Shown here: positions 1 through 64,000 of the stretch, piece by piece
Position numbering within the stretch: position 1 is the first letter of the stretch
Layout: each line of letters starts with the position of its first letter
From: a virus
Length of the DNA: 64,000 nt
Virus record (IMG/VR): IMGVR_UViG_3300000970_000006
Strand: one strand, 5' to 3'
Program-made: the position numbers and the translations under genes
The notes under the pieces: generated by a model
Told to the model about the DNA's origin: nothing
Databases searched by the model: none
What the model saw: only the letters and a program-made list of their open reading frames with translations

Positions 1-321
1 ACGAAAATAAGAAAATCAGAAGCTGAGGAATATTGGAACCCATATACTTTAGAATTTGATGATGATTTTTGGACGGCCTACGACGAAGGAAAAGTGTGGG
101 CTAATATTAAAAAATCCTCAGGTATGGATGCTATTGAATTAAAAGAACGGTTTGAACAGAACAGAAAACTAATTTTGTTAAACAATATACCTGATGAAAA
201 TGGGGTTTTAGCTAATAAATTAGACCAAACAGGTATAAATGGCGATTTTGATACCGTATTCGACTACCTTGCGGAAAATAATATGAAAGTTCTTATGGAT
301 TCAGTTGAGGACTTTTTATAA
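1..321 (+). CDS. rnh: RNase H (T4 Rnh-like 5'-3' exonuclease), C-terminal part, 5'-truncated by window edge
   Basis: Frame open from base 1; RFEQNRKLILLNNIPDE...VFDYLAENNMKVLMDSVEDF resembles the T4 Rnh C-terminus (ENLVLIDFDYIPD...YSYFVKAGLSKLTNSINEF); sits at head of the rnh-33-59-32 block. Confidence 0.75.
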   Translation, partial: TKIRKSEAEEYWNPYTLEFDDDFWTAYDEGKVWANIKKSSGMDAIELKERFEQNRKLILLNNIPDENGVLANKLDQTGINGDFDTVFDYLAENNMKVLMDSVEDFL

Positions 322-324
322 ATA
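317..324 (+). promoter_or_regulatory. T4-type late promoter TATAAATA
   Basis: Exact TATAAATA over rnh stop, about 30 nt before ORF 356. Confidence 0.45.
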
Positions 325-355
325 GAATGAGACAAACAATAGAAAGGTTCGTAAT

Positions 356-895
356 ATGAACATGTCGAGCGTTGGTGTTGTATTTTCAACCGTTCTTGCT
401 GCTAAAGATAAAGAAGAAAAAATTGCTATATTAACAAAGTATGGTGTTTCGCCTGCAGTTAAACGGTTATACGAAATTGCAACAGGTGAAATAGAATTAG
501 CTGATAACATCGGTAAAGGTGTTAAAGCAAATCCTGAAAGCGTTACTCATAATAAAGCAGATATGTATCTTAATACTATCGGCAAAATGCTTCCCGCTTT
601 TTTGAAACAAGATCGTGACCAAACAAGAACTATTGAAGTTGTGTTTCCACGATACTTAAAAAAATTGTCTTCTGTTGAAGGTCAAATACTTCTAGATGCA
701 ATCGATGGTAAAATGAATATCGGCCTTGATATGTCTGATATTGCTGAAGTTCTAGGAATGAAAGCTGCTCCTAAACCTGTCAAAAAAGTTGAAGAGCCTG
801 TTAAAAAAGAAATAGTTGAAGAAAACGAAGAACCAAAAGAGTTAGATGGCGAAGATAGTAAACCTTCAAAATCAGCTCGTAAAAAATCAAAGTAA
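356..895 (+). CDS. Conserved T4-like phage protein (DUF6433-like) with charged C-terminal tail
   Basis: LAAKDKEEKIAILTKY motif and position after rnh as in marine T4-like phages. Confidence 0.5.
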   Translation: MNMSSVGVVFSTVLAAKDKEEKIAILTKYGVSPAVKRLYEIATGEIELADNIGKGVKANPESVTHNKADMYLNTIGKMLPAFLKQDRDQTRTIEVVFPRYLKKLSSVEGQILLDAIDGKMNIGLDMSDIAEVLGMKAAPKPVKKVEEPVKKEIVEENEEPKELDGEDSKPSKSARKKSK

Positions 896-939
896 TGCGA
901 CTTAGCAATTGCATGAGCTTGAGATAAGTGTAGTTGTAT

Positions 940-976
940 AAACGCCTGTGTTGAAGATAGAACGCAGGCGTTTTTT
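940..976 (+). terminator. Rho-independent terminator
   Basis: aaacgcctg / caggcgttt stem followed by T run. Confidence 0.7.
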
Positions 977-995
977 AATTTAAAGGAAAAACAAT

Positions 996-1229
996 ATGCC
1001 AATGTACTCATATATGAACACTGAAACAAATGAAGAGTGGTCAGAAATACGTTCTATGGATGAAGCCGATGACGGTGTCGACGGCGTCAAAATAATTCGT
1101 GTATTATCTGCTCCAAATATATTTCCGTCTGAACCCGCTGAAGGTTTAAAAAGAGGCGCAGATTTTCAGAAAAATATTATGGAACCTAAACTAAAGGCAC
1201 TCGGCGCAAAATATAATACTGAATTGTAA
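996..1229 (+). CDS. FmdB-like zinc-ribbon-type small protein
   Basis: MPMYSYMNTETNEEWSEI pattern; AAAGGA RBS; typical neighbour of phoH in T4-like phages. Confidence 0.55.
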   Translation: MPMYSYMNTETNEEWSEIRSMDEADDGVDGVKIIRVLSAPNIFPSEPAEGLKRGADFQKNIMEPKLKALGAKYNTEL

Positions 1230-1240
1230 AGGTTACTTGC

Positions 1241-1924
1241 TTGAAGAAAAAATTGCATCTGAATAAACTTCAACCTAAAAATGAATCGCAATCAAAAGTA
1301 ATAAAAGACTGGAATAACGAAAAAAATTTAATACTATTAGGATTTGCTGGAACGGGGAAAACCTGGCTAGCTATGAGTTTGGCTTTAAAAAGCTATTTTA
1401 ATAATGAAGTTGATGGAATTATAATATTCAGGTCTGCCTTACCCGTGCGAGACATTGGACATTTACCAGGCGATGTTGACGAGAAAATGTCCGTTTATAT
1501 GGAACCGTATAAGGATATAGTTCAAGAGCTAGTTCAAAACGGTAACTCAAAACCTGTATGGCCTGAATTAGAAGCCAATAAAATAATAGATTTTAGAGCA
1601 ACATCTTTTACTCGCGGACTAACATTTGACAATAAAATTGTAATCATAGATGAAGCCAACAATCTTAATTTTCATGAATTAGATACTATTATTGGTCGAT
1701 TAGGTGTTAACAGTCGATTGATTATTGCCGGTGATGAGACACAATCAGACCATATAAAATCAAAAGATAAACAAGGTTTGAGTAAGTTTGTTAATATTCT
1801 AAAAAGTATGCCCAAAAAATTTGCAATTACTTTCTTTGAAGCAGAAGATATAGTAAGGTCTGATATAGTTAAAGATTATATTATGGCAAAGCACAAATTA
1901 TATGGCGACGACTTCAGCGACTGA
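1241..1924 (+). CDS. phoH: PhoH-family ATPase
   Basis: GFAGTGKT Walker A, IGHLPG, TSFTRGLTFDN, IIDEANN, GDETQSD, DIVRS motifs. Confidence 0.93.
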   Translation: MKKKLHLNKLQPKNESQSKVIKDWNNEKNLILLGFAGTGKTWLAMSLALKSYFNNEVDGIIIFRSALPVRDIGHLPGDVDEKMSVYMEPYKDIVQELVQNGNSKPVWPELEANKIIDFRATSFTRGLTFDNKIVIIDEANNLNFHELDTIIGRLGVNSRLIIAGDETQSDHIKSKDKQGLSKFVNILKSMPKKFAITFFEAEDIVRSDIVKDYIMAKHKLYGDDFSD

Positions 1925-2639
1925 TTTTCTTAATTTTTACACATCAAAACCTGATTTTAAATATTTTGAACAACAATCTCTTAACATACCAGATATAAAT
2001 GCTAGTATAGCAGACGACGGTCTCCGTTATTATAATACGCCATTAGGTGATTTTCCATCAGCTACATCTGTATTAGGCGATACTGCAGATAATAGTTGGT
2101 TAGAAGAATGGCGAAACCATATAGGCCATGAATCAGCTGACCGTATAGTGGCAAGAAGCTCAGAACGAGGTTCTTTAATGCACGACGCCTTAGAGCAAAG
2201 ACTTTTAAATAATACAAATTGGATTGACTACTGTAAAGGTGACCATGAAGCTATTATAATGGCTAAGTTATTAGAAAAAGATTTATCGGAAAATGTTGAT
2301 ATTGTTTATGGAGCAGAAACAGCATTATATAGCGACTCTTTAAAAATAGCTGGACGCACAGATGGAATTGGCACATATAAAGGTAAAAATTCTATTATCG
2401 ATTTTAAAAATTCGCGAAGAATAAAAACTAGCAATGATATATTCGATTATTATTTGCAAGCTACTTATTATTCTATGATGCTTGAAGAAACACACGGTCA
2501 TGTTTGTGACCAGTTAGTTATTTTAATGGCATTCGCAGAGGATGGATTAGATTCGTATGAAGTGTTCATAGAAGACCGAAACAAATTTATTGAACCTGCT
2601 AAACAACGAGTAAAAGAATTTTATGAAAATAAAAAATGA
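1902..2639 (+). CDS. PD-(D/E)xK (Cas4/lambda-exo-like) exonuclease
   Basis: RGSLMHDALE, AGRTDGIG, IIDFKNS, YYLQATYY motifs. Confidence 0.85.
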   Translation: MATTSATDFLNFYTSKPDFKYFEQQSLNIPDINASIADDGLRYYNTPLGDFPSATSVLGDTADNSWLEEWRNHIGHESADRIVARSSERGSLMHDALEQRLLNNTNWIDYCKGDHEAIIMAKLLEKDLSENVDIVYGAETALYSDSLKIAGRTDGIGTYKGKNSIIDFKNSRRIKTSNDIFDYYLQATYYSMMLEETHGHVCDQLVILMAFAEDGLDSYEVFIEDRNKFIEPAKQRVKEFYENKK

Positions 2640-2901
2640 AGCCGAAAAAAATCTTGCGGGCACAAAACATGACGCAATAGTTTCTGATATTGAATTTAGC
2701 AAGATTGTATTTGAATTAGTCAAAGATTCAAATAACGAGTTAGACCATATAGAAGCATTTGTTATAGTGTGTGAGCAGTTAGATATTGAAATAGAGTCAA
2801 GCGCCGAATTAATAACGCCTCCTTTAAAAGCAAAATTAAAAATAGACGCAGAACAAAAAAATTGGTTACCGAAAACATCAAGATTAGGAGATATTTGGTG
2901 A
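2623..2901 (+). CDS. 33: gp33 late-transcription co-activator
   Basis: IEAFVIVCEQLDIEIESSAELITPPLKAKLKIDAEQKNWL; position upstream of gp59/gp32. Confidence 0.85.
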   Translation: MKIKNEAEKNLAGTKHDAIVSDIEFSKIVFELVKDSNNELDHIEAFVIVCEQLDIEIESSAELITPPLKAKLKIDAEQKNWLPKTSRLGDIW

Positions 2902-3518
2902 TAGCGGCTGAAAAGGAGAAAGCTTATCAATTCTATCGAGCTCACCGTTCGATAATGTTGCACTTTGAAACAGATTATAACATTAAAAATTACGGTATAC
3001 CAAAACAGTTTGGTCGTCAGCAATATATTGCGTGCAGAGACAAACATATCTTTAATAGACTTGGCAAATCAAAACTGTCTAAAAATGATGCGTTTCCGTT
3101 TTGGATAAGCCAATTCAAAAATGAAGATTTATCATGGCCTGGTGACATTATAATAAATGATAGAATTAAATCATATGTTGCGTGGAAAGGTATTGTTAAA
3201 AATCTCTTTCGTTCATTTAAAGTTCGTATCAAACAAATATGTTTGACAACCAAAAGAAGCCCAGAAAGTTTGCTAGAATTAAAACCGGGAGAAACTTATC
3301 CAAAAATAATCCAGCTTGCAATATCAAATAAAATAGATGTAGAAATAGCCATAGTATTAGCCAGATGTTTTGATAAAGTTCCGCTTATTCAATCGCGAGA
3401 TAGCATTTATTTTCCACAATGGTACAAACGTTTTAAGGAATATAGCTATTTTATAGACTGTGATTTGACTCCATATAAAGAGTTTCTTTTAGAGCTAGAA
3501 GAAACAGTTTATACATAA
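2898..3518 (+). CDS. 59: gp59 helicase loader
   Basis: GTG start with AGGAG RBS; YRAHRSIMLHFETDYNIKNYG, RDKHIFNRL; between 33 and 32. Confidence 0.8.
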   Translation: MIAAEKEKAYQFYRAHRSIMLHFETDYNIKNYGIPKQFGRQQYIACRDKHIFNRLGKSKLSKNDAFPFWISQFKNEDLSWPGDIIINDRIKSYVAWKGIVKNLFRSFKVRIKQICLTTKRSPESLLELKPGETYPKIIQLAISNKIDVEIAIVLARCFDKVPLIQSRDSIYFPQWYKRFKEYSYFIDCDLTPYKEFLLELEETVYT

Positions 3519-3572
3519 TATGTCTACGGACACACAACATTAAAAAATATACAAAACAAAAGAAAGACTAAC

Positions 3573-4484
3573 ATGACATTAACATTTGATTTTGACGACA
3601 TTTTAAAACAATCTACAGAATTTGAAACAACAGTTGATAAAGCATTTGAAGACGATAGTACATCCAATAATGAATGGTCAAATTATTGGAAACCAACTCC
3701 AGATAAAGCAGGAAACTCTACTTCAGTAATTCGTTTTTTACCAGCACCTCCAGGCGAAAAATCCCCATTCGTATCATATTACCAACACTATTTTACCGGT
3801 TCAAATGGTAAAGTATATTCTGAGCGTTCTCTTACGACTCTTAAACAGGATGATCCTGTTGGTAAATATAATGCAAAATTGTGGAATAGTGGTTTTGAGG
3901 AAGACAAAAAAACAGCTAGTAGCCAAAAACGGTCTAAAAAATATGTGTTTAACATTCTTGTTGAAAAAGACCCGGGCAAGCCAGAAAATGAAGGTAAAAT
4001 ATTCCTTTATCAAGCAGGTCCACAAATTTTCAACAAACTTAAAGAAGCACGTAAGCCTGAATTTGATGATGTTGAGGCCATTCAGCCATTTAGCATTACA
4101 GACACAGGTGCATCATTTAGATTGAAAACCAAGAAAAAAGGTCCATATCTAAATTATGAAGATTCTCACTTTGGACCAGCATCAGCGTTATATGGCGGAG
4201 ATGTTGAAAAAATGAGAGCTGTTTTTGAAGGCCAAGAAGTTTATAGTTTGGCTGAAATTGCAGACGTTTCCAAATATAAATCATACGATGAACTAGAACG
4301 CCGCTTGGCTGAAGTTCTTGAAGATGATGGATATGTAATGGAAAATGCAGCTCTTTCTAATAACGTTAATGATTCACCAACAGTAGAAGATGATACATCG
4401 GCAAAACAGGTCGACGAAACAATCGTTGATATGGATGACGATGAAGACTCTTTAAACGTTTTTCGTGACTTAGCAGAATCGTAA
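3573..4484 (+). CDS. 32: gp32 single-stranded DNA-binding protein
   Basis: YWKPTPDKAGNSTSVIRFLPAP, DDPVGKYN, NEGKIFLYQAGPQIFNK, NYEDSHF, acidic tail. Confidence 0.95.
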   Translation: MTLTFDFDDILKQSTEFETTVDKAFEDDSTSNNEWSNYWKPTPDKAGNSTSVIRFLPAPPGEKSPFVSYYQHYFTGSNGKVYSERSLTTLKQDDPVGKYNAKLWNSGFEEDKKTASSQKRSKKYVFNILVEKDPGKPENEGKIFLYQAGPQIFNKLKEARKPEFDDVEAIQPFSITDTGASFRLKTKKKGPYLNYEDSHFGPASALYGGDVEKMRAVFEGQEVYSLAEIADVSKYKSYDELERRLAEVLEDDGYVMENAALSNNVNDSPTVEDDTSAKQVDETIVDMDDDEDSLNVFRDLAES

Positions 4485-4487
4485 TAT

Positions 4488-4874
4488 ATGAGTGATAAAA
4501 AACTATTAGTTTGTGGCGGGAGTCGGTATAATTCCCGCCACTACATTAAAGAAGGATTGGTATACTTCTATAATAAAGTAGGAATTCCTAATAACGCGTT
4601 GACTATAATATCTCCAGATGATAATATAGTAACTCCTGTTATTAAAACAATTGGCAATGCTAATAATATTCAATATGAAATCGTATTTTCAGACAAAACA
4701 AAATACGCGAATATTTCAGATGCTATAAGAAATGAAAAAATATTTCTTGAACACAATATACTTGCCGCATTAATATTTGATGATACAAGCGCTCAATCAC
4801 AGAAATGGATTGATAAAGCAAAACGCTTCGATATTCCGTCAATTGCCTTAGATATGCAAGGCCTCGCAAAATAA
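4488..4874 (+). CDS. YspA/SLOG-family (DUF2493-like) protein
   Basis: LLVCGGSRYN N-terminal motif; ALIFDD...IDKAKRFDIP. Confidence 0.6.
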   Translation: MSDKKLLVCGGSRYNSRHYIKEGLVYFYNKVGIPNNALTIISPDDNIVTPVIKTIGNANNIQYEIVFSDKTKYANISDAIRNEKIFLEHNILAALIFDDTSAQSQKWIDKAKRFDIPSIALDMQGLAK

Positions 4875-4897
4875 TTAAAAAAAATTAGTTTTAGCTG

Positions 4898-4926
4898 TTT
4901 ACAATGCTTCTTTAATATCGTATTCT
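4898..4926 (+). promoter_or_regulatory. Early sigma70-type promoter
   Basis: TTTACA-17 bp-TATTCT with upstream A-tract; GTTTAC resembles T4 early -35. Confidence 0.7.
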
Positions 4927-4973
4927 ATTAAAGAGAGTTAAATCTCAATAACATTAAACAAGGAGAAACTATT

Positions 4974-5483
4974 ATGACTATTACTGCACAATCAACTGTA
5001 TCTGAACTTTTGTCGTCTTTCAACGGCGTTCGCAAACAGCTTAACCTTGAACCTCTTTCAAAATGGGGTCGTTCAAAAAAAGATTTGATTGCAAAAATCG
5101 ACGAAGCGCAAAAGGAATTGGATGCTATGGCTCCGGCTACGCAAGCAGCTAAAGGCCCACGGAAGTCAAAGTCACCATTCCCTAAAGGTACATTCAAATC
5201 TGCGGCGCCAAAGGCTAATGATACGCGTGGCCAGAAATGGGAAACAATTGACGCAAAATTCAATATCGATGGCGAAAAAACCGCTGTATCAGGTGGCGCT
5301 GTGTTTGAATCTGTACGCGGTAAGTACATCTACATTGCGGTTGTTGACGGAAAACCTGTTCCATGGGCAAACCGTTTTGATGACAAGAAAAATGAATTTG
5401 TATGTTACGGCGCGCTTCTTGCGGAAATTGCTCCAGAAGTTACAAAAGGCAAGCGTGTTGCTGATTTTCAAAAACCAGAATAA
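4974..5483 (+). CDS. Hypothetical basic early protein
   Basis: AAGGAG RBS, own promoter and terminator; K/A-rich linker. Confidence 0.75.
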   Translation: MTITAQSTVSELLSSFNGVRKQLNLEPLSKWGRSKKDLIAKIDEAQKELDAMAPATQAAKGPRKSKSPFPKGTFKSAAPKANDTRGQKWETIDAKFNIDGEKTAVSGGAVFESVRGKYIYIAVVDGKPVPWANRFDDKKNEFVCYGALLAEIAPEVTKGKRVADFQKPE

Positions 5484-5504
5484 ATTTCTGATGATTAACG
5501 ACTT

Positions 5505-5531
5505 AAAAGCCCGCACGAAGCGGGCTTTTTT
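5505..5531 (+). terminator. Rho-independent terminator
   Basis: aaaagcccgc-acgaa-gcgggctttttt. Confidence 0.85.
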
Positions 5532-5770
5532 GTATCAAACAACGGAAAACAATTGTCATTTTAGTTTCATTGGCTATTTTATAGATTGTTTTTACATAAT
5601 ATATTTGAATCATACTGTTACAAGGCGCATTCTCAATGTACAAATTAACATTTAAGGAATACTCAGATGTTCAATTGGGTTATACTGAATTAGGATTGCA
5701 ATGTGTTGCATGTAGATTTTCAAAGATTTCAACATCCTGCAAACTTAACATCTGAAGAGGAATAAAATTC

Positions 5771-6160
5771 ATGGCTCAAGAATATGCAAAAGGCACGACG
5801 AAATGTAAAAAGCCTAAAATGCAAAACACGGAAAACAGGATATGGATAACAACAAAAACTACTATTGGAGGATTACCCGTTACTTGTTATGAACAAAGTA
5901 ATGGAGCAAAATACATTTATTTCCAAGGAAAAGACCGTTATTGGAGATGTATTTCAAAGGATATGGCAGCGATAAATCCTGACGGCACTTATAACCTAAA
6001 CCCTTCTAAATCAACAAAGCCTAAAAATTTACCTGACACTATTCATATATGTGTCATGGATAATGGCGAAATTTATGCCGGAGAAGAAACAGCTCTTCGA
6101 CAAAAATACGCCAACGAAGAAGATTTTGTTGAAATATTTGAAACCGAATTTGTTAAATAA
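5771..6160 (+). CDS. Hypothetical protein
   Basis: 129-aa ORF with GAGGA RBS. Confidence 0.65.
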   Translation: MAQEYAKGTTKCKKPKMQNTENRIWITTKTTIGGLPVTCYEQSNGAKYIYFQGKDRYWRCISKDMAAINPDGTYNLNPSKSTKPKNLPDTIHICVMDNGEIYAGEETALRQKYANEEDFVEIFETEFVK

Positions 6161-6170
6161 GGAAACTAAC

Positions 6171-7628
6171 ATGGACTACTCAGACGAAAATGCGGCATTT
6201 ATGCAAAAAATGATTGATTTTGGTTCTCTTGAAGGGAATAAAAATTTAAATGAAACAGATAATGTTGAAAATGCTGATAAAAATTTAAATGGTGATATGC
6301 ACGTTTATCATGTTGATTTTGGCCATTCAGAACCTGACGAACTTGTTGACATCATTTTTGAAATGTCACAATTACAAAAAGATCGTAATTATATTACCAA
6401 CAATCTTAATATCAGATTAGGCGTTGCTGCAGGAAAATCTGATGAAAATGATGAAGAATTTGAGATACGTTTTGCCTTTACGGTTTTAAATGGATTAGAC
6501 AATTCAAGTGTTACATTCATTTTAGATTTTGATTACGGTAATATGTGCGTCAGGTCATTAGCAGCGCGTACTAAAACAGAAGAAGATTTTTATATCAAAT
6601 TCTATAATTCGTGCGTGCTAACTCATTTTAGCAATTTGTATTATGGTATTCTGTTTTCTCCTAAGAATATGACCGCACAACAATCTCACTCATATTCTAG
6701 ATCGGTAAGCGCAAAACCTGAGCATCATAATATATTCATGGATGTTGAAAATGCAGCTATATCATTTATAACGCACAAGTTAATGACCGATAAATCTATG
6801 GATGATGTTGAACTAATGATGAATTCTATAAAGAATATTACAAATTTGTTTAACGCCGCTATGGTATTTGATAACAATGACAAAGTTCAAATGAATGATG
6901 TTGCTAAAGTAGGAAATCCTATAACGAATAATAAATTGGATTCTTTATTTAATAAACTTAAACCTGGAGGCATGGCTAACGTAGAACCATCTTTACAGGG
7001 TATTGATTTGTCAGGAGCGTCTCTAAGTTCTACACTAAACACGGTTGTAGACGGTCTTCTTAACGAATTAGCAACATCTGAAAATCCTGATGTTGTTGAT
7101 ATGGCAAATCGTTTAAAAGAACAAAAAGCGGCAAATACTTCGTATAGCGATGTAAGAGGACAAATAGTCGATGATGAAGACATTAAAAATCTTTATAATG
7201 CAGACACTATTGAAAAAGATTTAATTTCAGACATCAATCAAATATCTGAGTCTCTTCAAACAGAATTTCATGAAATGTTTTTGCGAACAACTGATTCAAA
7301 AGCCGGTACCAAAGATGGCTCAATGGTAGCGTTCTCATATAATGCTGCAAAGAAAAAGACTATCGTATCATTTGATAAGGCCAAATATAACATTCATTTG
7401 GATTTGCTTTGGATGTTATTACCTGAAGAAAATGAAGACTATGACCATGGAACAAATATGGTTATTAAAGTGTTCTCTGCCGTATCTAAAAAATATGCAT
7501 CTGCGCCTAATCAAGGAGACATAACTTCAGAAAATGTTCGCATTTGGATGCACGAAGAAGCAATGAAAGCGGCTGAAGAAATAGGCGCTGACGGAGATAT
7601 TGAAATATCAACTACACGCAAATCTTAG
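6171..7628 (+). CDS. Hypothetical acidic protein (about 485 aa)
   Basis: Long ORF; likely start ATG 6171 after AAGGA RBS rather than 6051. Confidence 0.75.
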   Translation: MDYSDENAAFMQKMIDFGSLEGNKNLNETDNVENADKNLNGDMHVYHVDFGHSEPDELVDIIFEMSQLQKDRNYITNNLNIRLGVAAGKSDENDEEFEIRFAFTVLNGLDNSSVTFILDFDYGNMCVRSLAARTKTEEDFYIKFYNSCVLTHFSNLYYGILFSPKNMTAQQSHSYSRSVSAKPEHHNIFMDVENAAISFITHKLMTDKSMDDVELMMNSIKNITNLFNAAMVFDNNDKVQMNDVAKVGNPITNNKLDSLFNKLKPGGMANVEPSLQGIDLSGASLSSTLNTVVDGLLNELATSENPDVVDMANRLKEQKAANTSYSDVRGQIVDDEDIKNLYNADTIEKDLISDINQISESLQTEFHEMFLRTTDSKAGTKDGSMVAFSYNAAKKKTIVSFDKAKYNIHLDLLWMLLPEENEDYDHGTNMVIKVFSAVSKKYASAPNQGDITSENVRIWMHEEAMKAAEEIGADGDIEISTTRKS

Positions 7629-7632
7629 TGCT

Positions 7633-9918
7633 TTATTGGGTGTGAGTAGTATTTCTCACACCCGCTACGCCTGCAGCAAAAGACGGCTCATCATTAAATG
7701 CTGATTTTTGCATTATATAATGTTTTGATATATTATACGTATTTTTATTATCAACTATATTAGCAGTAGCTTGTTGAGCTTTTCTTTTTTCTTTTCTTTC
7801 TTCTATTAACTTCATAGTTTCCTCTTGTTTAATATTCATAGAAGTTAAATTCATACCACTTGGTTCCGGTAAAGGACGAACTACTATAGGTTTTTTTACG
7901 TCATTACTTGTTCTAATTTGATTTGCGCGACCACCTATTTTAACTTGCTCTGGTTTAGGTTTTGGTTTATCATCACCAAACCAATAATCAACAGAAAATA
8001 TATCTGAAAACCAACTTTTAATTGAGCCTGTAAAATTATTAATCATTCCTTTAATGTCACTGACAAATTCAGAATTTCCAATATCAATAATTGTTTGTTC
8101 AACTGCCTGTTTAATGGTTTCCGCTTTTTCCTTAATAGCTGTTTTTGCACGAGATATAGAATCAGAAGCCGTTGCGTACCACTCACCAAAAGCAGTAACC
8201 GCAGACGCTGCAACTGTTTTTAAAATCCCATTTTGTCTAAGCAATTCTTTGTTTAAATTTTCTTTATATTGACCTAAATCGTCTATTTGTTTCGCTAATA
8301 AATCAGCTTCTTTCATATTACCTTTAGCAATTGCGTCAAGTCTTTGTGTACGCAAGTCTTTTATAGATTTGTTAGTTGCATCTAATTTGCTTAATACTTC
8401 TTCTTTTGCTTCTTTAGTAATACCAATACTTTCATTAATTCCAGCATCAGGGAATATCATATCAAATATTTCATAATGAAACTCAATGGCTTTATCAATG
8501 AAACCATAAGTTTTATCTTCAAGTTTACCATTTAATTCATTAAATTCAGTTGATGCTTCTGATATTTGTTTATTGCGAGATTGAATATTTGCATCTATAG
8601 ATTGAAGTTCATTTTTTAATTGTTTCAGTTTAGATTGGTCATTATTAGACTCTGCTTCTTGAATTTGCGCTAAAACAAGATTGCGTTTTTCAACAAAAGT
8701 AGATTGCTCTTTTATAGAGTCCATTAATTTTTGTTCAACATTCGCTTTATTAGTTTCAATTTTTTTGACTTCAGCATCAAGTTCTCCGGTAAACCAATTA
8801 GACACATGTGACATTGCTTTGTCTATGCCTTTGGCTATTTTTTCACCGCCAATAAATCCTAATAATCCGCCAATTGCTGCTCCTGCTAAACCGCCAACCA
8901 ATGTACCAACGACAGGAAATACTGAACCAATTGTTGCACCAATTAGAGCAAATTTACCAGCATTCGTGAAAACATTTAACATATAACTATCTGCTCCACC
9001 AAATATAGAACCGACAACACCCGCTAATTTCGACACTCCCCATTCTTCAGAATTGATATAGCCCATTATACCATCGTATGCGACTGCGAAAATTGAACCT
9101 GCAATAGCAGTAACTTTAGCTGCAATACCCAAACCTTTTAGTGCCGCACCACCGAGTACGCCTGCGCCACCTGCAGTGGCCAGATTAGCTAAACTAGCAG
9201 CACCAAATAATCCACCAATACCAAAACCTTTGCCATTATCATCTTCATCATCATTGCCGAAGCTGATGCCAGAAAGAGCTGAACCTTCGTGGTCATTTTC
9301 TAATAAACGTCTTCTGTAAGCCTCATCATTTTTTAAATCAGTTTTGTATGCCTCACTCAAAACAGCAAATGTATTAGCAGTATTTTCTTTTATTTCTTGT
9401 AAAATAGTTGATTGATGGGCATTATTTTCTTCATCATAAAATGGACCATCGTTTGTAGGCGGATTATTATCATTTGATGGAACTTTAGGCTGAGGCGATT
9501 GTTTTTCTAAATCCTCATATTTATCAGCACCTAAAAGACGGCTCGTAAATGAATTTTTAATTACACCTTCGTCTTCGCCTTTACCTAATCCTAATAAGCC
9601 TTCATACATATCTTGTTTGATGGCGCTAGTAAAATTGCTAAATATGTTTCCTGAATTAGAAACAACCTGGTATATCATACCGCGATTAGTTTTTTCTAAA
9701 TCGCCAAAGAATTTTTCGCGCTGCTTTTTTTGAGCATCAATTGATTGAACAAATGCCTGGTCTTCTTGATTTAATAGTTTCTCACGCGCCACATTCATTT
9801 TATTTTGAGCATCGGTATATTCTTCAGTACCTTCAGCTGCTTCAGACATAAATCGAAGCATTTTGATATATTCTTTACGTAGATTTTTTACTTCATCTAC
9901 ATCAATTTGTTCGTCCAT
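7633..9918 (-). CDS. Tape measure / baseplate hub gp29-like protein
   Basis: 761 aa, coiled-coil N-part, G/A-rich hydrophobic segment (GGLFGAASLANLATAGGAGVLGG), N-rich C-terminus; downstream of gp26/gp51. Confidence 0.7.
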   Translation of the reverse strand: MDEQIDVDEVKNLRKEYIKMLRFMSEAAEGTEEYTDAQNKMNVAREKLLNQEDQAFVQSIDAQKKQREKFFGDLEKTNRGMIYQVVSNSGNIFSNFTSAIKQDMYEGLLGLGKGEDEGVIKNSFTSRLLGADKYEDLEKQSPQPKVPSNDNNPPTNDGPFYDEENNAHQSTILQEIKENTANTFAVLSEAYKTDLKNDEAYRRRLLENDHEGSALSGISFGNDDEDDNGKGFGIGGLFGAASLANLATAGGAGVLGGAALKGLGIAAKVTAIAGSIFAVAYDGIMGYINSEEWGVSKLAGVVGSIFGGADSYMLNVFTNAGKFALIGATIGSVFPVVGTLVGGLAGAAIGGLLGFIGGEKIAKGIDKAMSHVSNWFTGELDAEVKKIETNKANVEQKLMDSIKEQSTFVEKRNLVLAQIQEAESNNDQSKLKQLKNELQSIDANIQSRNKQISEASTEFNELNGKLEDKTYGFIDKAIEFHYEIFDMIFPDAGINESIGITKEAKEEVLSKLDATNKSIKDLRTQRLDAIAKGNMKEADLLAKQIDDLGQYKENLNKELLRQNGILKTVAASAVTAFGEWYATASDSISRAKTAIKEKAETIKQAVEQTIIDIGNSEFVSDIKGMINNFTGSIKSWFSDIFSVDYWFGDDKPKPKPEQVKIGGRANQIRTSNDVKKPIVVRPLPEPSGMNLTSMNIKQEETMKLIEERKEKRKAQQATANIVDNKNTYNISKHYIMQKSAFNDEPSFAAGVAGVRNTTHTQ

Positions 9919-9920
9919 TT

Positions 9921-10301
9921 TTAACCTTCACCATTTGAATATGGATTTTTGCTCATGTCGATAAGTTCATCTTCAAGAGGCTCTGGATAATACGGTTCTT
10001 GTTTATTGCCGTATTTTAATTCTTGCGAATCATCAAATGCCGCCCATCCTGTATAACCTGCGACAACTCCTGTAAATGCTAATATCAATGTGTTTAAAAC
10101 CGAAGTTGATGTAGCTGATATTTTATCAGGCATTATTAAAGCAACTAATGTCACGACTACCATCATAATCATGCTAATCCATGCCATCAATCTTCGATTA
10201 AACCATTTATCATTTACTGATTTTGAAGAGCCGCCTGGTGGCGTTCCTCTATTCTCTGATGTATTAGATGGGTGTACAATATTCTTTCGTATGGGAACCA
10301 A
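9921..10301 (-). CDS. Two-TM membrane protein (KWFNRRLMAW type); start uncertain
   Basis: Two hydrophobic helices; annotated TTG start lies inside gp51; ATG at 10213 is one base out of frame. Confidence 0.55.
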   Translation of the reverse strand: MVPIRKNIVHPSNTSENRGTPPGGSSKSVNDKWFNRRLMAWISMIMMVVVTLVALIMPDKISATSTSVLNTLILAFTGVVAGYTGWAAFDDSQELKYGNKQEPYYPEPLEDELIDMSKNPYSNGEG

Positions 10302-10411
10302 GATTCAATCTCTTCTGTTGTATAATCTCCGCCACGATATTCCTTTAATTCGAAGATGGTCTGGTAATACTCAGTTAAAGAAATATAACTCGTAGCGGCT
10401 ATTAAAAATTT
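10214..10411 (-). CDS. 51: gp51-like baseplate hub assembly domain with no start codon (missed by ORF track)
   Basis: FLIAATSYISLTEYYQTIFELKEY...TTEEIESWFPYERILYTHLIHQRIEE matches gp51 pattern (YY..F.L...EIE...PYER..Y..L); -1 frame relative to gp26. Confidence 0.75.
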   Translation of the reverse strand, partial: KFLIAATSYISLTEYYQTIFELKEYRGGDYTTEEIESWFPYERILYTHLIHQRIEERHQAALQNQ

Positions 10412-11109
10412 GATAAACCAGATACCTTATGTATCTTTTCATGACCATCTTCGCATTTAGTGGTCACTTCTAGATAAGCATTAGGTGATTTTGAAAAATA
10501 CTTAGTTATTTGTGCAAATACCGGTTTAGGTAAATTTGAATAAAATTCTAACCATTCATCATCTGAAATTCCTTCGAGTTCAAACTGCTCATCATTTTGA
10601 ACAATTGACACAAAAGATTTTCTCAATATATCTATATCTGATGTAGAAGCGTCAGTGTCAGATTGAATAAATGTGTTAAAACTCATTGGTCTTAGAGTAA
10701 TAATAATATCACCATCATCCTGAGTAACTGTAATTTTATCATCCGTTTTTTCTATTTCAGATGTTTTAAAAGCTTCAGTTAAGTCGATTGATACATTACA
10801 TTCTTTTTCACAACCTTCGTGACCACATGCAATTGTAAGATTCGCGACTTCATTGATAGATTTTGCTCTAATCATAATAAAAGCATATACACAATCAATA
10901 TAAGATTCTATGTCAGGGTCAATAGCATCTGACGTACATACTTTTAAAATATTAGCAATCGCGACTCCCATTTCTGCTGGGTCTTTACCTTCTTTTGCTT
11001 GAAGAATAACATTTTCCTCAGCAACAGTATAAGGTCGATAATCTATTTTTTTGCCTGACATTGGCAAAGTCATACTAAATCTTTTAATAGCAATTTTAGG
11101 TAGCGCCAT
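10402..11109 (-). CDS. 26: gp26 baseplate hub subunit
   Basis: MALPKI...LPMSGKKIDYRPYTVAEENVILQA, FIMIRAKSINE, CxxC motifs, ends GLSNF. Confidence 0.9.
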   Translation of the reverse strand: MALPKIAIKRFSMTLPMSGKKIDYRPYTVAEENVILQAKEGKDPAEMGVAIANILKVCTSDAIDPDIESYIDCVYAFIMIRAKSINEVANLTIACGHEGCEKECNVSIDLTEAFKTSEIEKTDDKITVTQDDGDIIITLRPMSFNTFIQSDTDASTSDIDILRKSFVSIVQNDEQFELEGISDDEWLEFYSNLPKPVFAQITKYFSKSPNAYLEVTTKCEDGHEKIHKVSGLSNF

Positions 11110-11131
11110 TTACAATTCCTTTTTTCTAATG

Positions 11132-11146
11132 TACAATGTATATATC
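11132..11146 (-). promoter_or_regulatory. Candidate late promoter GATATATACATTGTA upstream of gp26
   Basis: Identical 15-mer upstream of gp48 (37759-37773) at similar distance from ATG. Confidence 0.55.
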
Positions 11147-11170
11147 TAATAATTGAGAGGACTAACAGAT

Positions 11171-11365
11171 ATGTCATTAAATCCTAAACATATAGATGAA
11201 TAAATCACTGAATGCATGCAAAATGCTAAAGAAAATGGTTTTGATATGAGCGAAATACCTATTGACGAATTAGCTATGAATATGTATTTATGCGCATCAG
11301 GATTTGTTGAACATTTAACTGTTAATGAAATTGCAGATTACTTGTTTAATTATAGAAACACATGA
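11171..11365 (+). pseudogene. 64-codon ORF interrupted by in-frame TAA at 11201
   Basis: GAGAGGA RBS, ATG 11171, TAA at codon 11, frame continues to TGA overlapping next ATG (ATGA). Confidence 0.5.
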
Positions 11366-11574
11366 AATATTATACTGATGGAAAGCGCCATTTAGTATGC
11401 GTTCCGTATTCAATAAAAAATTTACATTTAATGGCCAAAAATTTGAACATTAAAAGTTGTTGGTTTCATAAAAATCATTATGATATTCCGAAAACACGCA
11501 TCAATGAAATAGAAGCGTGTTGCGAATTAGTATCATCTAAAGACATCGTTCGAATTATTAAAAATAAATACTAA
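11362..11574 (+). CDS. DUF4031-like small protein
   Basis: HLVCVPYSIKNLHLMAKNLNIKSCWFHKNHYDI. Confidence 0.6.
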   Translation: MKYYTDGKRHLVCVPYSIKNLHLMAKNLNIKSCWFHKNHYDIPKTRINEIEACCELVSSKDIVRIIKNKY

Positions 11575-11604
11575 AAAGCCCGCATTATGCGGGCCTTTCT
11601 TTTG
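11573..11604. terminator. Bidirectional terminator between convergent genes
   Basis: aaaaagcccgc-attat-gcgggcctttctttt. Confidence 0.8.
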
Positions 11605-11618
11605 TTATTGATGATTAA

Positions 11619-12059
11619 TTATATTCCAATTTCATCATTATCGGCATCAATAAACATTGAATCATCCATGGAATATTCCCACATATCGATAATGTTATTG
11701 CCTTCATCATTCATGACGCTAAGAGTTTTAACAACTTCATTAATCATTTCTTCCATTAACATCATTTGTTCGTCGCTTAATTCGACTGTTATGCCTTTAC
11801 CATGCATATAAAAGAAATCTTTAATTTCTTGATTTAATGACGGAACAAAATCAATCAAAAATGACGCAGGAGAAGTCCAATTATTACCAAAACCATTATT
11901 ATAAAAGTCATAATAAATTTTAGTGGCTGCTCTCCAAATTTCACCTTTTAGTGTTTCTGCTTGGCCACTTATAGGAACTAATTCATCTAAGAAATTAGCT
12001 GCTCCTTGATGCTCTCCAGCATTTTTCCAATATGTTTTTTCTAACATAATATTCTCCAT
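11619..12059 (-). CDS. Hypothetical early protein
   Basis: GGAG RBS, own promoter; YWKNAGEHQ...GEIWRAATKIYYDFYNNG. Confidence 0.7.
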   Translation of the reverse strand: MENIMLEKTYWKNAGEHQGAANFLDELVPISGQAETLKGEIWRAATKIYYDFYNNGFGNNWTSPASFLIDFVPSLNQEIKDFFYMHGKGITVELSDEQMMLMEEMINEVVKTLSVMNDEGNNIIDMWEYSMDDSMFIDADNDEIGI

Positions 12060-12080
12060 GATTTGTTATTTAACATAATC

Positions 12081-12109
12081 ACAATACATTATATTCTAGA
12101 GATTGTACA
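12081..12109 (-). promoter_or_regulatory. Early sigma70-type promoter
   Basis: (CTG)TGTACA-17 bp-TATTGT, same architecture as 4898-4926. Confidence 0.65.
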
Positions 12110-12128
12110 CAGTTTATAGAGAAATTTT

Positions 12129-12162
12129 GCTGGTCGCGGCCAAGGAGGAGAAACCCACCAGC
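12129..12162 (-). ncRNA. 3'-UTR hairpin with anti-SD loop (CUCCUCCUU) after gp15
   Basis: gctggt/accagc stem enclosing tttctcctccttgg on minus strand. Confidence 0.4.
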
Positions 12163-12191
12163 TCTAACTGAGGCACTAATTCAGTCAGTTG

Positions 12192-12995
12192 TTATTCAGG
12201 CAATTCTTCAGGTTCTTGAATATCTATATTATCATCTGTTGTAATATATCTAAAGCTTGCCAAATCGTTTGTTTCGAACGTATCTAAATCTGTATGAACA
12301 TCCATATGAATTTTTTCAATAAGACCTTGTTGACTATATGGAATGTCTGTATCTCCAGCCATTGTATCTTCTAATATAGAACCGACTGGACCAAACAGAC
12401 TTGCTTGCATCACGAAATCCATACTAAATGTTACCATTCGAATATCATCTAATAACGATCCTTCAGACGAGTCTTCCCACGAAACTCCAGTTAGCACAAC
12501 AGGAACGTCTACATGGTCGTCTGGTATAAAATTTGTTAATGTTAACGTAACAGACGGGTCAAAAGCCCACATGATTTGTTCTGCAATAGCTTGGGCATCA
12601 TGTTTGGACCGAGTCATTATAGTCAAAGTAAAATTTAAATCATACGGAACGGGAGGAAGGTATTTTTGAGTTTCGCCGTTTTCGCCTTGGAATGAATGCG
12701 ATTTAGAGCGTGGTAATCTTCTGTTCGGCACATACGTCATTGAATTCATTTGATAGACCATTCTAGGAAAACTATCAACGAATTTTGTATCTAATGCACC
12801 ATCATCGTCACGGTGTTCTTTAAGTCTACGTAAAAATTTATCGCCTGACCAATTATCAATCGGAACTTCAAATGTTTTTCTAATACTGCCATCTGAATTT
12901 AGACGAAAGAATTTTATTTGAGAAAGCAAATATCCAAAAGCGTTTTCGTAACGCGCAATATTTTTATTTTGGTGATAAGGTATAAATGCAGTCAT
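12192..12995 (-). CDS. 15: gp15 tail sheath stabiliser / tail terminator
   Basis: FPRMVYQMNSMTY, PVPYDLNFTLTIMTR, AEQIMWAFDP. Confidence 0.9.
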   Translation of the reverse strand: MTAFIPYHQNKNIARYENAFGYLLSQIKFFRLNSDGSIRKTFEVPIDNWSGDKFLRRLKEHRDDDGALDTKFVDSFPRMVYQMNSMTYVPNRRLPRSKSHSFQGENGETQKYLPPVPYDLNFTLTIMTRSKHDAQAIAEQIMWAFDPSVTLTLTNFIPDDHVDVPVVLTGVSWEDSSEGSLLDDIRMVTFSMDFVMQASLFGPVGSILEDTMAGDTDIPYSQQGLIEKIHMDVHTDLDTFETNDLASFRYITTDDNIDIQEPEELPE

Positions 12996-13627
12996 TATCT
13001 TCTATCCGGTATAACACCAATATCATTGATTAATTCATTATCGTACGTGTCACCTTCATCATAATCTTCAATAGGTTGATTATCATCAGTTAATTCGTCA
13101 GGAACTTCTAATAAATCGATGATTGGGTCATCTAAATCGTCACTTAAAAATTGTTCGCCAGATGAACGGAAAGGTTGACACTCTAATTTATATACATGAT
13201 AACGCTGAGCTACTTCTGTATCAACAGCTTTAATTTCAAATAATTTTTGAATACCAGGTACGAATATTATATCGCCTTCGTTTGGCTGGTCAGGATTTCT
13301 TAATGCTGAATCATCAATTATATTTTCGAAACGTGTTTTGGATATAATAATTGTTGCACCTTCAGTAGGAGATTGAAGACCAAGTCTATCAAGAAAGAAT
13401 GATGACGCCGCAAAATTTTCAAATTCTTCAACATACATTTCGATATCAAACCCGCGGCGAAAATTGCTGTCAGTAACTTCGTTTTGAAGTTCATCATCTA
13501 TAACATCTGTGCGAGGTATGTAAACACAATCTTGACCATAGAATTGAATGCTTTCAATTACCAAATCATCTTGTAAATTATATTCATTTTCTTGTCTATA
13601 ATGGTCAATATACTGATTAGTAGTCAT
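12995..13627 (-). CDS. 14: gp14 neck protein
   Basis: DLVIESIQFYGQDCVYIPR, IEMYVEEFE, PNEGDIIFVP. Confidence 0.9.
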   Translation of the reverse strand: MTTNQYIDHYRQENEYNLQDDLVIESIQFYGQDCVYIPRTDVIDDELQNEVTDSNFRRGFDIEMYVEEFENFAASSFFLDRLGLQSPTEGATIIISKTRFENIIDDSALRNPDQPNEGDIIFVPGIQKLFEIKAVDTEVAQRYHVYKLECQPFRSSGEQFLSDDLDDPIIDLLEVPDELTDDNQPIEDYDEGDTYDNELINDIGVIPDRR

Positions 13628-13630
13628 AAT

Positions 13631-14431
13631 TTATCCAATCAATATTGGAGGCGGAAAGCCCCATTTTTCCATTACATCTTGCTCGAGTTTTTGCATTTCT
13701 TCTTTGGCTTCATTGTAAATAAATTCACCATTTAATGTAGGATTAGCTCCAAATAAAGCGCCTCCGCCAAATTTAGTTAAGTTAGAACCCCATTGATATT
13801 TAACACACGCCGTTGCATAATCTTTTAACCAGGGTTCTCCCCATACGGTAGATGGGTCGTCTCCTACAATATCCATCATATTCATATAAGCTTCATACAT
13901 TATGTATGTGCCTTCTTTGAATTTATCAAAATTAGTATCGATGTATAAACGTCTAGTGTGTTTATTCCATCGATAATTATCTTCATTTGCATACGTAAAT
14001 TCAGTATCAGCTCTATATTGGTCCATTAAATAAATGTAAACGCGAGATGCTCCTTCATCACCAAATCCACCTGCGGGACCCATACCTCTAAATCCAGGTG
14101 TTCTATTAAATGATGAGCCAGAAAGGGTTAATATATCGCGTGAGCCATTTGGTTCTGTTACCTTTGATTTATTAGCATCATAACTAATTACACGAACGAT
14201 TGAATTTATACCAGGAGGTGTTTCAAAATATTTTTGTGATATTTCAGTTGATGTAATAGGATGTGCAACATACACATTTTCTGAACCATTTCGATGATAA
14301 TCATGAAATAAATCCACTGCCTGTTGAATACGATTTTCATATTGAACATCTGCAATATTTAATCGTATAACCGGTTCACCAAGCTGTTGTTTAATGTATT
14401 CGATTAATTCTGATTTTGATGTGATTGCCAA
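13631..14431 (-). CDS. 13: gp13 neck protein
   Basis: ELIEYIKQQLGEPVI, WLKDYATACVKYQWGSNLTKF, LNGEFIYNEA. Confidence 0.92.
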   Translation of the reverse strand: MAITSKSELIEYIKQQLGEPVIRLNIADVQYENRIQQAVDLFHDYHRNGSENVYVAHPITSTEISQKYFETPPGINSIVRVISYDANKSKVTEPNGSRDILTLSGSSFNRTPGFRGMGPAGGFGDEGASRVYIYLMDQYRADTEFTYANEDNYRWNKHTRRLYIDTNFDKFKEGTYIMYEAYMNMMDIVGDDPSTVWGEPWLKDYATACVKYQWGSNLTKFGGGALFGANPTLNGEFIYNEAKEEMQKLEQDVMEKWGFPPPILIG

Positions 14432-14442
14432 GTGCTATTCCT

Positions 14443-14970
14443 TTAAGGCCAATATTTATCGTCTTCATAATCAGCCGGAATTTCTGGAAGGTCTTTTAAA
14501 TTACGTGCTGCGAAAATATGTATCGAAACCCAATTAGCTGCAATATCACCTAATCCTGATACCATAGGAGCTGTCATTTCTAGTCTTGTATTATCTGCAG
14601 TAATCCAACTAAATGGTTGTGCTAATTCTTTTTCAGCAGGGTCAGTGACATGCCATTTTAAATCTGTCGGATCGGCACCTAATACCAAAGCGAATTTTGC
14701 TGATGTTGCAGCGCCTGTGATATTTTCCTTACTCGAATTATCAAATTCAAATAAATGGTTCATATAAGGAAGTCCTTCGTGAATGCGTCTGTCTCGTTCT
14801 TCGTTTACTTGTGCGGGCATTATTTTACTTGAAGGTTTACTTCCTTCAACTAAACCATGCAACGACAGAAAATTATTAAATTCGTCTAGTGTAGACATCA
14901 TGGGTCCATAAAGACCGCCATTTTCATAATATGCCCATCTTTGAACTTGATTTTCTATTTCGTCTGTCAT
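14443..14970 (-). CDS. Tail fibre assembly chaperone (DUF4376-like)
   Basis: ERDRRI...FEFDNSSKENITGA...WITADN; YEDDKYWP; directly after fibre gene. Confidence 0.7.
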   Translation of the reverse strand: MTDEIENQVQRWAYYENGGLYGPMMSTLDEFNNFLSLHGLVEGSKPSSKIMPAQVNEERDRRIHEGLPYMNHLFEFDNSSKENITGAATSAKFALVLGADPTDLKWHVTDPAEKELAQPFSWITADNTRLEMTAPMVSGLGDIAANWVSIHIFAARNLKDLPEIPADYEDDKYWP

Positions 14971-17162
14971 TATACAAATGCCCTTATAATCATATTAGCT
15001 TGTGCTGTGGTAATGTAATTTGCAGAACCGCTGCCTCTAGTTGAATATATACCATTAGCGCTATGGGAACGAACATAAATATTTGTTTCATCTGCCCAGA
15101 CAACAGCGCCTGAACGGTCTGTTGCGATTTGAACTTCATCATTATTACCAAAACCGCGAACACTTTGAGTCATTTTTAAACGCGCGTCTATTATTTTAGG
15201 CATTTCACCTAAACCGTGAGCAAAAGTATTTACACCACTGGCAGTCCACGAAACTTCACCTGTATCATATATTCTCGTAATAGGCATTTTAACGCCATTA
15301 ATTCGAGGCGTTGCATCATCTGTAGTTCCAGTAAAATCAAAATAATAACCCGAGTATGAATGAAGACGTACTCTATTAGACGCGTTGCCTATATAACCTT
15401 GGTTTTCACCATTAGGACCTTCTATGAAAACATAACCACCATTAACAGTAGAACCTTTAATCAAACCCACCCGACCTGAACCTGCTTCAGAAACTCTTAC
15501 ATTACCAGTAAAAGTTGCACCTGTTAAATCAGCCTTTTCGGTTAAATCAGTTTCTGTTGAAACTTTTTTCCAAGTAGTATATGAATTACTATTAGTAGAG
15601 TCAGCTATGCGAATGTATAGTTCTCGGTTATTAGCCAATGACGCAAACTGCGTTCTTTGCCCCGCAGAATATAAAGTAAACCCAACGCCATCTATGTTCG
15701 GATTTGCCAATTCACCTGTATTACCGGACGTAATACTATTTGTACTAAAAGAAAACGGTTTATTATGTGTTATATTATCTAAATCGGTTTCAGCGGTGGT
15801 GGGCACACCTGTATTTTCATTAAGAACTCTATAAGTATCTTCATATAAATCAGCTCTAACTCGAACAGTACCATTTCCAGATGAACCTCTTGAACCTAAA
15901 CTCAAACGAGTATTAGCTGTTTCCCACCAAAAAATATTTGATGCACCACCTGCTCCTGATTGTAATACAGCAAAATCATTACTACCAAGAGATAAATTAT
16001 TATTGCCAAATCTATCTAATTTGTCATCAATTAAATCTTCAAAATATGTCGGGTCTGTTAATACCAATTCACCGCCAACTTTTAATTGACCGGTTGAGAC
16101 ATTAATATCACCTTCTCCAGTCACATCAATACGTGCGGCTAAACCTTCAACTCCGGAACCATTATTATTGAAATTTATTTGTCCAATAATACCATTTAAT
16201 GAAGTTCTGGCACCTGTCATTCGCAATTCTGAAAATGAACCTGATACTGATGTGGTATTTATTTCAATTTTTGAGTTGCCTGAACGATTTAATTCAATAT
16301 TATCATTAAATAAGAAATCACCGCCTTCGCTATTGAATAATATATCGCCTAAGCCATATTGATTAAATTCTAATCGGCCGCTAACACCACTGCCGCGTGT
16401 AATATCCGCATTAGGAGTATTTGTGCTTGACGCCGCGTGAAATTCAACTAAGGCATCTCCACCAACTAAACCTTGACCAATTTTTAAAAATTTGGATGAC
16501 ATTGTTGTAAAAGCATTATTATGATTTACAATAATATCTCCTGTAAAAGCTTGACCCGCAACGTCTGCGGCGGTATATCCAAGTCTAGCATTTATATCAG
16601 TATAAAATGAACCGTGTTGACCATCTAATAAATCTGCATCTAGTCCTGAAGCTGCACCATCGTTTCCAGCGTGCCACACTTCATTATTTAATATAGTAAC
16701 ATTACCAGTAAAATTATCACCGGCCTTATTAATTGGTACATATCCTAAACGCGCAGGTATATCAGTATAATATACGCCGTGTTGACCATCTAATAAATCA
16801 GAGTCAAGGCCTGAACCCTCGCCTTGCGCTTGTTCATCTCTAATTGTTGCTAGTAAACGAACTTCATTAATAGCTTCTACTAAATTTGAATTAGCATCAG
16901 TATCAAGTAATGTAAGATCGCCAATCGCAATTTCAGGATTAGCTGCATTAAATTCTATAATACTATTAATAGCATCAATAATAGTATCAGTATTTTGAGT
17001 ATTTAGATTATCTAATGGTGTGCCGAGTAAACTTGTTATTTCTTCGATTTTACTGTATTGGAATTCAGTATTTGCGATTAATAAATTTAGCGCATTTACA
17101 ATAGTGTCAAGGTCATCACTAACGAAAACATCATTGATATTAACCGGTTCATATATATTCAT
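14970..17162 (-). CDS. Tail fibre / whisker-like receptor-binding protein
   Basis: GSGLDxDLLDGQHG repeats, KADLTGATFTG, EVWHAGN, NTFAHGLG motifs; position upstream of gp13. Confidence 0.8.
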   Translation of the reverse strand: MNIYEPVNINDVFVSDDLDTIVNALNLLIANTEFQYSKIEEITSLLGTPLDNLNTQNTDTIIDAINSIIEFNAANPEIAIGDLTLLDTDANSNLVEAINEVRLLATIRDEQAQGEGSGLDSDLLDGQHGVYYTDIPARLGYVPINKAGDNFTGNVTILNNEVWHAGNDGAASGLDADLLDGQHGSFYTDINARLGYTAADVAGQAFTGDIIVNHNNAFTTMSSKFLKIGQGLVGGDALVEFHAASSTNTPNADITRGSGVSGRLEFNQYGLGDILFNSEGGDFLFNDNIELNRSGNSKIEINTTSVSGSFSELRMTGARTSLNGIIGQINFNNNGSGVEGLAARIDVTGEGDINVSTGQLKVGGELVLTDPTYFEDLIDDKLDRFGNNNLSLGSNDFAVLQSGAGGASNIFWWETANTRLSLGSRGSSGNGTVRVRADLYEDTYRVLNENTGVPTTAETDLDNITHNKPFSFSTNSITSGNTGELANPNIDGVGFTLYSAGQRTQFASLANNRELYIRIADSTNSNSYTTWKKVSTETDLTEKADLTGATFTGNVRVSEAGSGRVGLIKGSTVNGGYVFIEGPNGENQGYIGNASNRVRLHSYSGYYFDFTGTTDDATPRINGVKMPITRIYDTGEVSWTASGVNTFAHGLGEMPKIIDARLKMTQSVRGFGNNDEVQIATDRSGAVVWADETNIYVRSHSANGIYSTRGSGSANYITTAQANMIIRAFV
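16540..16817 (-). repeat. Tandem about 55-codon repeat within tail fibre
   Basis: Two copies of GLDxDLLDGQHGxxYTDIxARLGY; DNA ccgtgttgaccatctaataaatc occurs twice. Confidence 0.8.
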
Positions 17163-17163
17163 A

Positions 17164-17328
17164 CTATTGCCTTAATACAGATTCTAATAATTCAATACGG
17201 CGTTCTAAGTCATTTATTTTCTTAATCAAGCCATTTGATTTATTTATATTTTTAATTTCTGCTTCTTTCTGGGGGGTCATTTTAAATTCGACCGCCCCAG
17301 ATTTACGTCTAATTAAATCATTACGCAT
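17164..17328 (-). CDS. Small 54-aa coiled-coil protein (missed by ORF track)
   Basis: MRNDLIRRKSGAVEFK...INDLERRIELLESVLRQ; TAATG-coupled to upstream gene. Confidence 0.65.
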   Translation of the reverse strand: MRNDLIRRKSGAVEFKMTPQKEAEIKNINKSNGLIKKINDLERRIELLESVLRQ

Positions 17329-20300
17329 TAAAGCACCGCTGAAATTATTCTCATATCTTTTATTCGTGGAACGTAACTGCTGTTTCCAGCAAGCATTACA
17401 ATCTTAGTTTGATACTCAATAATTTTATTATGATTTACACCATTATAAGAATATGCAAGAGTTCCATCCTGTGGTTCCCATAAATTTTCAACGAATTGTA
17501 AAGGGTCTTCATTTACAAGAGGACGGTCAGAACGTCTTTGCATTGGAACCCATTCAACATTTGAAATATCACGCGGGTCTGTTGAAGATTTTGCTCGCAT
17601 ATATAACTGAATATCAGCTTGTGCAGGCACGTTTACGTCCGCATAAACTTGAATGTAATCAGTGGCGTATGTTTCAGATAAAACAACCGGTTTAGTAAAG
17701 TATCTAGCATTTGCGTTGCCGCCTTGTGTACGATTTTCAAATGCGTCATAGGTTATATTAGCATTTCCTGATACTACAATATTGGCGCTATCAATAAAAC
17801 CAGAGCCTTCTTCAAGCGTTTGCACACCAATAAGCTGTCCAGAATTATTTAAAATGCCGATACCAGAATAATCAACACCGTTTGGAGATTCAGCTGTAAT
17901 AGTAGGTGGCGCAGAATAACCAGAGCCAGAATCAACTATATTAAAATCATCTTCTTTTAATCCATAATCGTTAACATTATTTTTAATCAGTGTAACAGAT
18001 GTTCTAGCAATGTTTATTAATGGGCTAGTGTATTTGTTAACAGTACTAGCAGTAGCTACAATTGGCATATCACCACTAGCAGCCAAAATTCTTTCATTTG
18101 GATGCAATAGATTTTCATTAGCAATAATCGGATAAGGCGTAGATAAAGTCGATGTTGATTCTAATTTACTTTGCGCAGACCAATTAATTTTATTAAATGG
18201 TTCATTTGAAATAGCATTAGTTGAAAGCATCGTATGATTAAAATTAAATTGCTCTGTTCCGTGAACAGCATTTAATGATAATATTCTTTCCGTTTGTGTT
18301 TCAAAATCGGCCATATACAAATTATGCATAATATCTTCATTTTGGAACGGTGTCCATGTTCTTTGGTTTTGCGATTTAAACAAAGACCCAAGTACTGGTT
18401 GACTTGTAATTGTGATATCGGTTCCAATAATAAATTGGCCCATTTCTGAAACAAATATTTCATAATCAAGAGAATTAGAAATCACAATAAACGAATATTC
18501 TTTTCCAGGCTCTAAATACACAGGAACTGGGAATGTGAATTTCGTTTCGTTGTTTTTAATATCATCCATGTTATCAGTGTCAGCCGGAATATTGACATCA
18601 TCAGGATTAAGATACGCAGTACCAAATGGGAGTACTGTTGTAGCACTAGGAAAACCATTAACTACAGGTCTAATTTCAACTCGAACAGGAACGCTTGTGT
18701 CTTTTGTCTTAAAGTAAACACCAACGCTTGTAGCAAAAGTTCCTGCTTTATAAACATTTGGGTCCACATAAAATGTTTGAGCAACAGGGTCTCCGCCCTT
18801 ATTGTGAACAATATAACCTTCGACAACATATTGATGGTCGCCATCTAACATCAAATTATAAATTATTTTATTATAATCATCTTCAATAAAATCAATACTA
18901 GTGATTAATTCTTCGACGCCATCTTCTTTGACCATGGTCATACCGACTTCTAATTTCAAAGTCACTATTTCACCATCTACAAGATGCATTTTGGCTTCAT
19001 CACAATCAGGATTTGCACATGCCCAACCGTCAGTAGTTAACATAGGATGTTCTTCGGAGAAGAATGCCCAACCGCCATTTATACTAATCATCGAACGATT
19101 TGCTAATACAGGACTTTCAATACCTAAAACAGTATTACTGCCGCCATTGCCGTTATAAACTTTCTCACCTATTTTAATATCTGATATTTTAATAAGTGTT
19201 CCATCAGCTATAGTAACTAATGCTTTTTCGTCAAAACAGCAACCGCCACCTCCAGGGCCCGCACCAATTGTTTGCGGTGGAGTAGGCGGAATTCTAATTT
19301 CTACATTAACATCTGTTTCGGTGTCAATTAATTCGCGCTCTTGTGTAATAGCAACAGAATTAACTGTAGGTTCTGCTACCGATACCGATACTTCTTGAAC
19401 AGTATTAATTAATCCAGAACTATTAAATACGTATCGTGTTTCTGTTTTGGCGTTTTCAGAAACATTATTAGCTTCATCAGAGAACATAATTTGGCGTTCA
19501 CCTGTTCTAAACGTTCCACCAGGAACTAACATAGAACATTTGAAAAAACCATTATCATCAGTTCGAACTGAACCTTGACCAGATGGTTCATAACCAGGCG
19601 CGGGCGTGATTGAATTATTCATTTTTGTATCATCAATAAATGCATGTAAATCAGCATTCGGTTGTAACTGAAAGCCTGAAATTTCAATATTGAGCTCGCG
19701 CATGTAATATGCCAAACGTGTGTCAATAACTCTATCGCCTAGACTTTTTTCAACTGCTTCAAATGATAATACTCTTTCAGTACCAGTACGAATTTGGTCA
19801 GTTGTAGTAGTTGTAGTAGTTGTGGTTGTAGTTGAAGAACCACGCCCTAATCGTCTTACATCAACATCAACATCTGTTGTAACACCAGTCCATGTTGTTT
19901 GCCAGTCATTCCACTCTGTACCAAATCCACCATTTATTGAATTCCACGCGTCTAAATTGCCAGCTAAATCTACACTTACAGAAGGAGCACGTTCTGTGTC
20001 CATCCAATCATCACTCATTGGATTAGTCTGCATAACACCAGTAATTTTAATCACAAAATACGGCTGAACATTAATAGATTTTGACGCAATTAGATTTTGC
20101 TGAAAAATAAATTCTTCATATGGTAATATAGCATAATCACCAATGGTTTCATTGCCTACAATAGTCATAGTAGTGGCTGAATTATTTAGCGATGTTTTAA
20201 AACGGTCACTAATAAATCCAGGACGTAATTCTTGTTTTACTGTATCAATAGAACATGAATAATCAGGAGAATTAGGGTCACCTATTTTATGGCCAGAAAA

Positions 20301-23045
20301 GTCATCAACCAAAAATCCTGATTTTGAACGTTCTAATCCATCATTATCAATAACAGGAACATTTTCAGTTCTCATTTCAAGCAATGACAAACTTGTGTAA
20401 TAAGTATTACGCTCAACTCGTTTGTCGATGCGTCCGATATCACGCATAGTATAACGTTTATTTTGAATAAAACGTATTCCTACATCGTCAGCGGCATCTG
20501 ATGTAAATGCAGGAACTGTAAATTCATACATTTTCATAGAACTATCCGGAACTTCAGGAAATTCAGGAATTAATGCAGGCTCGCCTGTAATAACAATAAG
20601 ATTGCCTTGTCTATTAATTACTAAAATGTCTTTACGCGACAAATAATAGTCGTAATCTGAATTGATAATACTATTAACTTTTGGCACATTCTCTCCAGCA
20701 AATGCATTACTATTTGCATTTCTAACTGGACGAAAATCAATCATATCACCAAGATTTACATTACCATTTAATTTTGAATTATAAGATGGTATGTCTGTTC
20801 TATCAAGACCCGTATAAGAGTCAATACTGAAAAAGTCACCATTGCCATGAGCATAATAACGATAATCAATTTGAACATTACCAGCAGGAATATTATATGC
20901 TTGTCCAGGTTTTGCCTTTACACTAGCATGGTCGTAAAAGTCATCACGTTGCCCTGTGTCGAGCGTGAAAATACTTGTTGCATCATTATTACCAGAAGCT
21001 ACTGTTTCCAAAGAAATTATCGACACAATTTCAACAACATCCGGAACTTCTAAATCAATAATTCCAACAGCGGGGTCATAAGCGTATTGTGTTGATTGAG
21101 TTGTAAGAGTCTTTGTTTTAAAGGAGGCATTTGTTCTCGTAATCGTTGCAAAAATAGTATACGTTCCAGGACTTGGCATTGTTAATGTCAACTGTTGTCC
21201 TGATGCCGTGATTTCAGCAAATGTTGGAGATACCTCTGCATTAGAAGATTCATCAAAAATATAATAGTTTGTAATAAATGATTGACTATTATAAAAATCA
21301 ACCTCTCTAGGACCAGTAAAATAATCGTCGGCCGTAATATTTATTGAAACACTACCAGCACCATCTGACGTAGCCGAAAATGATTTATAATATTGATACG
21401 TTGTTGCGGGAACATTATTAGGCTGAAGCGTTCTAATTACTCTATTGTTAACAGGATAAATAAAACTATCAAATTCAGAATTAGTTAATTCAGGATTTGC
21501 AATTACGCCGGTTGCGCCAGTTGCGTCAAATGTAATACGATTAACGTCAGCAAAATTTCTATTTGGTAAAACTTCTACATCAAAAACATAAATATTCCAT
21601 CCTGTAGCGGTTTTAACAGCTTGTTTGGCGCGTGCTGTAGCAATTGTTAAACTTGGAGCAGTAAATGTTACAGTAGGAAAATCAGTAAAATCAGGAATAC
21701 CGCCTGTTAGATTTGTAATGGAAACATATGAACCGTAAAATGCCGTGATATTATGGTTTTCTGCTGTTTCATAAGTTCGTGATTTTAATACATCAATATG
21801 TTGTGATACAAGAGTTTCGTGCTCACGACCTCTAACATATGATTTACCGGGACCAACTTCAATTGTCATATAATTAGGTTTTTTCAGAGCCAATGTACCT
21901 TCGGCGTCTAATAAAACAACTGAACCAGCATCGTACGTAAATACATTTTCGTCTACGATTGTTTCAACAGTAAATTCACCAGTAAAATGATTATTTACGT
22001 CATTAACGGCGCCAGATATTTCAATAGTATCACCGACATTAAGGCTGTGAATATATGATGTTGTCACACGCGCTTTAGTATTGGCAGTAGGTGCAGACGC
22101 TTCTATGCTAATCACATTAATTGGAATATGGTCATTTGCGTTTACCTGATAAGGTCTAACGGTATAATCACCAGATTCGTCAAAAGTTCTTCGTTCAAAT
22201 TCAAGTGCGAGTTCGCTGTAAATAGCCGGGCGTTCTGATGTTACTGCTAATCCATTCACGATTTTAGTCAATGATACAAAATTAGAAGGTATTTCGTCTT
22301 CAGGGTCTAAATAAAATGCTATTTTTGCAGAAGCTTGAAGTCTATCTGCGCCAACTGCTGAAAAAGAAGTTTCGCCTCTTGCAGGGTCTTTTAAATCTGG
22401 ATTATCTGCTGCAGTAATAACAATTTCATCATAATTAAAACCGAAATAACCAGTTGGAAATTCAGTCGAACCGGGTCTAGCAACAATAGCTTGTGCCTCA
22501 ACATCAACAAAATTTCCGTTTATATAGAATATACCAGCATCCAATTGAATATAAATGTTCAATCCTGTATATTCACTATTTTGAACAATACTAGCAGCAA
22601 CAGAAGTATCAGTAATTCTAAATAAATGACTATTACTAAATTCATCTACAATAGAATTAGTGTATAATGTGTAATAATTTTCAGTTGGGTTTTCAGCAAC
22701 AGCAATTACTTCTATATTTTCGACAGCGACACCGAAAGTGTCATTTTCATAAACTTCAATATTTTGGCCTATCCACTCATTTAATATAAGTTCGGTGCCT
22801 AAGTAATCTTTATCAATATTAAAATATCTGACTCTTTTAATATTAGAAACACCACCTTGCACCCGCGAACCATTAGAAAAAATATGTTCAGCAAACTTTT
22901 TAGTTTGATTTTTTGCAATTAGCTGTGCTTCATTTAATTCGCGAGATTGAACATCATGTTTTGGCTTAAACAAAACATTGATATAATTCTCATTTAATAT
23001 GGAACTATAATATGGTGGTTTTTTTGAAACAATGTCTATTGTCAT
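17328..23045 (-). CDS. Large virion structural protein (DUF4815 / VrlC-like) with Hint insertion
   Basis: VLFKPKHDVQSRELNEAQ, RTFDESGDYTV, GKSYVRGRE, YTMRDIGRIDKRVE, GFLVDDF, DPVAQTF, PRIKDMRIIS. Confidence 0.85.
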   Translation of the reverse strand: MTIDIVSKKPPYYSSILNENYINVLFKPKHDVQSRELNEAQLIAKNQTKKFAEHIFSNGSRVQGGVSNIKRVRYFNIDKDYLGTELILNEWIGQNIEVYENDTFGVAVENIEVIAVAENPTENYYTLYTNSIVDEFSNSHLFRITDTSVAASIVQNSEYTGLNIYIQLDAGIFYINGNFVDVEAQAIVARPGSTEFPTGYFGFNYDEIVITAADNPDLKDPARGETSFSAVGADRLQASAKIAFYLDPEDEIPSNFVSLTKIVNGLAVTSERPAIYSELALEFERRTFDESGDYTVRPYQVNANDHIPINVISIEASAPTANTKARVTTSYIHSLNVGDTIEISGAVNDVNNHFTGEFTVETIVDENVFTYDAGSVVLLDAEGTLALKKPNYMTIEVGPGKSYVRGREHETLVSQHIDVLKSRTYETAENHNITAFYGSYVSITNLTGGIPDFTDFPTVTFTAPSLTIATARAKQAVKTATGWNIYVFDVEVLPNRNFADVNRITFDATGATGVIANPELTNSEFDSFIYPVNNRVIRTLQPNNVPATTYQYYKSFSATSDGAGSVSINITADDYFTGPREVDFYNSQSFITNYYIFDESSNAEVSPTFAEITASGQQLTLTMPSPGTYTIFATITRTNASFKTKTLTTQSTQYAYDPAVGIIDLEVPDVVEIVSIISLETVASGNNDATSIFTLDTGQRDDFYDHASVKAKPGQAYNIPAGNVQIDYRYYAHGNGDFFSIDSYTGLDRTDIPSYNSKLNGNVNLGDMIDFRPVRNANSNAFAGENVPKVNSIINSDYDYYLSRKDILVINRQGNLIVITGEPALIPEFPEVPDSSMKMYEFTVPAFTSDAADDVGIRFIQNKRYTMRDIGRIDKRVERNTYYTSLSLLEMRTENVPVIDNDGLERSKSGFLVDDFSGHKIGDPNSPDYSCSIDTVKQELRPGFISDRFKTSLNNSATTMTIVGNETIGDYAILPYEEFIFQQNLIASKSINVQPYFVIKITGVMQTNPMSDDWMDTERAPSVSVDLAGNLDAWNSINGGFGTEWNDWQTTWTGVTTDVDVDVRRLGRGSSTTTTTTTTTTTDQIRTGTERVLSFEAVEKSLGDRVIDTRLAYYMRELNIEISGFQLQPNADLHAFIDDTKMNNSITPAPGYEPSGQGSVRTDDNGFFKCSMLVPGGTFRTGERQIMFSDEANNVSENAKTETRYVFNSSGLINTVQEVSVSVAEPTVNSVAITQERELIDTETDVNVEIRIPPTPPQTIGAGPGGGGCCFDEKALVTIADGTLIKISDIKIGEKVYNGNGGSNTVLGIESPVLANRSMISINGGWAFFSEEHPMLTTDGWACANPDCDEAKMHLVDGEIVTLKLEVGMTMVKEDGVEELITSIDFIEDDYNKIIYNLMLDGDHQYVVEGYIVHNKGGDPVAQTFYVDPNVYKAGTFATSVGVYFKTKDTSVPVRVEIRPVVNGFPSATTVLPFGTAYLNPDDVNIPADTDNMDDIKNNETKFTFPVPVYLEPGKEYSFIVISNSLDYEIFVSEMGQFIIGTDITITSQPVLGSLFKSQNQRTWTPFQNEDIMHNLYMADFETQTERILSLNAVHGTEQFNFNHTMLSTNAISNEPFNKINWSAQSKLESTSTLSTPYPIIANENLLHPNERILAASGDMPIVATASTVNKYTSPLINIARTSVTLIKNNVNDYGLKEDDFNIVDSGSGYSAPPTITAESPNGVDYSGIGILNNSGQLIGVQTLEEGSGFIDSANIVVSGNANITYDAFENRTQGGNANARYFTKPVVLSETYATDYIQVYADVNVPAQADIQLYMRAKSSTDPRDISNVEWVPMQRRSDRPLVNEDPLQFVENLWEPQDGTLAYSYNGVNHNKIIEYQTKIVMLAGNSSYVPRIKDMRIISAVL
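18801..19238 (-). other. Hint (intein-like/BIL) domain, 146 aa, no endonuclease
   Basis: Starts CFDEKALVT, has FSEEHPM (block B), ends IYNL...YVVEGYIVHN; +1 residue is Lys. Confidence 0.85.
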
Positions 23046-23053
23046 AACAGCCC

Positions 23054-24601
23054 TTAAAAGGTTAATAAAATTCTATACGTTTCGACGTGATTATCACGTC
23101 TAGTTACTGGTGCTCTATTTTCATTATATACAACAGTTCCAGATTGCCGATTTACTGTTTCATCAGATGAAATTGTAGCAACAGTTCCTCTATATCCAGT
23201 ATCAGTTGTAATAACATCGCCAACTTCAAGTGTGCCAATTATATTAGTTAAATATTTTGTAATCAAATCGCTGATTAAAATTCCACCGTCTGACACAGAA
23301 TACGCACTCAAAAGATTAGACTCAGATTTAACTTCTACATTAGTACTAAATGTTCCTACAATAGTACTTGTGGTGAATGAGGTTCGAAAATCATATGTTT
23401 CTTCTGTTAATAAATTGCCATTATTATCTTCTGGATTTTTCCATATTAAAATTTTTCTAAAAGGCATATTAGCCGGAATTGTATCATTTTCTGTACCGTC
23501 AAGACTAACTTCTATTAAAATATCAAAAGCGTTTAAATCATTAATAGCATTTCTGCCGACGCCTTTAACTGGTGTAATAACCGGTGATATAACAGCTCCG
23601 GTACCAGTAGACGAATTTATAGTAACAAAGGCTTCGGTATAATCTTGCCCAAATAAATCCGAGTTTACAATTTGGATTTCTCCCGTATCACTCACGCGAT
23701 TAATATTTGCTGTCGCGGATTTTCCATCTCCTGTGACCGTAATCGTATCGTCAGTTGTATAACCACTTCCTGCAGAAATAACTTCATATGCATATATTTG
23801 TCCAGCAATTGCAGATTGCTGGACAATCCAACGAGCAGAACTATCATTTATTAATAAGGGACGTAATGATGATTTCCCAGTAAATTCAGCTTGTTCATAT
23901 TCAACCGGTGACATAGTGTATAAATATTTCCATTTATATCCATCAGTTGTTTCTATAACTTCAGATGATGTGCCTGTTGGTTCAACAGATGATAATCTAC
24001 CATTACCGCCTAAACCATTCCACAAACACAAATATACATTGCGCTCTTCAGTGGCAACGTAAAAATTTTTTTGTTCAATGATAGATGGATTATAATAAGC
24101 GTATTTGCTACCAAGAGACCATTTCACATAAGGATATGTAAATACTATATCAGCAGATGTGAATTTTTTAGCATACAAAAATTCTTTTCTGGTTTTAGCT
24201 ATTGCTATTTCTGACGCGTCAACAGTGGGCCAATCATTTTCCTTGTTAACTACAATAGAACCTACGCCTGTAAATGTGGTAAAATTAGTTCCATCTACAC
24301 CTAGCAATTCAAATGTGTCATCAGTAGCATTTGTAATAATGCTTTCACTGTTAAGTTGATTTAACTCATCCGTACCGGTTACACCTTTAAACGAAACTAA
24401 TTGACCGTTAATTAGTCCATGATTTGTAGAAGTAATAATAACAGGATTTGTTAGTGATACTAATTCGATAGGAATTAATTCTTCCCAAGGATTTGCTTTA
24501 GCTGCGACAAGATAATAATTATTATCATCAACACTTTCTATAAAAGTCTGTGCAAATTCTTGTTTAAAACCATTTGTAGTTTTACCATATGATTGCGCCA
24601 T
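23054..24601 (-). CDS. 8: gp8 baseplate wedge protein (cyanophage-type)
   Basis: FYVATEERNVYLCLWNG, IETTDGYKWKYLYT, YNENRAPVTR. Confidence 0.8.
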   Translation of the reverse strand: MAQSYGKTTNGFKQEFAQTFIESVDDNNYYLVAAKANPWEELIPIELVSLTNPVIITSTNHGLINGQLVSFKGVTGTDELNQLNSESIITNATDDTFELLGVDGTNFTTFTGVGSIVVNKENDWPTVDASEIAIAKTRKEFLYAKKFTSADIVFTYPYVKWSLGSKYAYYNPSIIEQKNFYVATEERNVYLCLWNGLGGNGRLSSVEPTGTSSEVIETTDGYKWKYLYTMSPVEYEQAEFTGKSSLRPLLINDSSARWIVQQSAIAGQIYAYEVISAGSGYTTDDTITVTGDGKSATANINRVSDTGEIQIVNSDLFGQDYTEAFVTINSSTGTGAVISPVITPVKGVGRNAINDLNAFDILIEVSLDGTENDTIPANMPFRKILIWKNPEDNNGNLLTEETYDFRTSFTTSTIVGTFSTNVEVKSESNLLSAYSVSDGGILISDLITKYLTNIIGTLEVGDVITTDTGYRGTVATISSDETVNRQSGTVVYNENRAPVTRRDNHVETYRILLTF

Positions 24602-26929
24602 TTATCTTCGAACCTCTATTGTATTATTTAATATGAAATTATCAATAAATTTATCCGCATTAGATGAAAAAATTGAACACTCTTTATTTGTACCATCATT
24701 GAAAACTGCAATAACAGTTCCGTGTGTTTTATCTCCGTTTGAATCTTCAGTATAAAAAATACTTCCTACTGATACAAATTGAGATAATCCGTCAAGTTTA
24801 TCTAGCTCAACATATACGTATGTATTATCTGCATACGGATAATTTGCCATTATTACGCTTGCTTTTAATTGATATTCGGAACTACTATTTGCATGATTAT
24901 CTACATTAAGTACGACAGACGCAAAATCTAAATAATCAGAATATATGAATAATCCTTGTTCGCGAATATTTTCGTAAACTAATTCATGAATGCCTTCAGT
25001 CGTAACTCTTATTGAATCAGACGATTGTGTGTAATCAACATTATAACCATTTTGTTTAACGGCTATTACTCTTTGATATTTAGGATTAAATGACGCAGTT
25101 CCAACAAATCTTGTTATTTCATACACCGGAGATATTGTTCTAAAACCGTCATCAATTTTTTCAACTATTCGATAATACCCAGCAGGATGAGCAATATCGG
25201 CTACGGAATTTTCATACTCTGATTGAGGTGTGATACTGGTTAAAATATATGAATGATTTTGGTAATATAAATTATCTCTTAATACTCCAGAAGAACTTAA
25301 CTGTCCATGATAAGAATCAAAATATCCTTCATTATGTTTTATAATTTCTGCTTGGAATGTAAAAGCAGAACCGTCTTCATAAGTGCCAACAATTTCGCCG
25401 TCAATAAAACCATCTCCATTTCCTGGAGTATTACAAACAGCTAAATAATTGTTTGATTGTGTTTTTTCCATGATAATAAATTTAGCTCTATTTGGTAATT
25501 CAAATTTACCAAATTGCTGATGTATAGAGGAATCTAAATTATTTGTATCAAGAACCGGTTGCCATATAGGATGTGCTGATAATTGAATATCTGGCTCATC
25601 AATCAAATCATTAACAAAATGCACAGTTTCATACTGAAATTCACCATTTATATTGCTAAGGTGTAAGTCATGGAAAACGCGTTGGTCGACCACACGCGTT
25701 TCTACGCGCTCTATGAACGCGTAAATGTCAGGATTTGTTGAGCTTTGAATAAATAAACCTTCAATGTCAATTAAATAATCACTATTATAATAATTATCAG
25801 AAGACTGAGCTACGTTTGGAAATGTTTTAAATATATTATTTCTTACCGATGTAGAACGAGTGTCTAACGCTTGCGTCAAACTTTCAATTCTCATAATAAT
25901 ATCTTTTTTCCATACTCCGCCAGACGCTTGAAAAATTTTCTTTTTGTTTGTTGAAAATTGAATAGGTTCGTTATTTAAAACACGACCTAAATATTGATAT
26001 GATTTAGCAGTTCCTCGTATATTATAAAAGTCATTGCTTCCCATTAATACTAAATCTTTTCGCGCTTTAGTATTTTCGGGAAAGTTTTTTAAATAATCAG
26101 GAGCTAATCTTTCTCGTTCTTCAATATCAAGTCTCATATCTCGATATTGTGAATAATTCATTATTCGGTCAAGAGGATTTTTTTCCAAATTCATGTATTC
26201 ATAAAAATCTTTTTGGAATTTGTAAAATGCCTCATGACTGCCAACCTGGTGTGCAGGAGTAATAGTATCAATTATATCAACTTCGGCAGTTCTCGATCTA
26301 GGACGCAAAAAGCATTCTAAAGGTTCAAAATCACCGTCAACGTAAATGTATATTGAATTTCTATCGTATTCAATGTCAAACGGTACTATCATTTGTTGAC
26401 CGTCTAAAATACCATTAGTAGCACACGCGCGATAAGTATTTAGAATAACTTTAATTTTGGTGCCTGCAGGAGGAATTGAGTTTTCATTAAATGATAAACG
26501 AGAGCCGATTTCGCCATTAAATTCTGTAATATTATAGTCAAAACTATAGTCGCTGCCTTCAGACAAAAGAACATCATTGGCTAAGACATAAACACCGTTT
26601 TGGGAAAATACGAAACTATCTTCACCTGATAATAAAGGTTGTGATAATTCATCACCACGCGCACGATAAATTTCTGAAAATACTGCAAGAGGTTTTTCAG
26701 TAAAAAACATATCTGTGTTTGTTGGAACTATAATAAAAGAAGTTCCGTCTGAAATATAATTTAATTCGGAACGATCTCTTTCATCCAACACCCATAAACG
26801 CTGCTTTGTTTCATTCTTAATACGAATAACCGTGCCGTCTCTTCCTGATAAATTCATAGAAGAGCCGTTAATTAATACTTTATTATCGCCTAATGTTGCC
26901 GTAACATCGGTTATTATCATATTAAGCAA
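24602..26929 (-). CDS. 7: gp7-like baseplate wedge initiator
   Basis: DFYNIRGTAKSYQYL, QASGGVW, RDNLYYQNHSYIL, IAHPAG. Confidence 0.7.
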   Translation of the reverse strand: MLNMIITDVTATLGDNKVLINGSSMNLSGRDGTVIRIKNETKQRLWVLDERDRSELNYISDGTSFIIVPTNTDMFFTEKPLAVFSEIYRARGDELSQPLLSGEDSFVFSQNGVYVLANDVLLSEGSDYSFDYNITEFNGEIGSRLSFNENSIPPAGTKIKVILNTYRACATNGILDGQQMIVPFDIEYDRNSIYIYVDGDFEPLECFLRPRSRTAEVDIIDTITPAHQVGSHEAFYKFQKDFYEYMNLEKNPLDRIMNYSQYRDMRLDIEERERLAPDYLKNFPENTKARKDLVLMGSNDFYNIRGTAKSYQYLGRVLNNEPIQFSTNKKKIFQASGGVWKKDIIMRIESLTQALDTRSTSVRNNIFKTFPNVAQSSDNYYNSDYLIDIEGLFIQSSTNPDIYAFIERVETRVVDQRVFHDLHLSNINGEFQYETVHFVNDLIDEPDIQLSAHPIWQPVLDTNNLDSSIHQQFGKFELPNRAKFIIMEKTQSNNYLAVCNTPGNGDGFIDGEIVGTYEDGSAFTFQAEIIKHNEGYFDSYHGQLSSSGVLRDNLYYQNHSYILTSITPQSEYENSVADIAHPAGYYRIVEKIDDGFRTISPVYEITRFVGTASFNPKYQRVIAVKQNGYNVDYTQSSDSIRVTTEGIHELVYENIREQGLFIYSDYLDFASVVLNVDNHANSSSEYQLKASVIMANYPYADNTYVYVELDKLDGLSQFVSVGSIFYTEDSNGDKTHGTVIAVFNDGTNKECSIFSSNADKFIDNFILNNTIEVRR

Positions 26930-28682
26930 CCTTAATTTTAGATGGGTCTATTCGAAGAATTTTATTTCTTACGGTAGTTAAATGATTTGAATCTGGAGTT
27001 GTAAAAAATGATAATATTCCATTATCAACTCTTTGTATGCCAATAGGAGACACATTTATAAGACCGGTATTATAATTTACCGTTCCTATATTAGCACGAA
27101 CTACTCCATTTGCTACATCAGACCTAATCATTTGTATAATACCATTTGAATTGTCTTTTAAGATAACTCTATTATTTTGAAATGTGAAGCTGTTGGTTCT
27201 TAATGAGCCAGGAGTTATATTATTTCTAAAATTAACACTGTAAGGAATTTCTCTATTTAAAACAGGAGTTTCTCTTATTTCAGCTTCAATGGTTATATAA
27301 ATGCCACTAAGCTCTGGAATTTTATCATGAATAAAAGACGCCATATGAGATGTTTCTAATCGTGAATCAAATTGATTAATACGGGTTGACGAATATTCGA
27401 TAATTAATAATTTTATTAATGATGCATTTTCAGTAGTTAAGTTTCCAGAGGCGTACACAGGAGATGCATTTATTGATACAAAAATATATTCAGCAGGAAC
27501 AATTATAGGTTCAACTTCCATTATTCTGTAATCTTTATTAAGGCGCTGAATAATTTCAACTCTTTTGCGTTCACTAACAGGAGCACCATTTCTATCAAGC
27601 GATATGAATACACGACCAAAATTGGCTAACGGTGCATTTTCATCTTCGCCTCCCCACACTTTAATATTAGCAATTTCAGGGAATATATTTTGCATGATTG
27701 TTTGCCAATCAGTAGAGCTAAAAGCTCTATTGGCAGAAGTATATTTTCTCGGTGCATTAAATTTAATGTCATCTATGGTCTCTCGCTCTAAACCACCTGC
27801 TGATTTTGCGTTAGCAGCAAAAACAACATTAAACGTAATAAGGTCAGGATTTTTAGCATCATTTGAAATTAGTTTTAGGGTTTCAAGGCCATTTCCTTCA
27901 TTTCCGTTTGTTTGGAAATAAACAATTCGTACAACATTACCATGAGACACATTTTTACCAAGAACGCCGTCACCGAAGAATATATTATATGAACCATCTG
28001 ATAATTCATCATAGAAAAATACTTTACTGTCAGATGTTAATTCAACAACACTGTCTGCGTGTACGTATCGAGACAATACCGAACTATCAGTTCCTTCTTG
28101 AACGTAAACTTCTGTTAATTGCATATCAACATTTGCGGTTACGGTATGAAATTTTTGGTCTCTATCTCTATTGTTAACAATGTATTCTACGGAGAAATAT
28201 TGTCCTTCTGCTAATTGAACATCACTAAATGTATGAGCTTCGCCTTCTTGAACATTAGACACATATTCATTAACGGTTGTAAATATTTTACTGTTTGCGC
28301 TGCCTCTAGTGATTTCGTCATACGCTCTGAAAGTTGTACCTTTAGCCAATGTAATATTTGTAGGCTGATTTGCACCAATAATACTTAATGTACCATTTAT
28401 TTTTGAAGACACCCGACTTCTAGGAGTATACGATAATGGTTTGGCATGTGATACTGCGCTAGTACGAATTTGAGAGGTATGTAAACTTCCTTCTGAAGAT
28501 ACCATATTAGCATAGAAACCGGCCTGATGTGCAACGTAGGCTATGTTTCGTAAAAATATGTTTAACTGAGAACCTCTAAAATCATAATCTTTCCAGTAAT
28601 CTTGACCTTCATACATATCGTATAAATTGTCAAGTACCGCATCATAATCCAGTTCCGTAATTCGTGTGTGTGGCGTATCCAT
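26922..28682 (-). CDS. 6: gp6 baseplate wedge subunit
   Basis: ELDYDAVLDNL, DYDFRGSQL, GDGVLGK, ETIDDIKFNAPR, KVWGGED. Confidence 0.92.
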   Translation of the reverse strand: MDTPHTRITELDYDAVLDNLYDMYEGQDYWKDYDFRGSQLNIFLRNIAYVAHQAGFYANMVSSEGSLHTSQIRTSAVSHAKPLSYTPRSRVSSKINGTLSIIGANQPTNITLAKGTTFRAYDEITRGSANSKIFTTVNEYVSNVQEGEAHTFSDVQLAEGQYFSVEYIVNNRDRDQKFHTVTANVDMQLTEVYVQEGTDSSVLSRYVHADSVVELTSDSKVFFYDELSDGSYNIFFGDGVLGKNVSHGNVVRIVYFQTNGNEGNGLETLKLISNDAKNPDLITFNVVFAANAKSAGGLERETIDDIKFNAPRKYTSANRAFSSTDWQTIMQNIFPEIANIKVWGGEDENAPLANFGRVFISLDRNGAPVSERKRVEIIQRLNKDYRIMEVEPIIVPAEYIFVSINASPVYASGNLTTENASLIKLLIIEYSSTRINQFDSRLETSHMASFIHDKIPELSGIYITIEAEIRETPVLNREIPYSVNFRNNITPGSLRTNSFTFQNNRVILKDNSNGIIQMIRSDVANGVVRANIGTVNYNTGLINVSPIGIQRVDNGILSFFTTPDSNHLTTVRNKILRIDPSKIKVA

Positions 28683-29069
28683 TTATCGGACCCTTTTTAA
28701 TACTGATGTGTAAGGAATTAATTCTTTTGTTTGCGCTATTTGCAATATACAATCTACGGTCAGCGCATTAGCATCTTCTTGAAATGTTACTTCGAGTTCC
28801 AGTATTTTTTCTATTCTAGTTTCTATTGTTAGAATAATATTTTCAACCAGCGCTTCTGTTGTTTTTTTCACTGGGTCACTAAAATTTTCAAATAATAATT
28901 CGCGTATGCCTGCGTTTAAGCCTGGATAAAAAGGCCAATCACCTGATACCGATTGAAGTATATTATTAACTGATTGTAAAATAGCTTCTCTATCTGTTTT
29001 AACAAACACACCAGATTCTGATGCGCTAGGTAAAAAATCTCTAGCTATATCACGCGACTGCTTTGGCAC
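28683..29069 (-). CDS. 25: gp25 baseplate wedge subunit
   Basis: AILQSVNNILQSVSGDWPFYPGL...IETRIE; immediately upstream of gp6. Confidence 0.85.
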   Translation of the reverse strand: MPKQSRDIARDFLPSASESGVFVKTDREAILQSVNNILQSVSGDWPFYPGLNAGIRELLFENFSDPVKKTTEALVENIILTIETRIEKILELEVTFQEDANALTVDCILQIAQTKELIPYTSVLKRVR

Positions 29070-31752
29070 TTACTGGATTCCTATAACCTTCTCCTGAACC
29101 TTCAGTTTGAGCCGCATATCGCTGACTTCTATCACTTTCAATCGGAGAATATTCTTGAACATCTTTATCATATATATCTGATGACGTATGCTCTTGTTTT
29201 TCATTATGGTCTGTTGTGTGTGGATAAGTTGCGCTATCAGTTCCGTCGGCAGGTTTAGGAGCAGAACCAAGAGTCGCAGCGACGGCAGATTTACTTGACC
29301 ATGTTGCATGTGATACTTCTGGAGACACTTGAATAACAGAGCCTGATTTAAACGACATGGAACCTGATTCATATGAAACGGACGATGCGTTAACATCAAA
29401 TATACCATCTGAGCCAAATGCAACATTAGCGGCCGCAACACCATATGACGCGCCCACAGAGATAAGAAAATTACCAGTAGTATTTATTGCAGCAGAAGCT
29501 TTACCTGTTACCGACGCGCTTTGAACGGCATCTAAATATACATTTTCACTAGCGGCAACATTAAAATTACCATCTCGAGCGGCAACATTAACAGAAGCAG
29601 CTTCGTATTGCGTATCTCCGTCAACACCAATTCTTTGAAATCCTCCTATATTAACAGAGGAGTCGCCTTCAACCGAGTGCATATCTGACCCAGAAATTTG
29701 TGTTACATTGTTACCGCCGACGCGCATATTAACATCACCACCTGCGACAATATTTAAATCGTCGCCCGCATTAATATTAATGTTAGCTGTTGCAGCAATG
29801 CCAATATCTCCAGCAACCGTAATATTACAATGTCCATGCACAATTAAAAAGTCATCACCCATAACAGCTCGATATGAATCAGTCACAACAGTTTGTTTAA
29901 ACTGTCCATCGGCAGTTATTTCATAGCCTGAACCAGATTTATGTCTCTCTTGAATACGTTCTGAACCAGGAGTTGAATCGTATTCTTTAAAATGCCCACC
30001 TTCATATGTTTTAACTCTATTGTGAGGATATTCAGTTGCAGCAGAGTCAGAAGATGGCATTGTTACAGATGGAGCGTCTGGAACTGTTGTCGAATCAACA
30101 TATGCTTGTGTTTGTTCACCTTCTGTTGCACCTAAAGATGCAGCAACTGTTGATGCTTCACCTGATGGAACTCCACCTGATACTGCGCCTCTTAAAGCGT
30201 TATAATAATCAGATGCTTTTGTGCCATATTGGTCCGCGCCATCATTTCCGTTTTTAAAATTCCTAGCTCCACCTGGACCTAGGAGATGCGCAACGGCTAA
30301 ATAACCAGCAACTTCATTAGGTGCTTCTTTTTTGTCAATAATCTTCATACGAGAGATTGATTTATAATTTCTTCTCGTATAATTAAACATTGCCGTGTCT
30401 TGGCAATCATTTTTATTCGCCAACCAGTCATCGCGTTTATTGACGCCGTTTTTACCAGTCCATACGGAATCTGATTTAAGATTTCTGACATTTGTACCAG
30501 GCTTTACATAACCTTCATCAATTAACGCCATTGCTCCAAACTGCCAACGTCCGCAATAACCAATGGTATTAACAGCGGTATAATCATTTCCTGATTCGCG
30601 GTTTCCTAATTCTTGCAAATATTGTGGCCATCTTGAATTATCTAATTGACCGACCGGACCTGTTTTTGCATCATTTGCTGGAAGAGTATCAACAGAAGGT
30701 TCGTCCTGTGCTTTATCGCCAGAGCCATCGTATGGAGTTGCTTGAGGAAGGGAAGTTGCAACTTCTTCATCTATTCGTTCATTTCGATCTCTATCATTTT
30801 CACCAATGTTACCAAAATCGGTTGCTAATTTAGGATATGAGCTGTTATTATTAAATGAGCTACGATATATTCTTCTAGAAGAACCTGAGAAAGATGTACG
30901 TGATATTAAATCGGCTCTTGCGTTATCAAGAAATCCTTTGTCTACATTTAATATACCAGTTGGCGTTGGCGCGGATGTTGGTGAAATATTAAACGCGCGT
31001 TCTTTAATATATGGAGCAACTGCTTCAAATTGTCTAGTAAATGTTTCGCATCGCGCTATTAAAGAATCTAAAACTTCAATAGTTAATTGAACTTCATCAT
31101 CAGTCGCGTATGGTAATAAAATTACTTTAGCTTCTTCGGCGCATCTTGCTAAATCAAATATATCAGACCATAAATTATCATTATCATAATAAGACGCCCC
31201 AGCTTCAAAATATTGAATTATTTTTTGTTTATAAAAAACTACATCTACGCTGTCTTCTTGTAATATGTCTATTACGTTTTGAAAACCTTTGTATAAAACA
31301 TCAATTTGGCTAAATAAAAAATAGTTAATTAAATATACTCTATTTCTAACTACATCAAATTGCTCTGTATCAATATCAACATCATCGTCGTCATCAAAAA
31401 AATCTTCAATCAAATCAGCAAAGTTGAATGATAAACCTAATGGATTAAAATTTTCTGCTAAATTGTGCGCAGGTCCAATACGTCTTTCCATTTCATCAAG
31501 AGTATATGGTCTTTCCCAACCAGGTACTCCTGATACACCGATACCATTGTTTCCCGGTATATTGATACCTCGTGAATCAAGAGCATTAAAACCTTGCGAT
31601 AACAAGCCATCAAGATTAATACCTGCTTTTGACATATAGGCAGAAGCAGGAGAATCTTTTCCTAAAAACGCTTTTTTAATTTTGCCTACCGCTTCACTAG
31701 GAAGCTCTTGTATTAAATGCTTTTTAATATCATGTATGTTAAAAATAGACAT
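29050..31752 (-). CDS. gp5 C-terminal module (beta-helix spike) fused to lysozyme-like domain and unknown N-terminal region
   Basis: RESGNDYTAVNTIGYCGRWQFG...LAVAHLLGPGGA (lysozyme-like fold); YPHNRVKTYEGGHFKEYDSTPGSERIQERHKSG and VxGDxxxx repeats of gp5. Confidence 0.8.
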   Translation of the reverse strand: MSIFNIHDIKKHLIQELPSEAVGKIKKAFLGKDSPASAYMSKAGINLDGLLSQGFNALDSRGINIPGNNGIGVSGVPGWERPYTLDEMERRIGPAHNLAENFNPLGLSFNFADLIEDFFDDDDDVDIDTEQFDVVRNRVYLINYFLFSQIDVLYKGFQNVIDILQEDSVDVVFYKQKIIQYFEAGASYYDNDNLWSDIFDLARCAEEAKVILLPYATDDEVQLTIEVLDSLIARCETFTRQFEAVAPYIKERAFNISPTSAPTPTGILNVDKGFLDNARADLISRTSFSGSSRRIYRSSFNNNSSYPKLATDFGNIGENDRDRNERIDEEVATSLPQATPYDGSGDKAQDEPSVDTLPANDAKTGPVGQLDNSRWPQYLQELGNRESGNDYTAVNTIGYCGRWQFGAMALIDEGYVKPGTNVRNLKSDSVWTGKNGVNKRDDWLANKNDCQDTAMFNYTRRNYKSISRMKIIDKKEAPNEVAGYLAVAHLLGPGGARNFKNGNDGADQYGTKASDYYNALRGAVSGGVPSGEASTVAASLGATEGEQTQAYVDSTTVPDAPSVTMPSSDSAATEYPHNRVKTYEGGHFKEYDSTPGSERIQERHKSGSGYEITADGQFKQTVVTDSYRAVMGDDFLIVHGHCNITVAGDIGIAATANININAGDDLNIVAGGDVNMRVGGNNVTQISGSDMHSVEGDSSVNIGGFQRIGVDGDTQYEAASVNVAARDGNFNVAASENVYLDAVQSASVTGKASAAINTTGNFLISVGASYGVAAANVAFGSDGIFDVNASSVSYESGSMSFKSGSVIQVSPEVSHATWSSKSAVAATLGSAPKPADGTDSATYPHTTDHNEKQEHTSSDIYDKDVQEYSPIESDRSQRYAAQTEGSGEGYRNPVSAKAVA

Positions 31753-31754
31753 AT

Positions 31755-32702
31755 TTATCCTTGAGAATTGCTAGTGCTAGTTACTTCATTATTAGCCGTT
31801 CCTACAGTATTTGCTAAATCTCTAGACGCACCTTTTGGCCATCTGTAGCCTGCGTGTGCATTTGTTGAATATGTAACGATAGAAACTTTGTTTCCCTGAT
31901 TACCTCCTAAATATTTGTCTTTGCCACCACTTCGTCCTACCCAAAATCCTGTGTGTCCAGATGGAGAGTTTCTTTGTGAAGCGCTTCTGTGTTTTACAGC
32001 AACACATCCATACAAAGGACTATCAAGCCTTTCCATAGAACTTGCGGTTAATGCTGATTTGGCCATTCCGGTCATACCAGACACATTTTGGCCGGCCTCT
32101 TTTAAACACCATCGTGTAAATGCTGCACACCAAGGATGTTGACTATCATCTGTATAAAAACCTAAATCGCGGCCGTATTTCAGCACTTCAGGGTTGTGAG
32201 AAGGTCCTTTTGTTTCGGTAACGCCAAGTTCTCCTCGAGCAATTTGAAGCCATTGTGGACCGTCACCTGTTGGATTAATAGTACCAGGACCACCTGCAGA
32301 CGATGTATCATTTAGCGTATTATCAGAACCCATTGGCCCACCTGAACCAGGCCTAAATAAATTAGCCGCACCGCCGAAAAATTCACTTTGGTTTATCGTA
32401 CCGAGCATAAATGGTGTTTGGCAATCAGGCCAATCACCCCAAAATCCTAGTACAACGGTACCAATCATTAAACTAATTGAATTACCTACGCCTGATACAC
32501 CTGCAGAATCTAAAGGCATAATTGGAAATGCCCAAGGAAGTTCTTCAGTAGGAATTAATGCTTCGTCAAATATATGATAACCGTGTACCCGAACGCGGCA
32601 TCGACCTAATTGTAAAGGGTCCGAACGATTTTCTACAACTCCGATAAAATATTTCATTCCATCAGAGCCAACAAAATGTTGATTTATAAATCTTTTTCCC
32701 AA
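31755..32702 (-). CDS. 5: gp5 N-terminal OB-fold fused to TIGR02594/NlpC-P60-like cysteine peptidase
   Basis: GVVENRSDPLQLGRCRVRVHG, LPWA, VLGFW; WLQIARGELG, PWCAAF, GHTGF, LGGNQ. Confidence 0.85.
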   Translation of the reverse strand: MGKRFINQHFVGSDGMKYFIGVVENRSDPLQLGRCRVRVHGYHIFDEALIPTEELPWAFPIMPLDSAGVSGVGNSISLMIGTVVLGFWGDWPDCQTPFMLGTINQSEFFGGAANLFRPGSGGPMGSDNTLNDTSSAGGPGTINPTGDGPQWLQIARGELGVTETKGPSHNPEVLKYGRDLGFYTDDSQHPWCAAFTRWCLKEAGQNVSGMTGMAKSALTASSMERLDSPLYGCVAVKHRSASQRNSPSGHTGFWVGRSGGKDKYLGGNQGNKVSIVTYSTNAHAGYRWPKGASRDLANTVGTANNEVTSTSNSQG

Positions 32703-32792
32703 GATATACGCCTGTTAAATTATGCATGATTCATGATATATACAATAATCAAAAGATATATAGATTAGCAGATTATATAAAAATGGAACGAT

Positions 32793-33284
32793 ATGTCGCA
32801 CTCTTATAAAAGTTTAATGGAAAGTACTAAGTTAGATTTTTTTAACGAATTACGCAAAAAATTTGCTGAGTATTATGACGAATTATTGACGAATATGGCT
32901 GAGGATGTAGGCGGCATTGAAGCAGTTCGTAATTTTATTCAGAAAAAAGAACTCAATTTAATGAGCCCAACTAATATCATTATTAAATCAGTAATGGCTA
33001 TGGGCAAAGAAAATATGTATGACGTTTTTGATAAAGTCGACGATACTTATATTGCTCATGCTATTAGTCATATGGCAGGATATAAAGAATTAGCTTGTAC
33101 ATTTGAACGAGATAGTCTTTATATTGATATGCTCGAAGCTTTACCTTATAAGAGTATGTTAGACCACACTTTGAATGATTGCGTTCGTATAGTTGAAGAA
33201 AATTATATGACAAAAATTCAAAAGATAGATTTTATTGAATATTCAATGGTACTTGACAAAATGGAATATGGAAAATCAATTTGA
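32793..33284 (+). CDS. Hypothetical, possible internal head protein
   Basis: N-terminus MSHSYKSLMES; two GATATATA motifs upstream. Confidence 0.6.
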   Translation: MSHSYKSLMESTKLDFFNELRKKFAEYYDELLTNMAEDVGGIEAVRNFIQKKELNLMSPTNIIIKSVMAMGKENMYDVFDKVDDTYIAHAISHMAGYKELACTFERDSLYIDMLEALPYKSMLDHTLNDCVRIVEENYMTKIQKIDFIEYSMVLDKMEYGKSI

Positions 33285-33432
33285 TGAAATTGATATTGAG
33301 TATGAAGAACGTCCAGGCAATATGGATTTTGATAAACCGCATCAACGACTTTCTATATGTGCATCTGCTACAGCAATAGCTGGAATAATAAATTACATAT
33401 CGTCAGCCGGTATAGACATAGTAAAAGGATAA
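33268..33432 (+). CDS. Hypothetical small protein
   Basis: GGA RBS before ATG 33268. Confidence 0.45.
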   Translation: MENQFDEIDIEYEERPGNMDFDKPHQRLSICASATAIAGIINYISSAGIDIVKG

Positions 33433-33436
33433 CATA

Positions 33437-33715
33437 ATGTCATTTAAAAAAAATTTAATAGAATCTATTAATGAGGATAATGTAGAATTTGATTCTGGTC
33501 GCCATACTCATAAAATGGCAGGAGACCTAGAAGATTTTTCTGATGAAATTGAAAATATAGGAAGTCAATTAGAACGTTGGATAAAAAGTGCACCTTTTAA
33601 AAAAGTTTATATAAAAGGTGCTGAAAAAAGACAAATAAATATCTTAAAGCGTGCATTAAAAGAATTAAATGTTGCTAATAAAAGTATATTATCAGTTTAC
33701 AATGATTTAATGTAA
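33437..33715 (+). CDS. Hypothetical, possible internal head protein
   Basis: N-terminus MSFKKNLIES; AAAGGA RBS. Confidence 0.6.
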   Translation: MSFKKNLIESINEDNVEFDSGRHTHKMAGDLEDFSDEIENIGSQLERWIKSAPFKKVYIKGAEKRQINILKRALKELNVANKSILSVYNDLM

Positions 33716-33719
33716 AATT

Positions 33720-33743
33720 AAAGAGGCAAAATGCCTCTTTTTT
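33720..33743. terminator. Bidirectional terminator
   Basis: aaagaggca-aaa-tgcctctttttt between convergent genes. Confidence 0.75.
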
Positions 33744-34314
33744 AATTGTGAACAGGCTCTTCATAATCTGTAAGCAAGCCGTCCATCATAAGACGAAATC
33801 CATCACGCATATATGTTATTCCGTGTAAAAATTTAGGATTACGATCCATATAAGTAAAATGTGATTTTTCGTAGTGATTATAAGTATTATCATCTTGTGG
33901 AACTACATCAGCCCATTCAAAATTCCATTGACCATCATCTTGTTGAGTAGTTCGTTTTAAGCAATACGTTTGGTCATTAACACAACCATTTAAAAGTATT
34001 ATTGAATCAGCTTTTGGGTCGTCGCGCGGCATCGCAATATTATTATTTTCAAATTCCTCTCTCGTATACGTAGATGTATACGCTTCTTGAATGCTAATAT
34101 AAGCATCATAATCTTTTTCGATTAATGTAAAAGCTGAAATCAATTTACCAACTTTAATATATTGGTCATCATCGTGCCGTAAATCAATATAACTAACAGG
34201 TACATTATTTTTAAAAAATATAATACGCGGCTGAAGTACATCATCAACTTTAGTTGCGCTTACCGCGTATTTTGCTGCAGTGTTAAATAATGTTTCTGTT
34301 GTAGTGATTGTCAT
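33742..34314 (-). CDS. Hypothetical early protein
   Basis: GGAG RBS; promoter at 34340-34368. Confidence 0.7.
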   Translation of the reverse strand: MTITTTETLFNTAAKYAVSATKVDDVLQPRIIFFKNNVPVSYIDLRHDDDQYIKVGKLISAFTLIEKDYDAYISIQEAYTSTYTREEFENNNIAMPRDDPKADSIILLNGCVNDQTYCLKRTTQQDDGQWNFEWADVVPQDDNTYNHYEKSHFTYMDRNPKFLHGITYMRDGFRLMMDGLLTDYEEPVHN

Positions 34315-34339
34315 AATAATTCTCCAAATAGTTATTAAT

Positions 34340-34368
34340 ATATTACCACAACAAAATTTCTAATAAAA
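34340..34368 (-). promoter_or_regulatory. Extended -10 sigma70-type promoter
   Basis: TTTTAT-17 bp-TAATAT with TGTGG upstream of -10. Confidence 0.5.
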
Positions 34369-34373
34369 CACTT

Positions 34374-34838
34374 TTAACTCTTACTTGAATGCTGTCCTGT
34401 TTTTTCAAAATGATTCAAATCATTTTTGTATATGCTCATTACAGATTTAACATATTCGTCTGGATTATCTGAAAACATTGGCGCAACGTGTTTAACAAAT
34501 CGTTCCGGTTTAATCATATAATCTCTCCAACCTATAAAACGATTATCACGATCTATGAAATGCCAATAACATGTAATCCAACTACGTAGAGAATCGCAAC
34601 GCGCAAATTCTTTCCCTTCGGCATACGCGCGTCTAGCAACCAAACCAACTGTTTTTTCATTAAACTCAATATTTGAAAAATTAAAATTATCAATAGCTAA
34701 TTGGGAATTTCCCCAGTCAGATTCATGGGCCCATTGTGCTAATGTTAACGCTCGCAATTGTGGAGGAACTGGTGCGCCTTTCCAATATTCTTTGCTAAGA
34801 TTATCCCAATTTTTAGTGCGTTTTGCCATAATACACAT
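34374..34838 (-). CDS. Glucosaminidase (FlgJ/GH73-like) peptidoglycan hydrolase
   Basis: LAQWAHESDWGNSQLAIDNFNF...FARCDSLRSWITCY. Confidence 0.7.
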   Translation of the reverse strand: MCIMAKRTKNWDNLSKEYWKGAPVPPQLRALTLAQWAHESDWGNSQLAIDNFNFSNIEFNEKTVGLVARRAYAEGKEFARCDSLRSWITCYWHFIDRDNRFIGWRDYMIKPERFVKHVAPMFSDNPDEYVKSVMSIYKNDLNHFEKTGQHSSKS

Positions 34839-34888
34839 CCTTTAAATTATTGATTTTTCTTATAAACTAAATCTAACCAATTTAAAAG

Positions 34889-36211
34889 TTATGTGAATAT
34901 TTCAGAGGCATCTACTCCACGAGAGTCTTTCATCATTTGGATAGTCATTGTAAACGATTCACGCTGATAACTTCTTCGAACATGTGTTACAAGATATTCA
35001 CCTGAGTATGCAGGGTCAGGACCCGGATTTGTATTACTTGCACGATTTTCAGGATTTGGCATATCAAAATCAATAATCATTCCTGCTTCTAAACCAATAT
35101 GTCCTGGTAAAGTGCCTTTAATAACGTGATTTTCCATTTGTTGCATTTGACTTATTTTGGGAGGCATCCATTCGTCAATTTTACTATTACCTTCCGGTTC
35201 AGCATTAAACAATCCTTTATGTTTAATTCCGACACGTAAATGAGCTTCTGGAAAAAAGCTTTGCTGCCCACTAAAACTTCCGTTAAGAGGCTTAGCATTA
35301 ATACCATTAATTCCCTTTAAATGCTGGTGGTCGTAAAATGATTGATTATAATCAAATGTATAATCGTCAAAACGGCGTTCAATAATATCAATAACTTTTA
35401 CTGTATTTCCGTACATTCCTTCTTTGGCGTTATCCAATACATTAAAAGATTTAACCTTTTCCCATTGCATGAATGACATAACATCGGTACGAGTTCTTTC
35501 ATCGTATTGTGTCGTGCCAGATTGTAAAGGTCTCATAGGGTCATATATTATTCGACCATATACTTTATTTTCATCTGAATTATACAAGTTTTCTAGTGGT
35601 ACCCAGCGAAAACCTGACATAGTTTCATAGAATACAAAATTACCACCTTTATATTGCGTTTCGTTGGACCTAGCTCGACTGGCCATCCAATTAATCGCGT
35701 GTAAGGGTGACCATGTTGGTATAACTATACATTGGTCTTCTTCTGTATCAGCAATAATAGCTGGTTTATTTGAATTTAAATAATTAACATCGCCTAGTAT
35801 ATCGCGTACATTTGTTTCTAGTTTTGAAAGATAATAAGATTTAGATACGCGAACAAAAGAATCCGCAAACATTTCTTCTGAACATAAATGCATCGTGTAT
35901 TTAATGGTATTATGATTTATAGAAACTCTATCTGTTATAGAATAGCATCTCAATCTATGCTCTTCTGTATTAACACCATCTGTTATTTTTATAGTGACAA
36001 TTTCATCGCCCACTATTGGTAAATTAGCAGGCAAATTTTTTGTATCAACCATAGTGATACGACCAGATATTATTGAAAAAATACTCTCAAATATATCTAT
36101 TTGGACATATTGGTCTGTAATATCTTCGCCATTAATTGTTAATTCTATAACATCAAAAGCACCTGGAAATTGTCGAACAACATCGTCATACGTTTTGTTA
36201 TTGACTATCAT
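34889..36211 (-). CDS. gp27-like baseplate hub / tail protein
   Basis: QIDIFESIFS, LPIVGDEIV, FVFYETMSGFRW, YSGEYLVTHVR. Confidence 0.75.
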   Translation of the reverse strand: MIVNNKTYDDVVRQFPGAFDVIELTINGEDITDQYVQIDIFESIFSIISGRITMVDTKNLPANLPIVGDEIVTIKITDGVNTEEHRLRCYSITDRVSINHNTIKYTMHLCSEEMFADSFVRVSKSYYLSKLETNVRDILGDVNYLNSNKPAIIADTEEDQCIVIPTWSPLHAINWMASRARSNETQYKGGNFVFYETMSGFRWVPLENLYNSDENKVYGRIIYDPMRPLQSGTTQYDERTRTDVMSFMQWEKVKSFNVLDNAKEGMYGNTVKVIDIIERRFDDYTFDYNQSFYDHQHLKGINGINAKPLNGSFSGQQSFFPEAHLRVGIKHKGLFNAEPEGNSKIDEWMPPKISQMQQMENHVIKGTLPGHIGLEAGMIIDFDMPNPENRASNTNPGPDPAYSGEYLVTHVRRSYQRESFTMTIQMMKDSRGVDASEIFT

Positions 36212-36768
36212 ACAGAACTTTCCATTTGCGTTTCAAAATCTTCAATAAATGCTCCTAAATTATTAGTAGAAACATATTGCATATTTCTTTTATCTAGGTT
36301 TATTATTCTTTCATCTTCATAATATGTAATAGGAGTTCCTTGATTAGAATAAAATCCTAATTGAAATACTGCTTCAGATGTTTGGTCAATATGCCAATCA
36401 ACTGTTTTTCCGTCAACTGTAAATTCTCCTGGAGAAGAAACAGGAATACGTTTTCCATCTGCGTCAATTAAATATTTTACTTCATAAGCGTTACTACCGT
36501 GAACGCGTAATATATAATCATTTAATTCTTTGTTCGATAATGGCCAATCTGTTACATTGGATATATTATTAACTAAAGCGATAATCCACCATAAACTTGC
36601 GTCTTGATATACTCTATGAGCAAATTCATCTATTCGTTCACCATCACGAACTGTCTCTTGTTGCATAATACTTTGGTCGAATACAGTTCGTTTTTTAATA
36701 GACCTCACAATATCTGTGACAAGTCGTTCATTATAAATTATCTGCGGGAACCGAAAAAAATAATTCAT
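36208..36768 (-). CDS. 53: gp53 baseplate wedge subunit (LysM-like)
   Basis: YFFRFPQI, VRDGERIDEFAHRVYQDASLWWIIALVNNI, DWPLS. Confidence 0.88.
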   Translation of the reverse strand: MNYFFRFPQIIYNERLVTDIVRSIKKRTVFDQSIMQQETVRDGERIDEFAHRVYQDASLWWIIALVNNISNVTDWPLSNKELNDYILRVHGSNAYEVKYLIDADGKRIPVSSPGEFTVDGKTVDWHIDQTSEAVFQLGFYSNQGTPITYYEDERIINLDKRNMQYVSTNNLGAFIEDFETQMESSV

Positions 36769-36905
36769 TATTTTGCAAGACCTTTAAATTTTTTAGGTAT
36801 GTACGGAGCATATATTATTGCAACATCACCATCTTCATAAAAATATTTATAAGCGGTAGTATCATTTTCTTCGATATAAAATTTTTCATTTTTTAATTCG
36901 CTCAT
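36768..36905 (-). CDS. Small 45-aa hypothetical protein (missed by ORF track)
   Basis: Fills gap between gp48 and gp53 with TAATG coupling. Confidence 0.45.
   Translation of the reverse strand: MSELKNEKFYIEENDTTAYKYFYEDGDVAIIYAPYIPKKFKGLAK
36844..36851 (-). promoter_or_regulatory. T4-type late promoter TATAAATA
   Basis: Exact motif 76 nt upstream of gp53 but inside small ORF. Confidence 0.35.
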
Positions 36906-36907
36906 AT

Positions 36908-37735
36908 TTATTTGCCTTCTTCAATATCATCTTTTGTAAGAGGCGTTAATTCCATAAAGTTTAAACCGAAATCAACATGCATTGGTTCTCCGTTCGGACC
37001 TTGTTTCCATCCACCTGCAGCCATCGGATTATAACTAATAGCGGTTAACACACAGTCATTAAACCTTCTTAATTTAGCATTTACAAACTCAATTCTAAAA
37101 GTTTCGGGTAATAACCACACACCAGATGCGGCACCGTCTTTAAATTCAGGATGCATATGAAAAGCCATCGATCTTTCAAAGCTTTGAAATTGATTAAACT
37201 CTTGTTCATTTTTAAATGACAATTGCCACGATAATGGAAGTGTTCTAAATGCAGGACCGTTGTAAAATAATTCTTTGTGCGGATTAGGAGCAAATCCTGA
37301 TTGTTGCAAAGACCTACGAAAAGAAGTCGACCTTGCAATACTGGCAACTATATTTTGACCATTTGCACTAGCATCAACTTGCTCATTATTGTCAGTAATT
37401 CCTAATTGACCAAATATTTGTGAAATACCTCTTTCGGTAAATCCTACTTCGTCTTGAGACCAATCAGCTCCATACTCTAAAGATAAAGCATCAGGCATTG
37501 GTAAAGCAGCAACCATGTTGATACTTTTACCAGCTGCGGGAGGTGTTCTTCTAGATGTTCGTTGTGTAGTATTTCCATTTGTAATATTTCGACTGTTTCT
37601 TGCAGATGAGCTTGGCGCGCTATTACTACTTTCTGCGTATATTAATACATATGACTGATTACCATTTAAGGTAACAGACTCAGGAGAATGTTTTCCATTT
37701 GTAAGATTATCAAAGCCAAATTCGAAAATATTCAT
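36908..37735 (-). CDS. 48: gp48 baseplate tail-tube cap
   Basis: LPMPDAL, NPHKELFYNGPAFR, FHMHP, PETFRIEF, LNFMELTPLTK. Confidence 0.85.
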   Translation of the reverse strand: MNIFEFGFDNLTNGKHSPESVTLNGNQSYVLIYAESSNSAPSSSARNSRNITNGNTTQRTSRRTPPAAGKSINMVAALPMPDALSLEYGADWSQDEVGFTERGISQIFGQLGITDNNEQVDASANGQNIVASIARSTSFRRSLQQSGFAPNPHKELFYNGPAFRTLPLSWQLSFKNEQEFNQFQSFERSMAFHMHPEFKDGAASGVWLLPETFRIEFVNAKLRRFNDCVLTAISYNPMAAGGWKQGPNGEPMHVDFGLNFMELTPLTKDDIEEGK

Positions 37736-37758
37736 TATTCGTTCCGTTAATTTTATTC

Positions 37759-37773
37759 TACAATGTATATATC
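37759..37773 (-). promoter_or_regulatory. Candidate late promoter GATATATACATTGTA upstream of gp48
   Basis: Identical to 11132-11146. Confidence 0.55.
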
Positions 37774-37775
37774 AC

Positions 37776-38312
37776 ATGAGAACACAGTACAAAAGACGCT
37801 ACGAATTAAGAAATCCATTAAAATATAAAGGCAATATAGACAGAATAACTTGTCGTTCATCCTGGGAATATGCCGTATGTCGATATTTAGATACAAATAA
37901 CAATATTATTTGGTGGTCATCAGAGCAAACTATTGTACCATATAATTGTGCTACTGACGGAAGAAGACATCGATATTTTGTAGATTTCACATTTCAAATG
38001 AAATCAGGCAAAACTTTAATGATTGAAGTAAAGCCTTATAATCAGACCCAACCTCCTAAAAAACCATCTGGTAAAATAATGACCAAAACATATGAGTCGC
38101 AATTATTTTCTTATTACAAAAATATTAGTAAGTGGGAAGCCGCTACTGAATTTGCAAAAAGTAAAGGATGGGAATTTAAAATATGGACAGAACACGAAAT
38201 AGCTAAGTTGGGAATTCCGTTAAAGGGGATTCACAAAAGAAATCTTCACCGTAAACAGCGGAGCAAAGTTCGTGCATATAAAAAGAAACGGAAACTGTTA
38301 AAGGGTAACTAA
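37776..38312 (+). CDS. 4: gp4 head completion nuclease (TnsA-like)
   Basis: NPLKYKGNIDRITCRSSWE, WWSSE, RHRYFVDF, IEVKP, KWEAA. Confidence 0.92.
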   Translation: MRTQYKRRYELRNPLKYKGNIDRITCRSSWEYAVCRYLDTNNNIIWWSSEQTIVPYNCATDGRRHRYFVDFTFQMKSGKTLMIEVKPYNQTQPPKKPSGKIMTKTYESQLFSYYKNISKWEAATEFAKSKGWEFKIWTEHEIAKLGIPLKGIHKRNLHRKQRSKVRAYKKKRKLLKGN

Positions 38313-38406
38313 TATTATGCTCTGCAAATTTAGATGATAATTCTTCTATTAAATCATCAATGTTTTCATATTCTTTATTATGAATTTTTAATTCAATAGG
38401 GTCCAT
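38203..38406 (-). CDS. Hypothetical protein
   Basis: Likely start 38406; overlaps 3' end of gp4 on opposite strand. Confidence 0.4.
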   Translation of the reverse strand: MDPIELKIHNKEYENIDDLIEELSSKFAEHNISYPLTVSVSFYMHELCSAVYGEDFFCESPLTEFPT

Positions 38407-38426
38407 TATTTCTTCATAAACATCAA

Positions 38427-38651
38427 TCACAAAAATTTTCCTGTTTTAACCGCGTATATCTTATACAATGATACCGCTAAAAATATTGTGTCAAGAGCAC
38501 TAACATTTTTGTTTTCGATATTTACGCCAAGGTCATATAAAAGTTCTGTTGAGTCTTTATAATTATCAAATTTGCTTATATGAAAATTCATAATATCAGA
38601 AACATTATCTGGAATGCCATCTATAATTTCTTGTAATTCTGTATCAATCAT
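38427..38651 (-). CDS. Hypothetical protein
   Basis: 74-aa ORF in minus-strand operon. Confidence 0.55.
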   Translation of the reverse strand: MIDTELQEIIDGIPDNVSDIMNFHISKFDNYKDSTELLYDLGVNIENKNVSALDTIFLAVSLYKIYAVKTGKFL

Positions 38652-38660
38652 TATATTATC

Positions 38661-39287
38661 CTATTGCAATGGAATAAGTTCTTCAATTATGGTATCGATT
38701 TCTATAACACGTTTTCTGAATTCTATAGCAGCAGTTTGATTATCCCATAATCTTAATTTGACGCCTTCAAGTGGAATGTGACCTGAATACGCCTCATCTA
38801 TAAGCCTAGGCATTTCATTTGCTCTAATTCGAATGTCTAATGGTTTAAAATCAAGTTCAGCTGATTCCCAACGTCCTTGATCTTCCATCATTTTGCCATA
38901 GTTAGGCGAAAGAACAGCTGATATATCACGCTCAATTTGATCTTCCACCTGGTTCATATTTAAATCGCCAATTTTAATATGTTCTTTTACAGGTGTTATA
39001 ATATCACCCAAAACATATTCACCCACGTCGTGTAATAATGATTTACCAGTTAACAAAGCTCCCCACATAGATTCTCTAGGTTCGTAAACATAATCATTAT
39101 CTAAACCATGTTTGAATTTTGAATAATCATATAGAATACATGAATGTTCTGCAACGGAATAGTATAAATCGTCGTCTTTAAATCGACCGTTATAACGGCA
39201 AATATTACCTAAGCTTCTAGATACTCTATCAAGAGACGCGCGTGATACTAAATCACTAATTAAATCTTCTAAACTATTCGTCGACAT
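38661..39287 (-). CDS. HD-domain phosphohydrolase (YfbR-like deoxynucleotidase)
   Basis: CRYNG, YSVAEHS, LLHDVGEYVLGDIITPVK. Confidence 0.85.
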   Translation of the reverse strand: MSTNSLEDLISDLVSRASLDRVSRSLGNICRYNGRFKDDDLYYSVAEHSCILYDYSKFKHGLDNDYVYEPRESMWGALLTGKSLLHDVGEYVLGDIITPVKEHIKIGDLNMNQVEDQIERDISAVLSPNYGKMMEDQGRWESAELDFKPLDIRIRANEMPRLIDEAYSGHIPLEGVKLRLWDNQTAAIEFRKRVIEIDTIIEELIPLQ

Positions 39288-39534
39288 ATGAGTCTTCTCC
39301 TAAGTGTGAAATCATTTGACGTTTGTATTCGCCTTTATTCCATTTATTCATAATACGTTTTTCGGCTTCATCTGAATATTCTTCCGAATGAATTACAACA
39401 ATTCCATAACCGTTAATACTATCTGAAGTTAATTCAATAACTTGTATATTATTCTTATTAATGATAACAGCGGTAGGGCTTTTATCACCGTCTGCGCCAC
39501 CAAATGCTAATATATGAGGCAAACTTTCAATCAT
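39274..39534 (-). CDS. Hypothetical protein
   Basis: 86-aa ORF, coupled to neighbours. Confidence 0.55.
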   Translation of the reverse strand: MIESLPHILAFGGADGDKSPTAVIINKNNIQVIELTSDSINGYGIVVIHSEEYSDEAEKRIMNKWNKGEYKRQMISHLGEDSYVDE

Positions 39535-40370
39535 TATTTTGGTTCCGCGTATATTAATGTATTGATTAAATGAAATATTGATGAACCGTGAAGTTGTGCA
39601 GCTTCTCTACCCTGTGCCAAATATTTTAACACTTCAGCTTTATCTTTTTTTCTAGAGGAAAAGTAAATATTCATAGAGCAAAACCGTGCTAAATTATACG
39701 CGTGTTTATTAATATATTCAAACCATTCTTCTTCGTTAAAATCAAATGATTCTTGCAACACTGTATTTTCATATTTATCAGCATCTTCGGCAAATAATGT
39801 CCCATTATATTGATATTGAAAAACCGACTCGTTAAAATCTTCGCTGGCGAACTGTTCTTTGTATCTAACGATATATCCCTGAACATCATTTGAATTAAAA
39901 TCGCAATAGTAGTCAAATGCAGTTTGTATTTTTTCAATATCAAATTGGCCTTCATATATTACATTAGGCGTTCTAATGTTTAAAAGATTAGCAAATTTTT
40001 GTGTGTCATTCCAAGAAGAATAACACTGGTCAGGACCGTCGATTAACCAGTATAACCAATCGTACGAAAGCATATTATAATACTCAGTACTTTTTTGTTT
40101 TTTGATATTTCTCATTATCAAAGTTTTTCTTTTATCCATAATGTCATCTTGTTTCATGACGTCAACGGCAAAATTATAATATGGCTCGTTCACACAATAT
40201 GGTAAAGTCTTTTTATTTATTCCTGTTTGAGATAATCTATATTCAACTCCATCGTGACTTTCAAATACAACTACTTCTGGTATGCCAAAATCCTTTAAAT
40301 CTAGAGGATCAATTCCATTATCTTCATTATATAATGGCGAATTTGGTAAATGCAAAATATTTGCCGTCAT
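39534..40370 (-). CDS. RNA ligase-like protein, catalytic motif I degenerate
   Basis: HLPNSP...EVVVFESHDG...PNVIYEGQFD...QGYIVRYKEQF layout of ATP-dependent RNA ligases, but KxDG reads ESHDG. Confidence 0.55.
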   Translation of the reverse strand: MTANILHLPNSPLYNEDNGIDPLDLKDFGIPEVVVFESHDGVEYRLSQTGINKKTLPYCVNEPYYNFAVDVMKQDDIMDKRKTLIMRNIKKQKSTEYYNMLSYDWLYWLIDGPDQCYSSWNDTQKFANLLNIRTPNVIYEGQFDIEKIQTAFDYYCDFNSNDVQGYIVRYKEQFASEDFNESVFQYQYNGTLFAEDADKYENTVLQESFDFNEEEWFEYINKHAYNLARFCSMNIYFSSRKKDKAEVLKYLAQGREAAQLHGSSIFHLINTLIYAEPK

Positions 40371-40492
40371 TATTAATTCCTTATCAGCCTTAAGTTTATT
40401 AAAAATTAATATACACTGTAAGGATATCAGTCTAAAACATTATAATAGCCTTATTTGTAATTTAATACATATTCTATAGAAAGGTTTTTATT

Positions 40493-41137
40493 TTGGCAAA
40501 AAAGATAAAATCAGAATTTGAAGAACTCGAAAAGCTTTTGCAGAAAGGCCTCGATAGGCGCAAAATACGCAAACTTGAGAAAGACGCAACTGATTGGTAT
40601 CTTGATAAAGTTGGTATTAAACGAAAAGTAGATAAAAAAACAAAAGCAAAACCTATATCACCTACTGATTTTATCAAAGGTAAGCAAGGTATTAAAGCAG
40701 ACCCTATAGTTGGTCAATTATTTGTTTTTTATTATGATGCAAAACATAAGAAAACTCTCCCCTATTGGGATATGTTTCCAATGACTATGGTTATAGAAAT
40801 GTATGACGATGGGTTTTTAGGATTAAATATTCACTATTTGCCGCCAGTTCTACGAATGAGATTAATGGGTTTGATAATGGGTACTATGAAGGCTCCTAAA
40901 TTATCCAGAGAAGCTAAAGCTAAAATAACATATCAAATAATTAAAAGAACAGCGTCTTTTGCTATTGCTAAACCTGCAATCAAAAGATATTTAACAGGAC
41001 ACATAAAAAGTCGAGTAATACGAGTTAAACCAACTGAATGGCAAAATGCTGCGCTTTTACCGATTGACATGTTCCAAAAAGCCGACCGTAAGAAAGTATG
41101 GGCTGACACGATTAAAGCATTACGCGAAAGTAAATAA
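40493..41137 (+). CDS. 2: gp2 DNA end protector
   Basis: YYDAKHKKTLPYWDMFP, GFLGLNIHYLPP, IKRYLTGHI. Confidence 0.92.
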   Translation: MAKKIKSEFEELEKLLQKGLDRRKIRKLEKDATDWYLDKVGIKRKVDKKTKAKPISPTDFIKGKQGIKADPIVGQLFVFYYDAKHKKTLPYWDMFPMTMVIEMYDDGFLGLNIHYLPPVLRMRLMGLIMGTMKAPKLSREAKAKITYQIIKRTASFAIAKPAIKRYLTGHIKSRVIRVKPTEWQNAALLPIDMFQKADRKKVWADTIKALRESK

Positions 41138-41662
41138 ATGGACACAGATACCCTATTTTCAAATGTAACTTCATTATCTGGTGGTTTCTTTCGACCAAAC
41201 AGATTTATGATGAATATTGTGCCGCCTCAGCCACTCGCTGGTGCGCGTACTGATTTATTACGTGTATCACTAAACTGTAACGCAACTGGAATTCCTGGCC
41301 GCACCATTGCAACTCGTGATGTAGCATTAGGTGGTTCGATGACACGAAAAATTCCACATTCTGGCTTAATGAATGAATTGACAACAACTTTTTATATGTC
41401 AAAAGATTTTTCTGAAAAACATCTTTTTGAGGCGTGGATAGATTTAATATATCGGGCATCAGATGGAATATTAGGTTGGTATAGTGATTACATATCTGAT
41501 ATGCAATTAGATTTACTTAATGACGATATTACGACGCAGGCATACGTATTTAGAGAAGCATATCCTTTGTCAGTTGCCGAAGTTCCTTTATCATATGATG
41601 CTGTTAATCAATCAGGAATGCTAAGTGTTACATGGGCGTATAGAGAATGGGAGACAGTATAA
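41138..41662 (+). CDS. gp54/gp19-like tail tube initiator
   Basis: GGFFRPNRF, CNATGIPG, FEAWIDLI, EAYPLSV, VTWAYREW. Confidence 0.8.
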   Translation: MDTDTLFSNVTSLSGGFFRPNRFMMNIVPPQPLAGARTDLLRVSLNCNATGIPGRTIATRDVALGGSMTRKIPHSGLMNELTTTFYMSKDFSEKHLFEAWIDLIYRASDGILGWYSDYISDMQLDLLNDDITTQAYVFREAYPLSVAEVPLSYDAVNQSGMLSVTWAYREWETV

Positions 41663-42087
41663 TGCAAGATGATGATATTTTTAAAGAGCTAAAAGAGGGT
41701 AAATCTAATACATTACCTGCAGCTGAAAAGAAAACAGAAATTGAAGAATTTGATTCAGGTGAAAAATTAATAGACGACCCTGAAATAAGAGAAGCTGCCG
41801 ATTTAGTTAAAAAGAGTATGCGAATAGGCGTAGGTGCTTTAGAGGGGGCATCAATATTAGCAGATAGTACAGATGACCCTGCTGCTTATAGAGTGATAGC
41901 AAGTATTATGGCTGCGGTTAATGATTCCGCTGTTACAATGGCCAAATTAAAAGGCGGTGATAAAGAAACACCTAAAAAGAAGACAGGCGAAGAAGCTATT
42001 AACGACCCTTCGCCTGTCACCATTGTTTTTGAGGGTAATCCCAAAGAAATACAAAAGAAGTTTACCGACATAGACAATGAAAAATAA
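41662..42087 (+). CDS. 16: gp16-like small terminase subunit
   Basis: ALEGASILADSTDDPAAYRVIASIMAAV...VFEGNPKEIQK resembles gp16 (ALELA.ESDHPRAYEV...FVGSTAELQK). Confidence 0.65.
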   Translation: MQDDDIFKELKEGKSNTLPAAEKKTEIEEFDSGEKLIDDPEIREAADLVKKSMRIGVGALEGASILADSTDDPAAYRVIASIMAAVNDSAVTMAKLKGGDKETPKKKTGEEAINDPSPVTIVFEGNPKEIQKKFTDIDNEK

Positions 42088-42089
42088 AA

Positions 42090-42198
42090 AGCTGCCCGCT
42101 AAACATTGGAGAACTAAAGCGAGCAGCTAGGGTTGTGACTATAAAGGAGTACCAAAATAGTCACGTTTGTCCGGCGACATGAAAAGGAACCGGACAAA
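42090..42198 (-). ncRNA. Three-hairpin 3'-UTR RNA with anti-SD loops; last hairpin doubles as terminator
   Basis: Stems 42166-74/42190-98, 42135-42/42157-64, 42090-100/42118-28; loops contain UUCCUUUU, GUACUCCUUU, UUCUCCAA on minus strand. Confidence 0.6.
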
Positions 42199-42203
42199 TT
42201 AGT

Positions 42204-43775
42204 TTATCGTACAGGAGCACCTACAGTTTTACCGATAGCAATACTGTTATCGTATGTTTTCTCTGCACGATTAGCCTGAGATTCAAGCGTTTCATTCACT
42301 TCACCAATACGTTGAGCGAGAGCGCCGGCAGTACTTGATAGGTGTTGAACATTTGAGCTGACTTGTTCAGAAGCATGCATAATTGCACTCGTATCGCCCG
42401 TTGAATTGTTGACCAATTTCGAGAATACTTGTCCAAATTCTTCTTCGATGCTGATTTCGTCTTTGTCAGCGTTAAGAAGTGCAAGGTGACCCTCCATACC
42501 ATGAGCACAAGTAATCAAATCGCTTGTCTCAATTTTATCACGACCATACATCAATGCTGTACGTTTTGCTCGCTCAACAACTTCACGAATTGTTGCTGGA
42601 ATTTCACCTGCAAGAATTTCGCTAACTTCGTCAAGTTCGGCTTTCGGGTCAAGCATTTCACGACCATACAAAGTAATAAGACGTTGTGCAGCTTCTTTTT
42701 CAGGTGGTTTGATAGAAATAACGCTATCAAGACGTCCTGGGCGCAACATAGCTTTGTCGATTTTTTCAACATAGTTTGTTGTCATCACGGTGATAACTTG
42801 ACTTGATTTTGTGAGAACGCCATCAATTGTGTTAAGAATATCATTACCTGTTTGGTCACGAATTTCAACAACACGGTCAATATCTTCCGCAAACACAACT
42901 GCAGGTTGATAACGCTGAGCAAATTCAAGAGCAGTTTTCAAACCACGCACATCATCAAGAAGAATGTATGTCCAACCATTGTCAACACAAACTTTTGAAG
43001 TAACGTGAGCTGACATTGTTTTACCAGTACCATATTTGCCTTCAAGAAGAACACCAATATTCAAAGGAATTTGGTTTTTGAGACACGCTTCTGTGTGCAT
43101 GATTGGCGCCCACAAAGATGCTTCAACTTGTGACAATTCATTTGGATTCAAAATCAAATCATCTTGTTTGATTTGGTCTGTTTCCAAAAATAGAGGCGGA
43201 CGGTCAAGCTCAAGTTCGCCAGAACGGTCGACAAGAAGGCGAATTGATTTACCCTTATAGATTGAACGTTCTGCCAGAATTTCACGCGTTTTGACGGCCA
43301 AATCGCGAAGGAAACCTTGTTCTTTTTTGCGAACTTTGCCTGTAACAACAAGCATAGGCATGCCGTCTTCGTTACGAGTTTTATGCATTGAAATAGGCTT
43401 TTCAATGTTAGGCAATGTAAAATCACCAAATGGCACAATAATTGCTTCGTGGTCTTTTGGTCCTGTTTTGATTGTTACCAAATCAGGAGCTTGAGGGCCG
43501 AAGAAAGTCATACGGGGTGTTGGTGATGTAATACCATACATTTCAACCATTGCTTTGTTGAATGCGACCATAGCATCTTCAGGATAGCCTTCAAAATCTT
43601 CGCGAATATCCATAATGGTATTTTCGTCGTCGATTTTTCTTTGAATTGCTTCAATGGCTTTCACATATGGCATTTTGCTTGGTTGAGCCGGCAAAGTAAT
43701 TTTCTGGCCAGTGTGCTCAATTTCGGTGTCGATGTTATCCCACTTCGACGGTTTGGCTTTTTCTTTAGTACCCAT
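42204..43775 (-). CDS. AAA+ ATPase with large N-terminal domain
   Basis: LLEGKYGTGKT, VFAEDID, TTNYVEKIDKAMLRPGRLD; AAAGGAG RBS. Confidence 0.9.
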   Translation of the reverse strand: MGTKEKAKPSKWDNIDTEIEHTGQKITLPAQPSKMPYVKAIEAIQRKIDDENTIMDIREDFEGYPEDAMVAFNKAMVEMYGITSPTPRMTFFGPQAPDLVTIKTGPKDHEAIIVPFGDFTLPNIEKPISMHKTRNEDGMPMLVVTGKVRKKEQGFLRDLAVKTREILAERSIYKGKSIRLLVDRSGELELDRPPLFLETDQIKQDDLILNPNELSQVEASLWAPIMHTEACLKNQIPLNIGVLLEGKYGTGKTMSAHVTSKVCVDNGWTYILLDDVRGLKTALEFAQRYQPAVVFAEDIDRVVEIRDQTGNDILNTIDGVLTKSSQVITVMTTNYVEKIDKAMLRPGRLDSVISIKPPEKEAAQRLITLYGREMLDPKAELDEVSEILAGEIPATIREVVERAKRTALMYGRDKIETSDLITCAHGMEGHLALLNADKDEISIEEEFGQVFSKLVNNSTGDTSAIMHASEQVSSNVQHLSSTAGALAQRIGEVNETLESQANRAEKTYDNSIAIGKTVGAPVR

Positions 43776-43935
43776 GTACTAGTACTCCTTTAAGTTTCTT
43801 TTAAATCGAATTATTCGATAAAATGAAAGTATCATATAGTATATTTTAGTGAAAGTGCTTTATGTCTTTTTTTGTTATTTTTTTCTAAAAAATTAGTTTA
43901 GACTGTTTACATTCTATAAGTAAAAATCAAATAAT

Positions 43936-43964
43936 AAAAAAAGGCCGCATAAAGCGGCCTTTTT
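43936..43964 (-). terminator. Terminator after nadV (bidirectional form)
   Basis: aaaaaaaggccgc-ataaa-gcggccttttt. Confidence 0.8.
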
Positions 43965-43977
43965 CGTATGCGTTTTT

Positions 43978-45378
43978 TTATAATTTTGCTCTATCACGAA
44001 CATCGTCAAACGAGTTTTTTCTGAAATAAACCAGCTTTTTCGATACTTCATAAACTTTATTAAACAAATTTACAAACTCATCATTGATAGTTGATTTATT
44101 AACGGTTATCATTTCACCATCTTTTTCTGTAACAGCTAATAATCCTCCTTTACTACGTTTAGTTGGGTCAGTTTTTGGATTTTTGACAACATCTCTCCAT
44201 TCGCCGTTAACGCAGATAGCTGATGCTTTCATAGCAAATCTTTGAGTATCTCTGGTAACGCTTTGAAGTAAACCGCCGCCCATTCCAACTACAACATTTT
44301 CCGCAGAAATGTTGTTTTCCATTAAATATTGAAATAGCATTTGAATTGTGTTTATATTCATACCATCGCCTTGAAGAACACGAATATGAGGCGGTAATAC
44401 TCTATAACCTTTTTCATTTGTTTCTGCACCAAAAATATCCATCAGTTTTTCAATAGTTGTTTTTACAACATCCAATGGCTCTCCAGAGTCTGGGCGAATT
44501 ACAAGTCGACTTCCACTTTCCGCTAATGCTTCGACTTTTTCATATAAATCACCACCGAATATATTTTCGATTGCATTATATAAATCATAAGAATCAGACA
44601 CAATACTAATAATGCCTGGAGCAAAAGTATCAATCATATTCTCATATGCTTCTTTTTCTGAGTCTTCGCCCCAACTTGTAATGGTACTGTGTTCTGCGGC
44701 AGGAACTGAAAAACCGGCTGCTCCATCCATGAATTCATAAAAACGTCTAACTGCAACTTCACCTGCAACCGTATCAGTTCCCATAAAATTAACAAGATGC
44801 GCGGCGCCACCTAATTCTGAAGCTTCACGACTTGTAGCACCGCGAGCTCCAAAATCATGAAGTGCAAATGGTAAAACATCGTCACAATTATCAGATGTAA
44901 CTCTTAAATAATTATGAATGATACTTTTACAAGCTCTTGATAAACTTGCTACAGTTGACCCATACCAAACAGCTCTTAACATTGCAGTTTCTAACCATCC
45001 TACAAGCCATGGAAAACGAGAATCCGTATTAGTTATTTGAACAAGAGGAATTCCTGGTCGTGTAACAGTACCTTCATCTAACGCTTCAATTTTAATCGGT
45101 AAATATCCATTGTAATCATTTAGAATATCTTCCCAACCTTTACGAGGAAAATTAGCAAGACCCATTTGATTAAATGTTTCTTCTGCCTGGTCAATCATAT
45201 CTTGTGTCAATAAAGGAAGATTGCACAACCAATACTGTAATCCAAAAAATACATTTTGTTCAAATTTCGCCCCAACGCGAGGTTCAATATATGAACTAAT
45301 GTATTCAGTTCCTGGAGGATATTGCTGAAAGTGTGAACCTTTGTAAAAATCTGTGTCTTCAATTAAATTATATGTCAT
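43978..45378 (-). CDS. nadV: Nicotinamide phosphoribosyltransferase
   Basis: DTDFYKGSHFQQYP, LHDFGARG, PAAEHSTITSWG, SIVSDSYD, IRPDSG, QGDG. Confidence 0.95.
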   Translation of the reverse strand: MTYNLIEDTDFYKGSHFQQYPPGTEYISSYIEPRVGAKFEQNVFFGLQYWLCNLPLLTQDMIDQAEETFNQMGLANFPRKGWEDILNDYNGYLPIKIEALDEGTVTRPGIPLVQITNTDSRFPWLVGWLETAMLRAVWYGSTVASLSRACKSIIHNYLRVTSDNCDDVLPFALHDFGARGATSREASELGGAAHLVNFMGTDTVAGEVAVRRFYEFMDGAAGFSVPAAEHSTITSWGEDSEKEAYENMIDTFAPGIISIVSDSYDLYNAIENIFGGDLYEKVEALAESGSRLVIRPDSGEPLDVVKTTIEKLMDIFGAETNEKGYRVLPPHIRVLQGDGMNINTIQMLFQYLMENNISAENVVVGMGGGLLQSVTRDTQRFAMKASAICVNGEWRDVVKNPKTDPTKRSKGGLLAVTEKDGEMITVNKSTINDEFVNLFNKVYEVSKKLVYFRKNSFDDVRDRAKL

Positions 45379-45379
45379 G

Positions 45380-45682
45380 TTATTTTCCTACTGTAATGTC
45401 GTTTTCGAAGGCCGAGAGATGTAATTTTGCTTTTTTCTCAGGACCTAAATTTTTGATGTACTCAATGGCTTCTTTAAATCGGATATGCCACATTTCAGAA
45501 TCTCCGTGGTGACAATATCCCTGAGCATTTTTTCGCCAATAACCATGCTCAGTTTCAATATTGACTAATGGATTAATATAATGCCATTTCGCCGTTCTTG
45601 ATGATCTAGTAGTCGGGTATTTTCTCAAATACGCCATTGTTATAAATCGATTGCTTATTGTTTTAGCCACGAATTCCTCCAT
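45380..45682 (-). CDS. Hypothetical protein
   Basis: 100-aa ORF between nadV and natV. Confidence 0.55.
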   Translation of the reverse strand: MEEFVAKTISNRFITMAYLRKYPTTRSSRTAKWHYINPLVNIETEHGYWRKNAQGYCHHGDSEMWHIRFKEAIEYIKNLGPEKKAKLHLSAFENDITVGK

Positions 45683-45726
45683 TAATTAACTCTGCCGTGG
45701 AGCCTTCGATAATTTTATATTCATAT

Positions 45727-46788
45727 TCAGTATTTGCCATTACACGATTCCTTTATTAGTTTTTGAATAATTAAAGCGTGGTCAGCAAACATCATATGTT
45801 GATTTGCCAATACTCTATCTTCGGGAATCCATGTAGCAGAACGAGCGTCGTCAGCGCCTTTAACTGTCCACAATTTTTCAGTAGGAGGTAAATCAAATAA
45901 ATGAGCGTGTGTGACCATTCTACCTCTAGCATCACGATGCGGGTCATCAAATACTTCAACTTTTTTCAAATATCGTTTTAATAATCCTGGAGGAAGAGAG
46001 CCGCGTTCATCGTGAATTTCTGTTTCTTCACCTAATTCACGAATTGCTCCATTAATAATAGATTCGCTTTCTTCCAAATATCCACCTGGAATTGCAAGTA
46101 AACCACGGCCCGGACTTTTGTCTCTGCGAATTAAAAGTAAATGTCCAGACTGACGCACTAACGCATCAACTGCAATAAACATTGGAGGAAAAGGTGAATT
46201 TTTCCATAATTCTTTATACTCATTAATGATTTCAAATTCTTCTTTGACAGACTTAAATTCAGAAGTGTCTTTATACGCCATTAACATATCGCTGACTTCT
46301 GTAGGCATAACTCCGTGGTCAATAGTTCCATACTCAAAAAACTTTTTGCGTATTGGCGTGGCAGACAGACCAGGATAATTTAAATCTAAATTCATTGGCT
46401 GATAATCAGGAAATAGTTTTAAGTAAAAACTACTTTCATCTTTTGAAAAACCAATTATTTTAATGCATGAATGTTGAAATCTGTCTCGTTGAAATTCAAC
46501 ATTTTCTCTGACAGAACGTACCCAATCGTTATCATCTTCAAAATCATTAATAGGAATAATTGTTACGCGTTCTAAAACGCCATTTCCTAAAGTAGATATT
46601 GCCGCACTAAGCATTGCATATCTAAAAGCGTATGGAAAAGATGTTCGGGTATTAATAGACATATTGCTTGAACCAATGCATATTAACAGATTATCAACCT
46701 GTTCTAATGCCTGTTCTATTGCATCTAAATGTCCAAAATGTACGGGGGAGAAACGACCTATGTATAGACCTAGTGACTTATTTGTCAT
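45727..46788 (-). CDS. natV: Bifunctional NMN adenylyltransferase / Nudix ADP-ribose pyrophosphatase (NadM-Nudix, NatV-like)
   Basis: IGRFSPVHFGH, SATPIR, PGGYLEESE...RELGEETE Nudix box, GADDA. Confidence 0.92.
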   Translation of the reverse strand: MTNKSLGLYIGRFSPVHFGHLDAIEQALEQVDNLLICIGSSNMSINTRTSFPYAFRYAMLSAAISTLGNGVLERVTIIPINDFEDDNDWVRSVRENVEFQRDRFQHSCIKIIGFSKDESSFYLKLFPDYQPMNLDLNYPGLSATPIRKKFFEYGTIDHGVMPTEVSDMLMAYKDTSEFKSVKEEFEIINEYKELWKNSPFPPMFIAVDALVRQSGHLLLIRRDKSPGRGLLAIPGGYLEESESIINGAIRELGEETEIHDERGSLPPGLLKRYLKKVEVFDDPHRDARGRMVTHAHLFDLPPTEKLWTVKGADDARSATWIPEDRVLANQHMMFADHALIIQKLIKESCNGKY

Positions 46789-46878
46789 AATTCGTAACCT
46801 CTACGAAAATTTATAATAAGAACGCCTCTTATTATTTCATGATTATATACTAACACAAAAATGTCAGTCATAAAAGTT

Positions 46879-47001
46879 TTGTGATGTTCGGGGAGTCAGT
46901 TTCATGGAGGGGGAGGCTACCCCGAACATCACAAGAGTGTGAATACTCAAACACACTCGGATATTTGCTGAAATCGGGAGGAGGATGAAATCAGCAAATA
47001 T
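46879..47001 (-). ncRNA. Cuckoo-like (alpha-r14/CcsR-type) three-hairpin sRNA
   Basis: 11-bp, 7-bp and 15-bp perfect stems; loops carry CCUCCUCCC (46976-46984) and CCUCCCCCUCC on minus strand; begins 11 nt after terB stop. Confidence 0.7.
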
Positions 47002-47012
47002 TATTTAATGGA

Positions 47013-47447
47013 TTACATATCCATATATGTTTGAAGTTCAAGACCCAATTGTTTTGCAATTTTTTCAAGAACCTTTGTTTCTTCTGCTGAAATATCATTA
47101 TCAGCGTCGGCAACATCAATTGCGCAAAGCAAAATAACTTCAGCAGCACCAGATTTACCAGCAGATTCTTCGATTTCCACATACAAACCCATACGACCTG
47201 AACGACCACCGTTTGCGCGTTTGAACATTGCATCAGATGTTTTTTCAATTTCAGAAGCACTGAACGCGCCGGAAAGATTTGGATTGTTTTGGATTGTTTT
47301 GATAGTTTCCATAACTTCATCATCAGAAATATCACCATCAGCAGCGGCTACAAGAGCAGCGGACGCACATACAGCTTCAAGAAAATCTGTGTTACCAGAA
47401 AATTTGTTCATTGAGCTTTTTAGCATTTCTTGGAATTTCAAGAGCAT
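47013..47447 (-). CDS. terB: TerB-family tellurite-resistance-like protein
   Basis: FLEAVCASAALVAAADGDIS...AIDVADADNDISAEETKVLEKIAKQLGL. Confidence 0.85.
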   Translation of the reverse strand: MLLKFQEMLKSSMNKFSGNTDFLEAVCASAALVAAADGDISDDEVMETIKTIQNNPNLSGAFSASEIEKTSDAMFKRANGGRSGRMGLYVEIEESAGKSGAAEVILLCAIDVADADNDISAEETKVLEKIAKQLGLELQTYMDM

Positions 47448-47606
47448 TTTTATATCCTTCGTTAAATACAAATACAACATTATTGTTGTTGAAAATTACA
47501 ATATATTAATACGAAAATTTATAACAATACTATTAATCTTTTTTGACAATTAATAATCCATTAACCAATTAGTGGTAATATTAATATATCAAAAACGGAG
47601 AATATT

Positions 47607-47681
47607 ATGACTAGAATTGAATTGACTACTTGGGGTTTTATATGGGTACTGCTTCCATTAATATGGGCGTATTTTGGATAA
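47607..47681 (+). CDS. 24-aa hydrophobic peptide (MTRIELTTWGFIWVLLPLIWAYFG)
   Basis: ACGGAG RBS, TGGTAATAT extended -10 upstream; single TM-like helix. Confidence 0.5.
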   Translation: MTRIELTTWGFIWVLLPLIWAYFG

Positions 47682-47682
47682 T

Positions 47683-47844
47683 GTGCCAATTTTTGTTCAG
47701 AAGAATGGCTTAAACATTCCTACTACAGAAATAGCAAATAAATCTTGTTCGCATTACGTGGTTTTAGCTTCAATGAAAGCTAATGGATATGCCGTAACAG
47801 ACGTAATGTTTGACTATAAATTAAATTCTTGGTTAGTAAAGTAA
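47683..47844 (+). CDS. 53-aa hypothetical protein
   Basis: GTG start 1 nt after preceding stop; ends at terminator. Confidence 0.4.
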   Translation: MPIFVQKNGLNIPTTEIANKSCSHYVVLASMKANGYAVTDVMFDYKLNSWLVK

Positions 47845-47874
47845 GAAAGGGACCATTAGGTCCCTTTCTTTTTT
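47843..47874. terminator. Bidirectional terminator
   Basis: aagaaagggacc-atta-ggtccctttctttttt. Confidence 0.85.
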
Positions 47875-48058
47875 AAACATTAATCATCTGGTCGACAGGA
47901 ATTTGTCCTGCTTTAATTTGTATAAGCCGTCTTGCTTTTTCCCGGAGATTTTTAAGAGGTCTAAACACTGGAGGCACAAACGGTCTATTATTTTCTTGCC
48001 TATATTTATTGCGTCGCTGTATCATTTTTAATTTGTGAAGCTCTTTTGAAATTTTCAT
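47873..48058 (-). CDS. Hypothetical basic protein
   Basis: AAAGGA RBS; 61 aa. Confidence 0.55.
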   Translation of the reverse strand: MKISKELHKLKMIQRRNKYRQENNRPFVPPVFRPLKNLREKARRLIQIKAGQIPVDQMINV

Positions 48059-48069
48059 AAGTTTTCCTT

Positions 48070-48329
48070 TTAATATTCCATAACATATTTTTTAGCATCT
48101 TCTTTAGTCATATATTCACCTGACCAATCATTATAAATTGTTCCATCGATGTTATCGATTAAATCGCACAATATCTGTTTTTGCTCATTCGTGTCCGTTT
48201 GAGACATTGCATCAATAGTCATTCCAGCATCAGCATATTTTTGAAGAATTTCCATACTAGAGTTTTTTTAAGAGACCAACCTTTTAGAGTTCCCCATTTT
48301 AATGTAATAGTTTCAGTTTCTTGATTCAT
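48070..48329 (-). pseudogene. Hypothetical protein split by -1 frameshift in A7 run
   Basis: MNQETETITLKWGTLKGWSLKK (from 48329) joins NSSMEILQKY... if the 7-nt run at 48263-48269 had 8 nt. Confidence 0.5.
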
Positions 48330-48597
48330 CTGTTTTTTGCCTTTTATTATCTAAATGAGACGGCCATATTTTAGTTGCAGAACCACTACCCCAACATTTG
48401 TTACACACATCCGTAGTTAGAGTTTGGCCACCTATACCAGCTCTAAAAGTTGAAGTATTTCCGTATAATATGTAACCTGAACCATGACACAATAAACAAC
48501 AGTCATCTTCATCTACTAAATGATGACGAGCCGTTTTATCATATGTATGACGATGTTTTCGCTCGGATTCAAATTTTTCTTTATAATCAATCATCAC
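48313..48597 (-). CDS. Hypothetical protein with CxxCxGxG zinc-finger motifs
   Basis: CLLCHGSG and CNKCWGSG. Confidence 0.65.
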   Translation of the reverse strand: MMIDYKEKFESERKHRHTYDKTARHHLVDEDDCCLLCHGSGYILYGNTSTFRAGIGGQTLTTDVCNKCWGSGSATKIWPSHLDNKRQKTDESRN

Positions 48598-48669
48598 AAA
48601 TTCTTGTAAACAGTGAATAAAACTACAATGACTATTAAAATATTTATTATAATATCTTGAATAGGCATA

Positions 48670-49014
48670 TCAATACAACTTTAAATTACCTGTTATTTTA
48701 TCAATAACATCTGATTCTTCTGGTCCTAATGCCATACATGTAACCGTAGGAACTCCATTAAATTCTGTTTTTCCTGCGTCGGTTATCAAAGCGGCCATTA
48801 CATTCTGTGACAATGCTTCTGTATGAAGTTCTAACAATTCTTCCAAAGAATCAACTCTAACACAAACTTTCGCAAATGCCATACTAAGCCATTTTTTCAT
48901 ACGAGGGTCGTCTATATTTTCTAATAAGACTTTATTACTCGCATGACATGCTTGCGCTATTTCTTTTCCTCTGCGCATTTTTAGGTCTTTTCGCACAACT
49001 ATAATTTGTTTCAT
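48670..49014 (-). CDS. pth2: Peptidyl-tRNA hydrolase Pth2
   Basis: KQIIVVRKDLKMRRGKEIAQACHA, DAGKTEF, TCMALGP, IDKITGNLKL. Confidence 0.93.
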   Translation of the reverse strand: MKQIIVVRKDLKMRRGKEIAQACHASNKVLLENIDDPRMKKWLSMAFAKVCVRVDSLEELLELHTEALSQNVMAALITDAGKTEFNGVPTVTCMALGPEESDVIDKITGNLKLY

Positions 49015-49081
49015 CTTAGCATACCTAAACAGAATGCTATTACAAAACAAATTGCCATTATTTCTAAATCAGAGTATTGCA

Positions 49082-49420
49082 TTATGATAAAACCTTATTT
49101 TTGTGTAATTGAATTTCATTTTCGCGTTTAATTCTTTCCGCGTGATTTATACATGGAGTAATATTAAACCAGTGACCATTTTCACATACAATATTTGTAG
49201 AAATACCTCCAGTTGGGCCTTCATAAAAAGTAGTTTGTTTATTACAATCAGGACATTCGCCTCTTGTTATGTCATCAAATATAGTATTTTCTTCTGAAGA
49301 TTCACCTTTAATATAACGAGATTTTCCATCTTTAAACCAAAACAGATATAATATAAACGCAGCAGCAAAAACTGCATAATGAAAAATATCATATATTTGC
49401 ATTAGCTCAGAAGTTGTCAT
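49082..49420 (-). CDS. Membrane-anchored zinc-ribbon protein
   Basis: TM segment, CPDC...GPTGG...CENGHWF. Confidence 0.6.
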   Translation of the reverse strand: MTTSELMQIYDIFHYAVFAAAFILYLFWFKDGKSRYIKGESSEENTIFDDITRGECPDCNKQTTFYEGPTGGISTNIVCENGHWFNITPCINHAERIKRENEIQLHKNKVLS

Positions 49421-49495
49421 TTCTATTTTCCCATTAATATTAAAAATGATGTGGTAAAAAATATTACCATTATTATGCCCCAAAAAAATTCCACT

Positions 49496-49837
49496 TTATA
49501 AAAATCGCCGTTCTTTCTTTTTGTTATTAACAAAACAACCTGGATATTCAGCAGGATTAATATAATCAAATTCTGCCGCTATTCTCAGTTTGAAAAGTGA
49601 AAAATGAAATCCGTCTTTAATAGTTGATTTCAATTTACCATTCAATGTATTAACGTGTCCTATTGAAAACAAATTAAAAAATGTCATACATTTAAAAATT
49701 TCATATCCATAACTAGAACTATCAACCCACACAAATCGAAGACCTAAAGATTTCCAATGACCACCGGTTTTTCCATAAAATCCAGAAGCAAATATAGATT
49801 TCCATGCATAACCGTCTGATTTTTGTGTAATAATCAT
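49496..49837 (-). CDS. Hypothetical protein
   Basis: 113-aa ORF, ATGA-coupled. Confidence 0.55.
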   Translation of the reverse strand: MIITQKSDGYAWKSIFASGFYGKTGGHWKSLGLRFVWVDSSSYGYEIFKCMTFFNLFSIGHVNTLNGKLKSTIKDGFHFSLFKLRIAAEFDYINPAEYPGCFVNNKKKERRFL

Positions 49838-49980
49838 TTTTGATTATCCTTTTTTGCAGCTATCCATCCTACGCGAAAAGCATCAGCTAATTGACTTGGC
49901 ATATCAGTAGCAAAACCATGTTTTTTTAAGGCTGCCTTTATTTCGACAGTATTAAATTCTTCATTATTATGCAAACTCAT
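49834..49980 (-). CDS. 48-aa hypothetical protein (missed by ORF track)
   Basis: MSLHNNEEF...PSQLADAFRVGW; GGA RBS. Confidence 0.5.
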   Translation of the reverse strand: MSLHNNEEFNTVEIKAALKKHGFATDMPSQLADAFRVGWIAAKKDNQK

Positions 49981-50039
49981 AATTTTATTTTCCGTTATTC
50001 AACAATAATATAATATTACAAAAAATTAATCAAAAACAA

Positions 50040-50651
50040 CTATTTTAATCTATACCATTCAGGCATACGATTATTACTCCATTTCATTTTCATTTTATCT
50101 TGTTTACTAATATAAAATGATTTATACGCTTCAATAGGACAATTTTGTTTATATTCATCTGGCATACACATTGGCATTACAGGAAGATTATCATCTTGAT
50201 TAATATTAATCGGAACATTTGAAAGATAAGGACGTAAAATTAAAGAACCATGAACATTGCCAGTTTTTGTAGTGTAAATTCTATTCATTTCTTCCCAATG
50301 AGTTAATAACCATTTATAAGCAGCATTATTAGTTCTGGCCCATATTGTAGAAGGATGATTTATATGCGTTGTCATATAAATGTTTAACGACACTAATTTT
50401 TTAGAATTTTTAATCTGAACACGCTCATCAAAAGAAGTTAATATTTTGATGCTTTTTTTCTTGATATATTCTGAACTTGTATCGTTATAATTTCGCCGAA
50501 CTATTGAAACGCCATTTATATTTTCGCCGTCCAATGTTCTATGAGCCGTTGATAACATTTGAGCAGTTTCACGTATCATAGCAACGATATGAATATCAGA
50601 TAAATTATTAGCAGCTTGAATAGGACATTTGTCAGTAAAAAATATATTCAT
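50040..50651 (-). CDS. Pyrimidine-dimer DNA glycosylase-like (DenV/Pyr_excise family)
   Basis: MNIFFTDKCPIQAA...HIVAMIRETAQMLSTAH, THINHPSTIWAR, MPMCMPDEY. Confidence 0.8.
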   Translation of the reverse strand: MNIFFTDKCPIQAANNLSDIHIVAMIRETAQMLSTAHRTLDGENINGVSIVRRNYNDTSSEYIKKKSIKILTSFDERVQIKNSKKLVSLNIYMTTHINHPSTIWARTNNAAYKWLLTHWEEMNRIYTTKTGNVHGSLILRPYLSNVPININQDDNLPVMPMCMPDEYKQNCPIEAYKSFYISKQDKMKMKWSNNRMPEWYRLK

Positions 50652-50652
50652 G

Positions 50653-50973
50653 TTATGAATTATAAGTTACGCTATTAATTATAATTTGTCCATCATTATA
50701 TTTTATAATGAGTTCGCCATTATCTAAATCATCACTTAATCGATAATCTTCAATATTTTTTAATTTTACCATTTCATCAAGACGAAGTTTAAGATTTTCT
50801 CGTGATGATTTTGCTTCAATATTTGTATTACCATTAATTAATACATGATTATCTTTCCAGTCTTGAAAACTGCCGGCATAATCATCTTTTTTGTCGTCTT
50901 TAGAACTATACAAATGTTCAAGTGCTAATCCTATTCCAACTAAACCCATTCCAAATAAAAAACGGCCAAACAT
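50653..50973 (-). CDS. Hypothetical protein with N-terminal hydrophobic segment
   Basis: GAGAGGA RBS. Confidence 0.6.
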   Translation of the reverse strand: MFGRFLFGMGLVGIGLALEHLYSSKDDKKDDYAGSFQDWKDNHVLINGNTNIEAKSSRENLKLRLDEMVKLKNIEDYRLSDDLDNGELIIKYNDGQIIINSVTYNS

Positions 50974-51046
50974 GTGATTTCCTCTCTATAATATTTATTT
51001 TATTATAAACAAAAAATCATATATCTAAAACATTTTTATTTCATAT

Positions 51047-51070
51047 AAAAAAGCCCGCACTAAGCGGGCT
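51047..51070 (-). terminator. Rho-independent terminator
   Basis: agcccgc-ttagt-gcgggc-tttttt on minus strand. Confidence 0.8.
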
Positions 51071-51073
51071 AAA

Positions 51074-51385
51074 TTATTGTATTTTTTGAAGAGGTATATT
51101 ATTGGGTTGTGAATTAAAAGGTTTTCGCGTTCGAGGAAAAAATTCTAATAATTCATCAACGTCTTTACGAAGCTGGTCGATACGAGTGTCTCGCGTAATA
51201 CGTTCAGCTTGCAAACCAAGTAATGGGCCAATAATTGGAGTTATAAAAGGGGACATAATAACCAATGCTAAAATCACCACATTAATAAGACCAGATATTT
51301 CACCTAGTCTTTTCATGATAGATTGTTTTCCTTCAGCTTCTAACTGAACAATGGTTTTATTTTCTACACTGTCATTATTTTTCAA
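51074..51385 (-). CDS. Membrane protein
   Basis: One long hydrophobic segment. Confidence 0.55.
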   Translation of the reverse strand: MKNNDSVENKTIVQLEAEGKQSIMKRLGEISGLINVVILALVIMSPFITPIIGPLLGLQAERITRDTRIDQLRKDVDELLEFFPRTRKPFNSQPNNIPLQKIQ

Positions 51386-52352
51386 TATAATCTCCTGCGT
51401 TAAACGGCGGAAATTCTAAAACTATATTTCCATCTTCGCATTCAAATTCTGCTTCAAATTGTAAAGTCACATCACGCGGATAAAATCCTGTTAAGTCAAT
51501 TTTAATAGGTATTAATCTAATATAACCTTTTTTAATTGGTTCTTTTATAACATATTTATCATCTAACATTTCTTTAAAATTTAATCGTCTTTGATATAAA
51601 CCTAAATTTTCTGTATACTGCATACCTTTTAATTTAGTTGGAGGTATTAATAAACAAGTATGATATTCATTTCGTTTAAATTCTGTATAAGCAATAACAT
51701 AATTTAAACCTCTATCTACAATCACTGTTTTATAGTCATCGTATAAATCAAAATATTTTACGTTTTTATCTATTTTAATCGGATTAATAACTGTAAATTC
51801 AGTATCAGGTAAATTAGATTTAACAATACCTTCTTCGCACTCATGATATATGTCGCCAATAAATGTTGACAACCCATTTGGAGCGTTTTTAATTTCCATA
51901 ATAACATGTACGGTTTCTGTATTATTTGTGTATGTATCATCATAGCTAAGAGTTGGCGCAGATATTTTATACAGTTTATTATCAATATCGATAACTCGAG
52001 GAGTCCATTGTGTTGATCTGCCACAATCGTTTCTTAATTTTGTATACGTAATATGTGCGTAATACAGATAGTCATCAAGCATTTTCTCAATTGTAACACC
52101 TTTAACTTCTAATACGGGTCCGCAATCTTTATATCGCGAATACGTAGTATTAGGAACCATAACAAGAGTTCCACATTTAGCAACTTCGTATAATGCATTT
52201 AATCTTTCTTCATTAGAAGAACGAAAGCCTACTAGTTCAAGTGCAATAATATGAAATCCAAAGAACGTAAGTAAAGCTACCGCTGCAGGTATAGCGGCAA
52301 AAACTATGCGTATTTTTCCAGGCCTTTTTAAAAGACGAAACCAGTCTAACAT
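51375..52352 (-). CDS. Single-TM protein with Cys-paired extracytoplasmic region
   Basis: Basic N-terminus, TM helix, two similar ...C...ECExG segments. Confidence 0.65.
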   Translation of the reverse strand: MLDWFRLLKRPGKIRIVFAAIPAAVALLTFFGFHIIALELVGFRSSNEERLNALYEVAKCGTLVMVPNTTYSRYKDCGPVLEVKGVTIEKMLDDYLYYAHITYTKLRNDCGRSTQWTPRVIDIDNKLYKISAPTLSYDDTYTNNTETVHVIMEIKNAPNGLSTFIGDIYHECEEGIVKSNLPDTEFTVINPIKIDKNVKYFDLYDDYKTVIVDRGLNYVIAYTEFKRNEYHTCLLIPPTKLKGMQYTENLGLYQRRLNFKEMLDDKYVIKEPIKKGYIRLIPIKIDLTGFYPRDVTLQFEAEFECEDGNIVLEFPPFNAGDYIEK

Positions 52353-52353
52353 T

Positions 52354-52479
52354 TTAGCCCCCTATAGTAATTATAACATACATGGCAGAAACTATTGCAA
52401 TAGTTTCTAAAGAATAATCCTTTAATATCCTTTCTATATATCTAATTTGTTGATTTAAATTATACTTATATTCATTCAT
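52354..52479 (-). CDS. 41-aa membrane peptide (missed by ORF track)
   Basis: MNEYKYNLNQQIRYIERILKDYSLETIAIVSAMYVIITIGG; coupled to both neighbours. Confidence 0.45.
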   Translation of the reverse strand: MNEYKYNLNQQIRYIERILKDYSLETIAIVSAMYVIITIGG

Positions 52480-52897
52480 AACTAGGCCGTTCAGCTATGA
52501 AATGTATAAGTTCGGGGCTATTTTTAGTTAAACGTTGTGGTCCATTGAGGTAAGATTTTTTGCCAAATAAAGATACGCCTAAACGCATGAATTTAGCTTC
52601 CCATCGTTTAACATTATTTTCTCTTAATAAATGATAAAAAATTGCATCAGCTGTTGCTCTAGATGTTATATTTGTTTGATATAAAAAATCATGTATAAAT
52701 GCGGGACCCATGATTTTAGGATCGTCAGAGTTAATATACCATCTTAAATATTTTGGAATAGATGCGTAATCTGTTACAAATCCCGCCGGAACTTCAATGA
52801 TGTACGGTTTAGGCCCTGAAATAACTATTATTTCTTTAGGTATAACTAATTTGTGATAACCATCACCTAAATCTTGTGTAATAGGATTAAAGTTCAT
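52472..52897 (-). CDS. DUF1353 family protein
   Basis: VPAGFVTDYASIP, AFIHDFLY, ADAIF...GVSLFG. Confidence 0.85.
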   Translation of the reverse strand: MNFNPITQDLGDGYHKLVIPKEIIVISGPKPYIIEVPAGFVTDYASIPKYLRWYINSDDPKIMGPAFIHDFLYQTNITSRATADAIFYHLLRENNVKRWEAKFMRLGVSLFGKKSYLNGPQRLTKNSPELIHFIAERPSYE

Positions 52898-53527
52898 TTA
52901 CGCCACCGCGTAAAAATCATCTAGTGCCTTTTTCCATTGCTTTGATATTCGATAATAACCTTTATCGTCACCAGTAGCTACATAATAATTTGATTCTCCA
53001 GAACCATTACAGCTATAACAACCGCTTTCTTCATATTCACCGGTTTCTTCATCCTCATAACCGTCTACGCCTGAGCCGCCGCAATCTTCACAATCTTCAA
53101 CATATACATCCATGCTTGCCATATTTTTTAATACAGATTTCGCGATAGAACCAATTTCTTTAGAATGCTTTTTGACTAATTCCATTAAATAATGATGCAT
53201 TTCTAAGTCATCACCGTGATTACCAAATGCACCTGACGAATAACCGCTTGCATATCCATTATCAAAGTACTGAGCGTACCCACCATTTTCGACTTGATAG
53301 TTATGGAAACCTGCTAGTACTGCAAGCACATATTTATCATCATATTTTTTAGCTATTGATTTAGCCTGACGAACATCGGCGGATTTTAATTTATCAAACA
53401 TGACAGACATAGTTGCTTGCCACGGACCTTCTTTTCTGTAATCACGATGAGTTTTTATTTTTTTAGTAATGTCTTTAGATTCAACAATACTATAATCTAG
53501 TTTTACCGATTCTATTAAATTTTTCAT
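52898..53527 (-). CDS. DUF4375/DMP19-like protein with DnaJ-type zinc finger
   Basis: YQVENGGYAQYFDNG; CEDCGGSG and CYSCNGSG; starts MKNLIES. Confidence 0.6.
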   Translation of the reverse strand: MKNLIESVKLDYSIVESKDITKKIKTHRDYRKEGPWQATMSVMFDKLKSADVRQAKSIAKKYDDKYVLAVLAGFHNYQVENGGYAQYFDNGYASGYSSGAFGNHGDDLEMHHYLMELVKKHSKEIGSIAKSVLKNMASMDVYVEDCEDCGGSGVDGYEDEETGEYEESGCYSCNGSGESNYYVATGDDKGYYRISKQWKKALDDFYAVA

Positions 53528-53556
53528 GATTACGCCTTTGTTAAATGTCAACAAAA

Positions 53557-54456
53557 TTATATATCATTACGGACTTCTCCCCAATCGCGCTGAGAATCAA
53601 TACGCTCGTACAATGTTGTATCTTTTAATATAGGAGACTGTCCAACATTCCAAAAATAAGCATTATCACTAGCATATTTTGTAATATATCGCCATGCTTT
53701 TGCATCATAATTATTAACAGTGGGAAAATCAGGTAAATGTTCAGATGCTTCACTTCGATTAAAATCAAACGGATGAGACTCAACATTAGCTATACCAAGT
53801 TCACCCGCTTTCATATTTCGTGCTACAGCAACCGCGTGAAAGCGCGCGTGAGGCGCAGCAATTTGTAATGCACGTGTTAATACACCTGTTGAAACAACCG
53901 ACCATACCTCTTCTGGATTGGCTTTGTCAAATATTTTACTTGCGGTATATACTGCTCCTGCTGTTACAAGAGGATGTTTCAAACCGAGAGGAATAAAAAA
54001 AGCATCATTAGCATCAGCCCATTCTTTAGCCAATTTGTTTAAATTAGGCATTGCCGCAATACGATGAAAAACAGGAATTGCTCCTCTTTCAATACAAACA
54101 GCCTGATGGTCAGAAATTGTTTTAGATGATGGCATGAATAATACAACACGTTTATTGAATTTTTCAGCTAAATCTAATATTGAAACTCCTGCTAATCCTT
54201 TACGTGGCTGAACATATACAACAGTATCTTGTTCAATACTTCTAAATAACCATTGCCCAAAACGAGTTTTACTACCGGCAAGATTGTGGTCAGAAATTAC
54301 ATTAATTTGGCGATTATCTATCATAGTAGGAATAATTTCACTTGGAGGAAATATGTCATCCGCTCCAAATTCTTCAATCATTTTAATGTATGACTCTTTA
54401 GTCATACCATTTAAATCCATATTGATTCCATCTATGACATGATTATTGTGAGCCAT
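53557..54456 (-). CDS. PLP-dependent (fold-type II, threonine dehydratase-like) enzyme, probable base-hypermodification decarboxylase
   Basis: LAGSKTRF, VQPRKGLAGVS, PLGLKHP, WSVVSTGVLTRALQ, NYDAKAW, FWNVG. Confidence 0.75.
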   Translation of the reverse strand: MAHNNHVIDGINMDLNGMTKESYIKMIEEFGADDIFPPSEIIPTMIDNRQINVISDHNLAGSKTRFGQWLFRSIEQDTVVYVQPRKGLAGVSILDLAEKFNKRVVLFMPSSKTISDHQAVCIERGAIPVFHRIAAMPNLNKLAKEWADANDAFFIPLGLKHPLVTAGAVYTASKIFDKANPEEVWSVVSTGVLTRALQIAAPHARFHAVAVARNMKAGELGIANVESHPFDFNRSEASEHLPDFPTVNNYDAKAWRYITKYASDNAYFWNVGQSPILKDTTLYERIDSQRDWGEVRNDI

Positions 54457-54788
54457 TATGTTTTTTCCAGTTCTTTTTCTTTTTCATCAGAAGTATCGTC
54501 ATCAGAACTTATATCAATATTTTTATCGCCCGATAATATTGCGTGTATTGATTTCATTCCTTCTGGAATTTTTTGAATAGGTTTAAAGCACATAGGTGAA
54601 TACATACGGCCTGTATCTTCTGCAACAACAACTCCCAGGTTACCAATCATTCTATCAGAACGTCGATCTCCAATAAATGATGATATAGTACAAATATCAC
54701 CATAATTTAAAGGAACTTCATTTATACCAGGTCCAGAAAAACAAAATATAACCTTATCACCAACATTTGCAGTTTTAATCCATGACAT
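54456..54788 (-). CDS. Hypothetical protein
   Basis: AAGGA RBS; 110 aa. Confidence 0.6.
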   Translation of the reverse strand: MSWIKTANVGDKVIFCFSGPGINEVPLNYGDICTISSFIGDRRSDRMIGNLGVVVAEDTGRMYSPMCFKPIQKIPEGMKSIHAILSGDKNIDISSDDDTSDEKEKELEKT

Positions 54789-54805
54789 ACATTTTTCCTT
54801 AGTTT

Positions 54806-54832
54806 AAAAGCTACCGCCATTACAGCGGTAGC
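54806..54832 (-). terminator. Rho-independent terminator
   Basis: gctaccgc/gcggtagc stem with T run on minus strand. Confidence 0.7.
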
Positions 54833-54890
54833 AATTATTATTATATTACTTATATGATAGTTTGCGGCTTAAGTAATACAATAATATCAA

Positions 54891-55133
54891 TTATTCGAAA
54901 ACAATTGGCGCTTCTTTAGCTTTCGCAATTGACGAAAATTCAAAGATTTGGTAAATTACCGGCTCTTCTTTTTTAAGTCCTTCGCGAATGCGTTCAGTTA
55001 CGATATTTTTCGCTGCGTCAAGAGATTCAAAACGCTCCATATCACCTGTTGGTTCGTAATGGAATTTTTTACCAGCATCGGTAACAACCTTTTTTACAGG
55101 TACGATAACAGCTGGTTGGTTTTTATCAGCCAT
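54891..55133 (-). CDS. Hypothetical protein, paralog family member 1 (shared C-terminal domain only)
   Basis: AAGGAG RBS before ATG 55133. Confidence 0.65.
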   Translation of the reverse strand: MADKNQPAVIVPVKKVVTDAGKKFHYEPTGDMERFESLDAAKNIVTERIREGLKKEEPVIYQIFEFSSIAKAKEAPIVFE

Positions 55134-55149
55134 ATGAATAAGCTCCTTT

Positions 55150-55884
55150 TCATTCGGTTTCAAAAACTATAGTCGGTTCTGGTAATTTCGCCACCGCAGT
55201 GTACGGAAATATACCGTATTTAATGTCGATGCCCATCCGACTAGCTTTACGGACTTCTTCATTATAATATTCTTCGGCCAAAAGTTGTGTAGTAAATATT
55301 TGGACCGCAGAATTATTATCTTTAGGTTTTCCAGTTTCAATGTCTATTTCAGCAACAATAACTGGAAAATTTTCTTTTTTGACTTTTGCTCTATTATGAG
55401 AAACATTGAAATTGATGTATGAACGATTTTTCACAACTTCTTTTGTTATTTCATTTTTTGCGTCAATAGTACAATTTGAGGTTAAAACTTGTCCCCATTC
55501 TTTATAAACTATAGTGTGTTTGTATTTAAAATTTTGAATTAAAAATTCATCACCTATATTTTGCTTTATTAATGATTTCGTCGATACAACATTATTTCCA
55601 ACAACCGGTAAATGATATTTGCCAGTTTGAATATCTTGTTCAGATATTAATTCATATTTTTCAGGGTCAGTAAATTCAACATAATAATTAGAATTATAAT
55701 AAGACTTATCAATTTTAATAACACATTTATTTTTTACGTTTTCAGTTAAAACTATAGTATTTGCTTTAACAGTGAAACTATTATATAAATTATTGCATCT
55801 TATAGTACAATTTTTATCTGATTTAGTATCACCAGATCGGAATTTTATATCTTCTTTAATTAATATAAATTTATTTTTCATCAT
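55150..55884 (-). CDS. Hypothetical protein, paralog family member 2
   Basis: C-terminal about 70 aa aligns by eye with neighbours. Confidence 0.65.
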   Translation of the reverse strand: MMKNKFILIKEDIKFRSGDTKSDKNCTIRCNNLYNSFTVKANTIVLTENVKNKCVIKIDKSYYNSNYYVEFTDPEKYELISEQDIQTGKYHLPVVGNNVVSTKSLIKQNIGDEFLIQNFKYKHTIVYKEWGQVLTSNCTIDAKNEITKEVVKNRSYINFNVSHNRAKVKKENFPVIVAEIDIETGKPKDNNSAVQIFTTQLLAEEYYNEEVRKASRMGIDIKYGIFPYTAVAKLPEPTIVFETE

Positions 55885-56564
55885 TCATCTCCAAATTCAA
55901 TTTCCACTGGCGCGGATAATGCAAATTTTTCAAACGGAAACATAGCAAACATAACTTCTTGATTTTTACGTTTTGCTTTATTAATTTCATTTTTGCAATA
56001 ATGTTTAGCTGATATTTGGTCAGGAAAATATTCTATAACAGCATTAGTTAACATCGGAATACCATCGTCATCAAGACCCATTATTTCCATAACAAACGCT
56101 GGACCTTTTGGCGTGAATTTTTTATTAGAAATTAGTCTAAAATTAGATGCTGATAAATTTTCAATTTTTGTTCCATTTTGTTTTTCAACACATATATTAT
56201 CAGTAAATTGTCCTACATAATAACCATCACTATGCGCATCAACTATTGATTGTGTTATAGAAGTAATTACTACTTCTTCATTAGCGTCTATTTTGGTATA
56301 TTGTTTTTTAGGAGACACAACATCACCAACACTTAATATATTATATTTTGAATATTCTTCTTCAGTAATTATTCGCAAATTAGATAATTCATTAATGTCA
56401 ATATTACTACCACAAACAATAAATGAACCTGTTTGTGTTTTTCTTACTCTTAAAATAGAACCTTTTTTTATAGTAGAAAAATATGAAATATTTATACGTG
56501 TATTTTTATCGCATATTGCAATAAATTTTTCGCCTTCTTTAATATCCTCAATATTAATTGACAT
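55881..56564 (-). CDS. Hypothetical protein, paralog family member 3
   Basis: C-terminal about 70 aa aligns by eye with neighbours. Confidence 0.65.
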   Translation of the reverse strand: MSINIEDIKEGEKFIAICDKNTRINISYFSTIKKGSILRVRKTQTGSFIVCGSNIDINELSNLRIITEEEYSKYNILSVGDVVSPKKQYTKIDANEEVVITSITQSIVDAHSDGYYVGQFTDNICVEKQNGTKIENLSASNFRLISNKKFTPKGPAFVMEIMGLDDDGIPMLTNAVIEYFPDQISAKHYCKNEINKAKRKNQEVMFAMFPFEKFALSAPVEIEFGDE

Positions 56565-56622
56565 AATACATTACCTTTTCAAATATATGTTTAATATAAT
56601 AACATATATTTAATCGGTTGTA

Positions 56623-57897
56623 TTATTTTTTTGTCTGTTTAGATTTAAAGTATTCCTGTATTTCTTTGTTTGTTGAGTAGTTAAGATGAAAAGATGCGTC
56701 AACTGGCGGAATTTCAGTAAATTCAGATTTTTTAATAGGATTTTTTCTATCAAAATGAGTACACATCTTTAACCAATTATCCCATTGAATAAATGACAAT
56801 TCAATATCAATATCAAATCTACCTTTTCGAATAAGAGCAGGGTCAAGCGATTCTTTATGATTAGTTGTTGCAATAACAATCATGCCATCGGGAGTTGTTA
56901 AGCCGTCAAGAAAATTAAGGACCTTTGATAAATTTGGAGCACCAAAATTTTTAAGATTTTTTGCGACTTTATCATCAGTGTTATTATTATCTCGATTAAC
57001 TGTTATTCCTGCAACGTCTATATCTTCCATAACAAACAGTGGATTTTCATTAACTGATGAAAATATATTACCACTTGATTCGTTAAGCGCAGCCGAGTCC
57101 ATTAAATGTATCGACAGATTAAATTCTGATGCAATTGCGTGAATAAAACTAGTTTTTCCTGTACCAGGTTTTCCTGACAATAAGATGCCGAAATGATATG
57201 GTATACCTTTTCTTTTATAATGTTCTTTTGAATCAATAAATCGGCGAAGAGCACTAACGACATAATCTTTATCATTATCATTTATAAAGATAGTATTTAA
57301 AGGCCGTTTTTCTTTTTTACATGCCGTATAAAAATATCCATCGGAATAAGTTTGAATTTTTATTTTGTCGTTCTTATTTTTATCTTTAACAAATTCATTA
57401 ATATTGAAATTAATACTTGTTGGAATCCAATTACCACGGCCTAAAACATTAATAGTCATTTGTTCTTTAAATTTAGCAGTAGCATTGCTTTCTTCTTTTT
57501 CACGTGTTACCGTACAGGGGACGTAGTAGTTAAATCCAAAAATAGAACGCTGTTTTAAAAAACCATAATGGGTTCCATAACCCACAGTGCTTTTGTAATC
57601 ACCAGAGTATTCATGGGACATATGAAATTTTCGTTGAATTTTAGTCCATACTACTTCATTTAGAAAATATTCTGATACAGCATAATATTTTTCATTATCA
57701 GAATTAAATGTGATTTGGGTAGTTACTATACGAATAAAAAAATGATAAATTCTAGATGGTATTTCCCGACACATGTATAATAAAGTGGCTAATAAACCAG
57801 ACCCTACCATGCCAATCAAAAATTCATTATCATTTATTTGTGCGGATAACCATTGTTCTCCATTAAGCCATAATGTATTATACAATTCTTCAAACAT
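56623..57897 (-). CDS. BCS1-like membrane-anchored AAA ATPase
   Basis: N-terminal TM (FLIGMVGSGLLATLLY), GIPYHFGILLSGKPGTGKTS, MEDID, LNFLDG, TTNHKESLDPALIRKGRFD. Confidence 0.85.
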   Translation of the reverse strand: MFEELYNTLWLNGEQWLSAQINDNEFLIGMVGSGLLATLLYMCREIPSRIYHFFIRIVTTQITFNSDNEKYYAVSEYFLNEVVWTKIQRKFHMSHEYSGDYKSTVGYGTHYGFLKQRSIFGFNYYVPCTVTREKEESNATAKFKEQMTINVLGRGNWIPTSINFNINEFVKDKNKNDKIKIQTYSDGYFYTACKKEKRPLNTIFINDNDKDYVVSALRRFIDSKEHYKRKGIPYHFGILLSGKPGTGKTSFIHAIASEFNLSIHLMDSAALNESSGNIFSSVNENPLFVMEDIDVAGITVNRDNNNTDDKVAKNLKNFGAPNLSKVLNFLDGLTTPDGMIVIATTNHKESLDPALIRKGRFDIDIELSFIQWDNWLKMCTHFDRKNPIKKSEFTEIPPVDASFHLNYSTNKEIQEYFKSKQTKK

Positions 57898-57972
57898 AAA
57901 TTCACCCTTAATATTGCATAAACACTTTTAAACACTAATTAAAGCGTCTAAAAGTGTGGCGCTATTAAGAGC

Positions 57973-58260
57973 TTATTCAGTATTTTCTTTTTCTGGATTT
58001 TCGTCTTCTGATGATTCTTCATCGGTAATTAAGTCTTTAACAAAATTAAATGAATCATTAGCTTTGTTTTTTACGAAACCCGTTCCTTCTTTTACTCCAT
58101 CGGTAAAAGCAGTCGCGCCATCTTCAACTGTTTCGACAACTGCAGTTCCAGCATTTCCAAAAAAATTAAAAAATTGATATGTTTTCCAAATACCAAATGT
58201 CAATAATAGACAAATAAATATTACAGATAAACTCTTTAAAATAGATGCCATTGATTTCAT
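57973..58260 (-). CDS. Membrane-anchored hypothetical protein
   Basis: N-terminal TM, acidic tail. Confidence 0.6.
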   Translation of the reverse strand: MKSMASILKSLSVIFICLLLTFGIWKTYQFFNFFGNAGTAVVETVEDGATAFTDGVKEGTGFVKNKANDSFNFVKDLITDEESSEDENPEKENTE

Positions 58261-58742
58261 TATACATTCTCCATTTCTTCATTCAATATTGTAACAATTT
58301 TATTATATGCAACATGCGCAATTTTAATGGAAATATGGTCTTCATCAATTTCAGGAGAAGTCTTTCCCAAAGAATTTGCAACTTCCATTGGAAGATTTGT
58401 TTTAGCACTTTGATGAGTAGCGACCATAGCATCACTTAATTTTGCAGTATGAACAGAAAATTTATCTTCAACATTATATTCAAAAATAGCATATACGCTA
58501 TCGTCTTCATAATCGTATTCTTTAATAAAATTTGGCTGATTTTTTAAATATTCAATTTGTTCTTCATAATCTTCTCGATTACCACCACCCATTTTTGTTA
58601 ATATGATAATAGTTTTACCATCATCAGATAACCAGGCGTTTCTAAATCTCCCAATTTTATCAACATCTAACTTAGTTATTCCTAAACAAATATCAGCAAA
58701 AGAATTAAAACCACCAATAGCCATATTATATAATGAAGACAT
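58260..58742 (-). CDS. Conserved phage hypothetical protein
   Basis: SLYNM...GRFRNAW...TKMGGGNREDY motifs. Confidence 0.65.
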   Translation of the reverse strand: MSSLYNMAIGGFNSFADICLGITKLDVDKIGRFRNAWLSDDGKTIIILTKMGGGNREDYEEQIEYLKNQPNFIKEYDYEDDSVYAIFEYNVEDKFSVHTAKLSDAMVATHQSAKTNLPMEVANSLGKTSPEIDEDHISIKIAHVAYNKIVTILNEEMENV

Positions 58743-58819
58743 TTTTATTTTCCATTTAATTTATATTATAACTATAGTAATTAATTGCAAATATTTATTA
58801 CAATATAATGAATCTTTAC

Positions 58820-59320
58820 TTAACTAAATTGGCATGATGGAAGTCCAATTTTGTTTCCTATCCAATATGACCAATTATTTTTTAATGCATTTTTATGAAT
58901 TTTTAATCTTCTGTCGTGCCATCTACCCCAGGCGTCATATTCATTTTTAATAGAATCTATATTGTCTTGGATAATTTTTGGACGCGGAATATTAAATTGT
59001 TTCCTCATGTTTAATGATTCTTCCATATCTCTTTCATAAGAACCGGTAACATAAAACATAGGAATTAAACCTGGTATAGAATCTTCCATACTCTGTATAA
59101 CTTCAAGAACATATTCGTTTCCTACTTTAGAATAATCATCTTGTATTTTCGAAGCTTTGATTATATCGACAGCTGTCATAAGTGACCATCTATGAATACT
59201 ACCAATTGATATTTCGTCTTGAGATTTACCTTTTTCACTATTTTCATGGTCTAAAATAGATTTTTCAACAGCCTGAATAGCTTCATCAATAGTTATAGGA
59301 TATTTGTCAAGATTTCTCAT
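58820..59320 (-). CDS. Hypothetical protein
   Basis: 166-aa ORF. Confidence 0.6.
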   Translation of the reverse strand: MRNLDKYPITIDEAIQAVEKSILDHENSEKGKSQDEISIGSIHRWSLMTAVDIIKASKIQDDYSKVGNEYVLEVIQSMEDSIPGLIPMFYVTGSYERDMEESLNMRKQFNIPRPKIIQDNIDSIKNEYDAWGRWHDRRLKIHKNALKNNWSYWIGNKIGLPSCQFS

Positions 59321-59429
59321 CTGTTTTATTGCCTTTAAATAACCACCATAATTGCGTTTTTACAAATTCTGGAAATCCTAGCATTGATAAAAATATTAAT
59401 CCACTTAAATAAAATGAAGGCCAGTCCAT
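59307..59429 (-). CDS. 40-aa membrane peptide (missed by ORF track)
   Basis: MDWPSFYLSGLIFLSMLGFPEFVKTQLWWLF... Confidence 0.4.
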   Translation of the reverse strand: MDWPSFYLSGLIFLSMLGFPEFVKTQLWWLFKGNKTDEKS

Positions 59430-59454
59430 AAAATTTGTTCCTAAATAAAATGTA

Positions 59455-59534
59455 GCGGTTAACTACAGACGATCTTAATGGGTATTGGCGCGACTCTCAA
59501 CACGAACACGCCGCAGGGTTTCTGGTTAACCGCT
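59455..59534 (-). ncRNA. Structured intergenic element
   Basis: 10-bp agcggttaac/gttaaccgct closing stem with inner caga/tctg and ggcg/cgcc pairs; G+C-rich relative to flanks. Confidence 0.4.
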
Positions 59535-59577
59535 CTTTAATGTTGAATACTACAAACCCTTTTTCATCAACAAAATA

Positions 59578-60018
59578 TTATGCGAGAGCTGCTGATTTCC
59601 ATTCTTCAAATTTTTGAGAAACATCACGGCTATCTCCAGAAGAATATTTTTTCACCATGTTATGAATAGCATTCCAGTCTGGTTGCGTACGAGTTTTTTC
59701 GTTTTCCATGACTCTATAATCGTGGCCTCTTAAATAACCATATGCTAGATGAGTCGAACGAGCAGCTTTACGAACAATATTTGTTCTATGTTCTGCCATA
59801 GAATTTGCGCGTCGTGTTATACCTTTGGTTAATTCAACCAGATTATAATCGCGCTCTTGTTCTAAAGCATGAATTTCGTCAATAGTAAGAGTTTCATTTT
59901 CTTCTATTAATCGTTTTGTTAAACGTTTTACCTTAGATCGAAGTTTTTTAACTTCACTTTGGATAATCTTGCTTTCGGCTGCAAGAGTTTTTGTTTTGAT
60001 TTTTAATTCAAATGACAT
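59578..60018 (-). CDS. Conserved phage hypothetical protein
   Basis: MSFELKIKTKTLAAESKII...HRTNIVRKAARSTHLAYGYLRG; AAAGGA RBS before ATG 60018. Confidence 0.7.
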   Translation of the reverse strand: MSFELKIKTKTLAAESKIIQSEVKKLRSKVKRLTKRLIEENETLTIDEIHALEQERDYNLVELTKGITRRANSMAEHRTNIVRKAARSTHLAYGYLRGHDYRVMENEKTRTQPDWNAIHNMVKKYSSGDSRDVSQKFEEWKSAALA

Positions 60019-60149
60019 TTTCAGCTTCCTTTTTTTGCTGTTTTTAAAATAGAATAGTGTGTTTCTATCCGTCACGGCGGTCCCCGATTAGAGGGAAGTT
60101 CAATCTACATTTGACATTTTTGTTTCCTCACAATAATAATAGTATATTG

Positions 60150-60178
60150 ATTATACTATATAACATAACCGTTGGTAA
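60150..60178 (-). promoter_or_regulatory. sigma70-type promoter
   Basis: TTACCA-17 bp-TATAAT. Confidence 0.55.
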
Positions 60179-60212
60179 TACGTAATAAGTCATTATTTTT
60201 AAAAATGACATT

Positions 60213-60446
60213 TTACGTCTCTTTACCTTTAAATGGTTTGCCTTCTTTTGAATCTATGCGACATTCTTTTTTAGTTAATCGAGAATCCGGTGGCCATACA
60301 TCATCGGCGACAAATTTTTTCCATTGTTTTTCCATTTCAATTATACGCTGTTCGCAGCTATAAATTGTATCATATGGTCCTCTATTATCGCGAAGTTCTT
60401 GACATCCTAATAAAGTCGAACATGTTACTATTACTGCAAAAAACAT
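60213..60446 (-). CDS. Small secreted/lipoprotein-like Cys-containing protein
   Basis: Hydrophobic N-terminus LLGC; CEQR...KKEC. Confidence 0.55.
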   Translation of the reverse strand: MFFAVIVTCSTLLGCQELRDNRGPYDTIYSCEQRIIEMEKQWKKFVADDVWPPDSRLTKKECRIDSKEGKPFKGKET

Positions 60447-60456
60447 TATAATTTTC

Positions 60457-60687
60457 CTATTTTTCTATCATATCTCTCAGAGTTGATATGTGTCTTTCAG
60501 CGTCGTGACACAATAATTGTAATTTTTTACGCTCTTGTTTTAATTTACTTACAGCATATATACAATGCTCACCATTCGTACAGACATGGTCGTGATTTTC
60601 ACCCGCGCCTTCTCTATCACAAGAAATACAATTACAAAGATAGCACCTTTGTGCTTCTCGAAGTCTATCAATTAAATCAGTCATCAA
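60457..60687 (-). CDS. Hypothetical Cys-rich protein
   Basis: CYLCNCISC...HVC...HC. Confidence 0.55.
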   Translation of the reverse strand: MMTDLIDRLREAQRCYLCNCISCDREGAGENHDHVCTNGEHCIYAVSKLKQERKKLQLLCHDAERHISTLRDMIEK

Positions 60688-60693
60688 TAATAC

Positions 60694-60960
60694 CTAACTA
60701 AGAAACGCGGCTGACATAATTATCGAGACAAAAATTACAATAGAATAAAACGCCCAATTATTAGAATATTGTTCATCTTTTTGAATATATTTTTTAATTT
60801 CATGATAATACCAAAAAGCATCAGCATCATCTTTTGGTTGAGGAAGACCTGTTAATTTGTAAATTGATTTAGCCATATCATATTCGCCTTTTTGAATTAA
60901 ATCAATTTCACTCTTTTTATATTTGCGCGGTGGCGGTATAGTTTCTTTACTCATCATCAT
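60694..60960 (-). CDS. Hypothetical protein with C-terminal TM
   Basis: AAAGGA RBS. Confidence 0.55.
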   Translation of the reverse strand: MMMSKETIPPPRKYKKSEIDLIQKGEYDMAKSIYKLTGLPQPKDDADAFWYYHEIKKYIQKDEQYSNNWAFYSIVIFVSIIMSAAFLS

Positions 60961-60967
60961 TTTCCTT

Positions 60968-61037
60968 TGGTCGCCAACAGGAGAGTTGAACTCCTCGAAT
61001 TAGGATTGAAAGCCTTTTCTGTACCACTACGTTGACG
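60968..61037 (-). tRNA. Degenerate tRNA-like element (Glu-TTC-like), D-arm truncated
   Basis: 7-bp acceptor CGTCAAC/GTTGGCG + A + CCA; T-arm AGGAG-TTCAACT-CTCCT; loop CTTTCAA with mismatched stem. Confidence 0.5.
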
Positions 61038-61308
61038 AAAATTTCATGTGATAATCAACTGCGTCTTGATTATTATAAAATCTTAATGTTGCATTCTCAT
61101 TTTCATGTCTTGCTTGACATATATCATATTCACCTATTATAGTCTCTAAAAATTCTAATAGTTTATCACTTGGACTGTACCAAATAATTTCTCTATCAGA
61201 TATAACCGAGTGGCATCTTTCTGGAATTAACTTTATTTCAAATTCATAAACTAAAGTATTAATTACCATACTTTTGAGCCCAATCAGGTAATTCAGAAGG
61301 GTCGACAC
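61027..61308 (-). CDS. Hypothetical protein
   Basis: ORF; start uncertain; stop overlaps tRNA-like element. Confidence 0.45.
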   Translation of the reverse strand: MSTLLNYLIGLKSMVINTLVYEFEIKLIPERCHSVISDREIIWYSPSDKLLEFLETIIGEYDICQARHENENATLRFYNNQDAVDYHMKFSST

Positions 61309-62272
61309 CGGTTTTATTTTTTATTTTTCCAACTAAATGATTATATGTTTCTGTTTTAGATGATATAGGAATATAATTATTCATATATCGAACAAAGTCA
61401 CAAAATACATCTTCAGTATCTTTTGCGTAACCTCCAGTATCTGCTTGAATTATGTCGCTAGCTGCTTCCATAAATTTTTGTTGATTAGTTCGTGGAGGTT
61501 TATTAAAAATTAAACTGATGCAACGTTTTGCATTTGAACCATAATATATTTTAGAATCAGCGGGTACATATTCAGTAAAAAAATCAGATATATCCATGGC
61601 TACGGCAGTATAAACAAAAGTAAATCTTTTGAAGCCTCTGTCTATATTCCACTGATTCATAAAATCAACTACTTCTTTAACAGAATGTGTATCACCTTGA
61701 ATATAATTTGCTAATTTACGACACAAATCAGGAAGGTCATTAAGGAAATAATCAACGCCGCCATTTTTGAAACCGGGTGGTTGATTACCAATAGAAGTAA
61801 ATAAAGGACCTGAATTATCATCAACATATGCTTTTAAAAATTTTACCATCATAGACATATCACGATGCATGCCAAAATATTGACATAAACTATTACGATA
61901 TCCATGGTCATTTTCAAACGATGCTCCGGACCCAGTGCACCGATGAAAAATAAAGGCGTATAACCAATCAACCAAATTCCAATTTTCGGTTTGATACAAT
62001 CCAATTAATTGACGGCGGTCTTCATTTTGTTTAAAGTATTTTGGATTTCTTTCTCGATGCCACAAATCCATAGGCACATTTGAAAAACCAGCGTATTTAC
62101 GCTCAACAGTGTCATATATATGAATATTTTGCTGCAAATCATCCCCTACGAGTCTGTTTATAAGTTCGCCATTATAATCAGTATCAGAAATATTACAATT
62201 ATCTTGTAATACTTTTGCACGATTATAGTAGCCGATAAAATGCTCGTAGAGAAATGTTTTTTGAAGTTCCAT
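61259..62272 (-). CDS. Amino acid:DNA transferase (aGPT-PPlase clade 2-like) for thymidine hypermodification
   Basis: YDTVERKYAGFS, WLYAFIFHRCTGS, GYRNS, FTSIGNQPP, YTAVAMDISDF, IYYGSNAKRCI, EDVFCDFVRY. Confidence 0.72.
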   Translation of the reverse strand: MELQKTFLYEHFIGYYNRAKVLQDNCNISDTDYNGELINRLVGDDLQQNIHIYDTVERKYAGFSNVPMDLWHRERNPKYFKQNEDRRQLIGLYQTENWNLVDWLYAFIFHRCTGSGASFENDHGYRNSLCQYFGMHRDMSMMVKFLKAYVDDNSGPLFTSIGNQPPGFKNGGVDYFLNDLPDLCRKLANYIQGDTHSVKEVVDFMNQWNIDRGFKRFTFVYTAVAMDISDFFTEYVPADSKIYYGSNAKRCISLIFNKPPRTNQQKFMEAASDIIQADTGGYAKDTEDVFCDFVRYMNNYIPISSKTETYNHLVGKIKNKTGVDPSELPDWAQKYGN

Positions 62273-62274
62273 GG

Positions 62275-62646
62275 TTAATTAATTGAACTTTCTGTTGGAG
62301 CCTCTTCTGGAACCATTCCATATGAATTTTCCAAAATTTTAGAAATATTTTCAGTTAGTGCTTTTTGAAAATCTGGATGAGCTAATAATTCTGCAACTTC
62401 TTCTTGAACCATAGTTATCAGGTTAGATGGAGTTAGTCCATCTAATTGTCCTTTTTTGTGTTCAATGCTAAAAATTGTTGCGCTAGCATGCATATAACTT
62501 TTTATAAATTCTGCAGCTAAAATCCATCTTGCGCAATCGGTAGAATGTGATGTTTTTTCTGCAGCCGATAATGCAGTATCAACAAGGTCTTTACAAGTTC
62601 CGCATCCACAAAATGCATCATCAGGATTATAACTTTCAGATTTCAT
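62275..62646 (-). CDS. Hypothetical protein
   Basis: CGCGTC motif. Confidence 0.6.
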   Translation of the reverse strand: MKSESYNPDDAFCGCGTCKDLVDTALSAAEKTSHSTDCARWILAAEFIKSYMHASATIFSIEHKKGQLDGLTPSNLITMVQEEVAELLAHPDFQKALTENISKILENSYGMVPEEAPTESSIN

Positions 62647-62649
62647 AGT

Positions 62650-63699
62650 TTATTCTTTCCATAAGTATTCGGTAGGACTTAAGTGTACAGACCGTGGTTT
62701 TTCCATAACATCGAAACGCAAACGTCCTTCTGTATCATAAAAATGACTTGGCCATTCTCTCACTTCAAAGTTATATTTTTTACTGTACTTTATTAATTCA
62801 TCAATAAACACATTTCGTATTCCATTCCTTACAGCCCAATCTCCATAAAATGGTGTTCCTTTATACCAGCCTGATTTTGGAAGAATTCTACTTTCATCTT
62901 CGATAGGAAGAGGTTCTATTATTACCACAGGGTGAGTTCCTGAAAGGTTTAATATTTCAGCTACATAATCAGCAACTAAACTTTTAGTTGCCGCGTGTGG
63001 GTCATCTGTGCGAGCCAAATGATGCCGTATGTCGATATTGCCAAAATATGCAATGAGTTTTAATTCTCCTTGTGCAATGTCGTGAATCATATTCGGTGTT
63101 AAAAGTTTATCAAAACCAATTCGTGTTGCACCATGAAGAGTTTTAAAATCATTTCTATTAACTAGTGTATTATTATCTTCTTTAGTATAACAACTAGCAG
63201 AATGACTATCTCCTAACACTATTGAATTAAAAACATCAAGTTCATCAAGTTTTTCGGCATCAATTATTGTTCTATTTGATAACATAAAATCCATTTTTTC
63301 AAAATCTATATTGCTAAATAAATTTTCAAATTCCGGTTTAATTCTAGATTTTATCAATGAGCCGTACATTGGAGACTTCCAATCAAGACTAAATACTAAT
63401 TTATGATTAGATGTTAAAATTTTATGTAAGTCATGAGCTTTATCGGCAAGTTTCTGAAATGACTTTCCATCTTTAAGAAAATAATTTAATGATTTCATGT
63501 CAGTTGGAGATTCATGGCCATGATATAAAAATAAAGCATCGTATTCAACAGGATTATCAGTGCCTTGAATAATGTCAAATGAGCATTTATATAAATGTTC
63601 AAGCTTTTGTTTATAATATTCAGCCCACCCTCTACGGTGTGAATGTAGTGATTTCGCTATAGGAGTTATAGGAGAATATATGCCGAATTTTTTATCCAT
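62650..63699 (-). CDS. SGNH-like protein of phage base-modification neighbourhoods
   Basis: SHRRGWA, LGDSHS, KTLHGA, FGNIDIRHHL, PIEDESRILPKSGWYKGTPFYG, MEKPRSVHLSP. Confidence 0.6.
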   Translation of the reverse strand: MDKKFGIYSPITPIAKSLHSHRRGWAEYYKQKLEHLYKCSFDIIQGTDNPVEYDALFLYHGHESPTDMKSLNYFLKDGKSFQKLADKAHDLHKILTSNHKLVFSLDWKSPMYGSLIKSRIKPEFENLFSNIDFEKMDFMLSNRTIIDAEKLDELDVFNSIVLGDSHSASCYTKEDNNTLVNRNDFKTLHGATRIGFDKLLTPNMIHDIAQGELKLIAYFGNIDIRHHLARTDDPHAATKSLVADYVAEILNLSGTHPVVIIEPLPIEDESRILPKSGWYKGTPFYGDWAVRNGIRNVFIDELIKYSKKYNFEVREWPSHFYDTEGRLRFDVMEKPRSVHLSPTEYLWKE

Positions 63700-63907
63700 T
63701 TAATTGTACCGTATTTGATTTTTGTAATTTATCATTGGCTAATCGCATTTGATTTAAAATTACATTTATTTTTTCTTGAACATTTATACCTTTTAAATAG
63801 CTATCACCTGGAAGATTACTTTGCATTAATTGTAGTAAGTCTACTTGAATGTTTGCTAATTGAAGTTGTAAATCAGCTATTTCTCTTTTATATTCATCAA
63901 TATTCAT
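63692..63907 (-). CDS. Hypothetical coiled-coil protein
   Basis: 71-aa ORF coupled to neighbours. Confidence 0.55.
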   Translation of the reverse strand: MNIDEYKREIADLQLQLANIQVDLLQLMQSNLPGDSYLKGINVQEKINVILNQMRLANDKLQKSNTVQLNG

Positions 63908-63999
63908 TATAAAACCTTAATAAGAGCATTAGTTTTTTTATCTCTTATTTCTTGAGTGCCATCTTTTTTACTATGCCAAGTATAACCATTTTCTTGACA
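63907..63999 (-). CDS. Partial ORF (3' end), runs off window
   Basis: CQENGYTWHSKKDGTQEIRDKKTNALIKVL then TAATG coupling. Confidence 0.45.
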   Translation of the reverse strand, partial: CQENGYTWHSKKDGTQEIRDKKTNALIKVL

Positions 64000-64000
64000 C

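Follow-up and report, generated by a model that had tools for sequence, protein, structure and literature searches.

Here we describe a phage gene whose messenger RNA carries, in the untranslated region behind its own stop codon, a hairpin loop that is an exact complement of the gene's ribosome-binding site (RBS), and a family of homologous genes in which such complements recur and change together with the RBS that they match. The gene encodes an AAA ATPase of an uncultured T4-like phage, and it is the only gene with this arrangement in the window, by which we mean the whole 64-kb stretch of DNA that was analysed. On balance we think it probable that the untranslated stretch at the mRNA's 3′ end (3′UTR) limits translation of the AAA gene by pairing with its RBS, much as happens in the icaR mRNA of Staphylococcus aureus. 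We infer that the two sites pair in vivo and that their pairing is repressive, and the contact could be made within one mRNA molecule or between molecules.

The genome to which the window belongs has a GC content of 33.8% over this stretch, which encodes the gp2 DNA end protector, a gp3-like tail completion protein, baseplate and tail proteins, NAMPT and a NadR-like enzyme. Searches of INPHARED in near and distant modes returned no DNA-level relative of the window, and close protein relatives of the AAA ATPase and of its gp3-like neighbour were absent from IMG/VR. For the AAA protein itself only identical copies were found, followed by a nearest homolog at 61% identity, and among public sequencing runs the stretch is present only in DNA runs of one algae-associated metagenome study. 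The AAA gene (42204-43775, minus strand) encodes 523 amino acids (PF00004, E 5e-14; phrog_10440, E 8e-100) with one classic-clade AAA domain at about residues 240-410 and an N-terminal part that is unassigned to any domain; its best solved relatives are the D2 domains of Cdc48/p97. In the GC profile the gene stands at about 41% against 34% for the window, and its nearest relatives sit in quite different phages of 64-70% GC, which together suggest that it was acquired horizontally.

The gene looks like an insulated single-gene unit. A strong intrinsic terminator behind the upstream NAMPT gene (43937-43965, minus strand) separates it from the upstream operon, and after that terminator come an AT-rich leader, the strongest Shine-Dalgarno (SD) sequence of the window, the gene and three hairpins, in that order. 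Within the leader, 13 nt upstream of the SD region, lies a 15-nt perfect palindrome, ATCGAATAATTCGAT (43805-43819, minus strand), which forms a small hairpin in the predicted fold of the 5′ fragment and could be a 5′ stem-loop or an operator. At the other end the unit meets a converging ORF of 146 amino acids (41647-42087, plus strand), the last of the gp2/gp3-like operon, whose stop codon falls within the complement of the U-tract of the AAA terminator. Between the end of this ORF at 42087 and the AAA stop codon (42204-42206) lies a gap of 116 nt (42088-42203). The window also holds a second, unrelated AAA ATPase (BCS1_N + AAA, 424 aa; 56623-57897, minus strand) amid small early-type genes, and a complement of its own RBS is absent behind that gene.

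Three consecutive hairpins, which an earlier note on this DNA had already placed after the AAA stop, occupy the gap: A at 42090-42128, B at 42135-42164 and C at 42166-42198. Their presence is confirmed by folding on both strands (z -6.9 on the minus strand and -5.7 on the plus strand), with 0 of 200 shuffles equally good. The same note preferred the minus strand on account of a G-U pair and a U-tail, and the predicted stabilities agree, all three hairpins being more stable there than on the plus strand (A -18.9 vs -15.7, B -12.7 vs -11.0 and C -10.3 vs -9.8 kcal/mol). Hairpin A, which with its U-tract spans 42080-42128 on the minus strand, has an 11-bp stem (42090-42100 with 42118-42128) and a 17-nt loop holding UUCUCCAA; its single G-U pair becomes a C-A mismatch on the plus strand. 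Directly after it on the minus strand comes the U-tract UUUUAUUUUU (42080-42089), which overlaps the stop codon of the converging gene. A G+C-rich stem with a U-tract right behind it on the transcribed strand is what defines an intrinsic terminator, and hairpin A is thus the predicted terminator of the AAA transcript, with a 17-nt loop that is atypical of the class; a terminator pattern scan did not list it, since the scan allows loops of at most 8 nt. Hairpin B has an 8-bp stem (42135-42142 with 42157-42164, minus strand) and a 14-nt loop, UUUGGUACUCCUUU (42143-42156), which is the anti-RBS. Hairpin C begins 5 nt past the AAA stop codon and has a stem of 9-10 bp (42166-42174 with 42190-42198, minus strand) with a 15-nt loop holding UUCCUUUUC; on the plus strand it is followed by the U-rich UUAGUUUAU, and it may serve as a structural element of the 3′UTR or as a weak terminator of the converging plus-strand operon. 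Each loop contains an anti-SD core (UCUCC in A, ACUCC in B and UUCC in C), and the region matches no Rfam family at the gathering score, nor at E up to 10. A second hairpin array stands behind the next operon (46879-47001, minus strand; z -8.5) with loops CAUCCUCCUCCCGA and CCUCCCCCUCC, so this phage has at least two 3′UTR arrays with anti-SD-type loops.

Read on the plus strand, the three loops (AUUGGAGAAC, AAAGGAGUACC and GAAAAGGAAC) all show GGA, and the plus-strand operon is likely to read into the hairpin region; the end of the gp2/gp3 operon transcript might then act as a set of decoy ribosome-binding sites or, as the earlier note had suggested, as a sponge of the CsrA/RsmA type. We consider this very improbable, and the sponge found no support in our analysis. 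All three hairpins are weaker on the plus strand, where hairpin A carries its C-A mismatch, and matches to CsrB/Rsm families are absent from Rfam even at E up to 10, so that the array does not belong with the CsrB/RsmZ-type sponges. Its loops, at 14-19 nt, greatly exceed in size the hexaloops typical of Rsm RNAs, and the nearest structural relatives, which are weak ones, infect Alphaproteobacteria. In the homologous loci, moreover, the element lies on the sense strand of the AAA gene and the next gene is co-directional, so the antisense of the element is not a defined transcript there. A small plus-strand ORF initiated from the SD-like loop sequences was likewise ruled out, a start codon being absent at any usable distance.

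The SD region of the AAA mRNA, UAAAGGAGUACUAG (43779-43792, minus strand, with the ATG at 43775-43773), is the proposed target of loop B. Its AAAGGAG is the strongest SD in a window where most genes have weak ones and where AAGGAG occurs at chance frequency, and the AAA RBS is nearly unique in this phage. The sequence TAAAGGAGTAC occurs exactly twice in the 64 kb, at 42142-42152 on the plus strand and at 43782-43792 on the minus strand, the second copy being the SD region, which ends 6 nt short of the AAA ATG on its upstream side; the earlier observation that one is the exact reverse complement of the other is therefore correct. Beyond these 11 exactly complementary nucleotides the match reaches 14 bp when G-U pairs are counted (42142-42155), running 4-7 bp past the SD core, and the duplex energy of -16.8 kcal/mol (RNAduplex) was reached by 0 of 1000 shuffled loops (p < 0.001). 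Against the AAA 5′ region, loops A and C did no better than shuffled loops (p 0.12 and 0.47, respectively). RNAduplex run across long 5′ regions yielded sprawling duplexes and was uninformative. Among the 79 genes of the window, the AAA gene alone is followed, within 73 nt of its stop, by at least 9 nt complementary to its own RBS, and a match of at least 11 nt in the 3′UTR has p = 0.006 in 20,000 dinucleotide shuffles of that 3′UTR. Since the A-rich leader and the U-rich tail inflate chance matches, the window taken alone is suggestive and not decisive.

This modest significance within the window favours another account, in which the hairpins are only terminators and 3′-end stabilisers at a converging junction (A serving the minus strand, C the plus strand, and B a spare) and the match of loop B to the RBS is a coincidence of an SD-like with an anti-SD-like sequence. 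The genes do converge at the gap, hairpin A has a textbook U-tract, hairpin C on the plus strand is followed by a U-rich stretch, and loop B resembles the 3′ end of 16S rRNA and so would match any strong SD. We nevertheless regard this account as improbable. Loops of 14-19 nt are unusual for terminators, and the match continues beyond the SD core, but what weighs most against coincidence is the comparison across AAA homologs, to which we now turn.

The AAA protein has about 1,760 homologs at E of 1e-20 or less. Homologous loci with their flanks were gathered from assemblies (three) and, by profile, from IMG/VR (80), giving 77 non-redundant loci. Choosing starts by SD energy, and calling ORFs greedily in high-GC loci, gave wrong AAA starts and lost AAA frames, and the control comparisons affected were discarded; for this reason we used a test that is independent of start choice together with a permutation across loci. 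The 5′ region comprised all in-frame start candidates and the 3′ region the 73 nt from the stop, and a match was counted only if it ended at most 12 nt upstream of an in-frame start. Exact complements of the gene's own RBS of at least 8 nt were found in 15 of the 77 loci, compared with 3.1 expected from dinucleotide shuffles; for at least 9 nt the count was 11 against 0.8 expected, and for at least 10 nt it was 7 against 0.17. Pairing real sequences across loci (5,762 pairs, also GC-matched) gave a similar expectation of 0.82-0.85 loci at the 9-nt threshold. When G-U pairs are counted, runs of at least 12 bp occur in 5 loci with 0.75 expected, and this test brings in one more clade, where wobble pairs span the positions at which RBS and anti-RBS differ. 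The trait occurs in about a fifth to a quarter of the AAA homolog loci.

The recurring complements are of six unrelated RBS/anti-RBS types, namely ATGGAGCAC(ACC), C(C/T)CACGGAG, GAGGTAAGA(AG), CCTACAGGA, GAAGAGGAGAG and, in the window, TAAAGGAGTAC, and they fall in at least five places of a quick maximum-likelihood tree. The window protein nests, with an SH-aLRT support of 99, in a clade of 8 of which 7 have the trait; the six other carriers share ATGGAGCAC and the window has a sequence of its own, so within this clade the trait has been kept while both partners changed. Changes in the GAGGTAAGA clade are compensated, partly through G-U pairs, and 6 of the 15 pairs in the anti-RBS-bearing hairpin of the sister clade show compensatory changes. 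The layout is constant, with the stop codon followed by an accessible anti-RBS (in an apical loop or a single-stranded linker, at an offset of 6-54) and then by an intrinsic terminator. The check that the earlier note had proposed, covariation of loop and RBS in homologous loci, is consequently passed: between stop and terminator, the anti-RBS of the homologs changes together with their own RBS. Terminators and a chance match would account for hairpin A and perhaps for C, but do not explain a recurrence in six sequences at more than ten times the expected rate, nor the presence of the trait in 7 of the 8 members of the window gene's clade. An inverted repeat at the DNA level, flanking a mobile cassette, was also considered and rejected, because the repeat is only 9-14 nt long, always lies on the SD and is always accessible before the terminator.

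Only some lineages have the element, which the protein family as a whole does not require: it is absent from the six homologs of cultured phages (KPP25, PhiW-14, ANB28, Arace01, MY01 and Rexella); a search for a cultured relative of the sister clade found none. A complete 69-kb phage of the sister clade has 17 gene-strand copies of the RBS motif TGGAGCAC, while the antisense of this motif has only two copies, one within a coding sequence and one in the AAA 3′UTR, which ties the element to the AAA gene and argues against a general feature of terminators.

Several further observations were made in these loci. In the complete 69-kb high-GC phage G001, which contains locus L012, GAAATGGAGCAC, an extended RBS motif, is common to 17 genes and precedes their start codons by 4-7 nt; far longer than pairing with 16S rRNA needs and not consistently in frame with the gene, it resembles a private tag for translation initiation. 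A distant AAA homolog (L062, 1417-1440) has as its RBS AAAGGAGTACCAAA, followed by C and the ATG; over 14 nt this RBS equals loop B of the window read on the plus strand, and it thus complements the entire loop perfectly. Only a plain terminator follows the stop of L062 itself. The window's loop could preserve the complement of an older RBS, with which the present RBS pairs through G-U wobbles, or the identity could be a coincidence. In three other loci the AAA gene has no element and a small downstream gene (L043:3229-3660, L066:3068-3350 and L018:3117-3480) has a complement of its own RBS right after the stop; in L043 this is CUCCUUGG in a hairpin loop opposite CCAAGGAG, and in L066 the complement is 11 nt long and makes up the terminator's 5′ arm. 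Genes other than AAA genes may share the anti-RBS design.

Predicted folding is consistent with contact between the two ends of the message. In the minimum-energy fold of the putative 1752-nt transcript of the window gene, nt 37-53 (the RBS) are paired with nt 1670-1692 (the anti-RBS) and hairpin B is lost. Cofolding the two fragments gives -61.8 kcal/mol, compared with -57.1 for the fragments apart, a gain of 4.7; the full duplex requires the opening of hairpin B (-12.7 kcal/mol), and the net gain is small. Across the homologs, long-range 5′-3′ pairing, counted when at least 8 nucleotides of the RBS window pair with the 3′UTR, is predicted in 11 of the 16 loci with the trait and in 1 of the 20 without it, the single exception having a 10-bp match when G-U pairs are counted. 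The earlier proposal of an autoregulatory closure of the mRNA is supported for the middle loop, by the covariation and by the 5′-3′ helix of the full-length fold.

A different use of the same loops would be action in trans. The 3′UTR, either as part of the mRNA or as a small RNA derived from it and sharing terminator A, would then mask with its three anti-SD loops the RBSs of a set of phage genes, including that of the AAA gene, and thereby silence a class of strongly translated (early) genes. This reading has common ground with the explanation that we prefer and differs from it in taking other genes as the main targets; the earlier note had offered it as a small RNA with several targets, all three loops being anti-RBS. 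The anti-SD cores are indeed there in every loop, UCUCC and UUCC in A and C included. In a search for RBS matches of the three loops, for which the sequence was extended to 94.4 kb, loop A has 12 nt of complementarity at the RBS of a DUF2786/DUF7168 gene (TGGAGAACTAAA; L097:13639-14313, minus strand) and 10 nt at that of a 407-aa gene (CATTGGAGAA; L097:16708-17931, plus strand), both outside the window, loop B has 9 nt at the RBS of a TerB gene, and a 10-nt match of loop C falls on the RBS of the gene that ends at 55133. Of the non-self matches of at least 9 nt, 6 of 23 lie within the 5% of the sequence that adjoins start codons, and in the sister clade one phage has a single RBS motif common to 17 genes. 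Compared with shuffled loops, however, only the best match of loop A is unusual (p about 0.01, before correction for three loops), loop C reaches a p of about 0.09, and the number of matches is not elevated. The match of loop A to TTGGAGAA at the RBS of 33742-34314, which had been noted before, is present, but 8-nt matches of that kind are as frequent with shuffled loops. The AAA RBS is nearly unique in the window phage, and in four other lineages nothing in the locus matches the element as well as the gene's own RBS. The layout of the 3′UTR fits small RNAs of the CpxQ/SroC type, yet the candidate targets of loop A (12 and 10 nt) are close to chance, and no separate promoter or processing site for a small RNA can be shown from the sequence. 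Action on other genes as the main targets is weakly supported, and we think it unlikely. It is compatible with self-targeting, and in those clades in which the RBS motif recurs at many genes, all of these could be targets of the one element.

In the mechanism that we favour, pairing of the 3′UTR with its own RBS, the AAA gene would be transcribed as a unit ending at the hairpin A terminator, and loop B in the 3′UTR would face its own SD region 1.6 kb upstream. Once the 3′ end is completed, loop B would nucleate pairing with the RBS, and the 14-bp duplex would compete with the 8-bp stem of hairpin B. The pairing would occlude the RBS, leading to less translation initiation and probably to lower mRNA stability too, and AAA synthesis would be limited mainly to the period before each transcript is completed. 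Since transcription reaches the anti-RBS last, ribosomes are free to load during synthesis of the 1.6 kb, and the output per transcript would be capped. In several homologs the anti-RBS is 6-20 nt past the stop codon, within reach of a terminating ribosome, so that active translation could keep the mRNA open, which is speculation. Against this mechanism count the entropic cost of pairing over 1.6 kb while ribosomes occupy the ORF and, in two clades, an RBS motif common to many genes, which fits action in trans as well as action on self. Coupling to the translation of a downstream gene was rejected for the window, where there is no co-directional gene behind the AAA gene, and is possible in some homologs.

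To our knowledge, there are few established cases in bacteria of pairing between a 3′UTR and a 5′UTR. In type I toxin mRNAs of the hok and aapA type, pairing of the 5′ and 3′ ends (the tac-fbi fold-back) keeps the full-length mRNA translationally inert, and these systems comprise small toxins, activation by 3′ processing and an antisense RNA partner. The comparison with them, drawn in the earlier note, is apt as an analogy of mechanism but does not extend to the system: the AAA product is a 523-aa ATPase and not a small toxic peptide, and neither an antisense RNA gene in cis nor a processing signal is visible. A phage precedent is the T7 gene 1.1/1.2 mRNA, in which, as Saito and Richardson are said to have found in 1981, an unprocessed 3′ segment reportedly pairs with the RBS unless RNase III removes it. 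Here too a 3′-terminal mRNA segment would inhibit translation by pairing with an upstream RBS; in T7, by contrast, the inhibition is relieved by RNase III and visible in RNase III-deficient hosts, and no RNase III site can be inferred here.

Among small RNAs, the Cuckoo, alpha-r14 and CcsR RNAs of Alphaproteobacteria similarly have several hairpins showing anti-SD-like, C/U-rich loops, and 3′UTR-derived Hfq-type small RNAs similarly have a seed located shortly upstream of a shared terminator; the window phage has a cuckoo-like CCUCCUCCC array 4.7 kb off. The AAA array itself falls outside the Cuckoo/alpha-r14/CcsR group, as its loops are UUCUCCAA, GUACUCCUUU and UUCCUUUUC and not CCUCCUCCC, and the Rfam covariance models do not match it. 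Unlike both the Cuckoo-type and the Hfq-type RNAs, it has its parent mRNA as its only statistically solid target.

The closest parallel is the icaR mRNA of S. aureus, whose 3′UTR base-pairs with the message's SD, so that the initiation complex is blocked and a site for RNase III arises (Ruiz de los Mozos et al. 2013, PMC3868564). There, a pyrimidine-rich anti-SD in the 3′UTR complements the SD of the same mRNA and lowers the protein, and the element is encoded in cis with no separate gene (PMC3868564); loop B likewise stands between the stop codon and terminator A of its own unit, and its complementarity to the SD is beyond chance (11 nt, p = 0.006 in the window; 11 loci against 0.8 expected, with co-variation). 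The icaR 3′UTR is long, and RNase III cleavage of its duplex has been demonstrated, whereas the AAA element, known from sequence alone, lies in a 3′UTR of about 125 nt, with the anti-RBS in a small hairpin loop beside the terminator and a 1.6-kb ORF between the two sites. It differs also in being phage-borne and in co-varying with the RBS over a protein family in unrelated phage types. Reporters in Bacillus subtilis bear on the question of distance, since SD-complementary 12-mers lower protein by 44% even from more than 500 nt downstream (Gill et al. 2025, preprint, PMC12697547), with long-range folding demonstrated by DMS-MaP, pairing in vivo, faster decay and less translation, and natural genes avoid such SD complements (PMC12697547). 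Like the AAA element, those reporters place the SD complement far downstream of the RBS; their 8-mers and 12-mers are engineered and lie within the coding sequence, at distances of up to about 500 nt, unlike the natural complement described here, which is retained, lies in a 3′UTR and is 1.6 kb away. Taken together, the sequence comparisons identify the element as a likely phage-borne, family-conserved variant of the known mechanism by which a 3′UTR pairs with its own SD.

The icaR arrangement has been reported as singular; here, many unrelated phages retain a natural anti-RBS behind genes of a single protein family, and an element that changes together with its target is the evidence usually taken for a functional RNA-RNA contact. 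Phage 3′UTRs accordingly deserve systematic screens for RBS complements. A broader proposal, which we put forward tentatively and at somewhat less than even confidence, is that this is a widespread and previously undescribed phage design. Genes of the AAA family in T4-like phages, in high-GC phages of roughly 60-70 kb and in others would carry a co-evolving 3′UTR anti-RBS that closes the finished mRNA onto its own RBS and, where an RBS tag is shared, shuts off a set of early genes, serving as a transcription-completion timer or an early shut-off switch that is kept through horizontal transfer by compensatory change. If the pairing does limit translation in this way, phages would possess a simple part, of use also for synthetic expression control, that acts as a protein-free cap or timer on the output of a gene, and possibly of a whole class of early genes.

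Follow-up and report, generated by a model that had tools for sequence, protein, structure and literature searches.

What is the structured RNA encoded behind the terB gene of an uncultured virus, and could it be a small RNA of bacterial type carried by a phage? Lytic phages have few small RNAs, and these are poorly understood. The 'cuckoo' RNAs, to which the loops of this element bear a likeness, have to date been described solely from Rhizobiales and Rhodobacterales, where their genes are on chromosomes or plasmids. We analysed the element in a stretch of 64,000 nt of IMG/VR record IMGVR_UViG_3300000970_000006, hereafter called the window. The virus is T4-like, with gp5-, gp6-, gp7- and gp15-type baseplate and tail genes in the window. 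The same sequence is found, identical, on contigs from an 'algae metagenome' (Logan), and an identical piece of 151 nt is present in a seawater metagenome of another study. The evidence is one of sequence and comes from this single genome, along with two elements of loose similarity found elsewhere. On this basis, a cuckoo-like anti-Shine-Dalgarno (anti-SD) hairpin module, located 3' of terB in a T4-like phage of low G+C, is the description that suits the element best. The features of the locus are the following, in minus-strand order.

47013-47447, minus strand: terB, 144 aa, with its ATG at 47447 preceded by a GAAGGA ribosome site and its stop codon at 47015-47013
47002-47012, minus strand: linker between the terB stop and HP1, 11 nt, A/U-rich, single-stranded as read from the sequence
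46879-47001, minus strand: hairpin element in the terB 3' untranslated region, three perfect hairpins
46961-47001 (41 nt), minus strand: HP1 (hairpin 1), 11-bp perfect stem, 19-nt loop UUUCAU-CCUCCUCCC-GAUU
46935-46958 (24 nt), minus strand: HP2 (hairpin 2), 7-bp stem, 10-nt loop UUUGAGUAUU
46879-46934 (56 nt), minus strand: HP3 (hairpin 3), 15-bp perfect stem, 26-nt loop containing CCUCCCCCUCCAUGAAAC
46842-46871, minus strand: sigma-70-like promoter ATGACT-18-TATAAT before nadM, a consensus match only (10/12)
46813-46835, minus strand: small hairpin of 9 bp in the nadM leader
45727-46788, minus strand: nadM, bifunctional NMN adenylyltransferase/Nudix hydrolase of the NadM type (Pfam CTP_transf_like and NUDIX)

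The gene upstream of the element is a genuine terB, as had been proposed, with matches to Pfam TerB (4.8e-10) and to PHROG 632, 'tellurite resistance' (3.5e-31). Its start is likely at 47447 rather than 47480, and the identical Logan contig has the gene called from the same position. It is preceded by a promoter-like region of 18% G+C, the only part of this locus with repeats, which are weak (D1). On the other side, nadM is followed by an ORF of 96 aa (45380-45670) and then by NAMPT, and the unit ends in a canonical U-tailed terminator at 43937-43965. The minus strand carries all the neighbouring genes.

The sequence-only reading had described three back-to-back perfect hairpins of 11, 7 and 15 bp starting 11 nt past the terB stop, and both the coordinates and the fold bear this out. 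HP1 and HP2 are 2 nt apart, and HP2 and HP3 are contiguous (0 nt). A repeat search of the window independently found the 11-bp (I23) and 15-bp (I1) arms. The unconstrained minimum-free-energy fold of 156 nt consists of precisely the three hairpins, at -50.3 kcal/mol vs -23.6 +/- 3.2 for shuffled sequences (z -8.5; none of 200 shuffles as good). The same reading placed the hairpins in a G+C-rich island. The G+C content is indeed raised, to 44-46% vs 33.8% for the whole window, but this makes it a modest island.

The loop motifs are also as first read on the minus strand. The exact cuckoo motif, CCUCCUCCC, occupies positions 46976-46984 in HP1. Inside this hairpin, a 2x2 internal loop and two inner pairs lead to an apical loop of 11 nt, AU followed by CCUCCUCCC, closed by a C-G pair. 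The HP3 loop contains CCUCCCCCUCC at 46906-46916 and continues with AUGAAAC. Its motif, CCUCCCCCU, differs from CCUCCUCCC itself at two of nine positions in either register. HP3 can thus be regarded as a degenerate, oversized anti-SD module. HP2, the loop of which has no anti-SD motif and no predicted complementarity to ribosome sites, is a spacer hairpin. We also noted a possible kissing pair of 6 bp between loops 1 and 3 (UUUCAU/AUGAAA), with a chance probability of about 7% by a hand estimate.

On the minus strand, CCTCCNCC occurs twice in the 64 kb, both times in the loops of HP1 and HP3. In the non-coding DNA of the window, sense-strand CCUCC is restricted to these loops and to a hairpin loop at 12129-12162. 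We performed 300 second-order Markov simulations of the window and counted the motifs located in loops closed by perfect stems of at least 7 bp. The simulated windows had a mean of 0.023 such motifs, and none of the 300 had two. A chance origin of this arrangement of hairpins and motifs was rejected on that basis. Among other identities considered, a tRNA or tmRNA was rejected, as was membership of any Rfam family, none of which matched. A coding role was rejected as well: a single ORF of at least 40 aa overlaps the element, out of frame inside terB (46991-47338) and ending in HP1.

Folding both strands, as had been suggested, establishes the three hairpins far beyond shuffled sequences but does not tell which strand is read, because all stem pairs are Watson-Crick, with no G-U pair. 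Taken by itself, the plus strand gives a fold that is equally good or better (-57.6 kcal/mol, z -7.6). CsrA and RsmA bind A(N)GGA presented in a loop. On the plus strand the loops display GGA (GAGGAUGA and CAUGGAGG), CAUGGAGG suits this rule, and the fold can show an AUGGA pentaloop. A plus-strand RNA might therefore be conceived as a sponge of CsrA/RsmA similar to CsrB/RsmZ, or else as an antisense to the terB 3' end. We regard this as quite improbable. The flanking genes are all on the minus strand, promoter-like matches flanking the element for the plus strand reach only 9/12, and Rfam is silent on either strand. There are just two GGA loops, whereas known sponges carry many. The plus strand does not fit the profile of a CsrB/RsmZ-type sponge, to which numerous GGA loops, an own promoter and terminator and a model match belong. 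In addition, a covariance model of the cuckoo hairpin (model R1, see below) matches the minus strand only, and in a related element on another contig, L251, the promoter and the U-tailed terminator sit on the anti-SD strand.

A sigma-70-like site comes straight after the end of HP3, and nadM follows, which places the element at the junction between the end of one early unit and the start of the next. The element is not an intrinsic (Rho-independent) terminator: its stem base is A/U-rich, its loops are large and a U-tract is absent. The RNA just 3' of HP3 reads AACUUUUAUGA, no U-tract terminator was found between the hairpins and the promoter at 46871-46842, and no terminator-like site was called at 46879-47001. 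As no U-tract follows HP3, a defined 3' end of the RNA is not assured. The ordinary terminators of the phage (43937-43965 and 47843-47870) have loops of 4-5 nt and U-tails, as opposed to loops of 19, 10 and 26 nt in the element.

This location raises the question of a purely structural role. The hairpins could be punctuation between two early units, stabilizing the 3' end of terB and insulating it from the nadM promoter in the manner of the PeSL cassettes of T4-type phages, the loops having no function in trans. The C/U-rich loops could then be a remnant brought in with terB, which looks horizontally acquired. In PeSLs, a stem-loop is placed directly before an early promoter of sigma-70-like type, which is followed by a ribosome site and the start codon (PMC2839356, PMC4122927), and the same layout is found here, with HP3 ending at 46879, the promoter, a consensus match only, at 46871-46842 and the nadM start at 46788. 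Moreover, the region is a variable early one, in which the genes are small and early-type and every one of them has promoter-like sites. Nevertheless, PeSLs are short, conserved cassettes with small stem-loops, repeated between many genes of the variable regions, whereas the element has three hairpins with large, motif-bearing loops and is unique, with no second copy of its arms or of a cassette in the window. Its U-tail is missing and its loops far exceed those of the canonical terminators of the phage. Furthermore, two exact or near-exact anti-SD motifs in loops would be very unlikely without selection, and other contigs with a terB have the loop sequence as well. We therefore find a purely structural role rather unlikely. 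It is compatible with an anti-SD RNA, and the two are not mutually exclusive.

Does the element then belong to the cuckoo family? In the survey that describes it (PMC4615179), this family is defined by two to four neighbouring hairpins, each with CCUCCUCCC in its loop. The thermodynamic matcher used there accepts hairpins of 24-50 nt whose loops, of 9-27 nt, each contain CCUCCUCCC or one of a list of variants. It excludes multiloops, and it sets a minimum of 6 bp for helices and a maximum of 10 nt for linkers. Applied to 2,680 RefSeq genomes and 9 additional rhodobacterial genomes, it retrieved 321 members, all of them in Rhodobacteraceae, Rhizobiales and one unclassified alphaproteobacterium (PMC4615179). 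The CcsR RNAs, which bear the cuckoo motif, are cut by RNase E from the 3' UTR of ccaF1 (PMC8034643). The equation of the loop motif with the cuckoo motif made by the sequence-only reading agrees with this definition and with the presence of the motif in the CcsR RNAs.

The shape of the element conforms to the matcher rules, with helices of 11, 7 and 15 bp and linkers of 2 and 0 nt. HP1 (41 nt, loop of 19) and HP2 (24 nt, loop of 10) are within the size range, and HP3 alone falls outside, its 56 nt being 6 over the limit with a loop of 26. The motif is not in every loop: it is exact in HP1, missing from HP2 and present with two mismatches in HP3. HP1 by itself conforms fully to the matcher definition.

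The search with the Rfam models that had been proposed for the element found nothing. Neither ar14 (RF02344) nor CcsR1 (RF02791) matched at the gathering score, nor at E<=10 on either strand of 46700-47150. Three control arrays, which are genuine hairpin arrays taken from IMG/VR, were recognized by both models (ar14 scores of 80.5 bits for L015, 44.5 for L025 and 41.5 for L036). Covariance models do poorly for the cuckoo family according to its authors (PMC4615179), and for this reason we made a narrower test with single modules. From about 40 genuine two- or three-hairpin arrays in viral contigs, we extracted 49 modules. The commonest geometry, found in 14 of the 49, has two bases and then the motif, with the stem closing directly. 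The inner loop of HP1, AU followed by CCUCCUCCC and closed by C-G, has that same geometry. The 14 modules served to build model R1, with an 8-bp stem and a loop of NN and CCUCCUCCC, which was run unfiltered on both strands. It yielded a single match in the 64-kb window, to HP1 (46967-46995, minus strand; 19.5 bits; E 0.024 with a rough calibration). This match is modest. HP3 had no match to R1 at E<=10. The geometry of HP1 and its being the sole match of R1 make it a credible cuckoo module.

The comparison with the known members, i.e. ar14, CcsR1, CcsR1-4 of Rhodobacter sphaeroides and NfeR1/SmelC14 of Sinorhizobium, goes both ways. Adjacent hairpins without multiloops and with short linkers are found in all of them and in the element, the exact CCUCCUCCC in the commonest loop geometry is common to HP1 and the family, and like the CcsR RNAs the element is in the 3' UTR of the gene of a small protein. 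Anti-SD pairing is presumed for the element too, and the Rhizobiales and Rhodobacterales in which the family resides are both linked to it through terB. On the other hand, the stems of cuckoo RNAs are G/C-rich, and those of the element are A/U-rich and perfect. The loops of the extracted modules are usually of 10-13 nt, compared with 19 and 26 nt for the motif-bearing loops of the element. Unlike the known RNAs, it has a motif-less middle hairpin and an HP3 of over 50 nt with a degenerate motif, it has no terminal U-tailed terminator, no DUF1127 neighbour and no recognition by Rfam, and it is carried by a T4-like phage of 34% G+C. The DUF1127 gene that commonly accompanies such RNAs (CIN1 neighbourhood) was not found among the nine neighbouring proteins. 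The proposal of a host-type cuckoo sRNA finds partial support, in the geometry of HP1 and the R1 match, and none in the motif-less HP2, in the oversized, degenerate HP3 or in the Rfam models. In our assessment, HP1 represents a good cuckoo module, and the element overall appears as an atypical variant rather than a regular family member. C-rich loops of several hairpins also pair with ribosome-binding sites in RNAIII and RsaE/RoxS of Firmicutes (PMC4615179), as they would in the element, but those RNAs have the motif UCCC instead of CCUCCUCCC, and in sequence and lineage they are unrelated to the element.

We then considered which ribosome sites the loops might pair with. The start regions of the phage have almost all short, A-rich sites (AAGGA, AAAGG, GGAG), with GGAGG in one of the 83. 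The two loops pair with these 83 regions barely better than with gene interiors (p 0.034 and 0.36). The predicted energies of pairing to a model G-rich site, GGGAGGAGG, are -19.9 kcal/mol for HP1 and -14.5 kcal/mol for HP3, and those to AAGGA-type sites range from -3 to -7 kcal/mol. The simplest reading is that the loops would be directed at strong, G-rich ribosome sites and hence at host messages, since the phage itself relies nearly throughout on short, A-rich ones.

Two other regions of the window have hairpins with loops of anti-SD type:

12129-12162, minus strand: anti-SD hairpin with loop UCUCCUCCUU, behind the gp15-like gene
42090-42198, minus strand: cluster of three hairpins behind an AAA ATPase gene, with a U-tailed terminator at its end

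The loops of both fit the A-rich sites of the phage (p 1e-5 to 8e-3). With the terB element, three minus-strand 3' regions have anti-SD-type loops, and such loops are thus recurrent in this genome. What sets the terB element apart from the other two regions is that it is of the G-rich-site, or cuckoo, type.

One of the loops of these other regions complements the ribosome site of its own gene, at -18.7 kcal/mol vs -13.7 for the next best. This lends some credit to a regulation in cis, in which the loops of the terB element would pair with the ribosome site of their own operon in read-through RNA, so that translation would be tuned by the promoter used. The best candidate target is the 96-aa ORF at 45380-45670, the site of which, AUGGAGGAA, is the only GGAGG site nearby. 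The HP3 loop pairs with its start region at -19.9 kcal/mol, the best of the 83, including a perfect 7-bp CCUCCAU/AUGGAGG duplex. This value is nevertheless within chance, because gene-interior controls reached -20.1 kcal/mol. The candidate target is about 1.2 kb away, and the start regions of terB and nadM themselves pair weakly with the loops (-3.7 to -10.7 kcal/mol). We consider regulation in cis improbable.

The 3' end of 16S rRNA terminates in UCACCUCCU. The HP1 loop, UCAUCCUCCU, is close to it, and the loops might thus act as decoys that mimic the 16S rRNA 3' end (UCA(U)CCUCCU) and soak up a factor recognizing that sequence, for instance an anti-SD-cleaving toxin, or else Hfq or the host RNAs with which host cuckoo RNAs normally pair. 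Toxins that cut the anti-SD of 16S rRNA have been reported (PMC12274833, PMC12620021). A likeness to 16S rRNA is, however, automatic for any anti-SD sequence, and we hold a decoy to be very improbable.

The preferred reading, to which we would give an even chance, is that the element is a structured anti-SD RNA module in the 3' untranslated or intercistronic portion of the early transcript of terB, an atypical relative or a mimic of the cuckoo RNAs (ar14/CcsR/NfeR1). Transcription starting in the A/T-rich promoter region upstream of terB would continue through the hairpins, and the perfect stems would stop 3' exonucleases and protect the RNA. By analogy with the processing of CcsR (PMC8034643), a cut in the A/U-rich linker of 11 nt, a candidate RNase E-type entry site, would free a stable RNA of about 125-150 nt. 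Its exposed CCUCCUCCC and CCUCCCCCUCC loops would pair with G-rich ribosome sites (GGAGG, GGGAGG) and exclude 30S subunits, from host mRNAs rather than from those of the phage with their A-rich sites. The module may also act on the terB message itself, stabilizing it and insulating it from the nadM promoter that follows. We infer the reading of the minus strand, the expression and the action in trans of this RNA from the sequence, and the terms 'stress gene' and 'reprogramming translation' used in the sequence-only reading are likewise interpretations. Overall, we take it as probable that this phage encodes an atypical RNA that silences translation in the style of the host. A more specific proposal is that a lytic T4-like phage selectively shuts off host translation by means of a host-style anti-SD RNA at the tail of an early message. 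The loops would bind the G-rich sites typical of an alphaproteobacterial host and the AAGGA-type sites of the phage would escape, with the strength of the site discriminating between self and host. We think this unlikely. Loops fitting G-rich sites in a phage with A-rich sites make selective host shut-off a simple, testable idea. A phage copy with A/U-rich stems and the exact loop motif of the host RNAs would be a clear case of viral adoption of a host riboregulator.

We searched for relatives of the element along several lines. The closest parallel is on L251, a phage-like Logan contig of run SRR33375187 with a terB homologue that is 57% identical. An element at 2262-2400 of this contig, about 600 nt upstream of terB and on the gene strand, is composed of a promoter-like site, an anti-SD hairpin (loop ACAUCCUCCCGACUUCCU, including CAUCCUCCCGA), a plain hairpin, a hairpin with CCUCCUCCC (loop AACCUCCUCCCAACACA) and a U-tailed terminator. 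This terminator indicates that the anti-SD strand is the transcribed strand in L251. The order of the hairpins, i.e. anti-SD, plain and anti-SD, is common to both elements, and their first loops share CAUCCUCC..CGA. The L251 element differs in having its own promoter-like site, a canonical terminator and G/C-rich stems and in being upstream of terB, where the element of the window is behind it. Like the latter, it is not recognized by the ar14 model of Rfam. This putative three-hairpin RNA gene is an undescribed element, found here.

On a second phage-like contig, L259, whose terB is 54% identical, a look-alike of HP3 is present about 800 nt downstream of terB. The 34 nt at 4272-4305 match the 5' arm and loop of HP3 in 29 of 34 aligned columns, with a score equalled by one of 100 shuffled queries. 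The core pattern had about 125 chance matches, all of which lack the TCCAT tail that the look-alike shares with HP3. For the anti-SD of L259, the predicted pairing partner is a downstream GGGGGAGG. These similarities are suggestive of homology between the look-alike and HP3.

Other searches were less productive. A blastn search against phages found no relative, and the further contigs that carry the gene are all identical to the window sequence. Searches of IMG/VR with TerB and NadM detected one locus only, at 43% identity, which is of high G+C and non-syntenic, and the protein database has no NadM of >41% identity. The exact arms of HP3 were not found in IMG/VR. The pattern GATGTTC..AGCCTCCCCC had only chance-type matches in genomes and IMG/VR, none with the TCCAT tail. 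A longer pattern was not found in genomes and had one match in a metagenome, on an ORF-poor contig, which we judged to be due to chance. A scan of genomes with the 15-mer of loop 1 was uninformative, since among the matches listed all phyla are represented. In bacterial prophages (Rhizobium, Roseibium, Thalassobius), a small ORF directly follows terB and there is no module at that place, and on contig L252 the gap behind terB folds no better than shuffled sequences. The cultured alphaproteobacterial phages Cp1R7A-A1, RcXuper, phiM12, Cr30 and DSS3P8 contain no modules and no CCTCCTCCC. None of the sequencing runs listed as holding the sequence is an RNA run.

The sequence-only reading also knew of no description of this family in lytic T4-like phages. 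In the literature, no account of a cuckoo RNA borne by a phage came to our attention. The claim has nonetheless to be toned down, as ar14-like arrays are present in viral contigs of IMG/VR. At least one of these contigs, L036, is clearly viral and has an ar14-like pair of hairpins flanked by a Pam3 gp34-like gene and a helicase.

Lastly, the motif gives a hint as to the host of this uncultured phage, which is marine or associated with algae, and the alphaproteobacterial host that it had suggested is in line with the genes, which point there independently. The named homologues of TerB (42-58% identity) all come from Rhizobium, Roseibium, Thalassobius, Brucella, Ancylobacter or Labrys, thus from Rhizobiales or Rhodobacterales. 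Where their context was fetched, the homologous terB genes are amid prophage or phage genes (CI-like repressor, AntA, integrase, AAA ATPase, DUF2201). The gp6 protein is closest, at about 30% identity, to those of phages of Sinorhizobium, Caulobacter and Pelagibacter, and NadM to those of phages of Mesorhizobium, Rhodobacter and Ruegeria. These affinities lend independent support to an alphaproteobacterial connection of the phage. Its G+C content of 34% is compatible with high-G+C hosts, since a sampled 2.7-kb stretch of phage Cr30 has 35% G+C and the host of that phage, Caulobacter, is a high-G+C genus.

Besides the three hairpins behind terB, two other sites in the window bear on putative anti-Shine-Dalgarno (anti-SD) loops.

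42090-42198, minus strand: three hairpins directly 3' of the AAA ATPase gene, whose stop lies at 42204
12129-12162, minus strand: hairpin behind the gp15-like tail sheath stabiliser gene, in its 3' region; the loop reads UCUCCUCCUU
12164-12188: second hairpin, preceding that at 12129-12162

The loops of the cluster behind the AAA ATPase gene are UUCCUUUUCAU, ACUCCUUUAU and UUCUCC, and its last hairpin is followed by a U-tail. In predicted pairing, all three loops fitted the start regions of the phage better than gene interiors. The best predicted partner of loop 2 is the ribosome site of the AAA ATPase gene itself (-18.7 kcal/mol), compared with -13.7 kcal/mol for the runner-up start region and -12.9 kcal/mol for the top gene interior. 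The hairpin at 12129-12162 holds the sole non-coding sense-strand CCUCC of the window outside the main terB element, and its loop is similarly predicted to fit the ribosome sites of the phage (p 1e-5).

Analyses of TerB homologue loci (L248-L260) indicated that the TerB subfamily of 142-157 residues is an early-region gene in alphaproteobacterial phages or prophages. It is often directly followed by an overlapping gene of ~50 codons, and in several contigs, as in the window, AAA ATPase and DUF2201 genes are found nearby. Elements of related appearance were found in two of these loci and in L036, a 64-kb viral IMG/VR contig.

L251 2226-2400, plus strand: stand-alone three-hairpin RNA gene, with a promoter-like TTGACA, the hairpins and a U-tailed terminator
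L259 4272-4420, plus strand: look-alike of the arm and loop of terB hairpin 3 (29 of 34 aligned columns match)
L036 6306-6391, minus strand: ar14-like element of two hairpins, scoring 41.5 bits with the Rfam ar14 model, which falls short of the gathering score

The L251 gene, located on a 43-kb phage-like contig with the terB homologue ~600 nt downstream, has the loops ACAUCCUCCCGACUUCCU, a plain one and AACCUCCUCCCAACACA, in that order; the Rfam ar14 model did not recognise it. In L259, the terB homologue is ~800 nt upstream of the look-alike; the predicted fold there pairs the anti-SD with GGGGGAGG further downstream, giving a long stem into which hairpins are inserted (z -4.0). The cuckoo-type array of L036 is enclosed by genuine phage genes, with a Pam3 gp34-like gene on one side, a RecD-type helicase on the other and an adjoining ribonucleotide reductase.

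The stretch upstream of terB (47450-47600) has a G+C content of 18% and contains a candidate promoter.

47492-47543: 52-nt promoter-like sequence

Weaker copies (67-77% identity) are present at 58768-58819 and 60731-60782, and the sequence 5' of terB may represent the early-promoter consensus of the phage. Lastly, part of terB (47127-47277) is identical to a 151-nt seawater metagenome contig from a different study; either this phage itself or one very closely related to it is therefore present beyond the algal sample.
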